In this document: in pieces, positions 1 to 64,000 of the stretch
How the letters are laid out: every line of letters starts with the position of its first letter
Numbering within the stretch: position 1 is the first letter of the stretch
Source: Nitrososphaerota archaeon
Lineage (GTDB): Archaea > Thermoproteota > Nitrososphaeria > Nitrososphaerales > Nitrosopumilaceae
NCBI GenBank assembly: GCA_028867755.1
Contig: JAGWFT010000001.1
Location: forward strand, 932,727 to 996,726
Reading direction: 5' to 3'
Length of the DNA stretch: 64,000 nucleotides
The notes under the pieces: generated by a model
Told to the model about the DNA's origin: nothing
Databases searched by the model: none
Seen by the model: only the letters and a program-made list of their open reading frames with translations
Position numbers and translations under genes: made by a program

Positions 1-1024
1 CTTTTCGTTTCCCGCCTGCTGGCACCACAATGTTTACCTTGAATCTTGCAGAGCGAGAAAATATTTCTTCGAGAATCTCTTTTTTGTCCGGCATCTCGCT
101 TGCTACAATGAACTTTGGAATTGGGTTTGACATATAGTATTGTGACAGAAAACTTGAAAACGAGTTGTCTCCCACCAAGTCAAATGAAAACTTGTTCCTG
201 TCTTTTATTACGCCACGAGTCTGCCTGAAGCTCATGACATGAGCAGTCTGGTCTTTTATCTTGATGCCAAAATATTCTTCATCTGATTCTCTTACTGTTT
301 CCATCTTTTGTCTTGTCTGAAGATTTTGAAGCCTCTGCAGGGTCTCGCGAATCTCTTTTGCCCTTTCATATTGGAGGCTTGATGAAGCTTCTTTCATCTC
401 CATTTCTAGTTTTGTAACAAAGTCTTCCAGTCTGCGTTTTCCTTTTAGTATGGATTCAAGTTCTGCTATGTGTTCTGGGTATTGTTTCCGTGCATCCTTG
501 AACTGGCATGGGGCTTCACAGTTGCCAAGGTGATATTCAAGACATGCCTCCTTTGGGAGTTTTTTGCATATTCTAATCTTGAATGTCTTTCTTAGGTGTC
601 CAATTGAGAGCATCTTTGAGCTACCATGTGTGAAAGGCCCGTACACGCGTCCGCCTCCAAGAAATTCTCCAGTTCGGGTCCTTCTTGCCACCATGAGACG
701 AGGAAACTCTTCGTTTGTAATCCTAAGGTAGGTATACCTTTGCTGGTCTTTTAGTTCGATGTTATAGGGTGGCCTGTAACGCTTGATCATGTTTGATTCA
801 AGCAAAAAGGCCTCCTCTTCATTGTCTGTTAGGACAAACTCGATATCGCGTATCTTTTCAACAAGTTTCTGTGTCTTGTAGTTCTGGTTCTTGACAAAAT
901 AAGACCTGACTCGATTCTTGAGGTTCTTTGCCTTTCCGATATACAGTATGTTGCTGTTGTCATCTTTCATGATGTAGATGCCAGAGTGTGGTGGAATGTT
1001 TACAGTTGATATGTCAAGTGTCAT
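1..1024 (-). CDS. uvrC: Excinuclease ABC subunit C (runs off the left window edge)
   Basis: Manual translation from ATG at 1024: [21 protein letters not shown]...LYIGKAKNLKNRVRSYF (GIY-YIG), EEAFLLESNMIKRYRPPYNIELKD, Cys cluster, UVR motif (YERAKEIRE); overlaps uvrA stop. Confidence 0.95.
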   Translation of the reverse strand, partial: MTLDISTVNIPPHSGIYIMKDDNSNILYIGKAKNLKNRVRSYFVKNQNYKTQKLVEKIRDIEFVLTDNEEEAFLLESNMIKRYRPPYNIELKDQQRYTYLRITNEEFPRLMVARRTRTGEFLGGGRVYGPFTHGSSKMLSIGHLRKTFKIRICKKLPKEACLEYHLGNCEAPCQFKDARKQYPEHIAELESILKGKRRLEDFVTKLEMEMKEASSSLQYERAKEIRETLQRLQNLQTRQKMETVRESDEEYFGIKIKDQTAHVMSFRQTRGVIKDRNKFSFDLVGDNSFSSFLSQYYMSNPIPKFIVASEMPDKKEILEEIFSRSARFKVNIVVPAGGKRK

Positions 1025-3833
1025 TTCTCAAGATTCGTTTTAGGTACTGCCCAGTGTAACTTCTTGGATTTTGGGAAACCTGCTCGGGAGTTCCAGTTGC
1101 AACAATTGTTCCGCCGCCATCTCCTCCCTCTGGGCCCAAGTCAATTATCCAGTCTGAGTTTTTGATAACATCCATGTTGTGCTCAATTATGATTACCGTG
1201 TTTCCCATCTTTACCAATCTGTTTAGCACCTCAAGTAGTTTCTGAACGTCTGCAAAGTGCAATCCGGTTGTTGGCTCGTCTAGTATGTAGACTGTTCTTC
1301 CAGTGTCACGCTTTGACAGCTCTGCTGAAAGCTTTACACGCTGGGCCTCGCCGCCAGACAATGTTGTAGCAGCCTGGCCTAGCTTGATGTATCCAAGACC
1401 CACATCAAAGACTGTTTGAAGTTTTCTCTGAATTGAAGGAATGTTTTTGAAAAACTCTAGTGCCTCTTCTACTGTCATTGCAAGTATGTCTGAAATGTTC
1501 TTGTCTTTGTAGTGCACTGCAAGTGTTTCAGAGTTGTATCTTTTTCCTTTGCATTCATCGCATACTACGTATACGTCTGATAGAAACTGCATCTCTATTT
1601 TTTTGACCCCGTCTCCTTCGCATGCAAAACACCTACCGTCTGCAACATTAAACGAAAACTGTCCTGGGGCGTATCCTCTCTCTTTTGACAGTTCGGTCTC
1701 TGCGTATAGGTCTCTGATTGGCGTAAATGCACCAATGTATGTGGCAGGATTTGAGCGCGGAGTTCGTCCTATTGGTGACTGGTCTATTCCTATGACTTTA
1801 TCAATCTCATCTAGCCCTGTTATTGTCTTGTGCCTTCCCGGCCTCTCAATTGAACCATAGATGTCTTTTGCAAGGGCCCTGTAGAGAACGTCGTTTACAA
1901 GCGTAGATTTTCCAGAGCCTGATACGCCTGTCACTGTAATCATCATGCCTAGAGGAAACTGGACATCGATACTTTTGAGATTGTTCTCTGCTGCACCTTT
2001 TACTGTTATCTCTCCTTTTTTTGTATGCACTCTTTTTTCAAATTTTATTGCATCATGGTTTTTGAGATACTGTCCAGTTACAGAGCCAGAACTTTTTAAA
2101 ATATCATATATCGTTCCTTCAAAGACCACTTCTCCTCCATGTACTCCGGCACCAGGTCCCAAGTCAATTATCCAGTCAGAGCTTCGCATTACTTCTTCAT
2201 CATGCTCTACGACAAGTATTGTGTTTCCAAGATCACGAAGCTTTGTTAGTGTCTTTATCAACTTTGCATTGTCTCTTTGGTGCAATCCAATTGTTGGCTC
2301 GTCAAGAACATAGAGCACTCCTGTAAGATTAGAGCCAATCTGTGTTGCAAGTCTTATTCTTTGTGCTTCTCCTCCAGACAAAGTAGAGCTTACGCGATTA
2401 AGTGTAAGATAGTTCAGGCCAACGTTTTTTAGAAATTCAAGTCTTGAGAGAACCTCTTTTAGAATGGATTTTGCAATATATTTTTCAGTCTCGCTTAGCT
2501 GGAGATTTTTGAAAAACTCGTAACAAGAGTCAACTGACAGGTCACAGACATCCATGATTGATAATGAATTAATTGACACTGCAAGTGATTCGTCTTTTAG
2601 TCTTCTTCCCTTGCATGTGTTGCATGGAGTCTCTCGCATGAACTTGCTTAGCTCCTCTCTTTTTGACTCGGAATCTGTCTCTGCAAAGTTTTTCTGAAGG
2701 CTTGGAATTACTCCATGAAAAGTATTGGTATACTCCCACCTTGAATCAGTTGACTGGGATTCATATGAAAACTTGACAGCTTCTTGGCTACCGTGCAAAA
2801 TGATTTGGAGCTGCTTTTGTGTCATCTTGTTAATTGGCGTCATTAGGTCAAAGCCGTATTTTTTTCCAACGTCTCGCAGAGTCTGCCTTCTAAATGAAGA
2901 AAACCTGCCTGACCATGGCACTATGGCCCCATCTAGGATGGATTTTGTCTTGTCAGGAATCAGCAGATCAGGCTCAAACTCCATCTTTACGCCTAGCCCA
3001 TGGCATGTCTTGCATGCCCCAAAAGGAGAGTTGAACGAAAAGCCTCTTGGCTCAAGCTCGCCTATTGAGATTCCACAAAAAGGACATGCATTGTTTTGAG
3101 AGTAGACTTTTTCCTCAGTGTCAACAATCATGACATCGCCCTTTCCTGCCTTGAGCGCAGTCTGGATTGATTCGTAGAGCCTACTTTTTTCCTCCCAGGA
3201 TGCCTTGAGCCTATCAACGACGATTTCTATATTGTGCCACTTTTGCTTGTCAAGTACTGGGAATTCTCCTGTGATCTCAAGTATCTCACCGTCTACTCGA
3301 ATTCTCGAGTATCCTTGTTTTTTTACTTCATCAAATAGTTTTTCATAAGTTCCTTTCTTTCTTCTAACAAGTGATGCAAGAATCAATATTTTTTTTCCTT
3401 CAGATTCTTTGAGAATTGACTCGCAGATTGATTCTATTGACTGGTTTGATATCTTGCGTGAGCATCTTGGGCAGTGCGGCGTTCCAATTCTTGCGTATAG
3501 CAGTCTGAGATAATCGTAAATCTCTGTTATTGTCCCAACAGTAGAACGAGGATTTTTGCTTGTAGTTTTTTGCTGGATTGATATTGCAGGAGAGAGTCCT
3601 TCGATTGAATCAACATCAGGCTTGTTCATCATCTCAAGAAACTGTCTTGCATAAGCTGACAGTGATTCAACATATCTTCTCTGCCCTTCTGCATAAATTG
3701 TATCAAATGCAAGCGTTGATTTTCCAGAGCCTGAAAGACCAGTGATTACTACAAGTTTATTTTTTGGAATATCGACATTGATATTTTTTAGGTTGTGCTC
3801 CCTTGCACCTCGGATGATTAGCTTGTCATTCAT
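1014..3833 (-). CDS. uvrA: Excinuclease ABC subunit A
   Basis: Two Walker A motifs ([16 protein letters not shown]), two [11 protein letters not shown] signatures, zinc fingers, typical N-terminus [12 protein letters not shown]. Confidence 0.98.
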
Positions 3834-5766
3834 TTCTAAGTTGTCTCTGTACCTTGGTTAATTTATCCCGGTATTCGATTGCATTCTCAAAGTCAAGGTC
3901 TTCCGCATATCGCTTCATGGTGGCTTCTATCTCAATTGCAAGTGTTTGCAGGTCATGTCTTGACATATGTTTTGTCTCATCTAGTGCTATTGTTTGCTGT
4001 GGTATTGCCTTTACAATAGTTGCAGGGGTAATTCCCATCTTTTTGTTGTATTCTACCTGTTTCTTTCTTCTTCTTTCTGTCTCTGCAATGGCAAGCCTCA
4101 TTGACTGGGTGACGTTATCTGCATACATTATCACAGAGCCGTCCACGTTTCTTGCTGCCCTTCCAAAGGTCTGAATCAAACTTGTGATATTTCTCAAAAA
4201 TCCTTCCTTGTCTGCATCAAGTATTGCAACAAGGGCAACTTCAGGTATGTCAAGGCCCTCCCTTAGGAGGTTTATGCCTACAAGTACATCAAACTCCCCT
4301 AGCCTCAGCTGTCTTATTATCTCGGTTCTCTGGAGATTTTCAATCTCCGAGTGAAGGTATCGCACCTTGACCTTGTTTTTAGACAAGTATTCTGCCAAGT
4401 CTTCTGCCATTCTTTTTGTTAGTGTAGTAACAAGTACGCGCTGATTTTTATCAACACGCTTTTTTATTTCTAAAATTAAATCGTCCATCTGCACATCTGT
4501 CTTTCTTATCTGAACTGTTGGGTCAACAAGGCCTGTTGGTCTTACCAGTTGCTCGACTATCTGGAAACTTTTTTTGCGTTCATACTCTCCAGGAGTTGCA
4601 GATACAAAGATTGTGTTTCTTACATACTTTTCAAATTCATCAAATCGTAGTGGCCTGTTATCAAAAGCGCTCACCAGCCTGAACCCATAATCTATGAGAG
4701 ATTTTTTGCGTGTATGGTCGCCATTATACATTCCATGCAACTGTGGCAAAGTTACATGCGACTCATCAATTACAAGTAAAAAATCATCTCCAAAAAAATC
4801 AAGAAGACAAAAAGGAGGTTCCCCTGCAAGCCTTCCATCAAAATGTCTTGAATAATTTTCAATTCCGGAACAATATCCAAGCTCTTCAATCATCTCTAAA
4901 TCATACTTTGTTCTCATCTCAAGTCGTTGTCTTTCAAGCTCGGGCAGCTCTTGCAGTCTTTGTTTTAGCTCATTTCTTATTGACTCGATTGCAGTTTTTC
5001 TAACGTCTGCTGCAACAAGATAGTGCTTTGCAGGATAAATCTTGATCTTGGACACTTGTTTTTTCTCTTTGAGAGATATGGGGTCGCAAATTGATATCTT
5101 TTCAACATCGTCGCCAAACATGGAGATTCTTACTACAGAGTCAGAATAAGCCGGAATGATGTCTATTGTATCGCCCTTTATTCTGAATCCGCCTGGTGCC
5201 AACTCCATATCATTTCTTTCATATCTTGCATTGACGAGTTTTTTTATCAAAGATCCTCGTCCAATCTCAGAGTCTTTTTCTATTGTAATTGACATGAGCT
5301 CCCATTCGCGTGGAGAACCAAGTGAGTATATGCAAGAAACTGTGGCAACTATGATGGTGGGCTCCCCTGAGAGCAACATTGCAGTTGCCTCAAGCCTCAT
5401 CTTTTCAATTTTCTCGTTTATCTGGGTGTCTTTTTCTATGTAGGTGTCAGTCTGTGGTATGTAGCTTTCAGGTTGATAGTAATCGTAATAGCTTACAAAA
5501 TATCCAACATTGTTTTTTGGGAAAAACTGTTTTAGTTCAGAGTAAAGCTGTGCAGCAAGCGTCTTGTTGTGTGAAATGACAAGTGTATTTTTCCCAGTCC
5601 TCTGAATGGCATTTGCAACAGTAAACGTCTTGCCGCTTCCTGTAACCCCAAGCAAAGTTTGGATCTTCTTTTTCCTAATGCCTTCTGCTAGTGCATCTAT
5701 TGCCTGGGGCTGATCCCCTGTAGGTACAAAGTCTGATGCTAACTCAAAGGTAGGATTTTCAAGCAA
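3826..5766 (-). CDS. uvrB: Excinuclease ABC subunit B
   Basis: [42 protein letters not shown]-terminal UVR motif. Confidence 0.98.
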
Positions 5767-5855
5767 GATTGCTATTTGTTGGTGCTTTCCTAACTAAAAC
5801 TTTGAGTTGTTATGGATGCTGACTAGATGTTTGCAGCATTTTTCAAATGATGTAC

Positions 5856-6503
5856 TTACCAGAGCGGATCTTCTGATATCTCGAGGTCTTTGCCTGTCTG
5901 TCTTATACCCATTGTCTTGACCGTATTTTTTGCAGTAGGTGAGTTTCTCTCAAGGATTAGTTTTGCTAGCGCAAGCCTTGTTTTTTTGTCCAAATGTTGG
6001 CCTATCTTGTACTTGCCACGCATTGTCTCTGGCACCACCTTGATTATGGCAACTTCATCTACTACGTGCATCTCAGGCGTTATCTTCTCATACTTGCCTT
6101 CTGGCTGGTATTTTTCCATAAGTGAGTTTAGGGCAAATACCTTCTCGTTTCTGTCTGACACTAGGCTTCCATGTCCCTTGATGACGACGCTGATGTAAAA
6201 CGTGTCTGCCTGCGATGCATCTGTCGGGCTGCTAAAGTATGACGGTAAAAATTCCAAGCTATGATCTACCTCAAAGCCCACCTTTGAATTTCTTGAGATG
6301 TTTTCAAGTTTCTCACCCTTGATGTGAGAATGCATGTAGATCGAGTCTCTTGCATAGACAAAATTCATTGGGATTATCTGGGGGTACCCATCCTTGTCTA
6401 TACTGCATACACGCCCGGTCTCCTGACTGTTTAGAAATTCGATTATCTTTTCCTTTGATTTTATCTCTAATCTTCCAAGTAATTGCATGTATCTTGTTCT
6501 CAT
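5856..6503 (-). CDS. Pyridoxamine 5'-phosphate oxidase-like (NimA-type) flavin-nucleotide-binding protein
   Basis: GRVCSIDKDGYPQIIPMNFVY..IYMHS..GEKLENISRNSKVGFEVD split-barrel pattern; ISVVIKG; RGKYKIGQ. Confidence 0.8.
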   Translation of the reverse strand: MRTRYMQLLGRLEIKSKEKIIEFLNSQETGRVCSIDKDGYPQIIPMNFVYARDSIYMHSHIKGEKLENISRNSKVGFEVDHSLEFLPSYFSSPTDASQADTFYISVVIKGHGSLVSDRNEKVFALNSLMEKYQPEGKYEKITPEMHVVDEVAIIKVVPETMRGKYKIGQHLDKKTRLALAKLILERNSPTAKNTVKTMGIRQTGKDLEISEDPLW

Positions 6504-6505
6504 AA

Positions 6506-6973
6506 TTGGTATTTTTGCGTATGTTTTTAATGGTTAAATTGGGGGACATACCATTACCGGGCATGCAATCAGACCAAGTGAAATCCAGTCTTAGGGCATT
6601 TGTGATGATTGGAGCATCAGTTGTAGGATTTTCAAGCTTTGTGTATCATTTGTTTGGAGATACGATTCCGTCGTTTTTCTCAGTATATCTCAAAGAAATT
6701 GGTGCTGCCCTGATAATGATGGCAGTCTTTGTGTTTGCAATTGCATGGCTACTCAAAGCAAAACCACACAAAAAACCGCAACGATACTTTATCAAAGTGT
6801 TTGATCTCTTCGGACAAGAGTTTAAGATTGAAAACGTGAGAACCGAGTTTAAGACACACGATGTGGCATGGAGCTTTATGAAACAATACAAAACATCTTA
6901 CCCGCTCTACAACTTTGCACTAGTATCAGACCTGCCAAATTCTGACAAGATGACGATTTTCAGATATCTGTAA
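6506..6973 (+). CDS. Hypothetical membrane protein (two N-terminal TM helices; start uncertain)
   Basis: Two hydrophobic segments then a soluble C-terminal domain; fills the gap between convergent genes. Confidence 0.6.
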   Translation: MVFLRMFLMVKLGDIPLPGMQSDQVKSSLRAFVMIGASVVGFSSFVYHLFGDTIPSFFSVYLKEIGAALIMMAVFVFAIAWLLKAKPHKKPQRYFIKVFDLFGQEFKIENVRTEFKTHDVAWSFMKQYKTSYPLYNFALVSDLPNSDKMTIFRYL

Positions 6974-6978
6974 AGAAA

Positions 6979-8064
6979 CTATTTTCTTGGATTGTTTTGG
7001 TCTTTAAAGTAAGGCAATACAGTAGAGCCAAACTTGTCTATAGAGCCAAAGTATCCAGAACCCCAGAATCTGACTATAAAGTGGTTGACTCCTGCCTTGA
7101 TGAATCTCTCAAAGACAGGTATGATATCATCTGGGGTGCCAATACCAATTGAAGAGCGTGCCACCTGGTCAGGAATTGTCTGTGCGGCCTCTCTCATCTT
7201 TACTATCCATTCCTGATTTGACATGGAATATTCTGTGAAATACTTTTTGAAGTCAAAGCCTGCAACATCTTTGATTCCGTGTACCTTGAGAACCTCTGGC
7301 TTGAACAAGCTTACCTTTACTGCATTTTTCATCTTTGCCCATGCTATTTCTGTGTCATCTGCAAAGTAAACATCGATATCTACGCCAAACTGGAAATTTG
7401 AGCTGTCTCTGCCGTTTTCTTTCATTGATTGCTTGATTGATTTTACGTGCTCTTCATATAATTCTGGAGTGTATCCTATTGGAATCCATCCATCGCCATA
7501 TTTTCCGCACAATGCAAGTGTCCTTGGTGCACCTGCTGCCATGTAAATTGGTGGATGTGGTTTTCTAATCGGTGCAGCTTGCAAGCATGCATTTTCAAGC
7601 TCATAGTATTCTCCCTTAAAGTTAACTCTGTGATCAGGTGATGACTCGAAAAGTAATTTGATTACCTGAAGCTGTTCTTCAAATCTGCCAACTGGTTTGT
7701 CCCATAATATTTTGAACTCTTTGATATTTTGTGCCTCCCCTGCACCTATTCCAAGTGTTCCTCTTCCATGTGATACTCTGTCAAGAGTAATTGAAGCAAG
7801 CGCAATATTTGATGGATGACGTCTTACTGCATCTGTTACACAAGTTCCAAGCTCAACCTTGTTTGTGATGGACGCTATGGCAGAGAGCATCACCCATGGG
7901 TCATTTACAATTGCATGATTCCACTGAGGAACATTGCTGTGGTCCATGTACCAAATCGAATCGTATCCGACCTTGTCAGCCAGGACACATGCCGTTAAGA
8001 TCTGGTCTTCTGTTAGTCCAAGACGAGCAACGTTTAACCCCTGTTGAATTCCAAACTTGATCAT
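6979..8064 (-). CDS. LLM-class (luciferase-like) flavin/F420-dependent oxidoreductase
   Basis: GYDSIWYMDH, DPWVMLSAIA, ELGTCVT, GRGTLGIGAGE, PPIYMAAGAPRTLALCGKYGDGW, GTPDD. Confidence 0.85.
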   Translation of the reverse strand: MIKFGIQQGLNVARLGLTEDQILTACVLADKVGYDSIWYMDHSNVPQWNHAIVNDPWVMLSAIASITNKVELGTCVTDAVRRHPSNIALASITLDRVSHGRGTLGIGAGEAQNIKEFKILWDKPVGRFEEQLQVIKLLFESSPDHRVNFKGEYYELENACLQAAPIRKPHPPIYMAAGAPRTLALCGKYGDGWIPIGYTPELYEEHVKSIKQSMKENGRDSSNFQFGVDIDVYFADDTEIAWAKMKNAVKVSLFKPEVLKVHGIKDVAGFDFKKYFTEYSMSNQEWIVKMREAAQTIPDQVARSSIGIGTPDDIIPVFERFIKAGVNHFIVRFWGSGYFGSIDKFGSTVLPYFKDQNNPRK

Positions 8065-8198
8065 TTTTTATTCGAAATCCTGTTGCACTTTGCTCAATTG
8101 AAAGCAGTATTTAAGTTTAGTAAGAAAGACAGTAATCGTCATCCCGTGTGATAAAGTGACAGAAAAATATACCAAAAGTATCAATTGCCAGAAAAATC

Positions 8199-9524
8199 CT
8201 ACAATTTAACCCTGTAATAGTCCCACCTTTCAGGATCAAATTGTCTTACAAACTCAATTTTCTCGTTGCGCTTCATCCTTTCCTGTACTACATCTCTTAG
8301 GGCAAAACTTGAGAGATACTTGTATCCCTTGGATTGGGCCTGCATCAAAAACAACAGGCGCATCTCACGCCCGCCTTTTAATCCCCAATATCCCATCTTC
8401 AGTGCAATTGGCTCTAAAAACACGGTATCATTTTTTCCAAAGTGTGGATCGTCAATACCCGGGCGAAGCTTGTAATTTTCAAGAGCACTTCCCTTCACAA
8501 ACCCAACTATTGGACCATTTTCGTTTCCAATCCTTAGTGTGTTAAGCAATATGTCGGGGTTTCGCACAGAGTCTGCAAAACCTGTTTGCAGAAACTGGAG
8601 AGGGTATGGTAATTCTTTGAAGATCTCAAAGAGTGCATTGACAAACTCATCTTCTCGTCTTGTCTTGATTGGATCAATTGTCGGTACGAGTTGCACCTTG
8701 TCATAAATTACAGATGCCTGATTTTGTATCTCGTTTTCTCTAAGCCTCATGAAACCAAGTACGTTATCCATGAACGACTTGCGCATAGCCCTTGGCAGTG
8801 CTTCTAGGATGTGATTACACATTTCAGATTCATTGTTTAACAAATCCTCAAAGTATGCAACAGAGCGAATTGCAATCAAGTTTGGATGCCATGCAAGCGA
8901 GTGGGCATTTTTCTTTGCCATCTCAAGTGCATATGAAAAGTTTCCCATGGCATATCCTCCTATCCTGTCTGATACAGAAAGAAACCATCCAAGTTTTTTA
9001 TAGTGCTCGACCTTGGATGGATTGTCATGTGTGCTGTCTGCCATGGAATAAAAATTATCAATCAGTAATTCGGCTTTTTCCTTTTTTTCTCCATTCCACG
9101 GATAAGTGGTCCTCAATATCATTGCTGCAACAATGTTAGAGTCAACACCAGCTTCTTTTAGTAATGATTCTAGTGTCTTGTCAGTCTTGACAAAATTAAC
9201 TGCATCAGGTTCGTGCGGCTTGTCGATTCTTTTCTGAGGATCATAATCATGAAACAAGGCTGACACAAAAAGATACTTGATGTCGTCTTTTGTAATGATA
9301 TTCTGCATGCTATGCCATTGTGCAGCTATGAGAGTGACATATGTGACTTCGAGCTCGTGAACAATATTGTGGTATCCGTAATAGTCAATGCCAAGACCTT
9401 TTTGATGAAACAGGTCTATTGTGTAATCAAGTATTTTGGAATAGCAAGATGAGTCAAATCCGTTCTGGTTGAGGTTTTCTAGTATCTTATCCCTGAGGCT
9501 GTTTGTACTGTAAATCTCTTGCAT
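8199..9524 (-). CDS. HD-domain (PDE-like) protein fused to a C-terminal GNAT-like domain
   Basis: YHNIVHELEV ... ALFHDY ... SVSDRIGG metal-binding motifs; C-terminal IVGFVKG...TVFLEPIALKMGYWGLKGGREMR...AQSKGYKYL resembles GNAT motif A. Confidence 0.7.
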   Translation of the reverse strand: MQEIYSTNSLRDKILENLNQNGFDSSCYSKILDYTIDLFHQKGLGIDYYGYHNIVHELEVTYVTLIAAQWHSMQNIITKDDIKYLFVSALFHDYDPQKRIDKPHEPDAVNFVKTDKTLESLLKEAGVDSNIVAAMILRTTYPWNGEKKEKAELLIDNFYSMADSTHDNPSKVEHYKKLGWFLSVSDRIGGYAMGNFSYALEMAKKNAHSLAWHPNLIAIRSVAYFEDLLNNESEMCNHILEALPRAMRKSFMDNVLGFMRLRENEIQNQASVIYDKVQLVPTIDPIKTRREDEFVNALFEIFKELPYPLQFLQTGFADSVRNPDILLNTLRIGNENGPIVGFVKGSALENYKLRPGIDDPHFGKNDTVFLEPIALKMGYWGLKGGREMRLLFLMQAQSKGYKYLSSFALRDVVQERMKRNEKIEFVRQFDPERWDYYRVKL

Positions 9525-9616
9525 TGGAACTTTTAGTTTTATGGATCTGGTTGCATAAAAGCTTAATCAGAAATGAAAAAGAGGATAAAATGAGGCAGAG
9601 AAAAGCTAGGAGCGAA

Positions 9617-10561
9617 TTACATTCTGCCGTCTACAATATCCTGTAAGAGATGCATAATGTCCTCTTTTGTTACAGGTATTGGATTTGGGTCAAGGTGACC
9701 TCTGTCTGTCATGACAACATCTGCAGCTTGGTCAATTGGAGCTTTGAGTGCAAGCTTGTCAAATCTTAGTTTCTCTATTACTTCTTTGAATTTGTCGTAG
9801 AATATTGATTTGTTGAACCTGTGTGCCACCGTAGTGCAAGATGAAAGTGAGTAACCATGTGGAACTCCCTCGTTTGAAAACACATACGACAATGCATGTC
9901 CAAGTGTAGTTGATGCGTTGCCAAAACCAATTCCAGACAACATGGAACCAAATGGATAATTTTCTGGCTTGTTGTTAATTATTGCATCATACAGTACATC
10001 AAAAGCAGACTTGCACATCATTTTTGTAAACTCGTTTCCTCTTTTGCTGTCATAGCCCTCTGTTGCTTGAGCACATGCATCGCAAACCGAGTTCTTGACT
10101 ATGGCTTCTGGTGTTCCATCCATAAAATAGGAATCTATTACTGCTACATCTGCAAGAAACCTTTCGTCCTGCAATAGTTTCTTTTTTCCTTCAAATTTAA
10201 GTACACAATACGTTGTCATCTCTGCACCTGTGCCAAATGTTGTTGGAATGAGTATCTTTGGTATCTTCATTTCCATACCTGAATATTTTGCTACATCAAG
10301 TGAGCTTCCTCCACCAAGGCCTATGATTGCAGAAATATTCTTTGGCTTGTATTCTGCAATGACTTTGTTTACTGTCTCAATGGAAGGCTCTGGCTCTACC
10401 TTGTCATAGAGCATGTAATCTGTGATCTTCATTCTGTCAATCCATTTCTTTGATACCTCAGGAGGCGCCGTTGTAACAACAAGGGCGTTTTTTGGATATT
10501 GTGTTTCTGATAACGCATTTTTACCATAGTTTATTGTCTTTGGGATTCTTACTGTATTCAT
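9617..10561 (-). CDS. Iron-containing alcohol dehydrogenase; likely malonic semialdehyde reductase of the 3-hydroxypropionate/4-hydroxybutyrate cycle
   Basis: IGLGGGSSLDVAK, IPTTFGTGAEMT, GHALSY, PHG Fe-ADH motifs; as I recall it, very close to N. maritimus Nmar_1110 (not verified by search). Confidence 0.8.
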   Translation of the reverse strand: MNTVRIPKTINYGKNALSETQYPKNALVVTTAPPEVSKKWIDRMKITDYMLYDKVEPEPSIETVNKVIAEYKPKNISAIIGLGGGSSLDVAKYSGMEMKIPKILIPTTFGTGAEMTTYCVLKFEGKKKLLQDERFLADVAVIDSYFMDGTPEAIVKNSVCDACAQATEGYDSKRGNEFTKMMCKSAFDVLYDAIINNKPENYPFGSMLSGIGFGNASTTLGHALSYVFSNEGVPHGYSLSSCTTVAHRFNKSIFYDKFKEVIEKLRFDKLALKAPIDQAADVVMTDRGHLDPNPIPVTKEDIMHLLQDIVDGRM

Positions 10562-10703
10562 AGCACAGTAAGATCTGCAATTATTATTATACTATTGCCT
10601 GTTCTGGTATTTTAAAAAACAAAACAAAATGTGGTTTTGTATCCCAGATAACGGGAATAAAGGCGTTGATTTTTATATCTAAAAACTAGAGGATAGTAAG
10701 AAA

Positions 10704-11009
10704 ATGAGTCCTAAGAACTCTGATGAAACAATTTCTAAAGTAGAATCCATGATTCGTGTGCTTTCTAAAGCAGTACCACACGGTGATGTTTTAGATCAAG
10801 ACGACATCAAGGCTCTAAATCAGGTGGATAAGGAAGACCAGCCCAAGTTGGCTGATAGGCTAGAAGACATGATAATGTTCCTAAAGGACGAGCCAGATAA
10901 TAAACGAAAGATACTTGAGATTCATGACACTGCAATGGACGAGTTTGGCCATGTCAAACCAGTCCGCGATGTACTAGAGTCAGTAAAAACATACTTTTTG
11001 AACAAATAA
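10704..11009 (+). CDS. Hypothetical helical protein
   Basis: Clean 101-aa ORF with AT-rich upstream region; convergent with next gene. Confidence 0.65.
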   Translation: MSPKNSDETISKVESMIRVLSKAVPHGDVLDQDDIKALNQVDKEDQPKLADRLEDMIMFLKDEPDNKRKILEIHDTAMDEFGHVKPVRDVLESVKTYFLNK

Positions 11010-11011
11010 AA

Positions 11012-12031
11012 TTACAAACCTATGCTGTTTATTGCTGCACCGGAATTTGCATCAATTACTAGGATTATTTTTTTTCCCTTGTGATCGTATTTTGCAAACC
11101 AGATTGGAACATGTAATATCTCCCCACTTGAAACATCCATCTCGGTTTGCATCTGCTGTATCATGTGATATTTTGAGTGGGCTGCGTCTGACTGTAACTT
11201 GTCTGCTATTGTTTTGGCTTGATTTTTGGCAATGTCCTCATTGATGTCGCCATTTAGAATCTTGACTGATTTTGGAATCTTTTTAGAGTCAAAGTCTACT
11301 CGGCCATCAAGTGCAAACTCATAATCATGAGGCTGGTACATTGTCAATGCCTTGAGTGCAATTACGGGGCAATTGTAATTTGCGTCAATTGTGTATGCTT
11401 TTTTGGTATTTGCAGAACCCATCATTCCTCCGCCGCCTAGCATGCTACCCATGAGCATGCCATCCATCATGCCCATCCCCATTCCTCCTCTTCTTGAACC
11501 AAAACCCCCTCCTCCCATGGCTCCACCCATCACACCAAACAAAGCAGCTGTTGTGGCAATACTTCCAACCTCTGCAGCAATGTCTGTTGCAACAAGATTA
11601 GTTCGCGCAGCAACAGGAATTATCCAATAAGGAATCATGCTCAAGCTAATCTCTTCTAGAGTTGAAGTTTCTTGCAAGTGTCTGTGGAGCAGACCCTTGT
11701 CCATCATCTTTTTCAATCTTGCAGTGATGTCGTCTTTGTCAATTATGGTGATTGGCAACATGGTGTGCCTTTCTACATTTTTCCAACCGGTGTTTTCAAG
11801 AGTAACACTACTGCCGCAATATTCACATGTTATGACCATCTCGCCGAATTTTGGAGATATTGGAGCGCCACAACTTGGGCACTTGATCTCTTTTACTCCC
11901 TGTGATTCATTTGTTGATTGGCTTGCTGATTTCTCAGGCTGTGCCGTCTGGGGCACTTGTTGTTTTGAACCGCATTTTATGCAAAAAGCCGCGTCATCTG
12001 GAAGTTGAGAACCGCATTTTATGCAATACAT
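11012..12031 (-). CDS. Double zinc-ribbon protein, YdjG-like
   Basis: CIKC..CIKC N-terminal ribbon, CPSCGA...CEYCG second ribbon, Gly/Met-rich hydrophobic segment, C-terminal HVPIWFAKYDHKGKKIILVIDANSG. Confidence 0.75.
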   Translation of the reverse strand: MYCIKCGSQLPDDAAFCIKCGSKQQVPQTAQPEKSASQSTNESQGVKEIKCPSCGAPISPKFGEMVITCEYCGSSVTLENTGWKNVERHTMLPITIIDKDDITARLKKMMDKGLLHRHLQETSTLEEISLSMIPYWIIPVAARTNLVATDIAAEVGSIATTAALFGVMGGAMGGGGFGSRRGGMGMGMMDGMLMGSMLGGGGMMGSANTKKAYTIDANYNCPVIALKALTMYQPHDYEFALDGRVDFDSKKIPKSVKILNGDINEDIAKNQAKTIADKLQSDAAHSKYHMIQQMQTEMDVSSGEILHVPIWFAKYDHKGKKIILVIDANSGAAINSIGL

Positions 12032-12040
12032 GTTTTTCTC

Positions 12041-13126
12041 CTAACTTGTCTTCAGTGCCTTGCCGCAGCTGGAGCAGAACTTGGAATCGCTGGCAATATG
12101 GGCCCCACACTGTGGACACAAAATTCCTTCCTGTGGCTTTGGCTGCTGCACCTGTTGCTGGCTTGAACCACAATTTGGACAGAAACTATTGGAGACAGGC
12201 ATCATCATGCTGCACTTGGGACACTGCTTCATTGGGGGCTGGTACATTCCTTGGGACATCTGGCCTGCAAGGGCATATCCTATTCCGCTTCCAGCTCCAA
12301 ATCCTACTCCCAAGCCAACTCCTGCTCCTGCAGTACCTCCTGGGTTCTTGGCAGCATCAGTCATGGCTTGGCCTGCCTGATACTGCATGTAATTTACACC
12401 AAGTACAGACATTTCTGATCTGGTGTCAATTGCCTTTTGAACCTCTTCTGGTAAACTAATTGTAAGTCCTGATATCTTGTTAATCTCAATTCCGTACTGT
12501 CCAAAATTGGACGTTGAGTTGGCAAGTACTACCTGCTCGATGTTCTGAAGATTGGTAGCAAGGTCGGTCACCTTCAGACCATTGTCTTTCATCTTTCCTA
12601 ATGCATTGAATATCAGCAGAGTCATCTGTTCTTTTAGTCTTGATTCTATCTCGTCTGATGTCTTGACTGCAAATGTGCCAACAAACTGATTTACAAAATT
12701 CTCAGGCTGTGCTACTTTCCACCTGAACTCTCCAAAGATTCTCAAATTCACTATGCCAAAAACAGGATCTACAAACTGGTATGGTTGTGTAGAGCCAAAT
12801 TTACCGTCAACATACCTGTTTTGAAGATAATACACTTCTGCAGCTTGCTGTACTCCGGTGAAGAATTTTAACAGGCCTCCAACTATTGGAGCGTTAAAAT
12901 CGGTAAGGGCATATCTGTTTGGTTTGTCAAAATATGTCAGAACCTTTCCGTCTCTGAAAAATACTGCAATCTCGTCTTGTCTTACCACTATGTTATCGTT
13001 TAACCTGATAAGGCGGGGAACCTTCCACATTACGTTTCCCTCTTTGTATTGTGAGTCCCATTCTATTGTGGTGGACCCTACTACGCTACCGCCGCCAAAA
13101 TCTGGATCTTTTTTGTGCCCAAACAT
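12041..13126 (-). CDS. SPFH/band-7-like protein with C-terminal zinc ribbons (YdjI-like)
   Basis: IVVRQDEIAVFFRDGK, AEVYY, GKFGSTQP..DP.FGIVNLRIFGEF, Gly-rich GAGVGLGVGFGAG segment, CPKC..CPNC and CPQC..CSSC. Confidence 0.85.
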   Translation of the reverse strand: MFGHKKDPDFGGGSVVGSTTIEWDSQYKEGNVMWKVPRLIRLNDNIVVRQDEIAVFFRDGKVLTYFDKPNRYALTDFNAPIVGGLLKFFTGVQQAAEVYYLQNRYVDGKFGSTQPYQFVDPVFGIVNLRIFGEFRWKVAQPENFVNQFVGTFAVKTSDEIESRLKEQMTLLIFNALGKMKDNGLKVTDLATNLQNIEQVVLANSTSNFGQYGIEINKISGLTISLPEEVQKAIDTRSEMSVLGVNYMQYQAGQAMTDAAKNPGGTAGAGVGLGVGFGAGSGIGYALAGQMSQGMYQPPMKQCPKCSMMMPVSNSFCPNCGSSQQQVQQPKPQEGILCPQCGAHIASDSKFCSSCGKALKTS

Positions 13127-13171
13127 TTATAGTTCACTTTTTTCCTTTCTTGTTATTATAATTTTCATCAA

Positions 13172-13717
13172 CTATTTTGTCACCAATATGTTTTCAACAG
13201 ATTCCAGCCTTTGTCTCCAAACATGCTTGAAATCTTCTAGCATTGTACTTATCTTGGCCGAAATTGCCTGTGCGGTAATTGTTCCTGCTGTATACCCTGA
13301 AAGCGATTCTGTAACTGTAGAAAATATCTGCTCAGAATTATTTACAAAATTGTAATCATACTCGTATAGTTTGTTTAGTACGTTTTCATCTATCCTTATG
13401 TTTGGCGATATGCCTGCAGAGCCTTGTTGGGCATGAAACACCTCTCCGCCTATTTGTTGCATCTGAGAGATAATACCTCCAATAGCAGTTAGACCGCTAA
13501 AATCCCCCTTGTCAGACATTGCCTTTCTTAGCGTCTCAAGTCTTCCCCTTGATTCCCCAAGTCTGTCAAAGACTTGTTTTCTGAGAAGCTCGTCAGCTGC
13601 TCTAATATCCTCTAGTTTGCGATATTCTTTGAGTGCAGGTATGGCAAGCTGTAACTTTTTGAAAAAGCCACGACTCTCGTTTACTTTGTCTCGAAGATCT
13701 GGATTATTTGTTGACAT
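13172..13717 (-). CDS. All-helical hypothetical protein, first gene of the SPFH operon
   Basis: 181-aa ORF, same strand and 45 bp from the SPFH gene; GFFKKLQLAIPALKEYRKLEDIRAADELLR and LNKLYEYD motifs. Confidence 0.75.
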   Translation of the reverse strand: MSTNNPDLRDKVNESRGFFKKLQLAIPALKEYRKLEDIRAADELLRKQVFDRLGESRGRLETLRKAMSDKGDFSGLTAIGGIISQMQQIGGEVFHAQQGSAGISPNIRIDENVLNKLYEYDYNFVNNSEQIFSTVTESLSGYTAGTITAQAISAKISTMLEDFKHVWRQRLESVENILVTK

Positions 13718-13798
13718 GTATCACACCATATGTAGCGATATCGCTTAAGTATTGCGTAACAAAATTCTTGATATTTTTCAAAATAACAATCACCATAA

Positions 13799-14536
13799 CT
13801 AGACTACAATTATGCCGTTAGAAACAAGCCACTGAATTCCCTTGACAAAGTCTTGATCAGAGATTTGACCGCTTGCCCACCATCTTGCGTTTGTCTTAAT
13901 CCAAGATGGAATCTGAGATGCTCCAGATGTTGCAGATGAATTTGATTGTAAAGGCACTTGCATTATTTTTTGTTGTATCAAGTACTGGATTCCCTTGACA
14001 AAGTCTTGGTCTCCGACTTGACTCTGTGACCACCATTTTGCAGTATTTTTAATCCATGATGGTATTACTATTGTTGAATTGATACCTGTAGTGCCACTAG
14101 AATTTCCTCCTCCAAGATTAACAGTAAATGTTGCAGTCTCAGGTGGTATTGGCTGGAAAAGTATTCCGTCTACTTCAACAACTACTTGGTATGTTGCAGC
14201 GTCAGGAAATTGGCATGGGATGGTAACTGATCCTTCTGCTGTATGCAATATTTGAGTACCACAGATCTGACTACTTCCTTCCATTACTGCTACCTTGTAG
14301 TCTATGTGTTGTTGAATGGCATGAGTTGATTTGTTAACAAAGCTTATCTGAAGATTTGTGTTTCCACCTGGAGTTGGGCTGGCAGGGTCTGTTGCAAAAC
14401 CCACATCAATAGTTCCTCCGCTTGTTGGCTGGATTACCTGATCAGCGTAAGCTGGTATCACAATAATAGAAGCGATTACTAAAAACCCAAAATACATTGA
14501 TAGTTTTCCCTTGGGCCCGAAACCTGTGCCTCCCAT
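13799..14536 (-). CDS. Secreted protein with two C-terminal thaumarchaeal IPxWIKxxAxWW repeats
   Basis: Signal-peptide-like segment; IPSWIKNTAKWWSQSQVGDQDFVKGIQYLI and IPSWIKTNARWWASGQISDQDFVKGIQWLV. Confidence 0.8.
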   Translation of the reverse strand: MGGTGFGPKGKLSMYFGFLVIASIIVIPAYADQVIQPTSGGTIDVGFATDPASPTPGGNTNLQISFVNKSTHAIQQHIDYKVAVMEGSSQICGTQILHTAEGSVTIPCQFPDAATYQVVVEVDGILFQPIPPETATFTVNLGGGNSSGTTGINSTIVIPSWIKNTAKWWSQSQVGDQDFVKGIQYLIQQKIMQVPLQSNSSATSGASQIPSWIKTNARWWASGQISDQDFVKGIQWLVSNGIIVV

Positions 14537-14672
14537 AAGCTATCTTACTGCTGACTATATATAAAAAAACTGTAACAAGGGTAAGCATTCTTTTTAAGTC
14601 TGTGCAAGTGTTTTGGGACTAAAAAGATTCAAAAATTCAAACAACTTTTCTTTATTTGTATTATGATGACAA

Positions 14673-15953
14673 ATGATTGTTAGGAATTTCAAGCAACTAG
14701 CAAGAGACAGCAAGAAAAAATCAGCACTGTCGATAATTGAAGCAGGTTTTGCTGCTGCCATACCAAATGCAGCACTGGGAAAGATCATAAAGAAAAATTT
14801 TCTTCAAGTGGGAAGAAAAAAGATCTTTTTTAAAAAATATGACCGTGTCTATGTAGTTGCCATAGGTAAATCTGCAGATTTGATGACAAAGGTAGCAAAT
14901 TCTTTGACTAGAATTCACAAAGGCATTGTAGTGTTGCCTGATAATGCTTCAACTATTCTAAATGCAAGAAAATTTACTGTGATAAGGTCTAGTCATCCAA
15001 TCCCTACCAAGAAAAGTATTGTAGCTGCAAAAAAGATAATTGATTTTCTTACGATCCCAAAAGAGTCAGATCTGGTTCTCTTTCTGATCTCAGGCGGTGC
15101 TTCATCATTGGTATCTGTGCCTGATGGTGTGTCACTTGAAGACAAGCAGCTTGTAACCAAACTCTTGCTACGATCTGGGGCCAATATACGTGAGGTGAAC
15201 TGCATTAGAAAACATCTTTCAAAAATAAAGGGTGGAAGACTGGTAGAGTCACTTGGATGCAAAGCAATATCCCTTGTAATGTCTGACGTAGTGGGAGACA
15301 ATCTATCTGTAATTGCATCTGGAATCACATATTGTGACAATTCAACTTTTCATGACGCAAAAAAAATCCTATTAAAATACAACTCTAAAAACCGCATCCC
15401 AAAATCAGTCTGGTCGCACATCATTCTTGGAACAAAAGGGCTGATTCCTGAAACTCCAAAAAGACCTATGATTCCTAACTATGTCATACGAACCAACAGG
15501 GATTGTGTCAATACCATGAAGATTCATGCGCAAAAACTTGGATTTGCTACAAAAACAATCCTCTCATTGGAAGGAGATGTAAAAGATGTGGCATCGAAGA
15601 TCTCAAGACATGTTTGCAATTCTCAAAACTTTTGTCTTATTTTCGGAGGTGAGCCTACAGTTACAGTAAAAGGAAAAGGAAAAGGTGGGCGAAACCAAGA
15701 ATTGGTCTTACATCTACTCAAAAAATTAAGAGATCATAAAATGATCGTTGCATCTGTTGGTACAGATGGAATTGATGGAAACACAAATGCTGCAGGCGCA
15801 ATTGCAGATTTTACCATGCCATTAAAACCGATCGACCGATATCTTTGCAAAAATGATTCATATCAATATTTTAAAAAATACGGCGGGTTGATATTCACAG
15901 GACCAACTCGCACTAATCTTATGGATATTGGCATAGCGTTACGAAGAAAGTAA
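14673..15953 (+). CDS. Glycerate 2-kinase (DUF4147/MOFRL family)
   Basis: VVAIGKSA, SHPIP, LISGGASSL, RKHLSKIKGG, SDVVGD..VIASG, GGEPTV..GKGGRNQE, GTDGIDG, GPTRTNLMD. Confidence 0.9.
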   Translation: MIVRNFKQLARDSKKKSALSIIEAGFAAAIPNAALGKIIKKNFLQVGRKKIFFKKYDRVYVVAIGKSADLMTKVANSLTRIHKGIVVLPDNASTILNARKFTVIRSSHPIPTKKSIVAAKKIIDFLTIPKESDLVLFLISGGASSLVSVPDGVSLEDKQLVTKLLLRSGANIREVNCIRKHLSKIKGGRLVESLGCKAISLVMSDVVGDNLSVIASGITYCDNSTFHDAKKILLKYNSKNRIPKSVWSHIILGTKGLIPETPKRPMIPNYVIRTNRDCVNTMKIHAQKLGFATKTILSLEGDVKDVASKISRHVCNSQNFCLIFGGEPTVTVKGKGKGGRNQELVLHLLKKLRDHKMIVASVGTDGIDGNTNAAGAIADFTMPLKPIDRYLCKNDSYQYFKKYGGLIFTGPTRTNLMDIGIALRRK

Positions 15954-16325
15954 TGGTGTCGCCTTGTTTTTCTGTTGCTCGATCAGATGATATCTGATTT
16001 GTAATTCTCGCTGATCTACTAGTTGTTGAATGAATCTGATTTTAGAAGCAATGAGCGGATCATCAGCAATTTTATTTTCTGCAAGATGCTCAAACATGGA
16101 TTTTAGATCAAGCATGACATTTACAGTATCTCCATTTTTTATTACGAATCTACCAATTCCCCAAAAGATTCCTACGTGCAATGCAATGTATTTTGACTGC
16201 TCTGCAGACACCATGTCATAGTAATTTTCTGCATGTGTTCTAGTTTGATCTGTTTTTGTCTCACTGTTCTCAATCGTCCATGAGATCATTTTTGAATTTC
16301 CATCCAAATAAAAAACATGTTCCAT
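15939..16325 (-). CDS. Hypothetical protein, possibly a degenerate RNase H-like fold
   Basis: VFYLDGN, SKYIALH, VMLDLK, NKATPLL spaced like RNase HI motifs. Confidence 0.6.
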   Translation of the reverse strand: MEHVFYLDGNSKMISWTIENSETKTDQTRTHAENYYDMVSAEQSKYIALHVGIFWGIGRFVIKNGDTVNVMLDLKSMFEHLAENKIADDPLIASKIRFIQQLVDQRELQIRYHLIEQQKNKATPLLSS

Positions 16326-16401
16326 ATGTCAATCAAAAAGGTGTTGATTGTCTATATATTTTGAATATACAACTGAATAACAAAAATAAAAATCTGATTT
16401 C

Positions 16402-16608
16402 GTGTTAGAGGCCAATTCATTCTTCACAAACATGGTAGACGAGTTGGTAGAGTTCTCAGAATATGATCCAGAGCTCGCTGAGGGGCTAAAGTGGATCGAT
16501 GGTGAAGCACAAAAACGAGGAATAACTTTCTATGAGATGGTCTTCCATGTTCTGCATAGATATGATACTGATGCACGAGCAAAGGACTGGCTTGCTAATA
16601 GAAACTAG
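16402..16608 (+). CDS. Small hypothetical protein (paralogue of 18196..18429)
   Basis: Shares VD..V...DP...E....D.E....GI[ST]FY[DE]M...VL with the ORF at 18196. Confidence 0.75.
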   Translation: MLEANSFFTNMVDELVEFSEYDPELAEGLKWIDGEAQKRGITFYEMVFHVLHRYDTDARAKDWLANRN

Positions 16609-16653
16609 GTCTCAAGTTATCTGTTAAAGGTATTTTAAAACAGTTTTAAAAAA

Positions 16654-16836
16654 TTAAGACAATGATGAGCAAATATCGCTGAACACATTTGGGTTGTATT
16701 GTCCGGCATACATCTTGATGCTTTTATCGCGCGGAATTATTTTGCAGATTACCTGTGGTATGAAAAAGTCTGCCATAAGGTACACCCCTATGAGCAAGCA
16801 TCCAATCAAAATTATAATTCCAAATGGTACTTTCAT
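16654..16836 (-). CDS. Small single-pass membrane protein
   Basis: MKVPFGIIILIGCLLIGVYLMADFFIP hydrophobic N-terminus; fills intergenic gap. Confidence 0.5.
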   Translation of the reverse strand: MKVPFGIIILIGCLLIGVYLMADFFIPQVICKIIPRDKSIKMYAGQYNPNVFSDICSSLS

Positions 16837-16896
16837 CGCTTGGCAGTGTAGTACTCCCGTATAATAATCATTTAATTGATTTTCTAATTTTATGTA

Positions 16897-18069
16897 TCAG
16901 ATAGATGCAAGTCTTTTTTCAATGGGCACATATTCGCATCCAGAAGGACCGCAATACTTGCCAACATAGACTGCCTTTGGTCTGTAAAGCATTGGTTTTG
17001 GTTGTGCTTCTGCAAATTTTTCTTCAATAACATGTGCAGTCCATCCTGCCACTCTTGAAATTGCAAATATTGGTGTGTTAAGATCCATAGGTATGCCAAG
17101 CATGTAATATGCTGACGCACTGTACAAATCCACGTTTGGAAATATGTCAGACCCCTTTATCTTTTTCATTTCTTCCTCTGTTACATCTTCAACTTTTTTT
17201 GTGATTTTGTACCATGGCTGGCCCGTCTTCTCTGAGAGTCTACGAGAAAGTTCTCGTAATACCTCGGCTCTTGGATCAAATGTCTTGTATACTGCATGGC
17301 CCATTCCCATGACTCTTTCTCCTTTGGCAAGTTTTTCTTTTATCCATGGTTCCACCTTGTCTTCTGTTTGGATGCCAAGAAGCATCTTCATGACTTGAAA
17401 GTTTGCTCCTCCGTGCAGTTCTCCACTGAGCGCACCAATGGCAGCGCTGACTGCTGCGTATATGTGGGCCCGGGTCGAGGCAACTTCTCTTGCAGCAAAG
17501 GTAGATGCGTTAAAACTATGCTCTGCGTGTAAAATCAAGCATATGTCAAAAATTCTGGCAATCTCTGAATCTGGCTCTTTTCCTGTTAGCATGTAAAGAA
17601 AATTTCCTGCATGGTCTAACTTTTTTGAAGGTGGAATGACGTCTTTACCATTTCTTATTCTGTCCCAGTATGCTATGATTATTGGAATTTTTGAAATAAG
17701 ATCTATTGCCCTGTTATAGTTGGTTTCCCTGCTGTCCCCCTTCTCTTTGTCATATGCAGCTAATTCTGATACACGAGACTGTATGACATCCATTGGATTT
17801 GCTGTCTTGGGCAGGTTTTCTAGATTCTTTTCAATATTTTCTGGAACTTCTCTTGCTTCAACCAATCTTTTTGCAAAATCAGCCAAAACATTGTCTGTGG
17901 GAAGGTCATCATTGAGAAGCAGGCAAGCAGTTTCCTCAAAATTAGATTTTTTTACCAGATCTAAAATGTCATATCCTCGATAGATTAGTTTGCCATTGAT
18001 TCCGTCAATTGCACAAATCTTTGTATCTGCAACTTCAATATTGCGAAGACCGATGTTCTTTGTTTCCAC
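16897..18069 (-). CDS. gltA: Citrate synthase
   Basis: GKLIYRGY, LILHAEHSFNASTF, GELHGGAN, MGMGHAVYKTFDPRA, PNVDLYS, FAISRVAGWTAH. Confidence 0.97.
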   Translation of the reverse strand: METKNIGLRNIEVADTKICAIDGINGKLIYRGYDILDLVKKSNFEETACLLLNDDLPTDNVLADFAKRLVEAREVPENIEKNLENLPKTANPMDVIQSRVSELAAYDKEKGDSRETNYNRAIDLISKIPIIIAYWDRIRNGKDVIPPSKKLDHAGNFLYMLTGKEPDSEIARIFDICLILHAEHSFNASTFAAREVASTRAHIYAAVSAAIGALSGELHGGANFQVMKMLLGIQTEDKVEPWIKEKLAKGERVMGMGHAVYKTFDPRAEVLRELSRRLSEKTGQPWYKITKKVEDVTEEEMKKIKGSDIFPNVDLYSASAYYMLGIPMDLNTPIFAISRVAGWTAHVIEEKFAEAQPKPMLYRPKAVYVGKYCGPSGCEYVPIEKRLASI

Positions 18070-18195
18070 TGCTGATAATAATGCAGCAAATGTGTATTAA
18101 ATTATTGCTAAGGGTGAAAAAGGTAAAAAATTAAGCACTTGGTCTAATCTAACAACTCTGGTGCATATAGCAAAATTTTCAATGAATTATATAAA

Positions 18196-18429
18196 ATGGT
18201 TCAATTGGAAGAAGATTTCATCAAATTAGTTGACGGTTTTGTGGTAGAAACTAGAGACCCAAAAATCTTGGAAGAGATATCACAGCTTGATGAGGAATCT
18301 AGATTGCTTGGAATCTCATTTTATGACATGTACTGTGTAGTTTTACAAGATGCAACCAAGCACAAAAAATTGGTCTCAGAATTCAAACACTATATGAATC
18401 TCAAAAAACCCGCAACTTTTGTAGCTTGA
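18196..18429 (+). CDS. Small hypothetical protein (paralogue of 16402..16608)
   Basis: DPKILEEISQLDEESRLLGISFYDM aligns with DPELAEGLKWIDGEAQKRGITFYEM. Confidence 0.7.
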   Translation: MVQLEEDFIKLVDGFVVETRDPKILEEISQLDEESRLLGISFYDMYCVVLQDATKHKKLVSEFKHYMNLKKPATFVA

Positions 18430-18491
18430 ATTAATTATTAGATTTTTATCGGTTTTGATTTAAATGAGGGTGGTTCTGCCTTGTTAGTTCG

Positions 18492-19472
18492 ATGGCAAGA
18501 ACCAAAGTTATCTGTCTTTCTCACAAAGAAGATGCCGATGGAATAGGCGCAGCATCACTTATCAGGCAAGCTTTTGGAGGCGATACTAGACTTGTTGATT
18601 ATCCAGGTCTTATGACAGAGCTTGAACAACTGCGTAACGACGAATCTCTAAAAACGCTATACATATGCGATCTGGGTCTTAGCAAAACCAACCAAGATCA
18701 GTTCATCGAACTTTTACGTAATCTACGAAAGAAACGCGTTGCTATAACCTACATTGACCACCATGATATCGAAGAAGGCATAAAGAAGAAGATCAAGGCT
18801 CTAAAAGTCAAGTTAATTCATACGATAAACGAATGCACTACAGTCCAAGTCTATAACGCATTCAAGTCAAAACTAAACGATCACAGTTCCTTGATTGCGG
18901 CGTGCTCTGCAGTCACTGATTATATGGAAGACAGGCCAATTGGCTCTAAGCTGCTTCAGAGGTTTGACAGGCAATTTGTCTTACTTGAGGCCACTGTTCT
19001 CACATTTACAATTGTCAGCCATCAAAAAGATGGGGATTACCTGCTGTATCTTGTAGACGAAATTAGCCAATTAAAATATCCACACGAAATTCCAAATACT
19101 TTTGAATTTGCGCGCATACAAGCAGAAAGAATCTCAGGCGTCATTCAAAAGGTAAAAGATAACATGAAGAAAATGAAAAACCTGTCCTACATGGAAGTCA
19201 CAGACTCTGGTGCAAGCATGGTAGTCAACTTTGTCTTGGGGTTATCAGGAAAAGATGTTGGGGTGTCATACAAATTTAGAGAAGAAAAAGGAATCTATGC
19301 AGTTTCTATTCGTGGTTCAAAGGCATGCAAAGTACATCTTGGTAGAATAGTAAACCAGTTGGCAACAGATCTTGGAGGATCAGGTGGTGGTCATGACAAG
19401 GCATGTGGTGCAGTCATCCCAAAAGAAAAAATGCCTCTATTTCTAAAAAAATTCAATTCCAAACTTAACTGA
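18492..19472 (+). CDS. DHH/DHHA1 family phosphoesterase
   Basis: HKEDADG, CDLG, YIDHH, VSIRGS, GGSGGGHDKACGA. Confidence 0.9.
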   Translation: MARTKVICLSHKEDADGIGAASLIRQAFGGDTRLVDYPGLMTELEQLRNDESLKTLYICDLGLSKTNQDQFIELLRNLRKKRVAITYIDHHDIEEGIKKKIKALKVKLIHTINECTTVQVYNAFKSKLNDHSSLIAACSAVTDYMEDRPIGSKLLQRFDRQFVLLEATVLTFTIVSHQKDGDYLLYLVDEISQLKYPHEIPNTFEFARIQAERISGVIQKVKDNMKKMKNLSYMEVTDSGASMVVNFVLGLSGKDVGVSYKFREEKGIYAVSIRGSKACKVHLGRIVNQLATDLGGSGGGHDKACGAVIPKEKMPLFLKKFNSKLN

Positions 19473-19920
19473 CTTCGGCTATTGCATCTATCTCAACAGT
19501 AGAGTTCAAAGGAAGACTTGCAACTCCAACCGCAATTCTGGAATGTTTTCCTTTGTCACCGAATATCTCAAACAACAAGTCTGAGGCAGCGTTGATAATT
19601 TTTGGTTGCTCAGTAAAATCGCTGGCGCTGTTTACAAATCCAGACACTCTCACAATTCTGGAAATCTTGTCTAGTGTTCCAAGTTCTGCTCTGAGTTGTG
19701 CCAAGATGTTGATGATGCACAGTTTAGCTGCTTGCTGGGCTGTATCAATTGATACATCTGTAGGAACTTTTCCCTGAAATTCCACTTTGCCATCCCTCAT
19801 TGGAATCTGGCCTGAGACAAACACCAGATTTCCAGTTCTAATTACAGGAATGTACGAGCCTGCCGGCTTTGGCGGTACTGGAAGTGAAATATTCAAAGAA
19901 GCAAGTTTTTCTTCAATCAT
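19465..19920 (-). CDS. RidA/YjgF family protein
   Basis: PKPAGSYIP, LVFVSGQIP, VRVSGFVNS, INAASDLL.EIFGDKGKHSRIAVGVASLP. Confidence 0.9.
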   Translation of the reverse strand: MIEEKLASLNISLPVPPKPAGSYIPVIRTGNLVFVSGQIPMRDGKVEFQGKVPTDVSIDTAQQAAKLCIINILAQLRAELGTLDKISRIVRVSGFVNSASDFTEQPKIINAASDLLFEIFGDKGKHSRIAVGVASLPLNSTVEIDAIAEVS

Positions 19921-19985
19921 GATTTTTGCTTGCCTGATGAATCTTTTAACTTTATGTTCATATACATTGTAAACGGAGCCTAATT

Positions 19986-20222
19986 ATGGAAAAGTCGCAT
20001 GGCAAGAAAATGCAAAAGGACTTGGACATTATGGAATCTAGGCTTAATGCGCTTGATGCCTCGTCATCTGACAAGTATCAAAAATCGCTCATTAGCGTTC
20101 TAAAGGGGATTGTCGAAAACCAAAAACACCTTGTAGATGAGTTTGAGCATTTGAAAAAAGCTATAGATCTGCTTACACTCCATATATTCAAAGTAGAGCA
20201 AAGCTCCAATTCAAGATCGTAA
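19986..20222 (+). CDS. Small coiled-coil hypothetical protein
   Basis: 78-aa heptad-rich ORF in otherwise empty space. Confidence 0.6.
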   Translation: MEKSHGKKMQKDLDIMESRLNALDASSSDKYQKSLISVLKGIVENQKHLVDEFEHLKKAIDLLTLHIFKVEQSSNSRS

Positions 20223-20312
20223 ACTTGTGAGCAGAAATTATGTTATGCTTTAAGACTCGACGAGGCATTTATTAATAAAGATTAAATTCAGCACCTATTT
20301 TTTGGTCAACGA

Positions 20313-21290
20313 ATGTCATCGTCAAATGAGCCATCTGATAGCTCAAAGCCTGTTCTAAGAGACAAGAATCCTCATAATTATAGAAAAGTGGGCTATTCGA
20401 TGATAGTAATCTCAGTATCCCTAGTGGCAATTGGTTTACTTGTATGGGCAATAGGAAGTGACTATCACTTTTCAACCAACATCATGGCCTCGCAAGAAGT
20501 AGATGCCATGACGCCAAAAACAGGATACAATGTTGTTCTCTTTGATATCTCACAGCCTGTTGGTGCCAAATTAAAATTACTAGATCACGCAGATGCACTT
20601 GATGCTGCCCAAGTATTGCAATCGCAAGACGCACAGCAAAACCAAGGCTCTACAATGCAAGTACTACTCTTTAACGCTACTAACAATTACAATCTTAATC
20701 TAATGGCTAATGCCGAAGTATTCGTTCAGACTCCAAAACAATGTTACAACGTAATTCTCTTCAACGATGATTTGCCTGTGGGGCAAAAACTAACGCTGGG
20801 AATTCATGAAAATGCATTTGAAAATGCTACAGCGTATCAAAAACAACAAGTAGACTCACTTCAAGGGCAGGGAATTCAGGTATTGATTTTCACTCCGTCT
20901 TTTACTGATGATTTGAAAATGGTAACAGGCTCTAGCACACCAGTTGGTGCTTATGCTGTTCTAGCTAGTAATGAGACAAGTCCTGCATCATTTTGTCCTG
21001 CACTGCAGCCAGCAAATCAAACGAAAACTGTTACAACAAATCAAACAGCAGTTGTACCAACAAATAACACTATGATATCAAACAAGACTACAACTGTTGT
21101 AGCAAACCAGACTGCAGTTATGGCAACAAGCCCAATTGCAAAGATGATGATATCCCACCAAACTAATTCCACAACTCCAAAAACAATGAACACAACTACA
21201 AATGTTTCAATTAATGCTACAGTATCTGCTGGGGCTGGCAAGTCAGTTACACTAAATGAAACAATGTCAGTTAACGCCACAGGAAAATAA
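20313..21290 (+). CDS. Membrane-anchored surface protein with a 73-aa internal duplication and Thr/Asn-rich tail
   Basis: N-terminal TM (VGYSMIVISVSLVAIGLLVWAIG); repeats start TPKTGYNVVLF and TPKQCYNVILF; many N-x-T sequons. Confidence 0.75.
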   Translation: MSSSNEPSDSSKPVLRDKNPHNYRKVGYSMIVISVSLVAIGLLVWAIGSDYHFSTNIMASQEVDAMTPKTGYNVVLFDISQPVGAKLKLLDHADALDAAQVLQSQDAQQNQGSTMQVLLFNATNNYNLNLMANAEVFVQTPKQCYNVILFNDDLPVGQKLTLGIHENAFENATAYQKQQVDSLQGQGIQVLIFTPSFTDDLKMVTGSSTPVGAYAVLASNETSPASFCPALQPANQTKTVTTNQTAVVPTNNTMISNKTTTVVANQTAVMATSPIAKMMISHQTNSTTPKTMNTTTNVSINATVSAGAGKSVTLNETMSVNATGK

Positions 21291-21293
21291 AGA

Positions 21294-21446
21294 CTAGATT
21301 AATTCCTCGTCAATTTCATCTATAGGATCTATGTATTGTTTGCAAGAACAGTTTGATATTATGCATCTGCCCACCTTTAGAACCGAATGACTGTCACTTG
21401 ATGGTTCATGTGCAGCATCAGTGTGATGGCAGCGCTTGCAATTCAT
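21294..21446 (-). CDS. 50-aa Cys/His-rich zinc-binding microprotein (not in ORF track)
   Basis: Manual translation MNCKRCHHTDAAHEPSSDSHSVLKVGRCIISNCSCKQYIDPIDEIDEELI*; fills the gap exactly. Confidence 0.7.
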   Translation of the reverse strand: MNCKRCHHTDAAHEPSSDSHSVLKVGRCIISNCSCKQYIDPIDEIDEELI

Positions 21447-21493
21447 AACTGAAAGAATTTGAACTGTTATTTAACGCTTGAATAATGCCGGAC

Positions 21494-22366
21494 TCATAGT
21501 TTCAATATTCCGGCATTTATCATGTATTGAATTCCAGAAATAAAATCGTCATCAGAGATAGTTCCCTGTGCCCACCATCCAGCATTACTTTTTATCCAGT
21601 GCGGGATGTCATGTGTTGTATTATTGCCAGAGGAACCATGAGGTATCTGCATGATTCCATTTGAGACAAGATATTGTATGCCTTTCACAAAGTCATCATC
21701 TGATATCTCACTGCTTGCCCACCATCCTGCGTTTGTTTTAACCCAAGCTGGAATGATTATGCTCTTTGAAGGTTGTGTATAATTAGAATCGGAACTAATG
21801 ATGTCAGTATCTATCAGATTGTTTGAAAATGTAACTGTAATGGGTTTTCCCAAAAACTTTGTCATTCCAACAGAATGTGCACTCAAAAGGACACCAGTTT
21901 GTGTATCGTATGCCATATCAGATGAGCCGTTGGTATTAGACTCGGTAGCAATCAGCACCGTCCTCTTAAACCCGTTATAGTCTTTCAATTCTTGTGATAT
22001 TACAATATCACTTTGGTTATACTGGATTGGTACTGGTAATATTGAAACAAACGGAACAATATTTCCTTGCTTATCATGTCCGTATCCAGTTTTTAGGCTC
22101 AAAACAAAAGTGTCATTTTCAACATCCTTTCCAAGATAATATGTTTCTGTGACATTGATGCTTTCTGGATTGATCATGTTTCCAAATGAGTATATGATGG
22201 AGCTATTGACAATGCCTGTCTGGATAGCATATTTTAGATGATCTCCTGAGTGCACGCATACATTATGAGGCGCGCATACATTTCCTTGGTCTGCAAAGAC
22301 CTTGCCTGAATACATTACGCCAAACAGAATAGCAAGAACTGCTAAACCCAAAACCAATTTTCTCAT
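21494..22366 (-). CDS. Secreted protein with two C-terminal IPxWxKxxAxWW repeats
   Basis: Signal peptide; IPAWVKTNAGWWASSEISDDDFVKGIQYLV and IPHWIKSNAGWWAQGTISDDDFISGIQYMI. Confidence 0.8.
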   Translation of the reverse strand: MRKLVLGLAVLAILFGVMYSGKVFADQGNVCAPHNVCVHSGDHLKYAIQTGIVNSSIIYSFGNMINPESINVTETYYLGKDVENDTFVLSLKTGYGHDKQGNIVPFVSILPVPIQYNQSDIVISQELKDYNGFKRTVLIATESNTNGSSDMAYDTQTGVLLSAHSVGMTKFLGKPITVTFSNNLIDTDIISSDSNYTQPSKSIIIPAWVKTNAGWWASSEISDDDFVKGIQYLVSNGIMQIPHGSSGNNTTHDIPHWIKSNAGWWAQGTISDDDFISGIQYMINAGILKL

Positions 22367-22447
22367 TTGTTAGCCCACTACGAAGGGCAAACATTACTCT
22401 TTCCATATCCCATCGAAAACAATATGGAACAATACAAATAGCCATTT

Positions 22448-24493
22448 TTGATTCTAGAAATTGTGGAGCCAAACAAACTCGTTCATGAATCAAGTCCATA
22501 TCTTTTACAGCATGCATACAATCCTGTAAAATGGTATCCGTGGTGTGATGATGCCTTAAAGAAGGCAAAGGACGAGAACAAACCAATTTTTCTCAGTGTG
22601 GGCTACAGTGCTTGTCACTGGTGTCATGTCATGGCGCACGAGTCTTTTGAAAACGATGAGATTGCTCAAGTAATGAACGAGAACTTTGTCAATATCAAAG
22701 TCGATAGGGAGGAAAGACCGGACATTGATGATATTTATCAAAAAGTATGCCAGCTTGTTACAGGTAGCGGTGGCTGGCCTCTTAGTGTATTTCTTACACC
22801 AGACCAGAGGCCATTTTATGTTGGAACATATTTTCCACCACTTGATAGTTATGGCAGGCCTGGCTTTGGAAGTCTCATAAGACAGCTTGTGCAAGCCTGG
22901 AAGGAAAAACCCCAAGACGTTGAGGCTGCTTCTGAAAACTTTGTAAACTCGTTGCAAAAAACTGAATCAATTTCTCTGCCATCAAAATTAGAAAAACCCA
23001 TACTTGACGAGGCTGCCATGAATTTACTCTCACTTGGAGACCCAACAAATGGAGGATTTGGGCATGCTCCCAAGTTCCCAAATGCCGCAAACCTATCATT
23101 TATGTTGCGATACTCAAAACTTTCAGGAATATCCAAGTTCCAAGAGTTTGTCCTAAAAACTCTAACAAAGATGGCAAATGGGGGAATATATGATCAAATT
23201 GGCGGCGGCTTTCACAGGTATTCAACTGATTCCAGATGGCTTGTGCCGCACTTTGAAAAAATGTTGTATGACAATGCATTGTTGCCAGTTGTATATGCAG
23301 AGGCATATCAGATAACAAAGGACTCGAGATATCTTGACGTGATAAATCACACACTGCGATACATCTTAAAAGAAATGACCTCCCCTGATGGCGGGTTTTA
23401 TTCTGCGCAGGATGCAGACTCTGAAGGAGAAGAAGGAAAATATTATGTTTGGAAAAAAAATGAGATCCAAGAAATACTTGGAAATGACTCTGATGTTTTT
23501 TGTCTATTTTACGATGTAACAGATGGAGGAAACTTTGAAGGACATACCATATTGAATAACGCCATAAAACAATCATCCGTGGCATTTCAGTTTGGCAAGA
23601 CAGAATCCGAAGTCCAAAATATTATAGAAAAAAGCAAGACAAAGCTTTTGGAAGCAAGAAGCAAACGTGTACATCCTGGCAAAGATGAGAAGGTTCTCAC
23701 TAGCTGGAATGGGCTTATGATGACAGGGTTTCTGCGAGGTTACAGGGTTACACAAGATGCTGACTTCCTAAAGGCAGCAGAAAATTGCATCAGGTTTATG
23801 GAAGAAAAAATGGTAAAAAATGGAGAACTATTACACACCTACAAAGACGGGCAAGCAAAACTCAGGGCATATCTTGATGATTATGCATACTTTGTAAATG
23901 CATTGCTTGATTATTTTGAAGTCAGGCCTATCAAGAAGTATCTTGATCTTGCAATATATTATGCAAATTATTTACTGGAACATTTTTGGGATGAAAATGA
24001 AAGGAGTTTCTTTTTCACTGCAGACAATCATGAAAAGTTAATCATCAGAACAAAGAACATTTATGATTTGTCTCTTCCTTCTGGAAATTCTGTAGCAGCA
24101 GGCACGCTGCTACGATTATACCATATTACACAAGACAAGCGGTATTTTGACACATCGCTTAAGATAATGGAGTCTCTTTCTACGATGGCTGCTGAAAACC
24201 CATTTGGTTTTGGCCAGCTCTTAAATGTCATTTACATGTATTTGCAAAAACCAACTGAGATTACCATGATAAACTATGTCAACAAGGAACTATGCACTTA
24301 TCTTGAAAAGAAATTTCTCCCTGAATCAATTCTTGTAGGGATAAGCAAAGAAGAATCTCTAAAGGAGCTGCAACATTTGTCGTTTTTTGCAGGTAAGGTG
24401 TTTGACAAGACAAAAACTAATGTCTATGTATGCAAAGATTTTACGTGCTCATTGCCGCTAGGAACAATAGAGGAAGTTGAAAAACTTCTCTAG
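22448..24493 (+). CDS. Thioredoxin-domain protein, YyaL/SSP411 (DUF255) family
   Basis: [66 protein letters not shown]. Confidence 0.93.
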
Positions 24494-24810
24494 ATTTTTT
24501 TAATATTGATCTCTAGCTTGTGTCCTACTTGAGGGCTGCCCATTCTTTCGTATCTGCGCTTTGGCATGCTTATTGTTATTGCAGTCTGGGCATAGCTTTT
24601 GATTGCAATGGTAGGCTGGGCCTGAAGTATGGCCTCTAGGAATGGAAGAATCTGGTCTCGCAATTCTGGTTCTAATTTTTTATTGATGGCTTCTAGCATG
24701 AGCTGTTTTTGTGAAACAGGTTCTGTCTGCACATCTTCTATGAGAGAAAGTTGCACTGTCTGTCCATTGTCAACTAGCTGCTGTATCATATATTGCACAA
24801 TTTCAGACAT
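24490..24810 (-). CDS. Hypothetical protein, possibly arcadin-1-like
   Basis: [15 protein letters not shown]...AITI......E..G...VG..LEINI resembles Pyrobaculum arcadin-1 as recalled; unverified. Confidence 0.55.
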
Positions 24811-24907
24811 GGATTGTGGTTTACCATGTCGGGATTTATCTGTATATGCAGAACACTCTATGGATGTTATTTCATCTTAGGCTAGGTAGAAAATATCTTA
24901 CCAAGAC

Positions 24908-25768
24908 CTAGTTGTGCAATATGGCAAGCTTTGAGTTTTCTGTAACATTGAATTTGTCCACAAAGCCTGAGGTTACTTCTAGGACATATTTTGTATTCTG
25001 TCTTTGAGCATCATAAATTGGACATGTAGAGTTGTCATTGCAGGGAGGCAAGTTTTTTTCAATATGCACTACATTTCCATTGTCATCAAACCAAATCATA
25101 TCCAACGGAAACTGCATGTCCTTCATCCACATTGCAACTATCTGTGGTTCTGGGAACACAAAGATCATTCCTTGGTCATATGGAAGTTGTTGCTGAAACT
25201 GTAATCCTTCTGTCATCCTGTCCGGAGTGTCTGCAATCTGGACTTTCAGTATAATGTTGTCGATTTTGATCTTGCCCTGTGGGAAATTACTTGATAACAG
25301 GTTTGAATCCTGTCCTATGTCCTGGCTTACGCCAGGCTTTAGCTTGATTTCACCATTATTGATAAGGTATTGTATATCTGAGAAAAACTCATAGTCTGAA
25401 ACACTTCCGCTTGTCCACCATGCTGCAACATCTTTAACCCATGAAGGAATTGTACCTTGCAAATTGGCAGTGTCGTACTCATGAGAGAGTGGCACTATGT
25501 TATTTGCAACAAGATATCGCACGCCTAAAACAAATTGTGAATCACCAAGTTTTCCTTGTGCCCATAAACTGGTATCGTTTCTAATCCATTCGGGAATGGG
25601 GGAAACGAACGCGCTTGAAGGCTGCGAATTCGTAGTATCATTAGTTGGTTGCTGTGCAAGAGCGACATGTGTTGTCTCAAGTTGATTTTGAGAGAATGGA
25701 TTTACAATAACTCCAAGTGTTGATACAAGCAACAAACTACACGCCAACAAACTTGTCTTTTGTTTCAA
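24908..25768 (-). CDS. Secreted DUF192-domain protein with N-terminal IPxW repeats
   Basis: IADTP.RMTEGLQF..QLPYDQGMIFVFP...MWMKDMQFPLDMIW (DUF192); IPEWIRNDTSLW and IPSWVKDVAAWW repeats. Confidence 0.85.
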   Translation of the reverse strand: MKQKTSLLACSLLLVSTLGVIVNPFSQNQLETTHVALAQQPTNDTTNSQPSSAFVSPIPEWIRNDTSLWAQGKLGDSQFVLGVRYLVANNIVPLSHEYDTANLQGTIPSWVKDVAAWWTSGSVSDYEFFSDIQYLINNGEIKLKPGVSQDIGQDSNLLSSNFPQGKIKIDNIILKVQIADTPDRMTEGLQFQQQLPYDQGMIFVFPEPQIVAMWMKDMQFPLDMIWFDDNGNVVHIEKNLPPCNDNSTCPIYDAQRQNTKYVLEVTSGFVDKFNVTENSKLAILHN

Positions 25769-25842
25769 CTTCTCTAATTCTTTCCTGCTGGCATATTAAA
25801 AAGCTCGAATTATTCTTTATGCATGATCAAAATACTGCAAAG

Positions 25843-26124
25843 TTATATTTTCGCATCAATGATGCTTCGTTTTATTTGAGCTGCTCTTTTTTTAATAATT
25901 TGTGTGAATTCTTGCATGTCTTCTAAAGACGGCTTTTGTTGTTGGGTGGTGTATGACTGTATGAACGCTGAATAGATTGAGCCTAGTATGATTCCAAAGG
26001 CAGCTGCTGGAACATCGCCTACCTCGTCGGCATATGTTTTTGCCATCTGTTTGTATGACGATGCCTCGCTTATGTAATAGTCCACCAAATTATCAATGAA
26101 GCTCTTGGTAGTTGCAGAAATCAC
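25843..26124 (-). CDS. Hypothetical protein
   Basis: Clean 93-aa helical ORF. Confidence 0.65.
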   Translation of the reverse strand: MISATTKSFIDNLVDYYISEASSYKQMAKTYADEVGDVPAAAFGIILGSIYSAFIQSYTTQQQKPSLEDMQEFTQIIKKRAAQIKRSIIDAKI

Positions 26125-26225
26125 AACCTAGAATTGAGTCCTATTCTTTATAACGTTTGATTTTACAGCGATTGCAAATATAATTTGACCTTGTTTCTTT
26201 TGTAGAAAAACAATGACTGTTACCT

Positions 26226-26345
26226 GTGCCAATTGAAGTTAACCGTATCAACAGGGAATGTCCCGAGTGCAAGAACTCTACCATATTTAATACTGGTAAG
26301 GGATATTTTTGTGGTAAATGCCTTAACACAGTTTCCATATCCTAA
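26226..26345 (+). CDS. 39-aa C4 zinc-ribbon microprotein (not in ORF track)
   Basis: GTG start; (M)PIEVNRINRECPECKNSTIFNTGKGYFCGKCLNTVSIS*; 28 bp upstream of the next + gene. Confidence 0.55.
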   Translation: MPIEVNRINRECPECKNSTIFNTGKGYFCGKCLNTVSIS

Positions 26346-26373
26346 TCAACAAGTAGATTTTAGGTAAAATATA

Positions 26374-26829
26374 ATGTGGAAGATAGAACGTGAAGGAGTT
26401 TATTTCAAAATATATGACAAAAGAAAAAACCTAGTTGGATATTTTGCTCCCGAATATGGCAATATATACCCAGAAGACAGGGCAAACGAAGTAATTGATC
26501 AGACGCATAGGCAACATGACAAGATAAAAAGCGGCTACCTCATGATTCCGATGGTAAAATTTGGAATCTTCCAAGAAGGAAATGAGATGAATGTTGCGTA
26601 CCTGGCAAAGCAACTAGACAACGTGAAAACACGTCTCACGTATTGGGATGATTTTCTTTCAAACAATAACATAAAACAATACAAGATTATGGTATCTCAC
26701 ACAGATCACGACATGCTTAGCATAACCATGGACCTGGTGTTTTCCTCTCCAACAGATCTTGAAAAAAATGCTTTAGAAAATGAGATTGGTAAAATACTTG
26801 ATCCGCTTGCTGCACTAGGCTTACTATGA
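26374..26829 (+). CDS. Hypothetical protein
   Basis: 151-aa ORF, plausible composition. Confidence 0.65.
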   Translation: MWKIEREGVYFKIYDKRKNLVGYFAPEYGNIYPEDRANEVIDQTHRQHDKIKSGYLMIPMVKFGIFQEGNEMNVAYLAKQLDNVKTRLTYWDDFLSNNNIKQYKIMVSHTDHDMLSITMDLVFSSPTDLEKNALENEIGKILDPLAALGLL

Positions 26830-27336
26830 ATTGCCTGATTTAGCATTATGAAAAGACTGTAATGCACTCATTTCATACTGAAATGACTGCTGTAGCAGTT
26901 GATCTGATTTTGCTCTAGTTGAATTGTCTCCTGTCTGAATCCATTCTTTTAGAAGATTGTCGCTTTCTATCTGTGTCTGAGTTGATAGCCTGAAGAGCTG
27001 CAATGAAGCAGAAAATGGCTCTGGTGGGCTCAAAGCATCATATCTTGGTATGATGGTTTGCATCTTTGCAATGTGTGCATCTGTTATGTTTAACATTTGT
27101 TCTTTTGATATCTGGCCTTTTTCGTACATTGTAAGATTGGCATCAAAACCAATCGTCTCGTTTTTCAAATCAGATTGAATCGCTGATAAACTATCCCCAA
27201 ATCTCTGTCCAGATAGATTTGCTTGGTCTAAATTGTAATTGACAAGAATGACTACAGCTATTATGGCCACGCCTATTATGATTGCAACTTGTAACCCTCT
27301 CTTGGGGTGGGGCTTTACTTCCTTCTTTTTCTTCAC
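26824..27336 (-). CDS. Membrane-anchored helical protein
   Basis: Basic N-terminus, TM (LQVAIIIGVAIIAVVILV), helical extracellular domain. Confidence 0.7.
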   Translation of the reverse strand: MKKKKEVKPHPKRGLQVAIIIGVAIIAVVILVNYNLDQANLSGQRFGDSLSAIQSDLKNETIGFDANLTMYEKGQISKEQMLNITDAHIAKMQTIIPRYDALSPPEPFSASLQLFRLSTQTQIESDNLLKEWIQTGDNSTRAKSDQLLQQSFQYEMSALQSFHNAKSGNS

Positions 27337-27419
27337 AAGCCGACTAGATTGCTATCTAAAATAAATCGTTTGGCATGGTTGCATGTAATTTTAAAAATAC
27401 TGATGTTTGCAATAAAGGG

Positions 27420-27707
27420 CTATTCTATGTAGTTGCCGTCTTGATCGGCTTTTAGCTCAATGATAGCTACGCTCCCGCTTATGTACGAGTCATTTCTGAC
27501 AGTTCTCACACGCCCAACTTCCAAGTGATATGGCCATACATCTACCACAATTGTCCCAATTTTGACACCAGTAGGGGCATCTGTGAATTGTATGTCTTCC
27601 TTTCTTACCCCATAATCCATTAATTTTTTGACACAATGATCAAGCAAAGGTTGAGGAAGGCCGTGATTTATGGCCCAAACGGTGCCTTCGTATTCAATTT
27701 TTTCCAA
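27420..27707 (-). CDS. Hypothetical protein
   Basis: 95-aa ORF in otherwise empty space. Confidence 0.6.
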   Translation of the reverse strand: MEKIEYEGTVWAINHGLPQPLLDHCVKKLMDYGVRKEDIQFTDAPTGVKIGTIVVDVWPYHLEVGRVRTVRNDSYISGSVAIIELKADQDGNYIE

Positions 27708-27769
27708 TTGGTTATCAAAAAGTTAATGTTTTTTTTAAAGCTATCTGCGCACAAAAATGCTAAAGAATC

Positions 27770-28006
27770 TTAGCTAGGAGTTGTCACTTTTAATGTCATC
27801 GTACTTTCAACTCTTGATATATTTCGAATCTTATGCGATACGGCTCGATCAAATTCTTCAGAGGTAGGAGTTTGCAATTCTGCTATCACGTCATAAGCAC
27901 CAAAAGTCACATATGCACTCTTGACTTGAGGTAAAAGCTTCAACTCCTCTATCACATACTCCTCTGCACCAATATCGCAATTGATCAAAATAAACCCCTT
28001 TTCCAT
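27770..28006 (-). CDS. Stand-alone Lrp/AsnC ligand-binding domain protein
   Basis: GFILINC..GAEEYVIEELK.LPQVKSAYVTFGAYDVIAEL...IRNISRVESTMTL. Confidence 0.85.
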   Translation of the reverse strand: MEKGFILINCDIGAEEYVIEELKLLPQVKSAYVTFGAYDVIAELQTPTSEEFDRAVSHKIRNISRVESTMTLKVTTPS

Positions 28007-28123
28007 ACTTTTCTCAAATCTACAAATTACTTAACTTTGTCTATTATGTGAAATGAATCAGAATTGAAAAATAAAAAAATACCAGTTCTTGAAATGCTGG
28101 CTAAACTGCAGATTGTCTTGCAA

Positions 28124-28486
28124 TCAACGGCGTAATAGATTCAGCACTTTAAATGGAGTGGCAGATAAATCAATTTCTTTTTCTGCTGACAAGAGAAGAA
28201 GATTATCCTTTATAGGAAAACTCATGATCACGACTCTTTCTCTATATGACATGGCAAAAGATACCTGTCCTAGCACACTGTCGGACCCCTGGCGCATCTT
28301 GGCTCTTGTAACAATGCCACAGTAGAGTGATTCATCGTCTTTTTTATCGCCTATTGGCTTGATGCCGCTCCTCATTCCGCCTCCCACTAGTTTGCCGTCT
28401 TGGTCAATTATTCCCACAAATCTTATTTTTTTATCAATTTCCATTATTTTCTCACAAAGTCTGTTAAAATCTCCATGCGTTAGCAT
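28124..28486 (-). CDS. Roadblock/profilin-like small protein (thaumarchaeal expanded family)
   Basis: IMEIDKKIRFVGIIDQDGKLVGGGMRSGI...LGQVSFAMSYRERVVIMSFP...LLLSAE. Confidence 0.7.
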   Translation of the reverse strand: MLTHGDFNRLCEKIMEIDKKIRFVGIIDQDGKLVGGGMRSGIKPIGDKKDDESLYCGIVTRAKMRQGSDSVLGQVSFAMSYRERVVIMSFPIKDNLLLLSAEKEIDLSATPFKVLNLLRR

Positions 28487-28609
28487 TTCGAGAATGTTTT
28501 ACACAACACTGCTATTAACCTAGTCGATTTTTCAAGCATGAGACAAGGGCCTTTCTTACAAACCTCTGTTTGGTGCAAATGTGGCAGAAATATCACGATA
28601 TAATATTGA

Positions 28610-28684
28610 AGCCAATGAGGGGATTTGGACCCCCGACCTTCTGATTACAAGTCAGATGCTCTAGCCAGGCTGAGCTACATTGGC
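28610..28684 (-). tRNA. tRNA-Thr(UGU)
   Basis: Cloverleaf: GCCAATG/CATTGGC acceptor, GCTC/GAGC D stem, TCTGA-CT-TGT-AA-TCAGA anticodon arm, T arm GGGGG-TCCAAAT-CCCCT. Confidence 0.95.
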
Positions 28685-28889
28685 GTTAGGTAATGGCATT
28701 TAGAGGGTGGTTTAAAATGTTATTGCGTGATGAACTGACAGATTAAGTTCATGATCGTCACCAAGAATTAGCAAAAACTGAATATCCGCGAAAGGCAAAA
28801 CCTCGCTTGTAAAAATATACTCATGATGTGGTAACTATTACACAATCAAAAGGAAACGGCTAATTATAATTTAATTCCAGACAAGAAAA

Positions 28890-29348
28890 GTGAAAAAAGA
28901 AAATTACGACAGGATAAAACTTGACAAATCTCTTCTAGCTGAAAAAAGAAGATATTTTCTTGGCAATGTTGTCTTGCACGACATTTCAAAAAATATTGGC
29001 ATTAAGGATTCAAAAGTATACTATGCAGGCTTTAAAAACGGCGCAAGAACAAAAGTTCACTATCACGAAGGGGGACAGACACTGGTTGTAACTCAGGGCT
29101 TGGGTGTTCTTGTCTTGTTTAAGGGCAAGATTCAAGGCAAGAGTGTTAGAATAAAACAAGGGGCAAGGCATGTCTTGAAAACTGGTGATATAGTGTACAT
29201 TCCAAAAAATACACTTCATTGGCACGGTGCAATAGAGAACAAAAACTTTGGGCATGTTGCATTTAATGCATTTTCAGGCAAGGGCAAAGAATCAAAAACG
29301 ATTTGGTATGATTCAGATTTTAAGACGCGCGCAATAAAAATTCTCTAA
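28890..29348 (+). CDS. Cupin domain protein
   Basis: GARTKVHYHEGGQTLVVTQGLG ... GDIVYIPKNTLHWHGA. Confidence 0.88.
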   Translation: MKKENYDRIKLDKSLLAEKRRYFLGNVVLHDISKNIGIKDSKVYYAGFKNGARTKVHYHEGGQTLVVTQGLGVLVLFKGKIQGKSVRIKQGARHVLKTGDIVYIPKNTLHWHGAIENKNFGHVAFNAFSGKGKESKTIWYDSDFKTRAIKIL

Positions 29349-29364
29349 AGGTCTTTTTGATATC

Positions 29365-30210
29365 TCAAGTGTTGTGTGCCAGTGCTGTGAGCACAGTCCA
29401 TGGAAAAGTTATCTTTCCATCTTTTGTGTAGCGTACAGTGTTTTGCAGTGAATCATGTTTTATCTGGGATCTGATATTTTCTCCCATGCTCTCAATCTTG
29501 GGTCTAATTGAATTTGCAGTTGAGTGCATGTAATCATGCCAGTACTCTTCAAAGGTCCCCGCCTCATAGCTGAAAACATGTTTTGTTATTGATACATTGG
29601 AAAATCCTGCTCTCTCAAGTTCTTTTTGCAAGTCGCCAGTGTTGCCAAACCTATGTACCGTAGGGACACCTTTTGGCCTGATGTCTGGGATATATTTCAA
29701 AATGGGTGACATTATACTACTAAAATATGGTACATCTTCTGCTAGCCCATGAACTGCAAAAACAATTCTTCCATTATGTTTTAAAATTTTTCTTGCAGTT
29801 TCAAGTACTTTGTTGACATTTGGAAAAAACATGAGTCCATATTGACATAATATTTTGTCAAACACAAAGTTGAATCCAAGATTTTCTGCATCCATTTCAA
29901 AAAAATTCGCATTTGGTAAACTCATTGTTTTCTTTGCAATATGGAGTGCTGTCCTTGACAAGTCTATTCCAACCAATAACCCTGTCTTGTCAAGACGGCG
30001 AAATATCTCAGTTGAAACAGCGCCTGTTCCGCATGCAATGTCAAGCACCTTGTCTGACGGATTTATCTCTGCCAGATTTACTACTTCCACAGTGGACTTG
30101 AATGGACCTGCATGCTTGTTGGCCCAGTTGTAATGGTAATCTGGAGCAACAGCATTCCAGTTGGCTTTTGAATTAATCTTGTACTCTGTAGGATCAAAAA
30201 GTGCTACCAT
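29365..30210 (-). CDS. Class I SAM-dependent methyltransferase (UbiE-like)
   Basis: VLDIACGTG, GIDLS, MDAENL, FDKILCQYGLMFFP, LKHNGRI. Confidence 0.88.
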   Translation of the reverse strand: MVALFDPTEYKINSKANWNAVAPDYHYNWANKHAGPFKSTVEVVNLAEINPSDKVLDIACGTGAVSTEIFRRLDKTGLLVGIDLSRTALHIAKKTMSLPNANFFEMDAENLGFNFVFDKILCQYGLMFFPNVNKVLETARKILKHNGRIVFAVHGLAEDVPYFSSIMSPILKYIPDIRPKGVPTVHRFGNTGDLQKELERAGFSNVSITKHVFSYEAGTFEEYWHDYMHSTANSIRPKIESMGENIRSQIKHDSLQNTVRYTKDGKITFPWTVLTALAHNT

Positions 30211-30258
30211 GCCAATCCTCTAGTCAAGGCTTAAATTAATTCTCTTTTTAGCAACTCC

Positions 30259-30519
30259 ATGCCCTCTTTTCTGGTTAGTGTGATAATAGAGAACAAGCCA
30301 GAAATTGTCGATCCTGAAGGGGATACCATCCTAAATGACCTTATTTTAAAAGACAAAAAGACATCTGTCAAAAAGATTCGTTCAGCCAAGATGCTAAGGT
30401 TTCAGATAGAAGCAAAGAGCAAAGAGCTAGCAGAGAAGGCTGTCATGGATCTGTGCAATGAATTTAGAATATATAATCCGCTAGTAAGCAAGGTCTCAGT
30501 AGACACTTCTCAAATCTAA
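30259..30519 (+). CDS. purS: Phosphoribosylformylglycinamidine synthase subunit PurS
   Basis: VIIENKPEIVDPEGDTI ... IRSAK ... YNPLV. Confidence 0.9.
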   Translation: MPSFLVSVIIENKPEIVDPEGDTILNDLILKDKKTSVKKIRSAKMLRFQIEAKSKELAEKAVMDLCNEFRIYNPLVSKVSVDTSQI

Positions 30520-30968
30520 CTGTTTTTTACAACCTTTCTGTTTAACGCAGTACTGTCTTCCATGGCCCCATCTATGAGAAGCTTGCTGCGAAGGTACTTT
30601 GCCAGATCTGTCTCAGTTATGATGCCGGCAAGCTTACCATTGTCCAAAACTAACAGCCTGCGTATGTTCTTGTTTGTCATTTTTTGTACCGCGTCCTCAA
30701 TAGGTGTCATAGGCTCTACCCATCTAAAGTTTGGAGACATTATCTCTGATAATTGCACTTCGGAGCTTTTCTTATCAGTGGTTGAAACCTTGCGAGCAAG
30801 ATCTCTTTCTGTTACCAACCCTATCGGTGTTCCTTCTTTTACGACCACAAGTGAGCTAATGCCTTTTTCTGCCATCAGTGATGCAACATCTTTTGCTGTC
30901 TTGTCATACTCGATAGTGACTACGTTATGAACCATAATGTCGCGAACTAGGCCCATAGCTAGTACCAA
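30516..30968 (-). CDS. CBS domain pair protein
   Basis: VRDIM..VVT, GLVTERDL, EIMS, IRRLLV..GKLAGIITETDL. Confidence 0.9.
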   Translation of the reverse strand: MVLAMGLVRDIMVHNVVTIEYDKTAKDVASLMAEKGISSLVVVKEGTPIGLVTERDLARKVSTTDKKSSEVQLSEIMSPNFRWVEPMTPIEDAVQKMTNKNIRRLLVLDNGKLAGIITETDLAKYLRSKLLIDGAMEDSTALNRKVVKNS

Positions 30969-31137
30969 AGAGTATTAGAATAAAAACGATGTGTTGCTTT
31001 TTGACTATTAATCTTGTAAACTATTATGAAAATTCCAAGTCGATCTATTTTTCTTACAACAAAATTTCAGTATAGTTTGCAGTTACTTGCTTCGCATACG
31101 TCCTTTTTAATTATCTGAGTTCCGATTTCTTGTACAA

Positions 31138-31183
31138 GAGACTGCGAAGCTACAGTTTCCTACCAAAACTGCTTCGCAGTTTC
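31138..31183. repeat. Intergenic inverted repeat / bulged hairpin
   Basis: ACTGCGAAGC (31141-31150) and GCTTCGCAGT (31171-31180) are exact reverse complements; inner AGTTT/AAACT stem closes a 7-nt loop. Confidence 0.75.
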
Positions 31184-31259
31184 CTATGGTTTATAGCTAG
31201 ACAGGGTTTCAGTGTTGTAAAAAATTGCATCTGCAACAAACAAAAGAGATGATACTGTC

Positions 31260-31880
31260 TTATGTAGGAAAAATGTCAAAACGCCCCATTCTTTTTCTGC
31301 GTTCAATTTCTATCATCAACTTTGTTAGGAACAACCCCGTGACAAATCCTCCCACGTGAGCCATGAATGCTATGGTAAGTGAAGCAAACGAACCTATGAA
31401 TACATACAAAACTTGGATTGCAAGCCAATAGTATCCACGTATGTCTCCTAGTGCAGCTGATACTCCCAGTATTCCAGATATTGCTCCTGATGCACCAATC
31501 AGTATACTATCGCCACTTGATAGTGCATAAGATGAGACAACTCCATGGAGCAGTGCGCCGCCAAGCCCTGCAGCAATGTAAAGTGTTATGAACCGTGGAA
31601 CTCCTATTGATCTTTCTGCAAAGCCTCCCATGTATGCCAAGGCAAAGAGATTGAATGCAATGTGCGCAATGTTTGCATGAATGAACATCGAAGTAAACAG
31701 TCTCAAAAGACTGTCAGATAGTGGAGAGTTGGTGTCACGGAATAATTCATTTGGGATAAAACCATAGCGCGCAATAATGTCATGCTGTGAATTGCTAAGT
31801 ATCCCATAGGCAAAGATCAAGGCATTTATTGTAATCAGTGCGGTGGTGACAGGAGCAGGACGCCCTACTAGTCTTAACAC
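31260..31880 (-). CDS. Rhomboid family intramembrane serine protease
   Basis: RLFTSMFIHANIAHIAFN, IGASGAISG (catalytic Ser), AHVGG (catalytic His). Confidence 0.92.
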   Translation of the reverse strand: MLRLVGRPAPVTTALITINALIFAYGILSNSQHDIIARYGFIPNELFRDTNSPLSDSLLRLFTSMFIHANIAHIAFNLFALAYMGGFAERSIGVPRFITLYIAAGLGGALLHGVVSSYALSSGDSILIGASGAISGILGVSAALGDIRGYYWLAIQVLYVFIGSFASLTIAFMAHVGGFVTGLFLTKLMIEIERRKRMGRFDIFPT

Positions 31881-32027
31881 CCTTTATTGAAATCGGTTAC
31901 ATAATAAATTGTATGAGATAAATTCTAACCAAATCTGCAAAATAAAAAGCGATCGCATTTTTTGATAAAAATCTCCTAAGCTATTTCATCCGATTCGATT
32001 TAATATTGCTAGCAAGTAAGGATACTT

Positions 32028-32708
32028 GTGAGGGTTGCAGTAATAGTTTTTCCTGGCAGTAATTGCGATCGCGACATGCACCATGTCCTAACAGACGTCT
32101 TCAAGCTTGAATCCCAATTAGTATGGCATACCGATAACCTGCCAAACAATATTGATGCAATTGTGCTACCGGGGGGATTTTCTTATGGTGATAGGCTAAG
32201 AGCAGGTGTAATTGCAGCTCATAGTCCAGTTATTGCAGAGGTAAAAAAGATGGCAGAAAAAGGCATGCCAATTCTTGGTGTATGCAATGGATTCCAAATA
32301 TTGACAGAGTCTGGCCTTTTGCCAGGTGCACTTTTAAAAAACACATCTCTTAGCTACATCTGTAAATGGACTGAGATAATTGTCAAGAACAATAAAACCC
32401 CATTTACAAACCGGTTCAAACCAAACCAAAGAATTCCTATTGCCATTGCAAATGGTGAGGGGAGATACTATGCAGACAAGAAAACACTAGAGTCACTGAA
32501 GAAAAATAATCAGATTGTTTTTGCTTATGCCGAAGATATCAATGGCGCTACAATGAAGATTGCAGGAATATGTAACAAGGAAGGAAATGTTGTTGGGATG
32601 ATGCCGCATCCAGAAAGATCAGCTGAACAAATCCTAAACCCAAGTGATGCCAAGCCTGCCTCGTTGATCTTCGAATCATTGCTAAAGACTCTGGGTGTTA
32701 CTGCATGA
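32028..32708 (+). CDS. purQ: FGAM synthase glutaminase subunit
   Basis: FPGSNCDRD, PGGFSYGD, GVCNGFQIL, MMPHPER. Confidence 0.97.
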   Translation: MRVAVIVFPGSNCDRDMHHVLTDVFKLESQLVWHTDNLPNNIDAIVLPGGFSYGDRLRAGVIAAHSPVIAEVKKMAEKGMPILGVCNGFQILTESGLLPGALLKNTSLSYICKWTEIIVKNNKTPFTNRFKPNQRIPIAIANGEGRYYADKKTLESLKKNNQIVFAYAEDINGATMKIAGICNKEGNVVGMMPHPERSAEQILNPSDAKPASLIFESLLKTLGVTA

Positions 32709-34870
32709 GTCTGACTCCTCAAGAGTCAGAATATCTTGAAAAAAAGATAGGACGAAAACCAAATCATGTGGAGACCCAAATAGTTGCAGCAGAATGGTCA
32801 GAGCACTGCTCTTACAAGTCATCAAAAAAACACCTAAAAATTCTTCCACGGCAAGGCAAAAGAGTCATCTCAGGTCCTGGATACGATTCTGGTGTACTTG
32901 ATGTGGGTGATGGATATGTTGTCACAGTACACATTGAGAGTCATAATCACCCGTCTGCAGTAGAACCGTATGGTGGTGCAGCAACAGGAGTTGGCGGTGT
33001 GATACGAGATATCCTGTCTGCTGGTACAAGACCAATTGCAATTTTGGATGGTCTTCGATTTGGCGATATTGAAAAAGATATGCACGCAAGATGGCTTTTC
33101 AAAAATGCTGTCAGGGGAATTGCCGATTATGGAAATTGTTTGGGAATACCTACTATTGGTGGTGAAATAGAGTTTGACAAATGCTTTACCAACTATGCAC
33201 TAGTAGATGTGGCCTCTGTAGGTTTTGGTAAAAAAGAAAGGCTCATCCAAAACAGAGCCGACAAGGGTGATTTTGTAGTGTTGCTTGGAGGTTCTACGGG
33301 AAGAGATGGCGTCGGAGGCTCACAGTTTGCATCCGACAAGCTAGAGTCAGAAAATCGTTCTGCTGTACAAATCCCTGATCCGTTCATTGAAAAATTAGTA
33401 ATTGAGGCAATTCTTGATGCTAGGAATCAGAACTGTATCAAGGCAATGAAAGACTTGGGGGGTGGTGGGCTTTCTTGCGCCATTTCAGAAACAGCAGATG
33501 CTTTGTCAGTTGGCATAGATCTTGACCTGTCTTTGGTTCATAAAAGAGAACAAAACATGTCTCCAACTGAACTGATGATATCTGAATCACAGGAAAGAAT
33601 GCTTGTAATTACATCTCATGAAAAGCTTGAAACTCTAAAAAAAATATGTGAAAAATTCCACGTGCCATGCTCTGTTATCGGTAGAATAACTGACGACAAA
33701 ATGATGGAAGTCAGATCTGAAAAAAATATTATTGCTAAACTGCCAAGCGATGTGGTTGCAAATGCACCGCTTCTTGACAGGCCTTCAAGTGTGCCCAAAT
33801 ATCTAAAAAATATTTCTTCTGTAGAAAAACCAAAAACTCCAAAAAACCTATCTCAAACAATTCTAAAGATGCTCTCAAACCCAAATATTGCAAGCAAGCA
33901 CTGGGTCTATACGCAGTATGATCACGAGGTTGGAATTCGTACTGTGGTCAAGCCTGGAAACGATGCCTCTGTACTGAGGCTTGATAATGGAAAATTTTTG
34001 TCAGTCAAGATAGATGGAAATTCCAAGCACTGCTACGTTAACCCAAGACAAGGAGTAATAGGATGCTTTGATGAAGCCTGCAGAAATGTGATCTGTACTG
34101 GTGCAACACCAATAGGAATGGTTGACCACCTGCAGTTTGGAAACCCTGAAGACCCGCAAATATTTTGGACATTCAAAGAATCAGTAGAAGGAATTACAGA
34201 GTATGCCAAGTATTTTGAGATTCCATGTGTGGGGGGAAAGGTGAGTTTGTACAACGAGACTGATAATGGCCCAATCAAACCAACTCCATTGATAGGAATT
34301 CTTGGTCTGATTGAAAGTAAACCATTGATACCAAAGAAAGCAGAAAAAAACGACCTTGTCGTCATGGTGGGCCTCACAAAGGACGAACTTGGAGGATCAG
34401 AGTATTACGAATACATTCATGACATTATTGGAGGCAAGTGTCCCACTGTAGATATGAGCTCATCCAAGGCCAACCAAGCTGCAGTCTTGGAAGTAATACC
34501 TCAAGACCTAGTAAAGTCTGTACATGACTGCTCAAAAGGAGGAGTCGGAGTTGCAATATCAGAAACTTGCATAAAAAATGAGATTGGCTGCAATGTTTTA
34601 TTAAATAAAATTCCGTCTGAGAATCTCAGGCATGATGAGTTGCTTTTCTCAGAGTCACATTCTAGATTCTTGCTGATAGTTGACCCCTCGAAGATCAAAA
34701 AAGTCAAGTCGATTCTAGAAAAAAGAGGAGTTCAAAATGAAATCATAGGCAAGTTTTCAGGCCGTAATATTACATTTAAGGACAAAACCAAGTTGGTTGC
34801 AAGTGTAAGGGTTGATAAAGCACAAGAAAAATGGTTAAACTCGTTGGGGTCATTGGTCGGTCATGGTTAA
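32705..34870 (+). CDS. purL: FGAM synthase synthetase subunit
   Basis: WSEHCSYKSS, ESHNHPSAVEPYGGAATGVGGVIRDI, DLGGGGL, SESQERM, HDCSKGG. Confidence 0.97.
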   Translation: MSLTPQESEYLEKKIGRKPNHVETQIVAAEWSEHCSYKSSKKHLKILPRQGKRVISGPGYDSGVLDVGDGYVVTVHIESHNHPSAVEPYGGAATGVGGVIRDILSAGTRPIAILDGLRFGDIEKDMHARWLFKNAVRGIADYGNCLGIPTIGGEIEFDKCFTNYALVDVASVGFGKKERLIQNRADKGDFVVLLGGSTGRDGVGGSQFASDKLESENRSAVQIPDPFIEKLVIEAILDARNQNCIKAMKDLGGGGLSCAISETADALSVGIDLDLSLVHKREQNMSPTELMISESQERMLVITSHEKLETLKKICEKFHVPCSVIGRITDDKMMEVRSEKNIIAKLPSDVVANAPLLDRPSSVPKYLKNISSVEKPKTPKNLSQTILKMLSNPNIASKHWVYTQYDHEVGIRTVVKPGNDASVLRLDNGKFLSVKIDGNSKHCYVNPRQGVIGCFDEACRNVICTGATPIGMVDHLQFGNPEDPQIFWTFKESVEGITEYAKYFEIPCVGGKVSLYNETDNGPIKPTPLIGILGLIESKPLIPKKAEKNDLVVMVGLTKDELGGSEYYEYIHDIIGGKCPTVDMSSSKANQAAVLEVIPQDLVKSVHDCSKGGVGVAISETCIKNEIGCNVLLNKIPSENLRHDELLFSESHSRFLLIVDPSKIKKVKSILEKRGVQNEIIGKFSGRNITFKDKTKLVASVRVDKAQEKWLNSLGSLVGHG

Positions 34871-36299
34871 AGAAAACTGTGGTGTAGTGGGAATCTTCAG
34901 CCTGGATGGAGTAAATGTTATCCCAATGGTTATTGATGCATTGCGTGCACTGCAACACAGGGGCCAAGAAGCTTGGGGTGTTGCAGTTCCAAAAAAACAG
35001 CCATTCAAACAACTAGGGCTTGTATCTTCTGCAGTATCAGAATTTGACAAGATAACACGTGATTATGTTTCTCCTGCAGCAATAGGCCATGTCAGATATT
35101 CAACTATTGGTAAAAGTAACTTGGAAAATGCCCAACCGCTCAAAGTCAAGGATCTATGCATTGCCCATAATGGTACAATATCTAACGTTGAAGAGTTGGC
35201 AGGAATGGTAGGAGGATGCACATTTACCCCACAAAATGCAAGTGATACGCTTGTTGCAGCACAAAGACTAGTCTCACTCATGTCAGAAAATGGAAAACTA
35301 GGAAATGCTCTCTCAATTCTAAAAAACGAGATGGTTGGCTCGTTTTGTTTTACTTTTGTTTCTGACGATAATGCGGTATACGCCGCACGTGACCCAAGGG
35401 GATTCAGACCCATGGTTATAGGGCACAGAAAAGATAACAACACATACATCGTGGCGTCAGAATCAGTGGCCCTCTCTGCAGTGGGCGCACAGCTTGTAAG
35501 AGATGTAAAGCCAGGTGAGCTTGTAAAAATAAGCAACACGGGTCTCGAGTCTGAGATGTTTTCTGAAGCAATAAAGCCTGCCCATTGTTCTTTTGAGTTT
35601 ACTTATTTTGCACACCCGTCAAGTGTGATGGAAGATTCCAATATCTACGTGGCACGAAAAAGAATTGGGCAATTTCTAGCAAGAAAATACCCAATAAAGG
35701 ATGCAGACATTGTTGTCCCAGTTCCTGATTCTGCAAGGCCTGCTGCACTCGGGTATGCACAAGAGCTCGGAGTTCCATTTGAAGAGGGGCTACTCAAGGA
35801 TAGATACAGCAGAAAGGGCCCACTGCGTAGTTTCATTGAGCCGCATCAAAGTGACAGAGTTGAAATCAATCGATGGATTATTCCAATTACTCAGGTAATC
35901 AGCGGTAAACATGTTGTAGTAGTTGACGACAGTCTTGTAAGAGGTACAAGCTCAAAAGCAATTATCAAGGCTCTAAGACGAGCAGGCGCTAGAAAAATCA
36001 GCATGGTTATCACTTTTCCTCAAATAAAATTCCCATGTTATGCAGGAATTGACTTTCCGTCACAAGACGAGCTGGTTACATATCTTGGTGACGATAAAGA
36101 TTACACTGAAGCAGAAATTACAGAAAAAGTCAGACAGCTAATAGGTGCAGACTTTCTTGGATATAATGATTCTAAGAATCTTGCAGACGCTGTGGGCATG
36201 GACCACAGTTCCATGTGCTTTACGTGCTATTCTGGTGATTATTCCACTTTGGGAATAAAACCGACATTTAAGAGCAGAGCGGAGATCAAGGGTGAATAG
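34863..36299 (+). CDS. purF: Amidophosphoribosyltransferase
   Basis: ENCGVVG Ntn start, LQHRGQE, GHVRYST, VVVDDSLVRGTS PRPP motif, Fe-S cysteines. Confidence 0.97.
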   Translation: MVKENCGVVGIFSLDGVNVIPMVIDALRALQHRGQEAWGVAVPKKQPFKQLGLVSSAVSEFDKITRDYVSPAAIGHVRYSTIGKSNLENAQPLKVKDLCIAHNGTISNVEELAGMVGGCTFTPQNASDTLVAAQRLVSLMSENGKLGNALSILKNEMVGSFCFTFVSDDNAVYAARDPRGFRPMVIGHRKDNNTYIVASESVALSAVGAQLVRDVKPGELVKISNTGLESEMFSEAIKPAHCSFEFTYFAHPSSVMEDSNIYVARKRIGQFLARKYPIKDADIVVPVPDSARPAALGYAQELGVPFEEGLLKDRYSRKGPLRSFIEPHQSDRVEINRWIIPITQVISGKHVVVVDDSLVRGTSSKAIIKALRRAGARKISMVITFPQIKFPCYAGIDFPSQDELVTYLGDDKDYTEAEITEKVRQLIGADFLGYNDSKNLADAVGMDHSSMCFTCYSGDYSTLGIKPTFKSRAEIKGE

Positions 36300-36301
36300 A
36301 T

Positions 36302-36547
36302 TTGGAGATAGCATTTGTTCTTGTAAAAAGCAAGATGGGCCATGAAATGGAAGTATTAAATGCACTATTGAAGATCGAGGGAGTAAAAGAAGTGATGGGA
36401 ACATACGGGCAATACGACATTTTTGCCAAAGTTCAAGTGCCAACTGAGGACCAAATTGAAAAAATAATCACCAAAAAAATACGTCAAATACCGCATGTAG
36501 TTTCCACTACCACCTTGCCTGTCATTCCAGGTCAAGGCGAAAAATAG
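36302..36547 (+). CDS. Stand-alone Lrp/AsnC ligand-binding domain protein
   Basis: AFVLVK..GHEMEV..L.KIEGVKEV..TYGQYDIFAKV...IRQIPHVVSTTTL. Confidence 0.85.
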   Translation: MEIAFVLVKSKMGHEMEVLNALLKIEGVKEVMGTYGQYDIFAKVQVPTEDQIEKIITKKIRQIPHVVSTTTLPVIPGQGEK

Positions 36548-36621
36548 ATAATTTCCTTCTAAACGTTCCTGTATCTGAAAAGTATATCAGTTTAAATCCG
36601 AGTCAGTCCAATGACGCCTGA

Positions 36622-37449
36622 TTGAGGTTTCTACGCTCAGGCAAGGTTAAAGACATATACGAAGTAGACGACAAGCATGTCTTATTTCATTTTTCAGACA
36701 GGGTTTCTGCATTTGACGTAAAATTTCCTACTCCAATACCGAGAAAGGGCGAGGTTCTTTGCAAGTTTGCCGAGTTTTGGTTCAAAAAACTTGCAGTCAA
36801 AAACCATTATGTAAGAACAGAGGCAAAGGACAAGATAGTTGTTAAAAAGATGGCCATGATGCCAATCGAGTGCGTTGTTCGCGGATATTTCTATGGCAGC
36901 CTGATTCAAAGGTGGAAAGAGGGCGAAGTGAAACTTCCGGAAGGTGCAGACACCAGGATTGCAGCAAAACTTTCAACGCCAATCTTTGATCCAACAACAA
37001 AGTCAGAAACTCATGATGTTCCAATAACTAGGGATGATGCATTGGCAAAAAACCTTGCAAGTGCTGCTGAATATGATTGGCTAGAAAAAACCTCGCTTGA
37101 GATTTATCACGCAATGTCTGGCATTGCAGATAAGGCAGGATTCATCCTGGCTGACCTGAAGATGGAATTTGGAAAGATAGGAAACGAGATTATCCTGGGT
37201 GATTCTATTGGTCCTGATGAATATCGCATGTGGCCAAAAGAGTTGTACGCTGTAGGAAAGATTCAGGAAAGCTATGACAAGCAACTATTGCGTGACTGGC
37301 TTGCAGCTCGAGGACTGCAACAAAAGTTTGAAGATGAAAGAAAGAAAGGCATCGAGCCTGTTGCACCTGCATTGCCACCTGAGATGTGCAACGAATTGTC
37401 CTCTAGATACCTAACTTCATACGAGCGCATTACTGGAACTCGTCTTTAA
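36622..37449 (+). CDS. purC: SAICAR synthetase
   Basis: SGKVKDIYE, DRVSAFD, PIECVVRGY, PTTK, LADLKMEFG, DSIGPDEYR.W, DKQLLRDW. Confidence 0.96.
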   Translation: MRFLRSGKVKDIYEVDDKHVLFHFSDRVSAFDVKFPTPIPRKGEVLCKFAEFWFKKLAVKNHYVRTEAKDKIVVKKMAMMPIECVVRGYFYGSLIQRWKEGEVKLPEGADTRIAAKLSTPIFDPTTKSETHDVPITRDDALAKNLASAAEYDWLEKTSLEIYHAMSGIADKAGFILADLKMEFGKIGNEIILGDSIGPDEYRMWPKELYAVGKIQESYDKQLLRDWLAARGLQQKFEDERKKGIEPVAPALPPEMCNELSSRYLTSYERITGTRL

Positions 37450-37462
37450 CTCGAATTTTGTT

Positions 37463-37564
37463 TTAGGCCATAATGCAAAACCTGTCAATCCATGCTGTTT
37501 TTTTCTGCTCCAAGGAAATCTTTTTCCAAAAAAGCAGATTTTTTCCTTTTTCTACTTTTATCAT
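37463..37564 (-). CDS. Possible 33-aa microprotein
   Basis: MIKVEKGKNLLFWKKISLEQKKTAWIDRFCIMA*; TATA-like TTATTATAT just upstream on the minus strand. Confidence 0.3.
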   Translation of the reverse strand: MIKVEKGKNLLFWKKISLEQKKTAWIDRFCIMA

Positions 37565-37761
37565 ACCGTTACGATATGTGATATAATAATACTAGATATA
37601 TCATAATAGTACAAGTTGTATAGTTATGGTATCACTAAAGTTATAATAAAAGGAGAAAATTAGGACTCTTCCAATTATTATGACGTGAAAATAAATCACG
37701 TATTGGACAACAAAATGTGATCTCATGATCTTTTAGGTTGTTTTAAAACTAAAATCAGGAA

Positions 37762-38295
37762 ATGTCGACTTTACTGCAAAAAGAAATCAAGATAAACAAA
37801 ATTCTTGCCACTAATATGGAACAAGCAAAAGCCCTCGATGACCAGGCTCGACTTAGAATCCTGAAGATATTATATCACAAGCAACTTTCAACAGAGCAAA
37901 TTGTAGCAGAGTTGCACAAAGATGGATACAAGAAAGCTACCACTACAATAAGGCATCATTTGGATATTCTAAAAGAAGCTGGATTGATAGAAATTGTAAA
38001 GATGGAAGAAATTAGGGGAGCGGTTCTAAAATATTATGGAACTACAGTGCGGGTTTTTGGACACAAGCTTCCGCCAAATTTTGAAAATGAATTTTCAAAA
38101 ACAATTGCAGATACGTCGGTTAAACTAGAAAAGGTAATCAAAAACATAGCACAGAACGCCGGCTCAAAAATGAAGAAAAAAAATTCATCAAAAAATAATT
38201 CAGAGCCAAACTATGAAGAATACATCTTGGTTGAAATTGTAAACAGGGCAATGGCCAAAGTATTCGAAGACAACGGTTCCATGGTTCAAAAGTAA
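37762..38295 (+). CDS. ArsR-like winged-helix transcriptional regulator
   Basis: ALDDQARLRILKIL..KQLSTEQI...TTIRHHLDILKEAGLIEIV...GAVLKYY. Confidence 0.88.
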   Translation: MSTLLQKEIKINKILATNMEQAKALDDQARLRILKILYHKQLSTEQIVAELHKDGYKKATTTIRHHLDILKEAGLIEIVKMEEIRGAVLKYYGTTVRVFGHKLPPNFENEFSKTIADTSVKLEKVIKNIAQNAGSKMKKKNSSKNNSEPNYEEYILVEIVNRAMAKVFEDNGSMVQK

Positions 38296-38296
38296 T

Positions 38297-38713
38297 TCAT
38301 ACCACTTCTATTGCAAAGACACCTTTTGTTTCAGGACTTTGCAGAATCTTTATCATCTTTCTTGGAATCATGTCAGACGCCAAATCACAATTAGTGGCCA
38401 GAGTTCTCGGGCACACAAAAGCGCTTTTTCTAATTACGATATCATGAGGATTTGTCAGAGTCAACTTGTCATTTCCTCTGCCTTTTACTTTGAACGTAAA
38501 ATCCTTCACTGTGATTGTACAACTAACATGAGATTTTGAATTTTGCAAAAGTTGCTTCATTTTTTCTGGAATGTCGTTGCATCCAGAGCTTGCACTTACT
38601 CCGATGATGCAGTCACCATTTACTGTAAGATTTGACTCTGTTGTTATCTCAATTGTTTTTGGATGAAGTGATCTTATGTTTTCATGACCATAGAAAGGGA
38701 TCTCAAAACGCAT
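38297..38713 (-). CDS. DUF371 family protein
   Basis: GHENIRSLHPKTIEIT....LT..GDCIIGV; IVIRKSAFVCPRTLA..DLAS. Confidence 0.88.
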   Translation of the reverse strand: MRFEIPFYGHENIRSLHPKTIEITTESNLTVNGDCIIGVSASSGCNDIPEKMKQLLQNSKSHVSCTITVKDFTFKVKGRGNDKLTLTNPHDIVIRKSAFVCPRTLATNCDLASDMIPRKMIKILQSPETKGVFAIEVV

Positions 38714-38765
38714 GATCTGTCACTTGTATAAACTTAAATTAAACCTTCAAAGGTAGAATTTTGAA

Positions 38766-39506
38766 ATGCTTCCAGCAGCAGCAGGTTATGATAGAGCAAT
38801 TACTGTGTTTTCTCCTGACGGTAGACTTTACCAAGTAGAGTATGCAATTGAGACCGTAAGAAGAGGCACTCTTGCAATCGGAGTTAAATGCAAAGAGGGA
38901 ATTGTCTTGGCAGTTGAAGAAAAGCCAAGAAAGCTACAAAATTCTGATATTACACAAAAAATATTCCAAGTCGACGATCACATTGGGGTAGCAGCAGCAG
39001 GATACATTCCTGATGCAAGATCTCAGGTAGACAACGCTCGATTCTTTTCACAGAGTAACAGGATGATCTACGATGAACCAATCGAGGTCGAATCAGTTGC
39101 AAAGCATCTTGCTGACCAATGTCAACAATTTACCCAGTATGCAGGTGTAAGACCATTTGGTGTTGCGCTGATAATTGCAGGCATTGACAAAAGCGGCAGT
39201 ACAATTTACCTAACTGACCCAAGTGGCACCTACATTTCCTATGATGCAGTTGCAATAGGCGCAGGCGCAGATCAGGTAACCGAGTATCTTGAAAAGTTTT
39301 ACAAAAGAGATATGGCACTTGATGATGCAGCAGCACTTGCAATAGAATCGATATATCTTGTAAGCGAAGAAAAAGAAGGAGTCAAACACATCAAAATGGC
39401 TCAGATTCTAAATGAATCCAAAGTCATGACAAGAACTGCTGAAAAAGATATTGAAAAGTATGCCGTTAAAGCCAAAGATAACATTTCAAAAAGACAGCAA
39501 AAGTAA
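38766..39506 (+). CDS. psmA: Proteasome subunit alpha
   Basis: YDRAITVFSPDGRLYQVEYA, RPFGVALIIAG, TDPSG. Confidence 0.97.
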   Translation: MLPAAAGYDRAITVFSPDGRLYQVEYAIETVRRGTLAIGVKCKEGIVLAVEEKPRKLQNSDITQKIFQVDDHIGVAAAGYIPDARSQVDNARFFSQSNRMIYDEPIEVESVAKHLADQCQQFTQYAGVRPFGVALIIAGIDKSGSTIYLTDPSGTYISYDAVAIGAGADQVTEYLEKFYKRDMALDDAAALAIESIYLVSEEKEGVKHIKMAQILNESKVMTRTAEKDIEKYAVKAKDNISKRQQK

Positions 39507-39545
39507 CATCTAGTATTTTATAACGCACCCAAGTTATTTGCAATA

Positions 39546-40361
39546 TTGAAAATATCCGTAGCCATTCCAGACTCCTCATTAAGTGAAGAGCCCTCGCCTA
39601 TGGGAAAGGCGTTAAAAATCTCTGAGATTGCACGTGCCTGTGCCGTCTTTCGTGTAAAGACAATCTATCTGTACCATGAAGCTGATGGTAGAGATAGTGA
39701 CAGGTCACTTTTGCGTACCACCTTGCGTTTTCTTGAAACCCCACAGTACCTCCGTAGAGCAATGTATAGAAAAACAGACGAGCTTCAGTTTGCAGGCAGT
39801 CTTAGCCCTCTTAAGATCCCATCTCATGTGCAAACTCCAGACCCTCACAAGATAAAACAAGGTGATGTTCGTGATGGGGTTGTTGTTTTTGCCAGAGGAA
39901 AAAAATTTGTCGATGTTGGATTTGAACAGTTCATTCCGTATTATGGACCTGATGAAGTAGGAAAAAGGATCACAGTTCAGTTCAAAGAGGAATTTCCAAA
40001 TCTTTCCGTAAAACAGATCAGACGGGAAGAGATCAAACAGTATTGGGGATATGAAGTCAAAGAGGCATCTGGCCTGAGCAATGTTCTTTCTGCTTGGGAT
40101 TCTTTTGTCATATTTACATCAAGAAAAGGAAAACTTATTCATAAAACTCAAAAGTATTTCCAAGAGATTTCAAATTCCGAGGTGCTTGTGGTGTTTGGTT
40201 CTCCAAAAAGAGGGGTGCACGAGATTCTAGGAAAAGCATTAGGAAATGTTCCAAAATCGCAGATCTTAAACTTCTTTCCAGATCAAGCTACTGAAACAGT
40301 CAGACTTGAAGAAGCAATACTTGGGACACTTGCGATCTTAAACATATTGTCACGTAACTAG
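39546..40361 (+). CDS. SPOUT RNA methyltransferase (DUF171 family)
   Basis: IARACAVFRV, TPQYLRR, YWGYEV, VVFGSPKRG, Q.TETVRLEEAI; usual archaeal position before rpl3. Confidence 0.9.
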   Translation: MKISVAIPDSSLSEEPSPMGKALKISEIARACAVFRVKTIYLYHEADGRDSDRSLLRTTLRFLETPQYLRRAMYRKTDELQFAGSLSPLKIPSHVQTPDPHKIKQGDVRDGVVVFARGKKFVDVGFEQFIPYYGPDEVGKRITVQFKEEFPNLSVKQIRREEIKQYWGYEVKEASGLSNVLSAWDSFVIFTSRKGKLIHKTQKYFQEISNSEVLVVFGSPKRGVHEILGKALGNVPKSQILNFFPDQATETVRLEEAILGTLAILNILSRN

Positions 40362-40390
40362 TTTTAATATTCCATAATGCAAACGATCTG

Positions 40391-40495
40391 ATGTTGAACG
40401 AAAAGAAATTTTTTCTGTTTGCAATTATGGCTGGAATCGCAGGAATTATTATTGGAAGTATAGTTATTACAATACATCTTGTGCATTTTTTATAG
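40391..40495 (+). CDS. Possible 34-aa single-pass membrane peptide
   Basis: MLNEKKFFLFAIMAGIAGIIIGSIVITIHLVHFL*. Confidence 0.4.
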   Translation: MLNEKKFFLFAIMAGIAGIIIGSIVITIHLVHFL

Positions 40496-40583
40496 AAACT
40501 TGAAGTTTTGCAAAAAAATAATGACAAGATGCATTTTCTGATAATAGACTTATAATGGGGTATTCGACATTTAGCGTTTATCC

Positions 40584-41576
40584 ATGGGTCATAGGAAGCA
40601 TAGTCAGCCAAGGAGGGGAAGCCTTGCATATTTGCCAAGGGCAAGAGCGAAAAGCATGGAGGCAAGAATACGCACTTGGCCTAAATTTGAAGGCGATCAG
40701 CCAAAACTGCAGGGCTATGCCGGATTCAAAGCCGCATGCATGCGTATTGCAAGCATTGACGATAGAGAAAAGACCCCTAATTTTGGCAAACAACTTGTAA
40801 GCCTTGGAACCATTGTTGTTACTCCGCCTATGACAATTATCGGAATTCGAGGATACTCAAAAGACAGATACGGCCTTGATTCTGCTTTTGACATTTATGC
40901 AAAAGATCTCCCAAAGGAATTATCAAGACTGTTTACTACAAAGCACGACGAAAAAGGACTTGAGAAAGCAGAAAAGTCACTTGGCAAGATAAATGATCTT
41001 TTTGCTATAGTGTCTGTGACACCAAGTCACATCGGACTTGAACAAAAGAAACCATATGTGTTTGAGGTTGCAGTAAAAGGCGGCGACATTAAAACACAAT
41101 TTGCATTTCTCAAAGATCTTTTAGGCAAAGAAGTAAAAATTGATCAAGTTTTTCAAAAAGGCGCTGAAGTTGATGTTGCCGCAATAACAAAAGGAAAGGG
41201 ATTTGAAGGCCCAATTGCAAGATGGGGAGTTAAAAAGAAACAACACAAATCAAGAAAGAGTGTAAGAGCTCTTGGTACTCTGGGTCCTATCAGTCCTGCA
41301 ACAATCATGTACACTGTGCCAAGAGCAGGCCAAAGAGGATTCCATCAAAGAATACAATACAATAACAGAATAATGATAATGGGAAATTCTACTTCTGAAG
41401 AATACAAAATCAATCCTTCCGGTGGATTCAAACATTTTGGTGTAGTAAAAGGTGATTACATTATTTTGCGCGGTTCAATTCCTGGAACTTATCGAAGATT
41501 GGTAAAGCTTCGCACACCAGAGCGACCAAAACTATCAAAGATAAACCAACCAAAAGTTTTGGAGATAATGCTATGA
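40584..41576 (+). CDS. rpl3: 50S ribosomal protein L3 (uL3)
   Basis: PRRGSLAYLPR, GYAGFKA, AITKGKGFEG, VPRAGQRGFHQR. Confidence 0.97.
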   Translation: MGHRKHSQPRRGSLAYLPRARAKSMEARIRTWPKFEGDQPKLQGYAGFKAACMRIASIDDREKTPNFGKQLVSLGTIVVTPPMTIIGIRGYSKDRYGLDSAFDIYAKDLPKELSRLFTTKHDEKGLEKAEKSLGKINDLFAIVSVTPSHIGLEQKKPYVFEVAVKGGDIKTQFAFLKDLLGKEVKIDQVFQKGAEVDVAAITKGKGFEGPIARWGVKKKQHKSRKSVRALGTLGPISPATIMYTVPRAGQRGFHQRIQYNNRIMIMGNSTSEEYKINPSGGFKHFGVVKGDYIILRGSIPGTYRRLVKLRTPERPKLSKINQPKVLEIML

Positions 41577-42388
41577 AAGCTCCAGTCCTCTCCCTTTCTG
41601 GTGCAAAAGACGGCGAAATAGAATTACCGTTGGTATTTTCTACCCCATTAAGAAGTGACTTGATTCACAAGGCGCATATTCATTTAGAGTCCCACAATTT
41701 TCAAAGACAAGGCCGATATCCAAACGCCGGTATGGATGTAGTTGCCGAGTCAAATAGCCCCCCAACAGGACATCATGCAGCAAGAGTTGCACGTATGCTT
41801 GGAGGTGGAGGAGGAAGACAAGGCCAAGGTGGTGGTGTGGCAATGGTACGAAAAGGAAGACAAGCACATCCTCCTGTTGCTGAAAAAGTCGTATACAAGT
41901 TACTTAACAAAAAAGAAAACAAACTTGCACTGTGTTCGGCAATTGCAGCAACTGCATCTTCGATACTTGTAAAACTAAGAGGCCACAGGATTGACAAAAT
42001 CGAATCATTCCCAGTTGTTTTATCTGATCAGATAGAATCTGTATCAAAATCAAAAGAAATTTCCAAGATTTTTGACTCGTTAAACTTTTCTCAAGATGTT
42101 GCACGACTTGAATCAAGACTCAAGCGTCGTTCTGGAAAACCAAGATTGCGTGGAAGACACACCAAAGTAGGCAAAAGCATTCTGCTTGTGGTAAAAGATT
42201 CAAAAAGTCTTGCCAAGGCATGTGGCTCTATGCCAGGTGTTGATGTTGTCGAAGCTAAAAACCTAAGTGTCATCCACTTGGCACCTGGAGCAAAACCAGC
42301 AAGACTGACAGCATTTTCAAAAAGTGCTATAGACGAGCTTGCCAAACTAAAATCCACACACCTTGAATTAATGGTGACACTAAAATGA
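41573..42388 (+). CDS. rpl4: 50S ribosomal protein L4 (uL4)
   Basis: PLVF..PLRSDLI, ARVAR, GRQAHPP, LAPGAKPARLT. Confidence 0.96.
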   Translation: MKAPVLSLSGAKDGEIELPLVFSTPLRSDLIHKAHIHLESHNFQRQGRYPNAGMDVVAESNSPPTGHHAARVARMLGGGGGRQGQGGGVAMVRKGRQAHPPVAEKVVYKLLNKKENKLALCSAIAATASSILVKLRGHRIDKIESFPVVLSDQIESVSKSKEISKIFDSLNFSQDVARLESRLKRRSGKPRLRGRHTKVGKSILLVVKDSKSLAKACGSMPGVDVVEAKNLSVIHLAPGAKPARLTAFSKSAIDELAKLKSTHLELMVTLK

Positions 42389-42651
42389 ACGTAGACGAAG
42401 CAACTCACATCATCCTCAAACCATATGTAACTGAAAAGACATTTGCGCTAGTTGAAAACGAAAGCAGGATTTGTTTTCTAGTAAGAGAAAACACTACAAA
42501 ACCAAAGATATTGGAAGCAGTAAAGGTACTCTACAACGAGACTCCAATAGGGGTTAACGTATGTAGAACAGTATACGGAAAAAAGGCATTTGTCAAGTTT
42601 GACACAATTGAAAAGGCAAGAGACCTTGCAACTAAGATAGGAATGCTATAA
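42385..42651 (+). CDS. rpl23: 50S ribosomal protein L23 (uL23)
   Basis: KPYVTEK, KKAFVKF, operon position. Confidence 0.94.
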   Translation: MNVDEATHIILKPYVTEKTFALVENESRICFLVRENTTKPKILEAVKVLYNETPIGVNVCRTVYGKKAFVKFDTIEKARDLATKIGML

Positions 42652-42692
42652 TATGGTCCTTCGTGAAGCAACTCAGATAATGGTGGAACTAG

Positions 42693-43088
42693 TTGGTTAA
42701 AGAATTCAAGTACCGTGGAATGGCAATCGAGGAATTACAAGGACTGTCACTTGAAAAGTTATTCGAACTTTTGCCATCACGTGCAAGAAGATCGCTGACA
42801 AGAGGAATTACTGATGGCAAGAGAAAATTGCTAGAAGAGACCAAACTTGCAAAGGCAGGCAAGCTCAAGGGACCTATCAAGACCCATCTACGAGATCTCA
42901 TAGTTTTACCATATATGACAGGATTAACAATTAGCGTATTTTCTGGCAAGGAATTCAAACCTGTAGAGATCAAACCAGACATGGTTGGTCACTATCTTGG
43001 AGAATTTGTAATGACTAACAAACGAGTTATTCACGGCGCACCTGGTGTGGGAGCATCAAGGTCCAGTTTGTACGTCCCATTAAAGTGA
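42693..43088 (+). CDS. rps19: 30S ribosomal protein S19 (uS19)
   Basis: [37 protein letters not shown]. Confidence 0.96.
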
Positions 43089-43093
43089 TTGTT

Positions 43094-43549
43094 ATGCATT
43101 TTGGATATTCTTTTCAAAATTATGATAAAACACGACATGTCCGTGCAGCTCTGCGAGAAAAGACAATCTCACACAAGCACGCACGTGAAATTGCAGTAAC
43201 AATCAAAGGAATGTCAATCGAAAAGGCAAGAAGCTATCTGCAAGCAGTTGTTAATTTAGAGCGAGCAGTGCCATTTCGAAGATACAATAATGAAGTGGGA
43301 CACAAGTCAGACACTGGAGTAATGTCAGGCCGATATCCAAAAAAGGCCGCAACTGAATTTTCAAGACTACTTGATAACTTGGAATCAAATGCAGAGTATC
43401 GCGGAATGGACCTTGACAGATTAAGAATAATCAACGCAACTGTACACAAGGGAAGAAAAATAGAAAGATTTATTCCACGTGCACAGGGAAGAGCAACGCC
43501 AAAAATCGATATTCTAACACATGTGGAGCTAGTAGCTCAGGAATTCTAA
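43094..43549 (+). CDS. rpl22: 50S ribosomal protein L22 (uL22)
   Basis: ISHKHAREI..IKGM, VPFRRYN, GRYPKKAA, PRAQGRA; ATG at 43094 preferred. Confidence 0.95.
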   Translation: MHFGYSFQNYDKTRHVRAALREKTISHKHAREIAVTIKGMSIEKARSYLQAVVNLERAVPFRRYNNEVGHKSDTGVMSGRYPKKAATEFSRLLDNLESNAEYRGMDLDRLRIINATVHKGRKIERFIPRAQGRATPKIDILTHVELVAQEF

Positions 43550-43550
43550 C

Positions 43551-44324
43551 ATGTCATCAGTAAAAAATGTAATTCAAGACAGCTACAAACTTATGCTTTT
43601 GAAAGATTATCTAAGAGAAGCAATCAAGGAAGCAGGTTTTTCAGCAGTTGATATTCAGAAAACTCCAACAGGTACTCGAGTCGGGTTGCACGTAACAAGG
43701 CCAGGAATTGTCATTGGCAGAAAAGGCAGTGGCATTCGTGATCTTACAAAAGTTTTAGAAAAAGACTTTGGACTTAAGAGCCCACAGATTTCAGTAATCG
43801 AGATTCCACGCCCAGAGCTTGAACCAAGTGTCATGTGCAACAGAATGTCACAGCACCTTGCAAGGGGAACTGCATTTAGACGAGCTGTAATGTGGACACT
43901 GCAAACAATCATGGAAGCAGGTGCAATGGGTGTACAAATCACAATATCTGGAAAACTAAGAGGAGAGCGTTCATCATTTGAAAAACATAGCAAAGGAATA
44001 CTGCCACGAGCAGGATACCAGGCAGGAATTGTAGTGTCAGAAGACATTGCACACGTGGAGACCAAAATGGGCCTCATTGGTGTCAGAATAAGAATTGCAA
44101 GAAAAGAATACTATATTCCAGAATTTGAGTTAAAGATAAGAAAGACACCAGCACCAAAACCAAAACCAGTCGAAGAAATAATCGTAGATCCAACAGCTGA
44201 GGTAATTGAAGAGCCAAAAATTGACCCAACAAAACCACGAACAGAAAGCGAAGAGATTGAAAGAGAAGAGAAGCTAATAGAACAAGTTGAGGTCTACGAA
44301 GAAGTCGAGGAGGAGCTCAAGTAA
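43551..44324 (+). CDS. rps3: 30S ribosomal protein S3 (uS3) with acidic tail
   Basis: TRPGIVIGRKG, AFRRA, GVQITISGKLRG. Confidence 0.96.
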   Translation: MSSVKNVIQDSYKLMLLKDYLREAIKEAGFSAVDIQKTPTGTRVGLHVTRPGIVIGRKGSGIRDLTKVLEKDFGLKSPQISVIEIPRPELEPSVMCNRMSQHLARGTAFRRAVMWTLQTIMEAGAMGVQITISGKLRGERSSFEKHSKGILPRAGYQAGIVVSEDIAHVETKMGLIGVRIRIARKEYYIPEFELKIRKTPAPKPKPVEEIIVDPTAEVIEEPKIDPTKPRTESEEIEREEKLIEQVEVYEEVEEELK

Positions 44325-44527
44325 TGACTCGACTGAAGATGAAAACTATACGTGAGCTAAACGAGACTGACCTAAAGGACAGACTTGATCAGTTACGCTC
44401 AGAGCTGACAAAGCTTAGAATCGAGTCATCAAAAGGAACATTACGAAAAGATAGCGGTAAAGTAAAGCCTACGCGAAGAGATATTGCACGAGTACTAACA
44501 AGATTAAACGAGTTGAGAAAAAAATGA
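44324..44527 (+). CDS. rpl29: 50S ribosomal protein L29 (uL29)
   Basis: IRELNETDL..L.QLRSEL, RRDIARVLT. Confidence 0.95.
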   Translation: MTRLKMKTIRELNETDLKDRLDQLRSELTKLRIESSKGTLRKDSGKVKPTRRDIARVLTRLNELRKK

Positions 44528-44790
44528 TAACAAAAGAAAACATCGCATCACATGAATTGATTGGATTGGAAGCACAGATTGTAGAATCTACTAATAAACA
44601 GATAATTGGTCTTGCAGGAAAAGTTGTAGACGAAACAAAATCCATGTTTACATTAAGAACTCAAAAAGGCAACAAAAAATTCCCAAAAGCAGAATCGCAC
44701 TGGAATTTTAGCTTCAATAACGATCAAGTCAAAATTGACGGCGCAAGACTAACCAAGAGGCCATACGAAAGAATGGGAGTAAAAGCATGA
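44524..44790 (+). CDS. rnp1: RNase P protein subunit p29 (Rnp1)
   Basis: [27 protein letters not shown]. Confidence 0.93.
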
Positions 44791-45110
44791 CTAGAAACAT
44801 AGGGCTGCAAGTTACTACACCAAAATCAGAATGCAAAGATGACCACTGTCCATTCCATGGCACTCTTAGCGTAAGGGGCAAACTCATCCAGGGAAAAGTA
44901 GTAAGTGCAAAAGCTCCTAAAATGGTTGTAGTGCAGCAAGAGGCTCCAAAGTTTGTGCCAAAATACAAAAGATATGCACGTAGCCAAAGCAAGATTCATG
45001 CTCACAGGCCGCTCTGCCTTGATGTCAAGGAAGGCGATATTGTGCTGACTGCAGAATGCAGACCGTTATCAAAGAGTGTGTCATTTGTAGTTGTGGAGGT
45101 TGTGTCATAA
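44787..45110 (+). CDS. rps17: 30S ribosomal protein S17 (uS17)
   Basis: [31 protein letters not shown]. Confidence 0.96.
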
Positions 45111-45547
45111 TGACAGCAACAAAGAGTCGTGCAGTTTCTGCAAAAGGTGTACAAGAATTCAGGCCATATGTCACAAGAGCCTTGCCACTTGGAGCCCAAG
45201 TTGTCTGTGCAGATAATACCGGTGCCAAGATCCTCGAGATAGTGATGGTACAAAAGACAAAGACCAGAGTGGCAAGATACCCATCAGCAGCAGTAGGAGA
45301 TTTTGTAAACGTTGTAGTAAAAAAAGGCCCGGGTGAGCTCAGGGGCCAGATATTTGGTGCAGTGATAATTAGACAAAAGTATGCAGTTCACAGATTAAGC
45401 GGTGTTAGAGTTACATTCGAAGATAATGCAGCAGTACTTGTTACTCCAGAAGGCGAGATAAAGGGAACGGAGATCAAAGGACCGGTTGCAGTAGAAGCTT
45501 CAGAGAAATGGCCAAGGATAGCAAACCTGGCATCAATGGTGGTATAA
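45110..45547 (+). CDS. rpl14: 50S ribosomal protein L14 (uL14)
   Basis: CADNTGAK, AAVGD, FEDNAAV, KGPVA; start moved to ATG 45110 overlapping the rps17 stop. Confidence 0.95.
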   Translation: MTATKSRAVSAKGVQEFRPYVTRALPLGAQVVCADNTGAKILEIVMVQKTKTRVARYPSAAVGDFVNVVVKKGPGELRGQIFGAVIIRQKYAVHRLSGVRVTFEDNAAVLVTPEGEIKGTEIKGPVAVEASEKWPRIANLASMVV

Positions 45548-45548
45548 C

Positions 45549-46097
45549 ATGAAGCCTACTATTATGCGAAACAGAATGTTGTACATGGCATCGGCACATC
45601 TTATCAGTAAACAAATGGCTGCTCCGCTTTCTGATGATCTGCAAGAAAAATATCATCAACACAGTGCTAGAGTGATAGAAGGCGATAGCGTAAAAGTTCT
45701 TAGAGGCGAATTCAAAGGAATCGAAGGCAAGGTTACTAATGTTTCAACTGAAAAAAGAGGAATAGCAATTGAGGGAATAAAACGTGAAAAACTCAAAGGG
45801 GGAAACGTCGACATTTACATTCACACATCTAAAGTAATGATAACTACTCTAAATCTACAAGACAAGTGGAGACAGAGCAGACTTGAAGGGCAAAAGCCAA
45901 AGACTGCAAAACAAAAACCTGCCGTAGTAGAGCAAACAGATGCTGCAAAACCAAAAGAAGAGACTCCAAAACCAAAAGAGCAACCAAAGAAAGAGGAAAA
46001 GAAAGAGCAAAAGCCAAAACAAAAAGAAACAAAAGCAGCTGAAAAACCACAAAAGACGGAGAAAAAATCTCCAAAATCAAAAAAGAGTGATAAATAA
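45549..46097 (+). CDS. rpl24: 50S ribosomal protein L24 (uL24) with K/E/P-rich extension
   Basis: APLSDDL.EKY, GDSVKVLRGEFKG (KOW), IHTSKVMIT. Confidence 0.94.
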   Translation: MKPTIMRNRMLYMASAHLISKQMAAPLSDDLQEKYHQHSARVIEGDSVKVLRGEFKGIEGKVTNVSTEKRGIAIEGIKREKLKGGNVDIYIHTSKVMITTLNLQDKWRQSRLEGQKPKTAKQKPAVVEQTDAAKPKEETPKPKEQPKKEEKKEQKPKQKETKAAEKPQKTEKKSPKSKKSDK

Positions 46098-46813
46098 TGG
46101 TAAGCATAGCAGGAAGTAAGAAACTAAAAAGACAGATGGCCCCACTTTTCTGGGGAATTACAAGAAAGGATAAGAGATTTGTAGTTACTGTCAAGCCAGG
46201 AGGCCACAAAAAAGATATCTCTATCCCAACTGCAGTATTTGTACGTGATACTCTAAAACTTGCAACAACGCTTCGAGAGACCAAGTCAGTCATTTATGGA
46301 GGAAAGATAACAGTGGACGGAATTGTCCGCAAGTCACTTCACCACGGGATTGGACTGATGGATGTAGTAGAGCTGCAAGGAGTGCAAGAAGTATACCGAC
46401 TTGTTCCAAAAGATTTGACTGTCTTAAAACCAATTACAATAAACGCATCTGAGAAGACAAAAAAATTATTGAAGGTGACCAAAAAAGTCACAATTAAGGA
46501 TAAAAAAACACAGATAGGATTTCATGACGGAAGAATTCTAATCTCTGATGCCAAAGTAAGCGTAGGCGATACCTGTCTTGTCCAAGTTCCACAAATCAAG
46601 ATCCTCGATGTGATAAAACTCGAGAAGGGCGCACAAGTAATTGTGACAAGTGGTGTAAACGTAGGAAAGATGGGCAAAGTGGCAGAAATAAAGGAAGGAA
46701 CATTCGTATTGCCAAAAAGAGCCTTGGTTGATATTGGAGAAAGACAGATCGAGATTCCGTCTGACCTAATCATGGCAGTTGGAAAGGACAAACCAGTAAT
46801 ACAAATAGAGTGA
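46097..46813 (+). CDS. rps4e: 30S ribosomal protein S4e (eS4)
   Basis: KLKRQMAP, PGGH, VDGIVRK..GLMDVV. Confidence 0.95.
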   Translation: MVSIAGSKKLKRQMAPLFWGITRKDKRFVVTVKPGGHKKDISIPTAVFVRDTLKLATTLRETKSVIYGGKITVDGIVRKSLHHGIGLMDVVELQGVQEVYRLVPKDLTVLKPITINASEKTKKLLKVTKKVTIKDKKTQIGFHDGRILISDAKVSVGDTCLVQVPQIKILDVIKLEKGAQVIVTSGVNVGKMGKVAEIKEGTFVLPKRALVDIGERQIEIPSDLIMAVGKDKPVIQIE

Positions 46814-46818
46814 TAGTA

Positions 46819-47340
46819 ATGTCTCAAAAAATGGAATCAATAATGAAAAAAATAACAGTTGCAAAGGTAGTGCTCAATATGGGAGTGGGCAAGTCAGGGG
46901 ACCCAATAGAAAAAGCAAAGCGTGCGCTAGAGCAAATATCTGGCCAAAAACCAAACCCTAGAGCAGCCAAGGCCACCCAAAGAGACTGGGGTGTACACAA
47001 GGGAGAACCAATAGGTGTTGCAGTAACAATACGAAAAAAACCCGCACTTGAATTAATAAAAAGACTAATTTCAGCCAAAGGAAGTCAGCTCAAGGGCTCA
47101 TCATTTGATGAGTTTGGCAATGTTTCTTTTGGAATAAGAGAACATATCGATATTCCTGGAGTAAAGTATGATCCTGATGTTGGAATCGTTGGATTGAATA
47201 TCACAATTTCATTGACAAGGCCTGGATTTGGTATCAGATTTAGAAGCAAGCACAAGGCAAGCATTGGCAACACCCATAGAATAACTGCCCAGGATGCAAA
47301 GGATTTTCTTGCCCGTGAGTTTGGAGTCCAAGTGGTATAG
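46819..47340 (+). CDS. rpl5: 50S ribosomal protein L5 (uL5)
   Basis: KVVLNMGVG, SFGIREHIDIPGVKYDP.VG..G, RPG; ATG at 46819 preferred. Confidence 0.96.
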   Translation: MSQKMESIMKKITVAKVVLNMGVGKSGDPIEKAKRALEQISGQKPNPRAAKATQRDWGVHKGEPIGVAVTIRKKPALELIKRLISAKGSQLKGSSFDEFGNVSFGIREHIDIPGVKYDPDVGIVGLNITISLTRPGFGIRFRSKHKASIGNTHRITAQDAKDFLAREFGVQVV

Positions 47341-47341
47341 T

Positions 47342-47521
47342 ATGGCAAAGAATAGAGAATATGCAGTTACAGGCAGAAAAGAGCACAAATTTGGCAAAGG
47401 CTCACGATGGTGTAAAAGATGCGGTGACTATAATGCTGTTATTCAAAAATATGACCTGACACTGTGCAGGCGATGTTTCCGAGAAGTAGCTGTTTCATTG
47501 GGGTTTAACAAATTTAGGTGA
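47342..47521 (+). CDS. rps14: 30S ribosomal protein S14 (uS14, Zn-binding)
   Basis: GKGSRWCKRCG...LCRRCFRE..LGF.K; start at ATG 47342. Confidence 0.95.
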   Translation: MAKNREYAVTGRKEHKFGKGSRWCKRCGDYNAVIQKYDLTLCRRCFREVAVSLGFNKFR

Positions 47522-47525
47522 AAAT

Positions 47526-47918
47526 ATGCCAACAACTAATATCTTAGCAAACTTGTTTGTGACACTATACAACAGCGAGGCACGAAGAAAGGGAGACTGT
47601 GTAGTTCTTCCTACCTCAAAACTTGCAACCGAGGTACTCAAGACGCTACAAAATCACAGCTATATCGGTGAGTTTGAACACGTTGACGACAAAAGAGGAG
47701 GCAAGTTCAGGATACAACTATTGGCAAAGATAACAAAGTGCGGTGCAATTACACCAAGATTCAAGGTAAGCAAGGACGGATATGCAAGATGGGAGCAACA
47801 ATACTTGCCTTCCTATTCTAGAGGCATGCTAATTGTCACAACAAATCAAGGTGTCATGTCACACCACGATGCAGTAACAAAGGGTATTGGAGGATTATTG
47901 GTGGGATATGTCTACTGA
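47526..47918 (+). CDS. rps8: 30S ribosomal protein S8 (uS8)
   Basis: YIGEFE..DDKRGGK, KCGAITPRF, VTTNQGVMSH. Confidence 0.96.
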   Translation: MPTTNILANLFVTLYNSEARRKGDCVVLPTSKLATEVLKTLQNHSYIGEFEHVDDKRGGKFRIQLLAKITKCGAITPRFKVSKDGYARWEQQYLPSYSRGMLIVTTNQGVMSHHDAVTKGIGGLLVGYVY

Positions 47919-48465
47919 GCAAGTTGAGATACACGAGGTAACAATTACAGTACCTGATAAAGTAAAGGTATCAGAGCACCACAGAATTCTCAGTGTTGAA
48001 GGACCACTGGGCAAAACAAGAAAGAACTTTAAGAAAATCCCAGTAGAGCTTAAAATCGACGGCAAGACCATTATAGTAAAATCAGTTGGCACCCGTAAAA
48101 GAGATTATGCAATATTCAAGACAGCAGAGTCACTCATCAATACTCTCATCAAGGGGGTACAAACCGGATACACCTTTAAGATGAAGATAGTTTATGCACA
48201 CTTTCCTATCACAGTAAAAGCAAAAGATGGCAGCATCCATGTCGAGAACTTTCAAGGAGAGCGTGCACCGCGAGTATCAAAAATATTTGGTGCAACCAAA
48301 GTAGTTGCAAAAGGCGATGATGTGGTAATCACAGGGCCAGTCCTGACAGATGTTTCACAGACAGCTGCAAGTCTTCAGCAAAACACCAAAGTCAAAAATA
48401 AAGATTCTCGAGTTTTTCTTGACGGCATCTATCTTTTTGAAAAACAAGACGGAATCGAAAAGTAA
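47908..48465 (+). CDS. rpl6: 50S ribosomal protein L6 (uL6)
   Basis: GPLG, KIVYAHFPI, DSRVFLDGIY; start at ATG 47908. Confidence 0.96.
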   Translation: MSTEQVEIHEVTITVPDKVKVSEHHRILSVEGPLGKTRKNFKKIPVELKIDGKTIIVKSVGTRKRDYAIFKTAESLINTLIKGVQTGYTFKMKIVYAHFPITVKAKDGSIHVENFQGERAPRVSKIFGATKVVAKGDDVVITGPVLTDVSQTAASLQQNTKVKNKDSRVFLDGIYLFEKQDGIEK

Positions 48466-48509
48466 TCTCAGCAAGAATTAAATCGGCTTATCCTACGAAC
48501 AAGACTGTT

Positions 48510-48583
48510 GCCGCCCTAGCTCAGCGTGGTAGAGCAGCTGACTGTTAATCAGCGGGTCGTCAGTTCAAGTCTGACGGGTGGCG
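48510..48583 (+). tRNA. tRNA-Asn(GUU)
   Basis: GCCGCCC/GGGTGGC acceptor, GCTC/GAGC D stem, GCTGA-CT-GTT-AA-TCAGC anticodon arm, GTCAG-TTCAAGT-CTGAC T arm. Confidence 0.97.
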
Positions 48584-48584
48584 C

Positions 48585-48617
48585 TTAATATTTCTAAATT
48601 CGAATTCTGAAACATTA
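48585..48617. repeat. Palindromic repeat, copy 1
   Basis: TTAATATTTCTAAATTCGAATTCTGAAACATTA; 30/33 identical to 52675-52707. Confidence 0.8.
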
Positions 48618-48668
48618 TTTTTGTTACCTGCAAATCATGATATATTGTAGTACAGCGTTTGTAGGCAT

Positions 48669-48696
48669 GTATTTCTAAATTCGAGTTTAGAAAGAT
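48669..48696. repeat. Palindromic repeat, copy 2
   Basis: GTATTTCTAAA-TTCGAG-TTTAGAAAGAT; 24/28 identical to the core of the 52668 palindrome. Confidence 0.75.
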
Positions 48697-48784
48697 CGTA
48701 TTACGATCACTTGTTGGTTGATTCTCTTAGACTGTATAGATCTAATACTGATCGCAACATAACCACATATGCAGGAGGTCCGCA

Positions 48785-49042
48785 TTGGCCAGAACAAGAC
48801 GCGCAAATAGGTATTGCGTGGATTGTGGAGGGAGATTAGTTTACTATCCCCGCCTTTCGAACCCAAAAGCTCCAAATGAATACAGGGTGCTGGTTTATGC
48901 TTGTCCCGACTGCACTAAAGATTTTGATAAACCAAAGATGTTTTCCATAAAGCGAAACGTGGTAGACGAGCCAATAGAGACAGTAGAAATAGAGATAGTC
49001 CAGGCCAGAGAAAAGGTCCCAGAGGCTGCAAGAGCTGTCTAG
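48785..49042 (+). CDS. Zinc-ribbon protein
   Basis: CVDCG ... YACPDC; TTG start preceded by GGAGGT. Confidence 0.75.
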   Translation: MARTRRANRYCVDCGGRLVYYPRLSNPKAPNEYRVLVYACPDCTKDFDKPKMFSIKRNVVDEPIETVEIEIVQAREKVPEAARAV

Positions 49043-49091
49043 TGGCAAAAATGCTAAGTATTACAGTACAGAAAACAAAGCTGAAAAAAAC

Positions 49092-49418
49092 ATGCGCGTT
49101 TTCTTTACTTCAAAACTTGAGACACTATTAGAGAAAATAGAACTAGGCGACTGGCGGCAAAGGCTGCAAGAACCACTAACATACCATGAGCAGTCGCTAT
49201 CAGATAACTGGAAGTCTTGTGCCCTGGGAGAGAGAATACAAAGAGAAGGACGAGACCTTGGAAAAGTAAAGGATCTGACCCCCGAGGCCATAAAATTGGG
49301 ATTTAGTTTTGCAACTGCAATAAAGCGCAGGGATAGTACTGCTGCCTTGGATATATTAGAACAAATTGAAAAACTACCATCAATATGGCGCAGCCAAGAA
49401 GACGCAATTTCTGCATGA
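49092..49418 (+). CDS. Hypothetical helical protein
   Basis: 108-aa ORF, co-oriented with the upstream gene; start uncertain. Confidence 0.6.
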   Translation: MRVFFTSKLETLLEKIELGDWRQRLQEPLTYHEQSLSDNWKSCALGERIQREGRDLGKVKDLTPEAIKLGFSFATAIKRRDSTAALDILEQIEKLPSIWRSQEDAISA

Positions 49419-49791
49419 TTTTATCACTGTAATTTAGGCCAGTTTTTCTGCAAAAATATGGCAAAAAATGGGGTTTAACCTTTATTCGTACACCCAAAAG
49501 AAAAGCAAACTCTTACCTGGTAATGGGGGTGGTTTGACCTTTGACTGCCATATGCACGCTCAAGTGTTCAACCCCCCGCCAAAATCGCGTTTTTTGAAAA
49601 AATCACATCCTGCGTGATGCTAGGAAAATAAGCAGGGGTTTAACCTTTGAGCCTAATATCACAAAAAAAGAATTTCGCTAAAAAAGACCATTTTAGACCA
49701 TTTATGGAAATGACACTGGTATGATCTAGCAAGTTTTGTGGCAAATAGGGGGGTAAAAATAACCCAAAAGACACCAAAGAATTGGATAACG

Positions 49792-49887
49792 ATGGTTCTT
49801 TGTCACAAATGTTCTGATGAAAAGCATGGGGAATGCATGGGAAAAGCTGGCATGTTTGAATGCGACTGTGAAATCTGCAAGAAATAG
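49792..49887 (+). CDS. 31-aa Cys-rich microprotein (not in ORF track)
   Basis: MVLCHKCSDEKHGECMGKAGMFECDCEICKK*; 6 Cys + 2 His. Confidence 0.6.
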   Translation: MVLCHKCSDEKHGECMGKAGMFECDCEICKK

Positions 49888-49952
49888 TTAGTAGAAATAC
49901 AAGCAAAATTAGCACTTACTGCTTATATCGCATATATCCATAACCTGAATCC

Positions 49953-50312
49953 GTGTCAACCCTTGATGATATAACAAAGGCAAAGATAGTCCAGATGATC
50001 TTGGATGGAAAGACAGAGGGTGCGCTTGGCAAACTAGGAGAATTTTACCGAGTTGAAACCCCGAAAATAGCAGTAGGTACAATCAAGGGAAAAAGAAGGA
50101 CTGTGTATGCAGTATACGTGCCTGCAGAAAAGAAGATTTATGCCCTAAACTCTGACATTTTTTGCAACCCCTTTGTTATTTTACACGAGTATTACCATCA
50201 TATTCGCTCAAAGCTTGGGGTGCACAAGGGCTCTGAAAGGCATGCCAATATGTATGCCAAGGACTTTATTAATTCCTATAATAAAATAATAAAGACCCAA
50301 ATCAAAACATAG
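49953..50312 (+). CDS. Small HExxH zincin-like protein
   Basis: FVILHEYYHH followed by SERHANMYA (third ligand Glu pattern). Confidence 0.75.
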   Translation: MSTLDDITKAKIVQMILDGKTEGALGKLGEFYRVETPKIAVGTIKGKRRTVYAVYVPAEKKIYALNSDIFCNPFVILHEYYHHIRSKLGVHKGSERHANMYAKDFINSYNKIIKTQIKT

Positions 50313-50464
50313 TCGATTTTTTTTGAATTCCTGTCATTTGGTCATCAAATATGGTGTTGAAATATCTCTCTGCCTAGTTTTGGGGTGCCAAAGGTTCATG
50401 GTTTGCAAAGTTATTGCTCATGTACTAGATGCCTAAAAGGCTCTATAGTTATGTAGTTTTTGTA

Positions 50465-50911
50465 CTAGTGCTTCAAATTTTTAAGTTCTTTAAGATCTTC
50501 ATGAACTGCCAAACAATCTTCTACCACTTCTTTCCAATTTCCCCTCCTAAGAGATTCTCGTATTTTCAGAATGTTCTGAGATGCGGAATGCAATCTTTGT
50601 TCAATTTCAAGTGTCATGTTTCGTGGATTATTTGTAACTTCCAAGAATCTTGTAATTGTTCTGCAGTAGGAAAACTCTGCCAGTTCTTCATTGATTGACT
50701 TTGCAATCTTAGGATAGGAACTGCCGTATAATTCCTTGAGAATTTCAGCAAGATATTCAGGATGTTCATAACAATCTGGCAGATAACAGCCGTATTGTTT
50801 TTTCAGGATTGTTACTACCGTTTCATAAAGTGGCCTACTAATGTCTAAAAGTTTCTCTTCTATCACTGTTGCTACTAGTGCTTTTTTTGCAGTATCGCCC
50901 TCACTTGTCAT
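50465..50911 (-). CDS. Thaumarchaeal signalling output-domain-like protein (NitrOD-like) with helical tail
   Basis: ALVATVIE.KLL.I.RP.YE.V...L...YGCYLPDCYEHPEYL.EILKELYG. Confidence 0.65.
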   Translation of the reverse strand: MTSEGDTAKKALVATVIEEKLLDISRPLYETVVTILKKQYGCYLPDCYEHPEYLAEILKELYGSSYPKIAKSINEELAEFSYCRTITRFLEVTNNPRNMTLEIEQRLHSASQNILKIRESLRRGNWKEVVEDCLAVHEDLKELKNLKH

Positions 50912-51171
50912 TCTCTACGTTTCAGATAAGGACCTTTAAAATTAAATAAATGGTTATGTGTAACATCAGAATACACAAGTATTGTTTGCTCTAGATGCAA
51001 TTGATTAGGCTTTGAAAAGAATTGACGACTTTTGACAGTGGCGAAATCTGACACAGGTTTGACATTTGGTCCATTCTTCTTATCAAGATTTGAGAGATGA
51101 AGTCCACATCTCATATTTCCAGTCCACTCTAGCAACAAAAAGACCCTCTCGTAAAACAAGGTAAAGAACAA
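50908..51171 (-). CDS. Possible small hypothetical protein (start uncertain)
   Basis: Stop overlaps the next ATG (ATGA), suggesting translational coupling; no motif. Confidence 0.35.
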   Translation of the reverse strand: MFFTLFYERVFLLLEWTGNMRCGLHLSNLDKKNGPNVKPVSDFATVKSRQFFSKPNQLHLEQTILVYSDVTHNHLFNFKGPYLKRRE

Positions 51172-51233
51172 TTCACTAAATCCAAAAAATATGATTTCCT
51201 GGCTTTAAATAGACCAGATCATTTCTAGATAGC

Positions 51234-51503
51234 ATGGTCAGGCAGGAGGAAGGTAGCGTACCGACAAGCTACGAAGTAAAGAAGATAGTCTCCGACGAAG
51301 TCAAGCCCTTACTTGACAAGCTAGCCGAACTTGTAGACAAGCTTGAGCGCTATCACGATCACGACGTACAATTCCAGCAAAAATTGATACTTTTGATATC
51401 GCAGATGTTCAAAAACCAAGAGATCTCAATGGAGGGCTTTGACAAGCTTGATGCTTTCCTAAGAAAAGAATTCTCCTGGGGCAAAAACGAATCTACTGAA
51501 TAA
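51234..51503 (+). CDS. Coiled-coil hypothetical protein
   Basis: 89-aa ORF; TTTAAATA TATA-like element upstream. Confidence 0.65.
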   Translation: MVRQEEGSVPTSYEVKKIVSDEVKPLLDKLAELVDKLERYHDHDVQFQQKLILLISQMFKNQEISMEGFDKLDAFLRKEFSWGKNESTE

Positions 51504-51587
51504 ACTACAATTTTTGCAATTTCACCTTCGAACTTGTTTAGATGAATTGATCTCCACATTAAATAGATAGATTTTGTAAAAAATCAC

Positions 51588-51929
51588 ATGGAAAAATTTG
51601 AGCTCAAGTTTTCTGTAACTAAAAAACCAACAGACAGCCAAGCAAGAAAACTTCAGGAATACTTTGGAGAGATGCCAATGGAGGAAATTCTTTCAGGGCT
51701 TTATTTTGCAAAAAGCAGATGGAGTGCAAAGGACGCAGGAGTGCTAAAGGTAGGAAGAAAAAGCATTATCAAAAAAGAGATCCATTCTGTCACGTCTGAG
51801 CAGGCTCAGTGGAGATTGAAAAACTGGAAGATGATGATTGCAAATTATAGAAGGCTAGGATACAGCTACCCAACAATATCTAGAATAAAAAAGCACTTTG
51901 TAGAGATAAGCAAAAAGCGAACTAGATAG
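51588..51929 (+). CDS. Basic hypothetical protein
   Basis: 113-aa Lys/Arg-rich ORF. Confidence 0.7.
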   Translation: MEKFELKFSVTKKPTDSQARKLQEYFGEMPMEEILSGLYFAKSRWSAKDAGVLKVGRKSIIKKEIHSVTSEQAQWRLKNWKMMIANYRRLGYSYPTISRIKKHFVEISKKRTR

Positions 51930-52560
51930 TAGCTTGTGTCTTTGTAGTGGAAGGCAAGTTGGACGGAAGGTCGGGGAGTGTCTGTCTGACATGGCCTTCC
52001 AGTACCGCTTGCGCTTCTTCTAAAATTAGGTTTGTCTCCGAGCTTGTCGTATCGACAACAAATTGGCTATCACCACCAACTGAAGAGCCTGCCATAATAT
52101 CTCCTAGAATATTTGACAAGTCCTGCATGGTGTTGCCTGCCTCAGGCATGAGTCCGTTCAAACTGGTTCCTAGGCCCCTTATCACGGACATGCATGGGCT
52201 CAGTGTGACAACCACGTCGCCAAGTTCGGATATAGTGTTTAATCTAATCTGTATCTGCTCCATGGCAAGTTTTGCGCCTGTTACCATAGTATTCATCTTT
52301 CTAATCTCGTGCAATTCAGTAGCATATACGTTAGAATATGGTTTGTTGTGGTTTCGTACTGCATCTACCACTTTTCTGAAAATATAATCGTCTTTTTCCT
52401 TTAGTTTTCGTGAGATAGAGTCAAGTTTTGCTATCTGAAGCTGCAGCTTTTTCTGCGCCTCATCAATCTTTGGCCTTAATGGAGCATCTGGCTTTACCTT
52501 ATCAATCACTTTTTGTGATATGCTTTCTTTTTGTGTGTTCCATTTTGCTGCAAAGTTCAT
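51922..52560 (-). CDS. ESCRT-III/Snf7 family protein (CdvB paralogue)
   Basis: Long helical hairpin LQLQIAKLD...YATELHEIRK...AKLAMEQIQIRLNTISELGD; ILEEA and C-terminal LPDLP. Confidence 0.88.
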   Translation of the reverse strand: MNFAAKWNTQKESISQKVIDKVKPDAPLRPKIDEAQKKLQLQIAKLDSISRKLKEKDDYIFRKVVDAVRNHNKPYSNVYATELHEIRKMNTMVTGAKLAMEQIQIRLNTISELGDVVVTLSPCMSVIRGLGTSLNGLMPEAGNTMQDLSNILGDIMAGSSVGGDSQFVVDTTSSETNLILEEAQAVLEGHVRQTLPDLPSNLPSTTKTQATI

Positions 52561-52667
52561 AATTTTGACTGTGCCTTGATCTGAATTGATATTTTAAACA
52601 TTCATGTTCTGCAAACTAGTGTAACTGCAGTGACAGGGTGCAATAGTTACAACAAAGTTCTACACTT

Positions 52668-52715
52668 TTGATAATTAATGTTTCTAAATTCGAATTTAGA
52701 AACATTAATTATCAA
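52668..52715. repeat. Perfect 48-bp palindrome, copy 3
   Basis: TTGATAATTAATGTTTCTAAATTC|GAATTTAGAAACATTAATTATCAA is its own reverse complement. Confidence 0.95.
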
Positions 52716-52720
52716 CACGG

Positions 52721-53845
52721 CTAGCCAAACGTAAAGGTAAAGATTTGAAATCCTGGCTTTGCAATAAGGGTAAGTGTGTGCGAGCCTGCCTGCTGCGATG
52801 AGATGACATTGTACAACCTGTTGTCAGATACGTGAACTGTGTCATTTTGAAGGTCTTGCCCTGCATCGCTGCTGGTAACAGGAACTCCATCAAGCAGCAC
52901 CTGCACATCAACATTGGGGCCTGCAGCTACAATGTGCACATCTTTTGCAAAGTAGGGAAGCACAATTTTCCCAGTGTCAGAAGCCAGCTTCATGCTGTCT
53001 GACAGGTTCTGCCAGCTTCCATCCAAGTAGAAATTGTCTTGTTGCAAGTTGGAAGGAAGTGTGTATGTCACTGTAAGGTTTGGATGAAAACCTTCTTGGT
53101 TTCCAAGAAAGCTTCGACCTGTTGCAAAGTCATATCCAAAATAAAGTTCTGGTGTTTGCTGGTCAGAAAACTGGTGCGGCGCAATATCTGCTAGTGGCAT
53201 GCTTGCATTGACATTTAGTCCAAGTGCCTGTGATCGTTGGTCCAAGAGTTGTTGTATAGTTTTTTCTGTTTGATCGTAATCTCCTTCTCCAAAGTGTACA
53301 TGTCGTATGTGTCCAAGATAGTCTGTCATGTATTCTGCAGGCCAGTACCTGTTGCCAAATGCATCCCATGTATTGTGATCGCTGTCTAGTACCACAGGAT
53401 ATGTTATGTTGTATTTTTGCACTGCCATCTTTACGTTATCAATATTTTTTTCAAACTCAAATTCTGGTGAATGGATTCCAACTATTAGCAATCCCTTGTC
53501 TGCATACTTTGCATTCCAGTCTTCAAGATAGGGAAGGGTTCTAAGACAGTTGATGCAACTGTATGTCCAGAAATCATAAAGCACCACTTTGTTTTTCATT
53601 GCTTCTTTTAGCGCATTAGGTGTTGTGTTGACGTAACCTGAAATTCCAACCAAGTCTGGTGCCACTGGATACTGGCTTTCGTTTGATGCTGACAATGACG
53701 CATTGCCAGAAATTGGTTGCGCTAGATTCGAATTTTCACTTATTGCAGCCTTGTCTAGTGACATAAAGTATACTGCAATGCCAGCTATTGCGACTGCTAC
53801 AATTATTCCAGTAATTATTGCACTTTTGATCTCTTTTTTCATCAT
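52721..53845 (-). CDS. Membrane-anchored thioredoxin-like redoxin with DipZ-type C-terminal beta domain
   Basis: DFWTYSCINCLRTLP, GIHSPEFEFEK, NRYWPAEY, HFGEGDY, TPELYFG, RLYNVI, FTFTFG. Confidence 0.9.
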   Translation of the reverse strand: MMKKEIKSAIITGIIVAVAIAGIAVYFMSLDKAAISENSNLAQPISGNASLSASNESQYPVAPDLVGISGYVNTTPNALKEAMKNKVVLYDFWTYSCINCLRTLPYLEDWNAKYADKGLLIVGIHSPEFEFEKNIDNVKMAVQKYNITYPVVLDSDHNTWDAFGNRYWPAEYMTDYLGHIRHVHFGEGDYDQTEKTIQQLLDQRSQALGLNVNASMPLADIAPHQFSDQQTPELYFGYDFATGRSFLGNQEGFHPNLTVTYTLPSNLQQDNFYLDGSWQNLSDSMKLASDTGKIVLPYFAKDVHIVAAGPNVDVQVLLDGVPVTSSDAGQDLQNDTVHVSDNRLYNVISSQQAGSHTLTLIAKPGFQIFTFTFG

Positions 53846-53846
53846 G

Positions 53847-54581
53847 TTATCCTCCTAGCAGGGCGTTGTTTAGCAATGGGAAACTGGCAATGGCTGCAAG
53901 CTGGTTTGTGTACACCAAGACTCCAAGCAGTACTATGAGAGCGCCCATGATGATTGAATAATACTTCAAGTGTTTGCTCATTGACTTGATGAATCTCGTA
54001 AACCTCGAAAAGAACACGCCCATTAGTATGAATGGCACTCCAAGTCCAAGTGAGTAGCTAAGCAACAAAACAAACGCATGGCTTGGCGAGGTAGCGGCAA
54101 GTGTCAAGATGCTGCCCAAGATGGGGCCTATGCAAGGAGTCCAGCCTGTTGCAAAGGCAAGACCGAAGACAAAAGAAAGAGGATAGCTTGCTTTTGCCCT
54201 GCTTGGAATTATCTTCTTTTCAAAATTCAATTTTGATATCTTTGATGACAATAGCATAAAGATCCCAAATGCAATTATTATGATGCCGCCAAGATGATTA
54301 AAGTCTGCAAGTAACTTTCCTGCATTAGTTGACACTACGCTGTTGAGCACAACACCTAGAACTGAAAAAACAACTGTAAATCCGGCTACAAAGAATATGG
54401 TATTTAGCAAAATGTTCAGCCTGCTTGCAACCAAGTTTACTGTGCCGTTGGTTCTCTGGAGCTCAGATAATGTGGTTCCAGAAATGTATGCAAGAAACGC
54501 AGGAATCATGGGAAGAATGCACGGGGCAAGAAAAGAGCTCAGTCCTGCCAAGGCTGCGATTCCTATGCTTAGTTCTACCAT
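53847..54581 (-). CDS. ccdA: CcdA-type thiol-disulfide transporter
   Basis: SFLAPCILPMIPAFL and FATGWTPCIGPILGSIL; six TM segments. Confidence 0.92.
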   Translation of the reverse strand: MVELSIGIAALAGLSSFLAPCILPMIPAFLAYISGTTLSELQRTNGTVNLVASRLNILLNTIFFVAGFTVVFSVLGVVLNSVVSTNAGKLLADFNHLGGIIIIAFGIFMLLSSKISKLNFEKKIIPSRAKASYPLSFVFGLAFATGWTPCIGPILGSILTLAATSPSHAFVLLLSYSLGLGVPFILMGVFFSRFTRFIKSMSKHLKYYSIIMGALIVLLGVLVYTNQLAAIASFPLLNNALLGG

Positions 54582-54781
54582 GCATTAGATGATCTCTTTT
54601 TTTATTAATACCTTGTTCCAAATCTACTCCAAATCATATCTCTAGGCTTTGGGACAAGAATTTCCTATGGGCCACAAAGTAACTATTACAATACTATGGC
54701 GAGCTGGTATCACCATAGGGCTCGTATGCAAACTAATTCTATATGAATAAAGTTCTAAGCCAATGAAAGGCTTGACAATCT

Positions 54782-54901
54782 ATGGCTTCAAACGAATCAG
54801 ATGAATCTTACCCCACATCTACTACAGAAAATATCCAAGAAGAGACTTCAGAAGTAGATGCAACCGCAGACGAACAAGAAGAAAATCCAAAATTAGAATA
54901 A
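54782..54901 (+). CDS. Possible 39-aa highly acidic microprotein
   Basis: MASNESDESYPTSTTENIQEETSEVDATADEQEENPKLE* (13 D/E, 1 K). Confidence 0.45.
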   Translation: MASNESDESYPTSTTENIQEETSEVDATADEQEENPKLE

Positions 54902-54945
54902 AGACATCTCTAATTTTGGGTACCATCTTTTTCTACTTGGCTATA

Positions 54946-56073
54946 TCATATAATGCCAAACTTTTTTCCGGCCCTTTCAAACACGTCTAGTGATTTTGCA
55001 ATGCTCTCATCTGTTAGCCACGAAGTAACAGAAATCCGAATTCTTGCAGAGCCAAGCTGTACAGTAGGATACCTTATTGGCTGTGCAAAAACGCCATTAC
55101 TTGACAAATACCTGCCAAATTCCAATGTTTTTTTCTCATTTCCAATTATGACAGGAATTATCTGGCTCTGTGACTCTATTTGGTATCCGCATGACTCTAG
55201 GCCTTTTCGCATCATGTTTGTGTTTTTCCATAGCTTGACTCTTTTTTGCTCTCTGTTTGAGGATATCTTGTCTAGTGCAACTTGGACTAGAAAGTTTGGC
55301 AGAGCAGAGGTGTAGATAAAAGGCCTTGAGGTGTTAATTGCAAGATCAATGACTTCTTTTTTTGATGCAACATATCCACCAAATGCGCCAAGGCCCTTGC
55401 TGAGGCTGCTGATGTATACATCTATTTTTTTAGACACTCCAAGATATTCTGCAGACCCGCGGCCGTCAGAGCCTGCAACAAAATCCCCGTGGGCATCATC
55501 TAGAATTAAAATCGCATCATGTTTTTTGCACAGCTCTGTTATCTCTTGCAGCCTTGAAAAATCACCATTCATGGAAAAGATGCCTTCAGTAACTACAAAC
55601 TTGCGACGCCTGTCTTTTTGCAGTCTTTTTTCCAGGTCTTGCATGTTGTTATGTTTGTAGATTGCCTTTCTTGCATGCGTTAGTCTACAGGAGTCTATGA
55701 TGCTTGCATGGTTGAGCTCATCGCTTAGTATCACGTCATCTTTTTGTGGCAAAATTGAGATTGCCCCCAGGTTTGCCATGTATCCAGTTGGAAATACAAG
55801 TGCGGATTCCTGGCGCTTGTGTCTTGCAAGTCTTGTCTCTAGTTTTTTAAATAAATTGTCGTTGCCTGAAATCAGCCTTGAGCTTGACTGGGTCTGCATC
55901 GGGAAAATCTTTGTGTATCCTAGTCCAAGGTAATCATTGGAGGACAGATTGACAAGTTTTTTTCTTTTTATGATAACGTATGGACCTAAAACTCTGGCAT
56001 CGTGCAGACTGCGATATAGATTAGATCTTATTCTACCAAGTCTTGCATTTATGAAATTAAATTTAGGCTTCAA
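54946..56073 (-). CDS. bioF: 8-amino-7-oxononanoate synthase
   Basis: SSNDYLGL, SSRLISG, FPTGYMAN, SDELNHASIIDSC, DDAHG, SLSKGLG (PLP Lys), IRYPTV. Confidence 0.93.
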   Translation of the reverse strand: MKPKFNFINARLGRIRSNLYRSLHDARVLGPYVIIKRKKLVNLSSNDYLGLGYTKIFPMQTQSSSRLISGNDNLFKKLETRLARHKRQESALVFPTGYMANLGAISILPQKDDVILSDELNHASIIDSCRLTHARKAIYKHNNMQDLEKRLQKDRRRKFVVTEGIFSMNGDFSRLQEITELCKKHDAILILDDAHGDFVAGSDGRGSAEYLGVSKKIDVYISSLSKGLGAFGGYVASKKEVIDLAINTSRPFIYTSALPNFLVQVALDKISSNREQKRVKLWKNTNMMRKGLESCGYQIESQSQIIPVIIGNEKKTLEFGRYLSSNGVFAQPIRYPTVQLGSARIRISVTSWLTDESIAKSLDVFERAGKKFGII

Positions 56074-57043
56074 GGCCTATCTTTGATATCATCTCAAAGT
56101 CCTCAACTGGGGAATTTCCCCCTATCGTGAGATAGCCGCCAGTAATGATGCCGTTAGCACCGCCAAGAAGGGCTTTTTCCTGCTCACTTGACAGATACAC
56201 TTCTCTGCCTCCGGCTATCTTTAGGATGGTCTTTGGCATGAGGAATCTAAATACTGCTATTGTGCGCAGGATCTCAGACAGTGAGAGCCTTGGCTGAACC
56301 TCAAGTGGAGTTCCTTTTTGCGGAACAAGTATGTTTATCGGGCATTCTTCTGGGCTAAGGCCTGCCAAGTCAAGACCAAGCTCAAGTCTTTGCATTCTTG
56401 TCTCTCCCATGCCAATGATTCCACCGCAACACAGCTCAAGACCTACCTTTTTTACTATTTGGTTGGTGTTCATCCTGTCGTCATATGTGTGCGTGGTGCA
56501 TATCTTGGAGAAGAAGCTTCTTGATGATTCAAGATTGTGGTTGTATCTTTTTACTCCAAGCTCTTTGAGTTGCAACGCCATGTGCTCATCTATGAACCCA
56601 AGCGAGCAGTTTACCTCGATTCCAACTTTGTCATTTATCTCTTTGATGATATCGCAAATTTGAGCAAAATCGTTTTGAGTTGGGCCTCGCCATGCGCACA
56701 CAAGACAAAAGCTTTTGACGCCATTGTCTTTTGAGAATTTTGCATTTTGTACTATGGTGTCAGCAGGCAGCAGCTTGTATGTGTCAATTCCGCTCTTGTA
56801 GAATGCAGACTGTGAGCAAAACGAACAGTCTTCTTGGCATTTTCCTTTTTTTGCATTGATTAGAGCTTCGACATCGACTAGATTGCCACTGATCTCTCGT
56901 GTGATCTCATTTGCGGCATTTGATAAAAAGTGTAATGATTCGTCTGATACGTTGACAAGTTTTTCAGCTTCTTCTTGGGTGATGGTGTGACCTGACAGCA
57001 CCTTGTTCTTGCATAACGTGATAAACTCAATCTCTTGGCTCAC
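56063..57043 (-). CDS. bioB: Biotin synthase
   Basis: CQEDCSFCSQS radical-SAM motif, YNHNLES, CCGGIIGMGE, AGGRE. Confidence 0.96.
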   Translation of the reverse strand: MSQEIEFITLCKNKVLSGHTITQEEAEKLVNVSDESLHFLSNAANEITREISGNLVDVEALINAKKGKCQEDCSFCSQSAFYKSGIDTYKLLPADTIVQNAKFSKDNGVKSFCLVCAWRGPTQNDFAQICDIIKEINDKVGIEVNCSLGFIDEHMALQLKELGVKRYNHNLESSRSFFSKICTTHTYDDRMNTNQIVKKVGLELCCGGIIGMGETRMQRLELGLDLAGLSPEECPINILVPQKGTPLEVQPRLSLSEILRTIAVFRFLMPKTILKIAGGREVYLSSEQEKALLGGANGIITGGYLTIGGNSPVEDFEMISKIGLEA

Positions 57044-57082
57044 AACATGATTTTTCTGACTCTATTAATTAAGATTATTATG

Positions 57083-57110
57083 GTAAACCAGTGATATGCC
57101 TATGGTTTAC
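57083..57110. promoter_or_regulatory. Putative BirA-type biotin operator upstream of bioB
   Basis: GTAAACCA-N12-TGGTTTAC, i.e. GTAAACC-N14-GGTTTAC, 40-67 bp upstream of the bioB start and next to TTAATTAA. Confidence 0.6.
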
Positions 57111-57138
57111 TGTTTTTTTAAAATACTGCCAAGACTTG

Positions 57139-58452
57139 TCATATCTTTTTTGCAACCTTTCTGATAGTGTCTATTGTCCCATCAATCAAAAAGTCAAGTT
57201 CTGTTTCTGGTATCGCAAGAGGGGGTACAAGCATGACTATGTGGCCAAGCGTTCTGAGGTAAATCTTGTGTTTTTTTGCCTCGCTGAAGATCTTTTTCTG
57301 TATATTTTTCTCAGGTGCAACAGGTGATTTTCTTGCCTTGCTGCTGACAAGCTCTATTCCCATTAACATTCCCTTGTGTCTTACGTCTCCGACCAGTTCT
57401 AGTTCTGATATCTCATCTACTCTCTTTTGTAGTTGCAAGGAGCGTTTTTTGACTTGGGAGATAATGCTGTATTTTTTGTAAAGTGAAAGGTTTGAGATTG
57501 CAGTTGCACAGGCCAGCGGATTTCCTGTAAATGTGTGCCCGTGGAAAAAGTGCCGCATGTCTTGGTATCTTCCCAAGAAAGCGTCATAGACCTTTTTGCT
57601 TGCAAGCGTGGCTGCAAGAGGAAGATAGCCAGCAGTTAGCATCTTGCCAAAAGAAACTATATCCGGGATGCTTTTCTGGCTCTGGTATTCTATCATGGAA
57701 CCCAGTCTTCCAAAACCTGTAGCAATCTCATCAAGAATGAATAAAACGTCGTGTTTTTTGCACAGGGCGCCGATCTTTCTCTGAAATCCGTCTGGGTATA
57801 TGATGACGCCGCCAGCTACCTGGGCTCCGCTTTCCATGACAAAGGCAGCAATGTTGTCATTTTGTGAGAGTGTTTTTTCTATCCTATCTATGCATTTATC
57901 CTGAAATTCTTCCAAAGTAAAGCCGCTTGGTATTCTGTAACTGTTTGGTACTGGAATTCTAATTGTAGGAAACAGCGTTGATTTGTATCTTGAAAAAAAA
58001 GAATGAACATATCCCAATGACATTGCACCAATGGTATCTCCATGATATCCATTTTCAAGTGTGACAAACTTTGTTTTTTTCTTCTTGCCCTTGTTGTGCC
58101 AGTACTGCAAGGCCATCTTTGCAGAAATTTCCATTGCAGTAGAGCCATCGTCTGAATAAAACACCTTGTGCATGCCAGGAGCTAGCCCCACAAGCTTTGC
58201 CGCAAGGTCTTCTGCCTTGTCATTTGTCAGGTTGAAAAGAGACGAGTGCTGTAGTTTCCTTGTCTGTGTTATCATTGCCCTTACAAGTTCATCTTTTGAG
58301 TGACCCCATACGTTGCACCACATGCTTGCAACCCCATCTAGCATGCGGTTTCCTTTAGAATCTTGGAGCCACATGCCTTTTCCACTTGTTATAACATCAA
58401 AGTCTGGCCATTGATTCATCTGTGTATATGGATGCCAAACATAACTGTGCAT
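57139..58452 (-). CDS. bioA: DAPA aminotransferase
   Basis: VWHPYTQM, DGVASMWCNVWGH, DDGSTAMEISAKMA, GYHGDTIGAMS, DEIATGFGRLG, FGKMLTAGYLPL, HGHTFTGNPLACA. Confidence 0.96.
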   Translation of the reverse strand: MHSYVWHPYTQMNQWPDFDVITSGKGMWLQDSKGNRMLDGVASMWCNVWGHSKDELVRAMITQTRKLQHSSLFNLTNDKAEDLAAKLVGLAPGMHKVFYSDDGSTAMEISAKMALQYWHNKGKKKKTKFVTLENGYHGDTIGAMSLGYVHSFFSRYKSTLFPTIRIPVPNSYRIPSGFTLEEFQDKCIDRIEKTLSQNDNIAAFVMESGAQVAGGVIIYPDGFQRKIGALCKKHDVLFILDEIATGFGRLGSMIEYQSQKSIPDIVSFGKMLTAGYLPLAATLASKKVYDAFLGRYQDMRHFFHGHTFTGNPLACATAISNLSLYKKYSIISQVKKRSLQLQKRVDEISELELVGDVRHKGMLMGIELVSSKARKSPVAPEKNIQKKIFSEAKKHKIYLRTLGHIVMLVPPLAIPETELDFLIDGTIDTIRKVAKKI

Positions 58453-58532
58453 GTGGCAGTCTCTAAACTGGTCACATTAATAATTATTTTAAACATGGTA
58501 TCATACGGTGAATTATTAAACAACAAGTGTGA

Positions 58533-59234
58533 TTGTCTACTGTGAAATCATACTTTATCACAGGAACTGATACTGGTGTTGGCAAGACTGCTATTACTGC
58601 TGCACTTGCAGCCTCTCTTAGAAAACGTAACATAGATGTTGGCGTGATGAAGCCAGTTGCAAGCGGAGTTGCAAGAAAGACTGGATTTAGGTCGTCTGAT
58701 GTTGCATTGTTGCACGAGGCGGCTCAAGTAAACGATAAAGAAGAGATGATAAACCCAGTGTTCTTACCGCTATCTGTATCTCCATTTGATGCAGCCAAGA
58801 TACTAAATCTAAAAATAGATATGAAAATCGTGTTTGAAAGATTTCACTCTCTTCTCAAGGCACACCAGATGTTGCTTGTAGAGGGCATTGGTGGAATAAT
58901 GACTCCGATTGCAAGGGATTTTTTTGTTGCAGACATGATAAAAGAGATGGAACTAGAAACCATCATTGTTACACGTGCGACTCTTGGTACACTAAACCAC
59001 ACCATCATGACAGTGAAGATGTGCAAAGAATATGGAATTACAGTCAAGGGCATTATAATTAATTACTTTGACGAAAAAGGAAGCCCAGCAGAAAGAAATG
59101 CCCCGTCAACTTTGCATGAAATTACTGGCCTGACAATTCTTGGAACAGTTCCTTTTGTAAAAGACTATCAAAAGCTAGAGACAATGACAAGTGCTGTAGA
59201 AAAAAATGTCAACTTGGACTTGTTCATATCCTGA
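58533..59234 (+). CDS. bioD: Dethiobiotin synthetase
   Basis: FITGTDTGVGKT, MKPVASG, LVEGIGG, LGTLNHT. Confidence 0.95.
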   Translation: MSTVKSYFITGTDTGVGKTAITAALAASLRKRNIDVGVMKPVASGVARKTGFRSSDVALLHEAAQVNDKEEMINPVFLPLSVSPFDAAKILNLKIDMKIVFERFHSLLKAHQMLLVEGIGGIMTPIARDFFVADMIKEMELETIIVTRATLGTLNHTIMTVKMCKEYGITVKGIIINYFDEKGSPAERNAPSTLHEITGLTILGTVPFVKDYQKLETMTSAVEKNVNLDLFIS

Positions 59235-59769
59235 AGATCTTCAGCTTTGTCTGTTTCTTGCCTGCGGAAAAACCGATTAGATCATTTATTATGTTTGCAA
59301 ATGTAAATTGATCCTTATCTAGGGAATAAATTTTGGCATCTGACGAAATTGGTTTGTCTGTGACAAGCCATATGTTTTCAGACTTTGGCTGGATTTTTTT
59401 TATCTTGTTTACCTGCTCGTTTATTTCTTGTACCTTGTCTGTCTTTGAAAAACAAATGATTATTGCATCCTCTGGGGACAAGGAAAGTGTCTTGGTATCA
59501 GGTACTGCAACATCGATATCAACAGAATCAAGTTCTGTCTTTCGCTGGCTTGGAATCAAGGCAACTGTTAACATATAGTGGGTGAGACCTTCTGCCAATG
59601 CTCCTCGAGTTTCTGGCTTGTTGCCTCCTATCTTGTCAAGATTGGGCACACAATGGCTAAAAATTGCATTTATGGTCTCTGAGCTCTCGCCCTGTGCAAT
59701 GTCTGAGAGTATTCGCCTCTCTTCATAGTCAGAGATGGCTTGGTACAATATGTCTTTTAGCTCCAACAC
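59224..59769 (-). CDS. Hypothetical protein
   Basis: 181-aa ORF, convergent with bioD. Confidence 0.65.
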   Translation of the reverse strand: MLELKDILYQAISDYEERRILSDIAQGESSETINAIFSHCVPNLDKIGGNKPETRGALAEGLTHYMLTVALIPSQRKTELDSVDIDVAVPDTKTLSLSPEDAIIICFSKTDKVQEINEQVNKIKKIQPKSENIWLVTDKPISSDAKIYSLDKDQFTFANIINDLIGFSAGKKQTKLKIFRI

Positions 59770-59906
59770 AGACCTGATGTCATGATGATAATTAAAACAT
59801 AATCAATAAACCCAAAACATGCAAATCAGACACTGCTTTAAATTGTAGATATATTGCACGGAATTCTATCGCAGATAACCTGTTATCTATACCCAAATAG
59901 TATGTT

Positions 59907-60479
59907 TTATTTTTTGAATTTTTTGCTTGTGTATCTTGTCAGTCCTACTTTTTTTAGCTCTTCGGATTCTCTGAGAACTGATTTATGCTGGTTTTCTTTG
60001 TACTGTTTTAGTTTTTTTCGCAGATCAGAAAATTCATTTGCCAATATCTTTGCTGCATACAGGCCAGCGTTTGCAGCCTTGTTTACGCCAACTGTAGCAA
60101 CTGGTGAACCAGTGGGCATCTCTGATATGGATAAAAGAGAATCTAGCCCCCCAAAAGCAGAAACCTTGAAGCGGTCTGACTGGCCCTTGTCGTTATACAC
60201 CATTATTGGCACACCTATAACAGGTATTACAGTGTGTGATGCAATCATTCCTGGAAGATGTGCAGATCCGCCGGCTCCTGCAATTATTACCTTGAATCCT
60301 TCTCTTTCAGCGTGTCTTGCATAATCTAGCAGTCTTGTAGGAGTTCTGTGTGCTGATACTATCTGGTCTTCGTGTTTTATCCCAAACTCGTCTAGAATCA
60401 TTGCTGCTGAATGCATTATCTTGCTATCAGAACTTGAGCCCATGATTATTCCAACCAAGGGTTTTTTCAAATAAGTCAT
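59907..60479 (-). CDS. purE: N5-CAIR mutase
   Basis: IIMGSSSD, SAHRTP, AGAGGSAHLPGMIAS, PVIGVP, MP.G.PVATV; ATG at 60479 preferred. Confidence 0.96.
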   Translation of the reverse strand: MTYLKKPLVGIIMGSSSDSKIMHSAAMILDEFGIKHEDQIVSAHRTPTRLLDYARHAEREGFKVIIAGAGGSAHLPGMIASHTVIPVIGVPIMVYNDKGQSDRFKVSAFGGLDSLLSISEMPTGSPVATVGVNKAANAGLYAAKILANEFSDLRKKLKQYKENQHKSVLRESEELKKVGLTRYTSKKFKK

Positions 60480-60514
60480 AAGATGGTGCGGCATTGAATT
60501 TTAATAAAGGTTTA

Positions 60515-61702
60515 ATGGAAAACACACCACATCAAATAGTTCCTATTAACCTAAAATCGCCTAAAACAAAGTCAATGAGGCGTACCAATGACCGATGTTT
60601 TGCACTCTCTGCAAGCGCAATTAAATCTGAGAAGACAAAAAGCTCCTATATACGTTGCCTTAACGCATTTTTGGATTTTAGTCATATCAAAGAGTATGAC
60701 GACCTTCTCAAGCTTGCTGACAAAAAAATTCAGGAGATGGTAGAAGACTATGTTGTGAAGCTCAAGACAAGTGACCTGAATCCAAACACAATTCCGTCAA
60801 AACTTCTGGGAGTTCAGCACTTTCTGGTTATGAATGACAAGATCATAAACTGGAAGAAAATCCACAAAATGTATCCTGAAAAAGTCCAGTCTACTGGAAA
60901 ACAAGCTTGGACAACTGAGGATCTACAAAAAATGCTCGGAGTATGTACAAATCTTAGGGCTAAAGCCATACTTTTGGTCTTTGCAAGCACATCTGCAAGG
61001 GTTGGGGCTATTCCTATGTTGAAGATTAGAGATATTACAGACTGGACGCAAACAGATGATTCTTCGCCAAATCGAAGAGGATGTAAGAAAATTGTCATTT
61101 ATGCAAGCTCAAAGGAAGAATATACTAGCTTTCTGACACCAGAAGCAAGTAAGGCAGTAGAGGAATATCTCCAAAAGAGACGTATTGACGGTGAGAAAAT
61201 AACTGGGGATTCACCACTATTCCGTAATCTATATCAGGATAACACAGTTGACAGTGTAAAGCCAATCTCGTATCATTATCTCATGGATTTGGTAAAGACA
61301 ATAGTCAAAAAAGCTGGTCTCTCAAGGAACAAGGCAAACAGGAGATTTGAGGTTCAAACCGTTCATGGCTTTAGAAAACGATACAATACAATCCTGAAAA
61401 ACAATAAGGAAATCAATTCCAATATTGCCGAGAAGCTAATGGGCCACAAAAATGGACTTGATGGAGTCTATTTTGTGCCTACCATAGAGCAGTGTTTTGT
61501 AGAATTTCAAAAGGCAATCAAGGATCTTACTGTAGATGAGTCTGAAAGGTTACTTGTTCAGAATAGAAGCCTGGAAACTAGGTTATCTGAGATGGAGAAT
61601 CTGGAAGATGAAATTCAGAGACAGAAACAGGCTATTGCATATTTGTTGAGTAAAGATTCCGAAGGTCAAAACAAGCTTCAACTACAAGCTAACACCAAAT
61701 GA
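60515..61702 (+). CDS. Tyrosine recombinase/integrase
   Basis: Catalytic set: TSARVGA (R), HGFRKRY (HxxR), LMGH, GVYF (Y); N-terminal core-binding region; ATG at 60515. Confidence 0.92.
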   Translation: MENTPHQIVPINLKSPKTKSMRRTNDRCFALSASAIKSEKTKSSYIRCLNAFLDFSHIKEYDDLLKLADKKIQEMVEDYVVKLKTSDLNPNTIPSKLLGVQHFLVMNDKIINWKKIHKMYPEKVQSTGKQAWTTEDLQKMLGVCTNLRAKAILLVFASTSARVGAIPMLKIRDITDWTQTDDSSPNRRGCKKIVIYASSKEEYTSFLTPEASKAVEEYLQKRRIDGEKITGDSPLFRNLYQDNTVDSVKPISYHYLMDLVKTIVKKAGLSRNKANRRFEVQTVHGFRKRYNTILKNNKEINSNIAEKLMGHKNGLDGVYFVPTIEQCFVEFQKAIKDLTVDESERLLVQNRSLETRLSEMENLEDEIQRQKQAIAYLLSKDSEGQNKLQLQANTK

Positions 61703-61896
61703 ATCAGTAGAATGCATGTTTAACGCATGCACAGGTCGATCCTAGACTATATCCAATGGAATTTCGTTTGATATGACATGAGTCTGTCTGACAAAATAAT
61801 AAATTCAAATTTTTAATTCAAGAGAAGCAACAGCTAGCTAGAGCGTAACTTTAACTCAATCTGATTCTTCAAATTGAAACAACCCTTTGTAATTTT

Positions 61897-62010
61897 ATGC
61901 CGACATGTAAAGAATGTAATCTTGATTTCTACTCAAATGAAGGCCTTCAATTACACGTAGAAAAAGCACATGGAAAAACAGATCCTAACAAATTAGATTC
62001 GTTTTCATAA
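61897..62010 (+). CDS. 37-aa classical C2H2 zinc-finger microprotein (not in ORF track)
   Basis: MPTCKECNLDFYSNEGLQLHVEKAHGKTDPNKLDSFS* = C-x2-C-x3-F-x5-L-x2-H-x4-H. Confidence 0.75.
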   Translation: MPTCKECNLDFYSNEGLQLHVEKAHGKTDPNKLDSFS

Positions 62011-62439
62011 AATTTAAGATATGAAGGTTCTAAAACCGATTTGAATAGTTGATAGCTTGGAGGCATCTCTATATCAAACGAGAATCTTTTTATCTTTACA
62101 TGATAAGTGTGTCTAGCCTTCAAAGGGGCTAGCAGGGAAATCAAGTGAACGCGTTACGTGGATCTCCTTCCCTTTGAGGGCTATCTAACACTATTACAAA
62201 TATCTCTACTAAATAACCTTTGAATGATTTTAATAACATTGACCCAAAAATAGAACGACACAATACCTAGTCCCTCCGATTCTCACTCTAAATTGATTTT
62301 CAACTCTGAATCATGATCAAAAATAACCTTGAATTCAATGTGTTTAATACCTTGAATTTTAATAAACTCAGCGATTTACCTGATTTCCCTAAACCTTGTC
62401 TTATCGCGTGAAAATTCAATCTTTTAAATTATATGAACG

Positions 62440-63021
62440 ATGGATTGTACATTCTTTATGCAAAACTCCCCACTTGAAGTAAGACGGGCATTTGGGATCT
62501 TGTTTATCGGAGTTGCAATCTCTGTTGGCTCTGCCTCTATTCTAAGTGAGGCGGCATTTGAGAACAAAGACCCCATTTATTATTATGCCATAATCTGGTT
62601 TGGCAGCTTTGCAATAACATTTGGAGCAGTTCTTGGTAAATTCAGGCACATACTTGCATCAATAAGGGGCAGGATGAAAAATAGTGTGAGCTGGCCTGCA
62701 CCAGTAAAAGCGATAAATGGGCTGTGCTGGGCAGCACCGTTTGCAGCAATAGGTGCCTTTCCGCCGTTGTACCAGTATCTAATTTTGCTTGGAATAGGTC
62801 TTGGCAATGCATCAACATATGTATTCATGAAAAAATTCAGCAGTCTTGCAAATCATGAGCAAATAATAGTTGGTGCAATCTCGCTTGCAGCAATCCCGCT
62901 TGCTGTTTTTATTGATACATCATTTGTATCAAACCAGACAGTTGCAGTGATAGTTTCCAGGATTATGATAGCTGCAGCATATGGTGCAGGGGGAATCTAC
63001 GCCCTTGCAGTAAAAAAATAA
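62440..63021 (+). CDS. Multi-pass membrane protein
   Basis: About six hydrophobic segments in 193 aa. Confidence 0.75.
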   Translation: MDCTFFMQNSPLEVRRAFGILFIGVAISVGSASILSEAAFENKDPIYYYAIIWFGSFAITFGAVLGKFRHILASIRGRMKNSVSWPAPVKAINGLCWAAPFAAIGAFPPLYQYLILLGIGLGNASTYVFMKKFSSLANHEQIIVGAISLAAIPLAVFIDTSFVSNQTVAVIVSRIMIAAAYGAGGIYALAVKK

Positions 63022-63026
63022 TTATC

Positions 63027-64000
63027 TCAATCCAAAGGCTCAAACTTGATAGAGTTTCTTGCCGACTCTGCTCTGCTAATGAGTGCATCTATGTCCTTTG
63101 CATCGTCTGTGTCTACTATGTTGATGTGGCCTAGCTTGCGCTGAGGTTTTGCCTCTTCTTTGTTGTACATTTTCAAGTAAACTCCTTTTTTGCCATCTAG
63201 TGTTATTGGCTTGTATCTGCCTGAGAAGTTTTTTGGACCCAATATGTTGCGCATCACGGTGTAATGTTTCAGCTTGGTGCTTCCAAGTGGAAGGCCTAAG
63301 ATGGCCCTTAGATGCTGTTCAAATTGCGATGTATCGCTTGATTGTAGTGTATGGTGTCCAGAGTTATGCACTCGCGGTGCTATCTCATTGATTAGAACAT
63401 TATTTTCGCGTGTAACAAACATCTCTATGCCAAAAACGCCCGCCCCATGTAAGACCTTCATGGTATTTTCTGCAATCCTTTGAGCCTCCTTGGCTACTTT
63501 TGGGTCAACTCTTGCTGGCGCGATTGTAATCTCAAGTATGTTTTCTTTGTGTATGTTTTCTACAATCGAGTACGTTGCAATCTCGCCGTTGGTATTTCTT
63601 GCAGCAATCACAGAGACTTCCATCTTAAAATCAACATATCTCTCAACCATCATCTGCCTTCCTTCAAAGAGTTTGTACGCAGATTTAACCTGGCCCTCAT
63701 TTTCAATTTTAAAATTACCTCTGCCATCATAGGCATCACGCCTTGCTTTTAGCAGGACTGGATATCCAAATAACGAAATTTTTTTCCTGAGATCAGAAAG
63801 CGACTCTATTGAAAAAAATTCTGGTACTGGAATATTGTTGTCTTTGAGAAAAGTTTTCTGCATGAACTTGTCTTGTATTGTTCTAAGGGTTGCAGGCGAT
63901 GGATTTACCGATACCGATGTCTTCAATGATTCCAAAACCTGACTATCTCCAGATTCTATCTCGTAGGTCATTATGTCTGATTGTAATGATAATTCTACTA
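63027..64000 (-). CDS. purK: N5-CAIR synthetase (5' end lies outside the window)
   Basis: Frame open to the edge; IQDKFMQKTFL, KARRDAYDGRGN, NEIAPRVHNSGH, SQFEQHLRAILGLPLG, RKLGHI. Confidence 0.95.
   Translation of the reverse strand, partial: VELSLQSDIMTYEIESGDSQVLESLKTSVSVNPSPATLRTIQDKFMQKTFLKDNNIPVPEFFSIESLSDLRKKISLFGYPVLLKARRDAYDGRGNFKIENEGQVKSAYKLFEGRQMMVERYVDFKMEVSVIAARNTNGEIATYSIVENIHKENILEITIAPARVDPKVAKEAQRIAENTMKVLHGAGVFGIEMFVTRENNVLINEIAPRVHNSGHHTLQSSDTSQFEQHLRAILGLPLGSTKLKHYTVMRNILGPKNFSGRYKPITLDGKKGVYLKMYNKEEAKPQRKLGHINIVDTDDAKDIDALISRAESARNSIKFEPLD

Follow-up and report, generated by a model that had tools for sequence, protein, structure and literature searches.

Integrated elements of Thaumarchaeota were previously surveyed by Krupovic et al. 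(2019, PMC6563490), whose collection of 68 elements had tRNA genes as the location in 39 cases, intergenic regions in 15 and the 3' ends of genes in 14, with attachment (att) sites down to 8 bp in length. Cryptic integrated elements were shown to span 2.6 to 98 kb, the smallest, NitUzo-E2, being represented by an integrase and a wHTH protein plus a pair of hypothetical proteins (PMC6563490). All characterized archaeal integrases work without directionality factors (PMC8371274).

The locus analysed here is a 1,858-bp (~1.86 kb) insertion unit within a 64,000-nt stretch of DNA from an ammonia-oxidising Nitrososphaerota archaeon (referred to as the window). Similar to thaumarchaeal cryptic integrated elements, it exhibits a tyrosine integrase, short direct repeats, an intergenic target and no recognizable replication gene. 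Unlike the 2.6-kb NitUzo-E2 with its wHTH protein, its only gene besides that of the integrase encodes a C2H2 microprotein, and, compared with the thaumarchaeal cryptic elements, its att core is a predicted TATA box that is abutted by the integrase start codon. By gene layout, the integrase resembles the pNOB8-type (non-suicidal) archaeal integrases (PMC8371274), as the gene stays intact on integration and the att site lies outside it, and the catalytic R..HxxR..H..Y set is common to both. The present att core, however, measures 15 bp compared with 40-50 bp for the Sulfolobales enzymes, and its target is a promoter instead of a tRNA gene. The XerA chromosome-dimer resolvase is comparable in size and likewise a tyrosine recombinase of archaea; unlike XerA, the integrase scores far below the cut-off of the corresponding model, lacks synteny in relatives, lies between att repeats and has paralogues in mobile elements.

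Boundaries, empty site and attachment core

The unit is delimited by two exact copies of the 15-mer TTGAATTTTAATAAA (Table 1), which are the only two in the whole 1,636,759-bp genome; no further copy was found in the window with one mismatch allowed (0.1 expected). An earlier note on this DNA had reported an exact 15-bp direct repeat at 60494 and 62352, enclosing an intact integrase, a C2H2 microprotein and a structured right end, and had proposed that its removal would leave a normal-looking spacer of ~105 bp. The repeat proved to be exact and a unique pair genome-wide, and the integrase ORF, the C2H2 ORF and a structured, non-coding right end were all identified between its copies. In silico deletion of 60509-62366 placed the purE ATG (60479) at a distance of 102 nt from the ATG of the neighbouring membrane-protein gene at 62440, or 120 nt from the likelier ATG at 62458.

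Table 1. Features of the 1.86-kb element and its host flanks, in window coordinates
Feature	Coordinates	Strand	Remarks
purE, host flank	59907..60479	-	Leaderless-type start at 60479; Pfam AIRC 5.6e-57, TIGR01162 purE 3e-58; 190-aa product on record
attL core, predicted working purE TATA box	60494..60508	.	Exact repeat; TTTATTAAAA on minus strand, centre ~25 nt before purE ATG
Tyrosine integrase gene, 395 aa	60515..61702	+	PF00589, PHROG 216; ATG 6 nt past att core
Inverted near-copy of ATATCAAACGAGAAT motif	61759..61774	-	Inverted repeat I12, 16 nt, 88% complementary, partner 62071-62086
C2H2 zinc-finger microprotein gene, 37 aa	61897..62010	+	Conserved homologues; DNA similarity to other loci ends at ORF borders
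Promoter-like box resembling host nurA promoter (TCAAACGAGAAtCtTTTTATCT)	62071..62096	+	Short matches upstream of NurA gene in ~15 genus genomes
G+C-rich hairpin, 71 nt	62113..62183	+	MFE -37.9 kcal/mol, z -4.66, 0/200 shuffles as stable; single copy in genome
Degenerate core copy (CCTTTGAATGATTTTAATAA)	62214..62237	+	Read from sequence; 10-mer AAATAACCTT at 62211 and again at 62321
Half-core direct repeat (ACCTTGAATT, element-side half)	62326..62335	+	23 nt before core copy; candidate integrase-binding site
TTTAATA	62340..62346	+	Candidate junction promoter; positions counted from sequence
attR core	62352..62366	.	Exact repeat; then CTCAGCGATTT, same as in empty sites
Conserved membrane-protein gene, host flank	62458..63021	+	In 32/34 same-genus genomes; 187-aa product on record

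The empty site in related genomes, for which the earlier note had called, was observed in 20 same-genus genomes (15 public and five unpublished, the result holding on the public 15). In these genomes, purE and the membrane-protein gene are divergent across a spacer that, measured in one and the same register, is 117-144 nt long and harbours a single copy of (C/T)TGA(A/T)TTTTAATAAACTCAGC, and the window without 60509-62366 equals the spacer of the relatives, base for base, at the junctions. This single core copy indicates that the unit was inserted into a site which relatives retain in clean, empty form, and the correspondence between the end repeats and that copy identifies the unit as an integrated element formed by site-specific recombination. 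Assignment to an insertion sequence or transposon class was rejected, as the element ends carry no terminal inverted repeats, the element is present in a single copy and its closest relative occupies the same site.

A domesticated, XerA-like host recombinase accompanied by a chance repeat would fit the weak similarity of the integrase to the XerA model (NF040815, E 3e-15), yet this match reaches 56.4 bits against an equivalog cut-off of 220. Furthermore, no orthologue of the integrase was found in 59 related genomes (best match 48% identity), the gene is absent from the locus in the 20 relatives with an empty site, and the core, far from being absent in relatives, is present once in each of those spacers. 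Together with the genome-wide uniqueness of the repeat pair and the base-for-base match of the junctions, the empty sites already refute this explanation, which retains next to no probability.

Seven other relatives displayed a different arrangement, with other genes located between purE and the membrane-protein gene in four genomes and with purE not near the membrane-protein gene in three; neither an integrase nor an att repeat was observed on inspection of the purE/membrane-gene locus in any of these seven. The spacer occupants in relatives are small genes, for example an 82-aa wHTH-like ORF or one encoding a 266-287-aa protein, and the locus varies beyond the 1.86-kb element.

With respect to the target, ARAGORN detected no tRNA gene or tRNA fragment near the element, and an Rfam scan of 60300-62600 returned no match above chance. 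Read on the minus strand, the core is TTTATTAAAATTCAA and contains TTTATTAAAA, whose distance to the purE ATG, as read from the sequence, corresponds to archaeal leaderless promoter spacing; the core stretch also represents the most conserved part of the purE spacer among relatives. The attL core is, by these properties, the predicted TATA box of purE. Placed by the earlier note in intergenic DNA, the repeat is indeed intergenic, but it is not anonymous, corresponding instead to the conserved TATA box region of purE. As the core is duplicated on integration, purE keeps its TATA box at the normal distance, while the BRE side, upstream of this TATA box, now consists of element DNA. Both cores are exact, though purE needs only the left one.

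The same insertion was identified in a second assembly of this species (GCA_028866855.1), in which both element junctions are present on contigs matching 59241-61896 and 61943-64167, indicating that the insertion is real and shared between members of the species. The two assemblies showed 0 differences across 1827 bases of the element, 13 differences across 1253 bases of the left host flank, 11 of which fall in purE (11/573 positions, 1.9%), and 1 difference across 1801 bases of the right host flank. That the element is identical in two assemblies whose purE flank differs by 1.9% speaks for a complete, minimal autonomous element, made up of the integrase, the C2H2 factor, the att arms and a hairpin that would be a small RNA or origin-like; its circle would excise, drive the integrase from a junction promoter and re-integrate in the manner of a site-specific transposon or of a satellite of a larger element. 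The near-identity of the right flank speaks against this line of evidence, since an identical element does not by itself imply a recent transfer; for the same reason, the proposal that the element post-dates the split between the two host strains was set aside. The divergent left patch, which falls within 59241-60405, ends within 89 bp of attL, and its end may mark where recombination stopped, at the att site or close to it.

The integrase and the targets of its relatives

The element-encoded protein belongs to the Phage_integrase family (PF00589, 33.9 bits against a cut-off of 27.1, E 3e-8) and matched the PHROG 216 integrases (E 4e-16), while a sequence search for PDB homologues yielded none. 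A start at TTG 60494 was replaced by ATG 60515, because the N-terminus MENTPHQIVPIN is kept in the closest homologue (MGNTPHQIVPIN). An alignment of 15 family sequences revealed no variation in the catalytic residues R162, R287, H311 and Y319 and hardly any in H284, with H284xxR287 constituting the HxxR motif; the hairpin lysine is visible in the sequence (GCKK), though not flagged as invariant in this alignment. Comparison with the 82% identical homologue resulted in a dN/dS of 0.11. An SSV-type 'suicidal' integrase was also considered and rejected, since the ORF (60515-61702) is intact and the core is positioned 6 nt upstream of its ATG. A hairpin, GCATG-N7-CATGC, is located at 61713-61729, 10 nt past the integrase stop codon, and may act as a transcript end or a binding site.

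These features bear on whether the unit is dead, i.e. a fossil of an old integration that is immobile and kept by drift alone. Such a remnant would be expected to lack cargo, a second copy and junction evidence, all of which are lacking here, and to possess a right part that is mostly non-coding and unrelated to anything else, as observed. It would not be expected to maintain a full-length integrase with all catalytic residues and so low a dN/dS, an intact and conserved 37-aa ORF, and two exact cores of which purE needs only one, and we regard this explanation as improbable.

The integrase family comprises 1257 proteins at E <= 1e-20, derived from Nitrosopumilus, Cenarchaeum, Nitrosotalea and soil/sediment metagenomes, and a tRNA gene was found beside the integrase in only one of 40 family loci with an upstream flank. 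A search of the host genome for sister integrases, as the earlier note had suggested, retrieved two further full-length paralogues and one fragment, one of the paralogues belonging to a bounded sister element (see below).

The closest relative of the integrase (P0002, 82% identity) is encoded on a 6.3-kb contig, L054, the first 30 nt of which are identical to the purE-side flank of an empty site in another genome (G029). The junction on this contig, ...TTTTAATAAA|GGTTACATGG (starting with GGTT), is the same as that of the 1.86-kb element, showing that two or more species have this integrase lineage at the purE promoter. On L054, the integrase gene is followed by a gene for a 278-aa protein on the opposite strand and by six more ORFs without a Pfam or PHROG match, corresponding to at least 5 kb of cargo genes without assigned function and to an element of at least 6 kb.

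At six loci encoding integrases of 49-57% identity, the integrase ATG is located 10-12 nt after CATTTAAA, ~45 nt away from where a divergent DHH/DHHA1 gene begins, and several contigs break exactly at the CATTTAAA site. These positions indicate that the ~50%-identity clade targets the putative TATA box of a DHH-family gene. The sister element in the host genome (G000:C35:101107-113262) encompasses 12,142 bp, encodes an integrase with 36% identity and is bounded by the 14-bp repeat TTTAAAAAGTCTTT, which represents the single TATA box common to the divergent trpS and pheS genes. Its removal in silico restored a 52-nt trpS/pheS spacer, and the corresponding empty 52-nt spacer with one TTTAAAAAGTCTTT copy was found in 12 same-genus genomes, two of them unpublished. 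Judged from these loci, core-promoter targeting is a recurrent property of the integrase family, proven for two sites (purE and trpS/pheS) and indicated for a third (DHH) by position. More distant family members exhibit their own upstream regions and varied contexts.

The other full-length paralogue (G000:C24:603219-604223, L002; 42% identity) is located after cbf5/truB and a gene for a 149-aa protein, and boundaries of an L002 element were not found among repeats of at least 13 bp. This integrase gene precedes one for a 237-aa protein on the opposite strand, an arrangement known from other family elements. When ~60 family loci were searched by repeats for further very small elements, mostly 12-14-mers at chance level were returned, with the exception of L141 (3800-6760), where a 40%-identity integrase is positioned between direct repeats of 46, 18 and 12 bp, 2.83 kb apart. 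This locus represents a further integrase element of very small size, its att repeats being long.

The C2H2 gene, the right end and integrase expression

Homologues of the C2H2 microprotein (44-81% identity) are encoded by 56 of 61 same-genus genomes, in one to six copies each, and stand-alone homologues of 38-69 aa are present in metagenomes. No variation was seen at residues C4, C7, F11 and H20, and next to none at H25 and in the LDSF-like C-terminal tail. The PF00096 score of this single 37-aa finger (19 bits) is below the cut-off of 25.2, while the C-x2-C...H-x3-5-H pattern is present and many eukaryote-type finger proteins were matched. Such conservation argues that the predicted ORF is a real, conserved gene.

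In four loci (L152, L160, L162 and L167), the C2H2 gene shares its strand with a gene for an unrelated integrase type, which it follows ~280 nt downstream. This second type (found in these loci and in L170-L172) is 416 aa in length with a C-terminal zinc ribbon, and the gene order is integrase, C2H2 microprotein and a TrwB/HerA-like ATPase of ~815 aa; in L152 and at the locus of genome G063 (L167/L170), a tRNA-Cys gene adjoins this integrase. These loci appear to represent larger elements, and no TrwB/HerA-like ATPase was found in the host genome. A C2H2 gene was also observed inside an element with a Prim-Pol gene (genome G031), as well as in ordinary chromosomal surroundings (L157). The latter observation counts against our preferred explanation, as the gene is not a strict marker of mobile elements. 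A role of the C2H2 protein in the control of integration or excision is accordingly to be read as a lead and not as a finding; a complex prediction for the integrase and the C2H2 protein returned a score of 0.00, which says nothing either way.

The box downstream of the C2H2 gene matches the host nurA promoter (TCAAACGAGAAaCaTTTTATCT; host copy at G000:C24:1167965), and the motif TCAAACGAGAA(A/T)C(A/T)TTTTATCT represents the conserved nurA promoter across the genus. Among 179 fetched loci, the 11-mer of this motif was present only in nurA promoters, in the 1.86-kb element and in L054 (2157-2167). It may constitute a shared regulator site that ties element expression to DNA-repair control. A transcript initiated from the TATA-like box within 62071-62096 would start approximately at the foot of the 71-nt hairpin, which may represent a small RNA or a structure in the DNA. 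A bacterial promoter/terminator scan was uninformative for an archaeon.

Closer to the right boundary, ACCTTGAATT is present in three exact copies in the window, two of which are located at 62326 and 62349; the degenerate core and the half-core repeats are plausible integrase-binding sites. When searched against the host genome and 60 genus genomes, the right end produced matches only for the nurA-promoter-like stretch of 30-59 nt. Similarly, tblastx and local alignment of 61690-62366 revealed no remnants of cargo genes of related elements beyond the short motif. That the right 650 bp have only this motif in common with the cargo of related elements counts against the preferred explanation, for which the evidence of descent from a larger element is indirect.

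The positioning of the integrase gene has consequences for its expression. With the element integrated, GGTGCGG occupies positions -30 to -24 relative to the integrase ATG, while in the excised circle this place would be taken by TTTAATA (62340-62346); the TATA box of the core itself, at -16 to -7, is too close for a transcript that includes the ATG. As a placed TATA box is lacking when the element is integrated and TTTAATA takes this position in the circle, integrase expression is probably low in the integrated state and is probably switched on after excision by a junction promoter, a proposal that draws on spacing. L054 and the DHH-gene clade retain this tight core-to-ATG layout, while the sister element has room for a promoter of its own. 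In circular intermediates of insertion sequences and transposons, such as those of IS911 and IS30, the joined ends form a junction promoter. The joined ends of the present element would likewise assemble a promoter facing the recombinase gene; unlike IS911 and IS30, the presumed reaction is conservative site-specific recombination and not transposition, and the promoter would involve an archaeal TATA box.

Origin and significance of the element

Taken together, we consider it likely that the 1.86-kb unit is a small thaumarchaeal 'cryptic integrated element' with its own integrase and a purE TATA-box core. The integrase, from a family that occurs throughout the Nitrosopumilaceae and for the most part avoids tRNA genes, would recombine the 15-bp core of the element with the identical chromosomal TATA box of purE, the resulting duplication leaving purE with a TATA box at the normal distance. 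Members of the near clade and the sister element use housekeeping core promoters as attachment sites. The absence of a circle junction, an empty-site contig or a second element copy from the host genome assembly counts against this explanation. Expression of the integrase would be low upon integration and activated in the excised circle through TTTAATA. As the element is devoid of replication and transfer genes, any spread would have to proceed via re-integration, a helper or host recombination.

Concerning its origin, the balance tips towards a reduced derivative, in which a larger element at the purE site would have been trimmed to the integrase, the zinc-finger gene and the regulatory/structured right end. 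This reading is favoured because the closest integrase is located at the same purE site together with at least 5 kb of cargo. A complete, minimal autonomous element, as introduced above, would account for an integrase and a C2H2 gene that are intact and under constraint, for exact att copies, for half-core repeats at the right end that resemble binding sites, and for the internal promoter-like box and hairpin. Small elements are moreover known in the phylum (2.6 kb, PMC6563490), and the 46-bp repeats of L141 are only 2.8 kb apart. Nevertheless, the element is present as a single copy in the genome, its right end has no other copy in 60 same-genus genomes or in loci of related integrases, it encodes no replication or transfer function, and its closest relative carries the cargo mentioned above; autonomy is for these reasons judged unlikely, though somewhat less so than a dead remnant. 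The suggestion of the earlier note that the element is self-mobile or a satellite, and possibly transposon-like, gained no support: the element is single-copy, neither a second copy nor a circle junction was found in the assembly, and the cargo of the closest integrase relative at the same site favours a reduced derivative. Its description as a compact element with an intergenic, non-tRNA target fared better: the element is very compact and its target is intergenic, but such a target is not unusual, as 15 of 68 thaumarchaeal elements are intergenic (PMC6563490).

A far-reaching version of these proposals would combine a TATA-box-homing integrase clade, a minimal autonomous 'integrase circle' with an excision-only promoter, a C2H2 protein acting as the first archaeal accessory or directionality factor across unrelated integrases, and a nurA-like promoter tie to the repair regulon. 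As a whole, this combination is doubtful; if true, the nurA-like promoter would link element expression to the DNA-repair regulon of the host.

Publications on Thaumarchaeota already covered targets in intergenic DNA, short att sites and an element of 2.6 kb, whereas the 1.86-kb size, the gene content, the TATA-box target with empty sites and the start codon abutting the att core are new. With this element, the lower size limit known for integrase-borne elements of ammonia-oxidising archaea falls from 2.6 kb to 1.86 kb. Furthermore, a widespread Nitrosopumilaceae integrase family is seen to land on core promoters (purE, trpS/pheS and probably that of a DHH-family gene) and not on tRNA genes, and promoter targeting accounts for part of the published 'intergenic' class. 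These observations raise testable questions as to how host-gene expression is upheld and how the integrase is switched on. The 37-residue zinc finger, encoded beside two unrelated integrase types, represents a candidate archaeal accessory factor, none of which has been established so far (PMC8371274). Finally, such a very small cassette of att site and integrase could serve as a genetic tool in archaea that are still without one.
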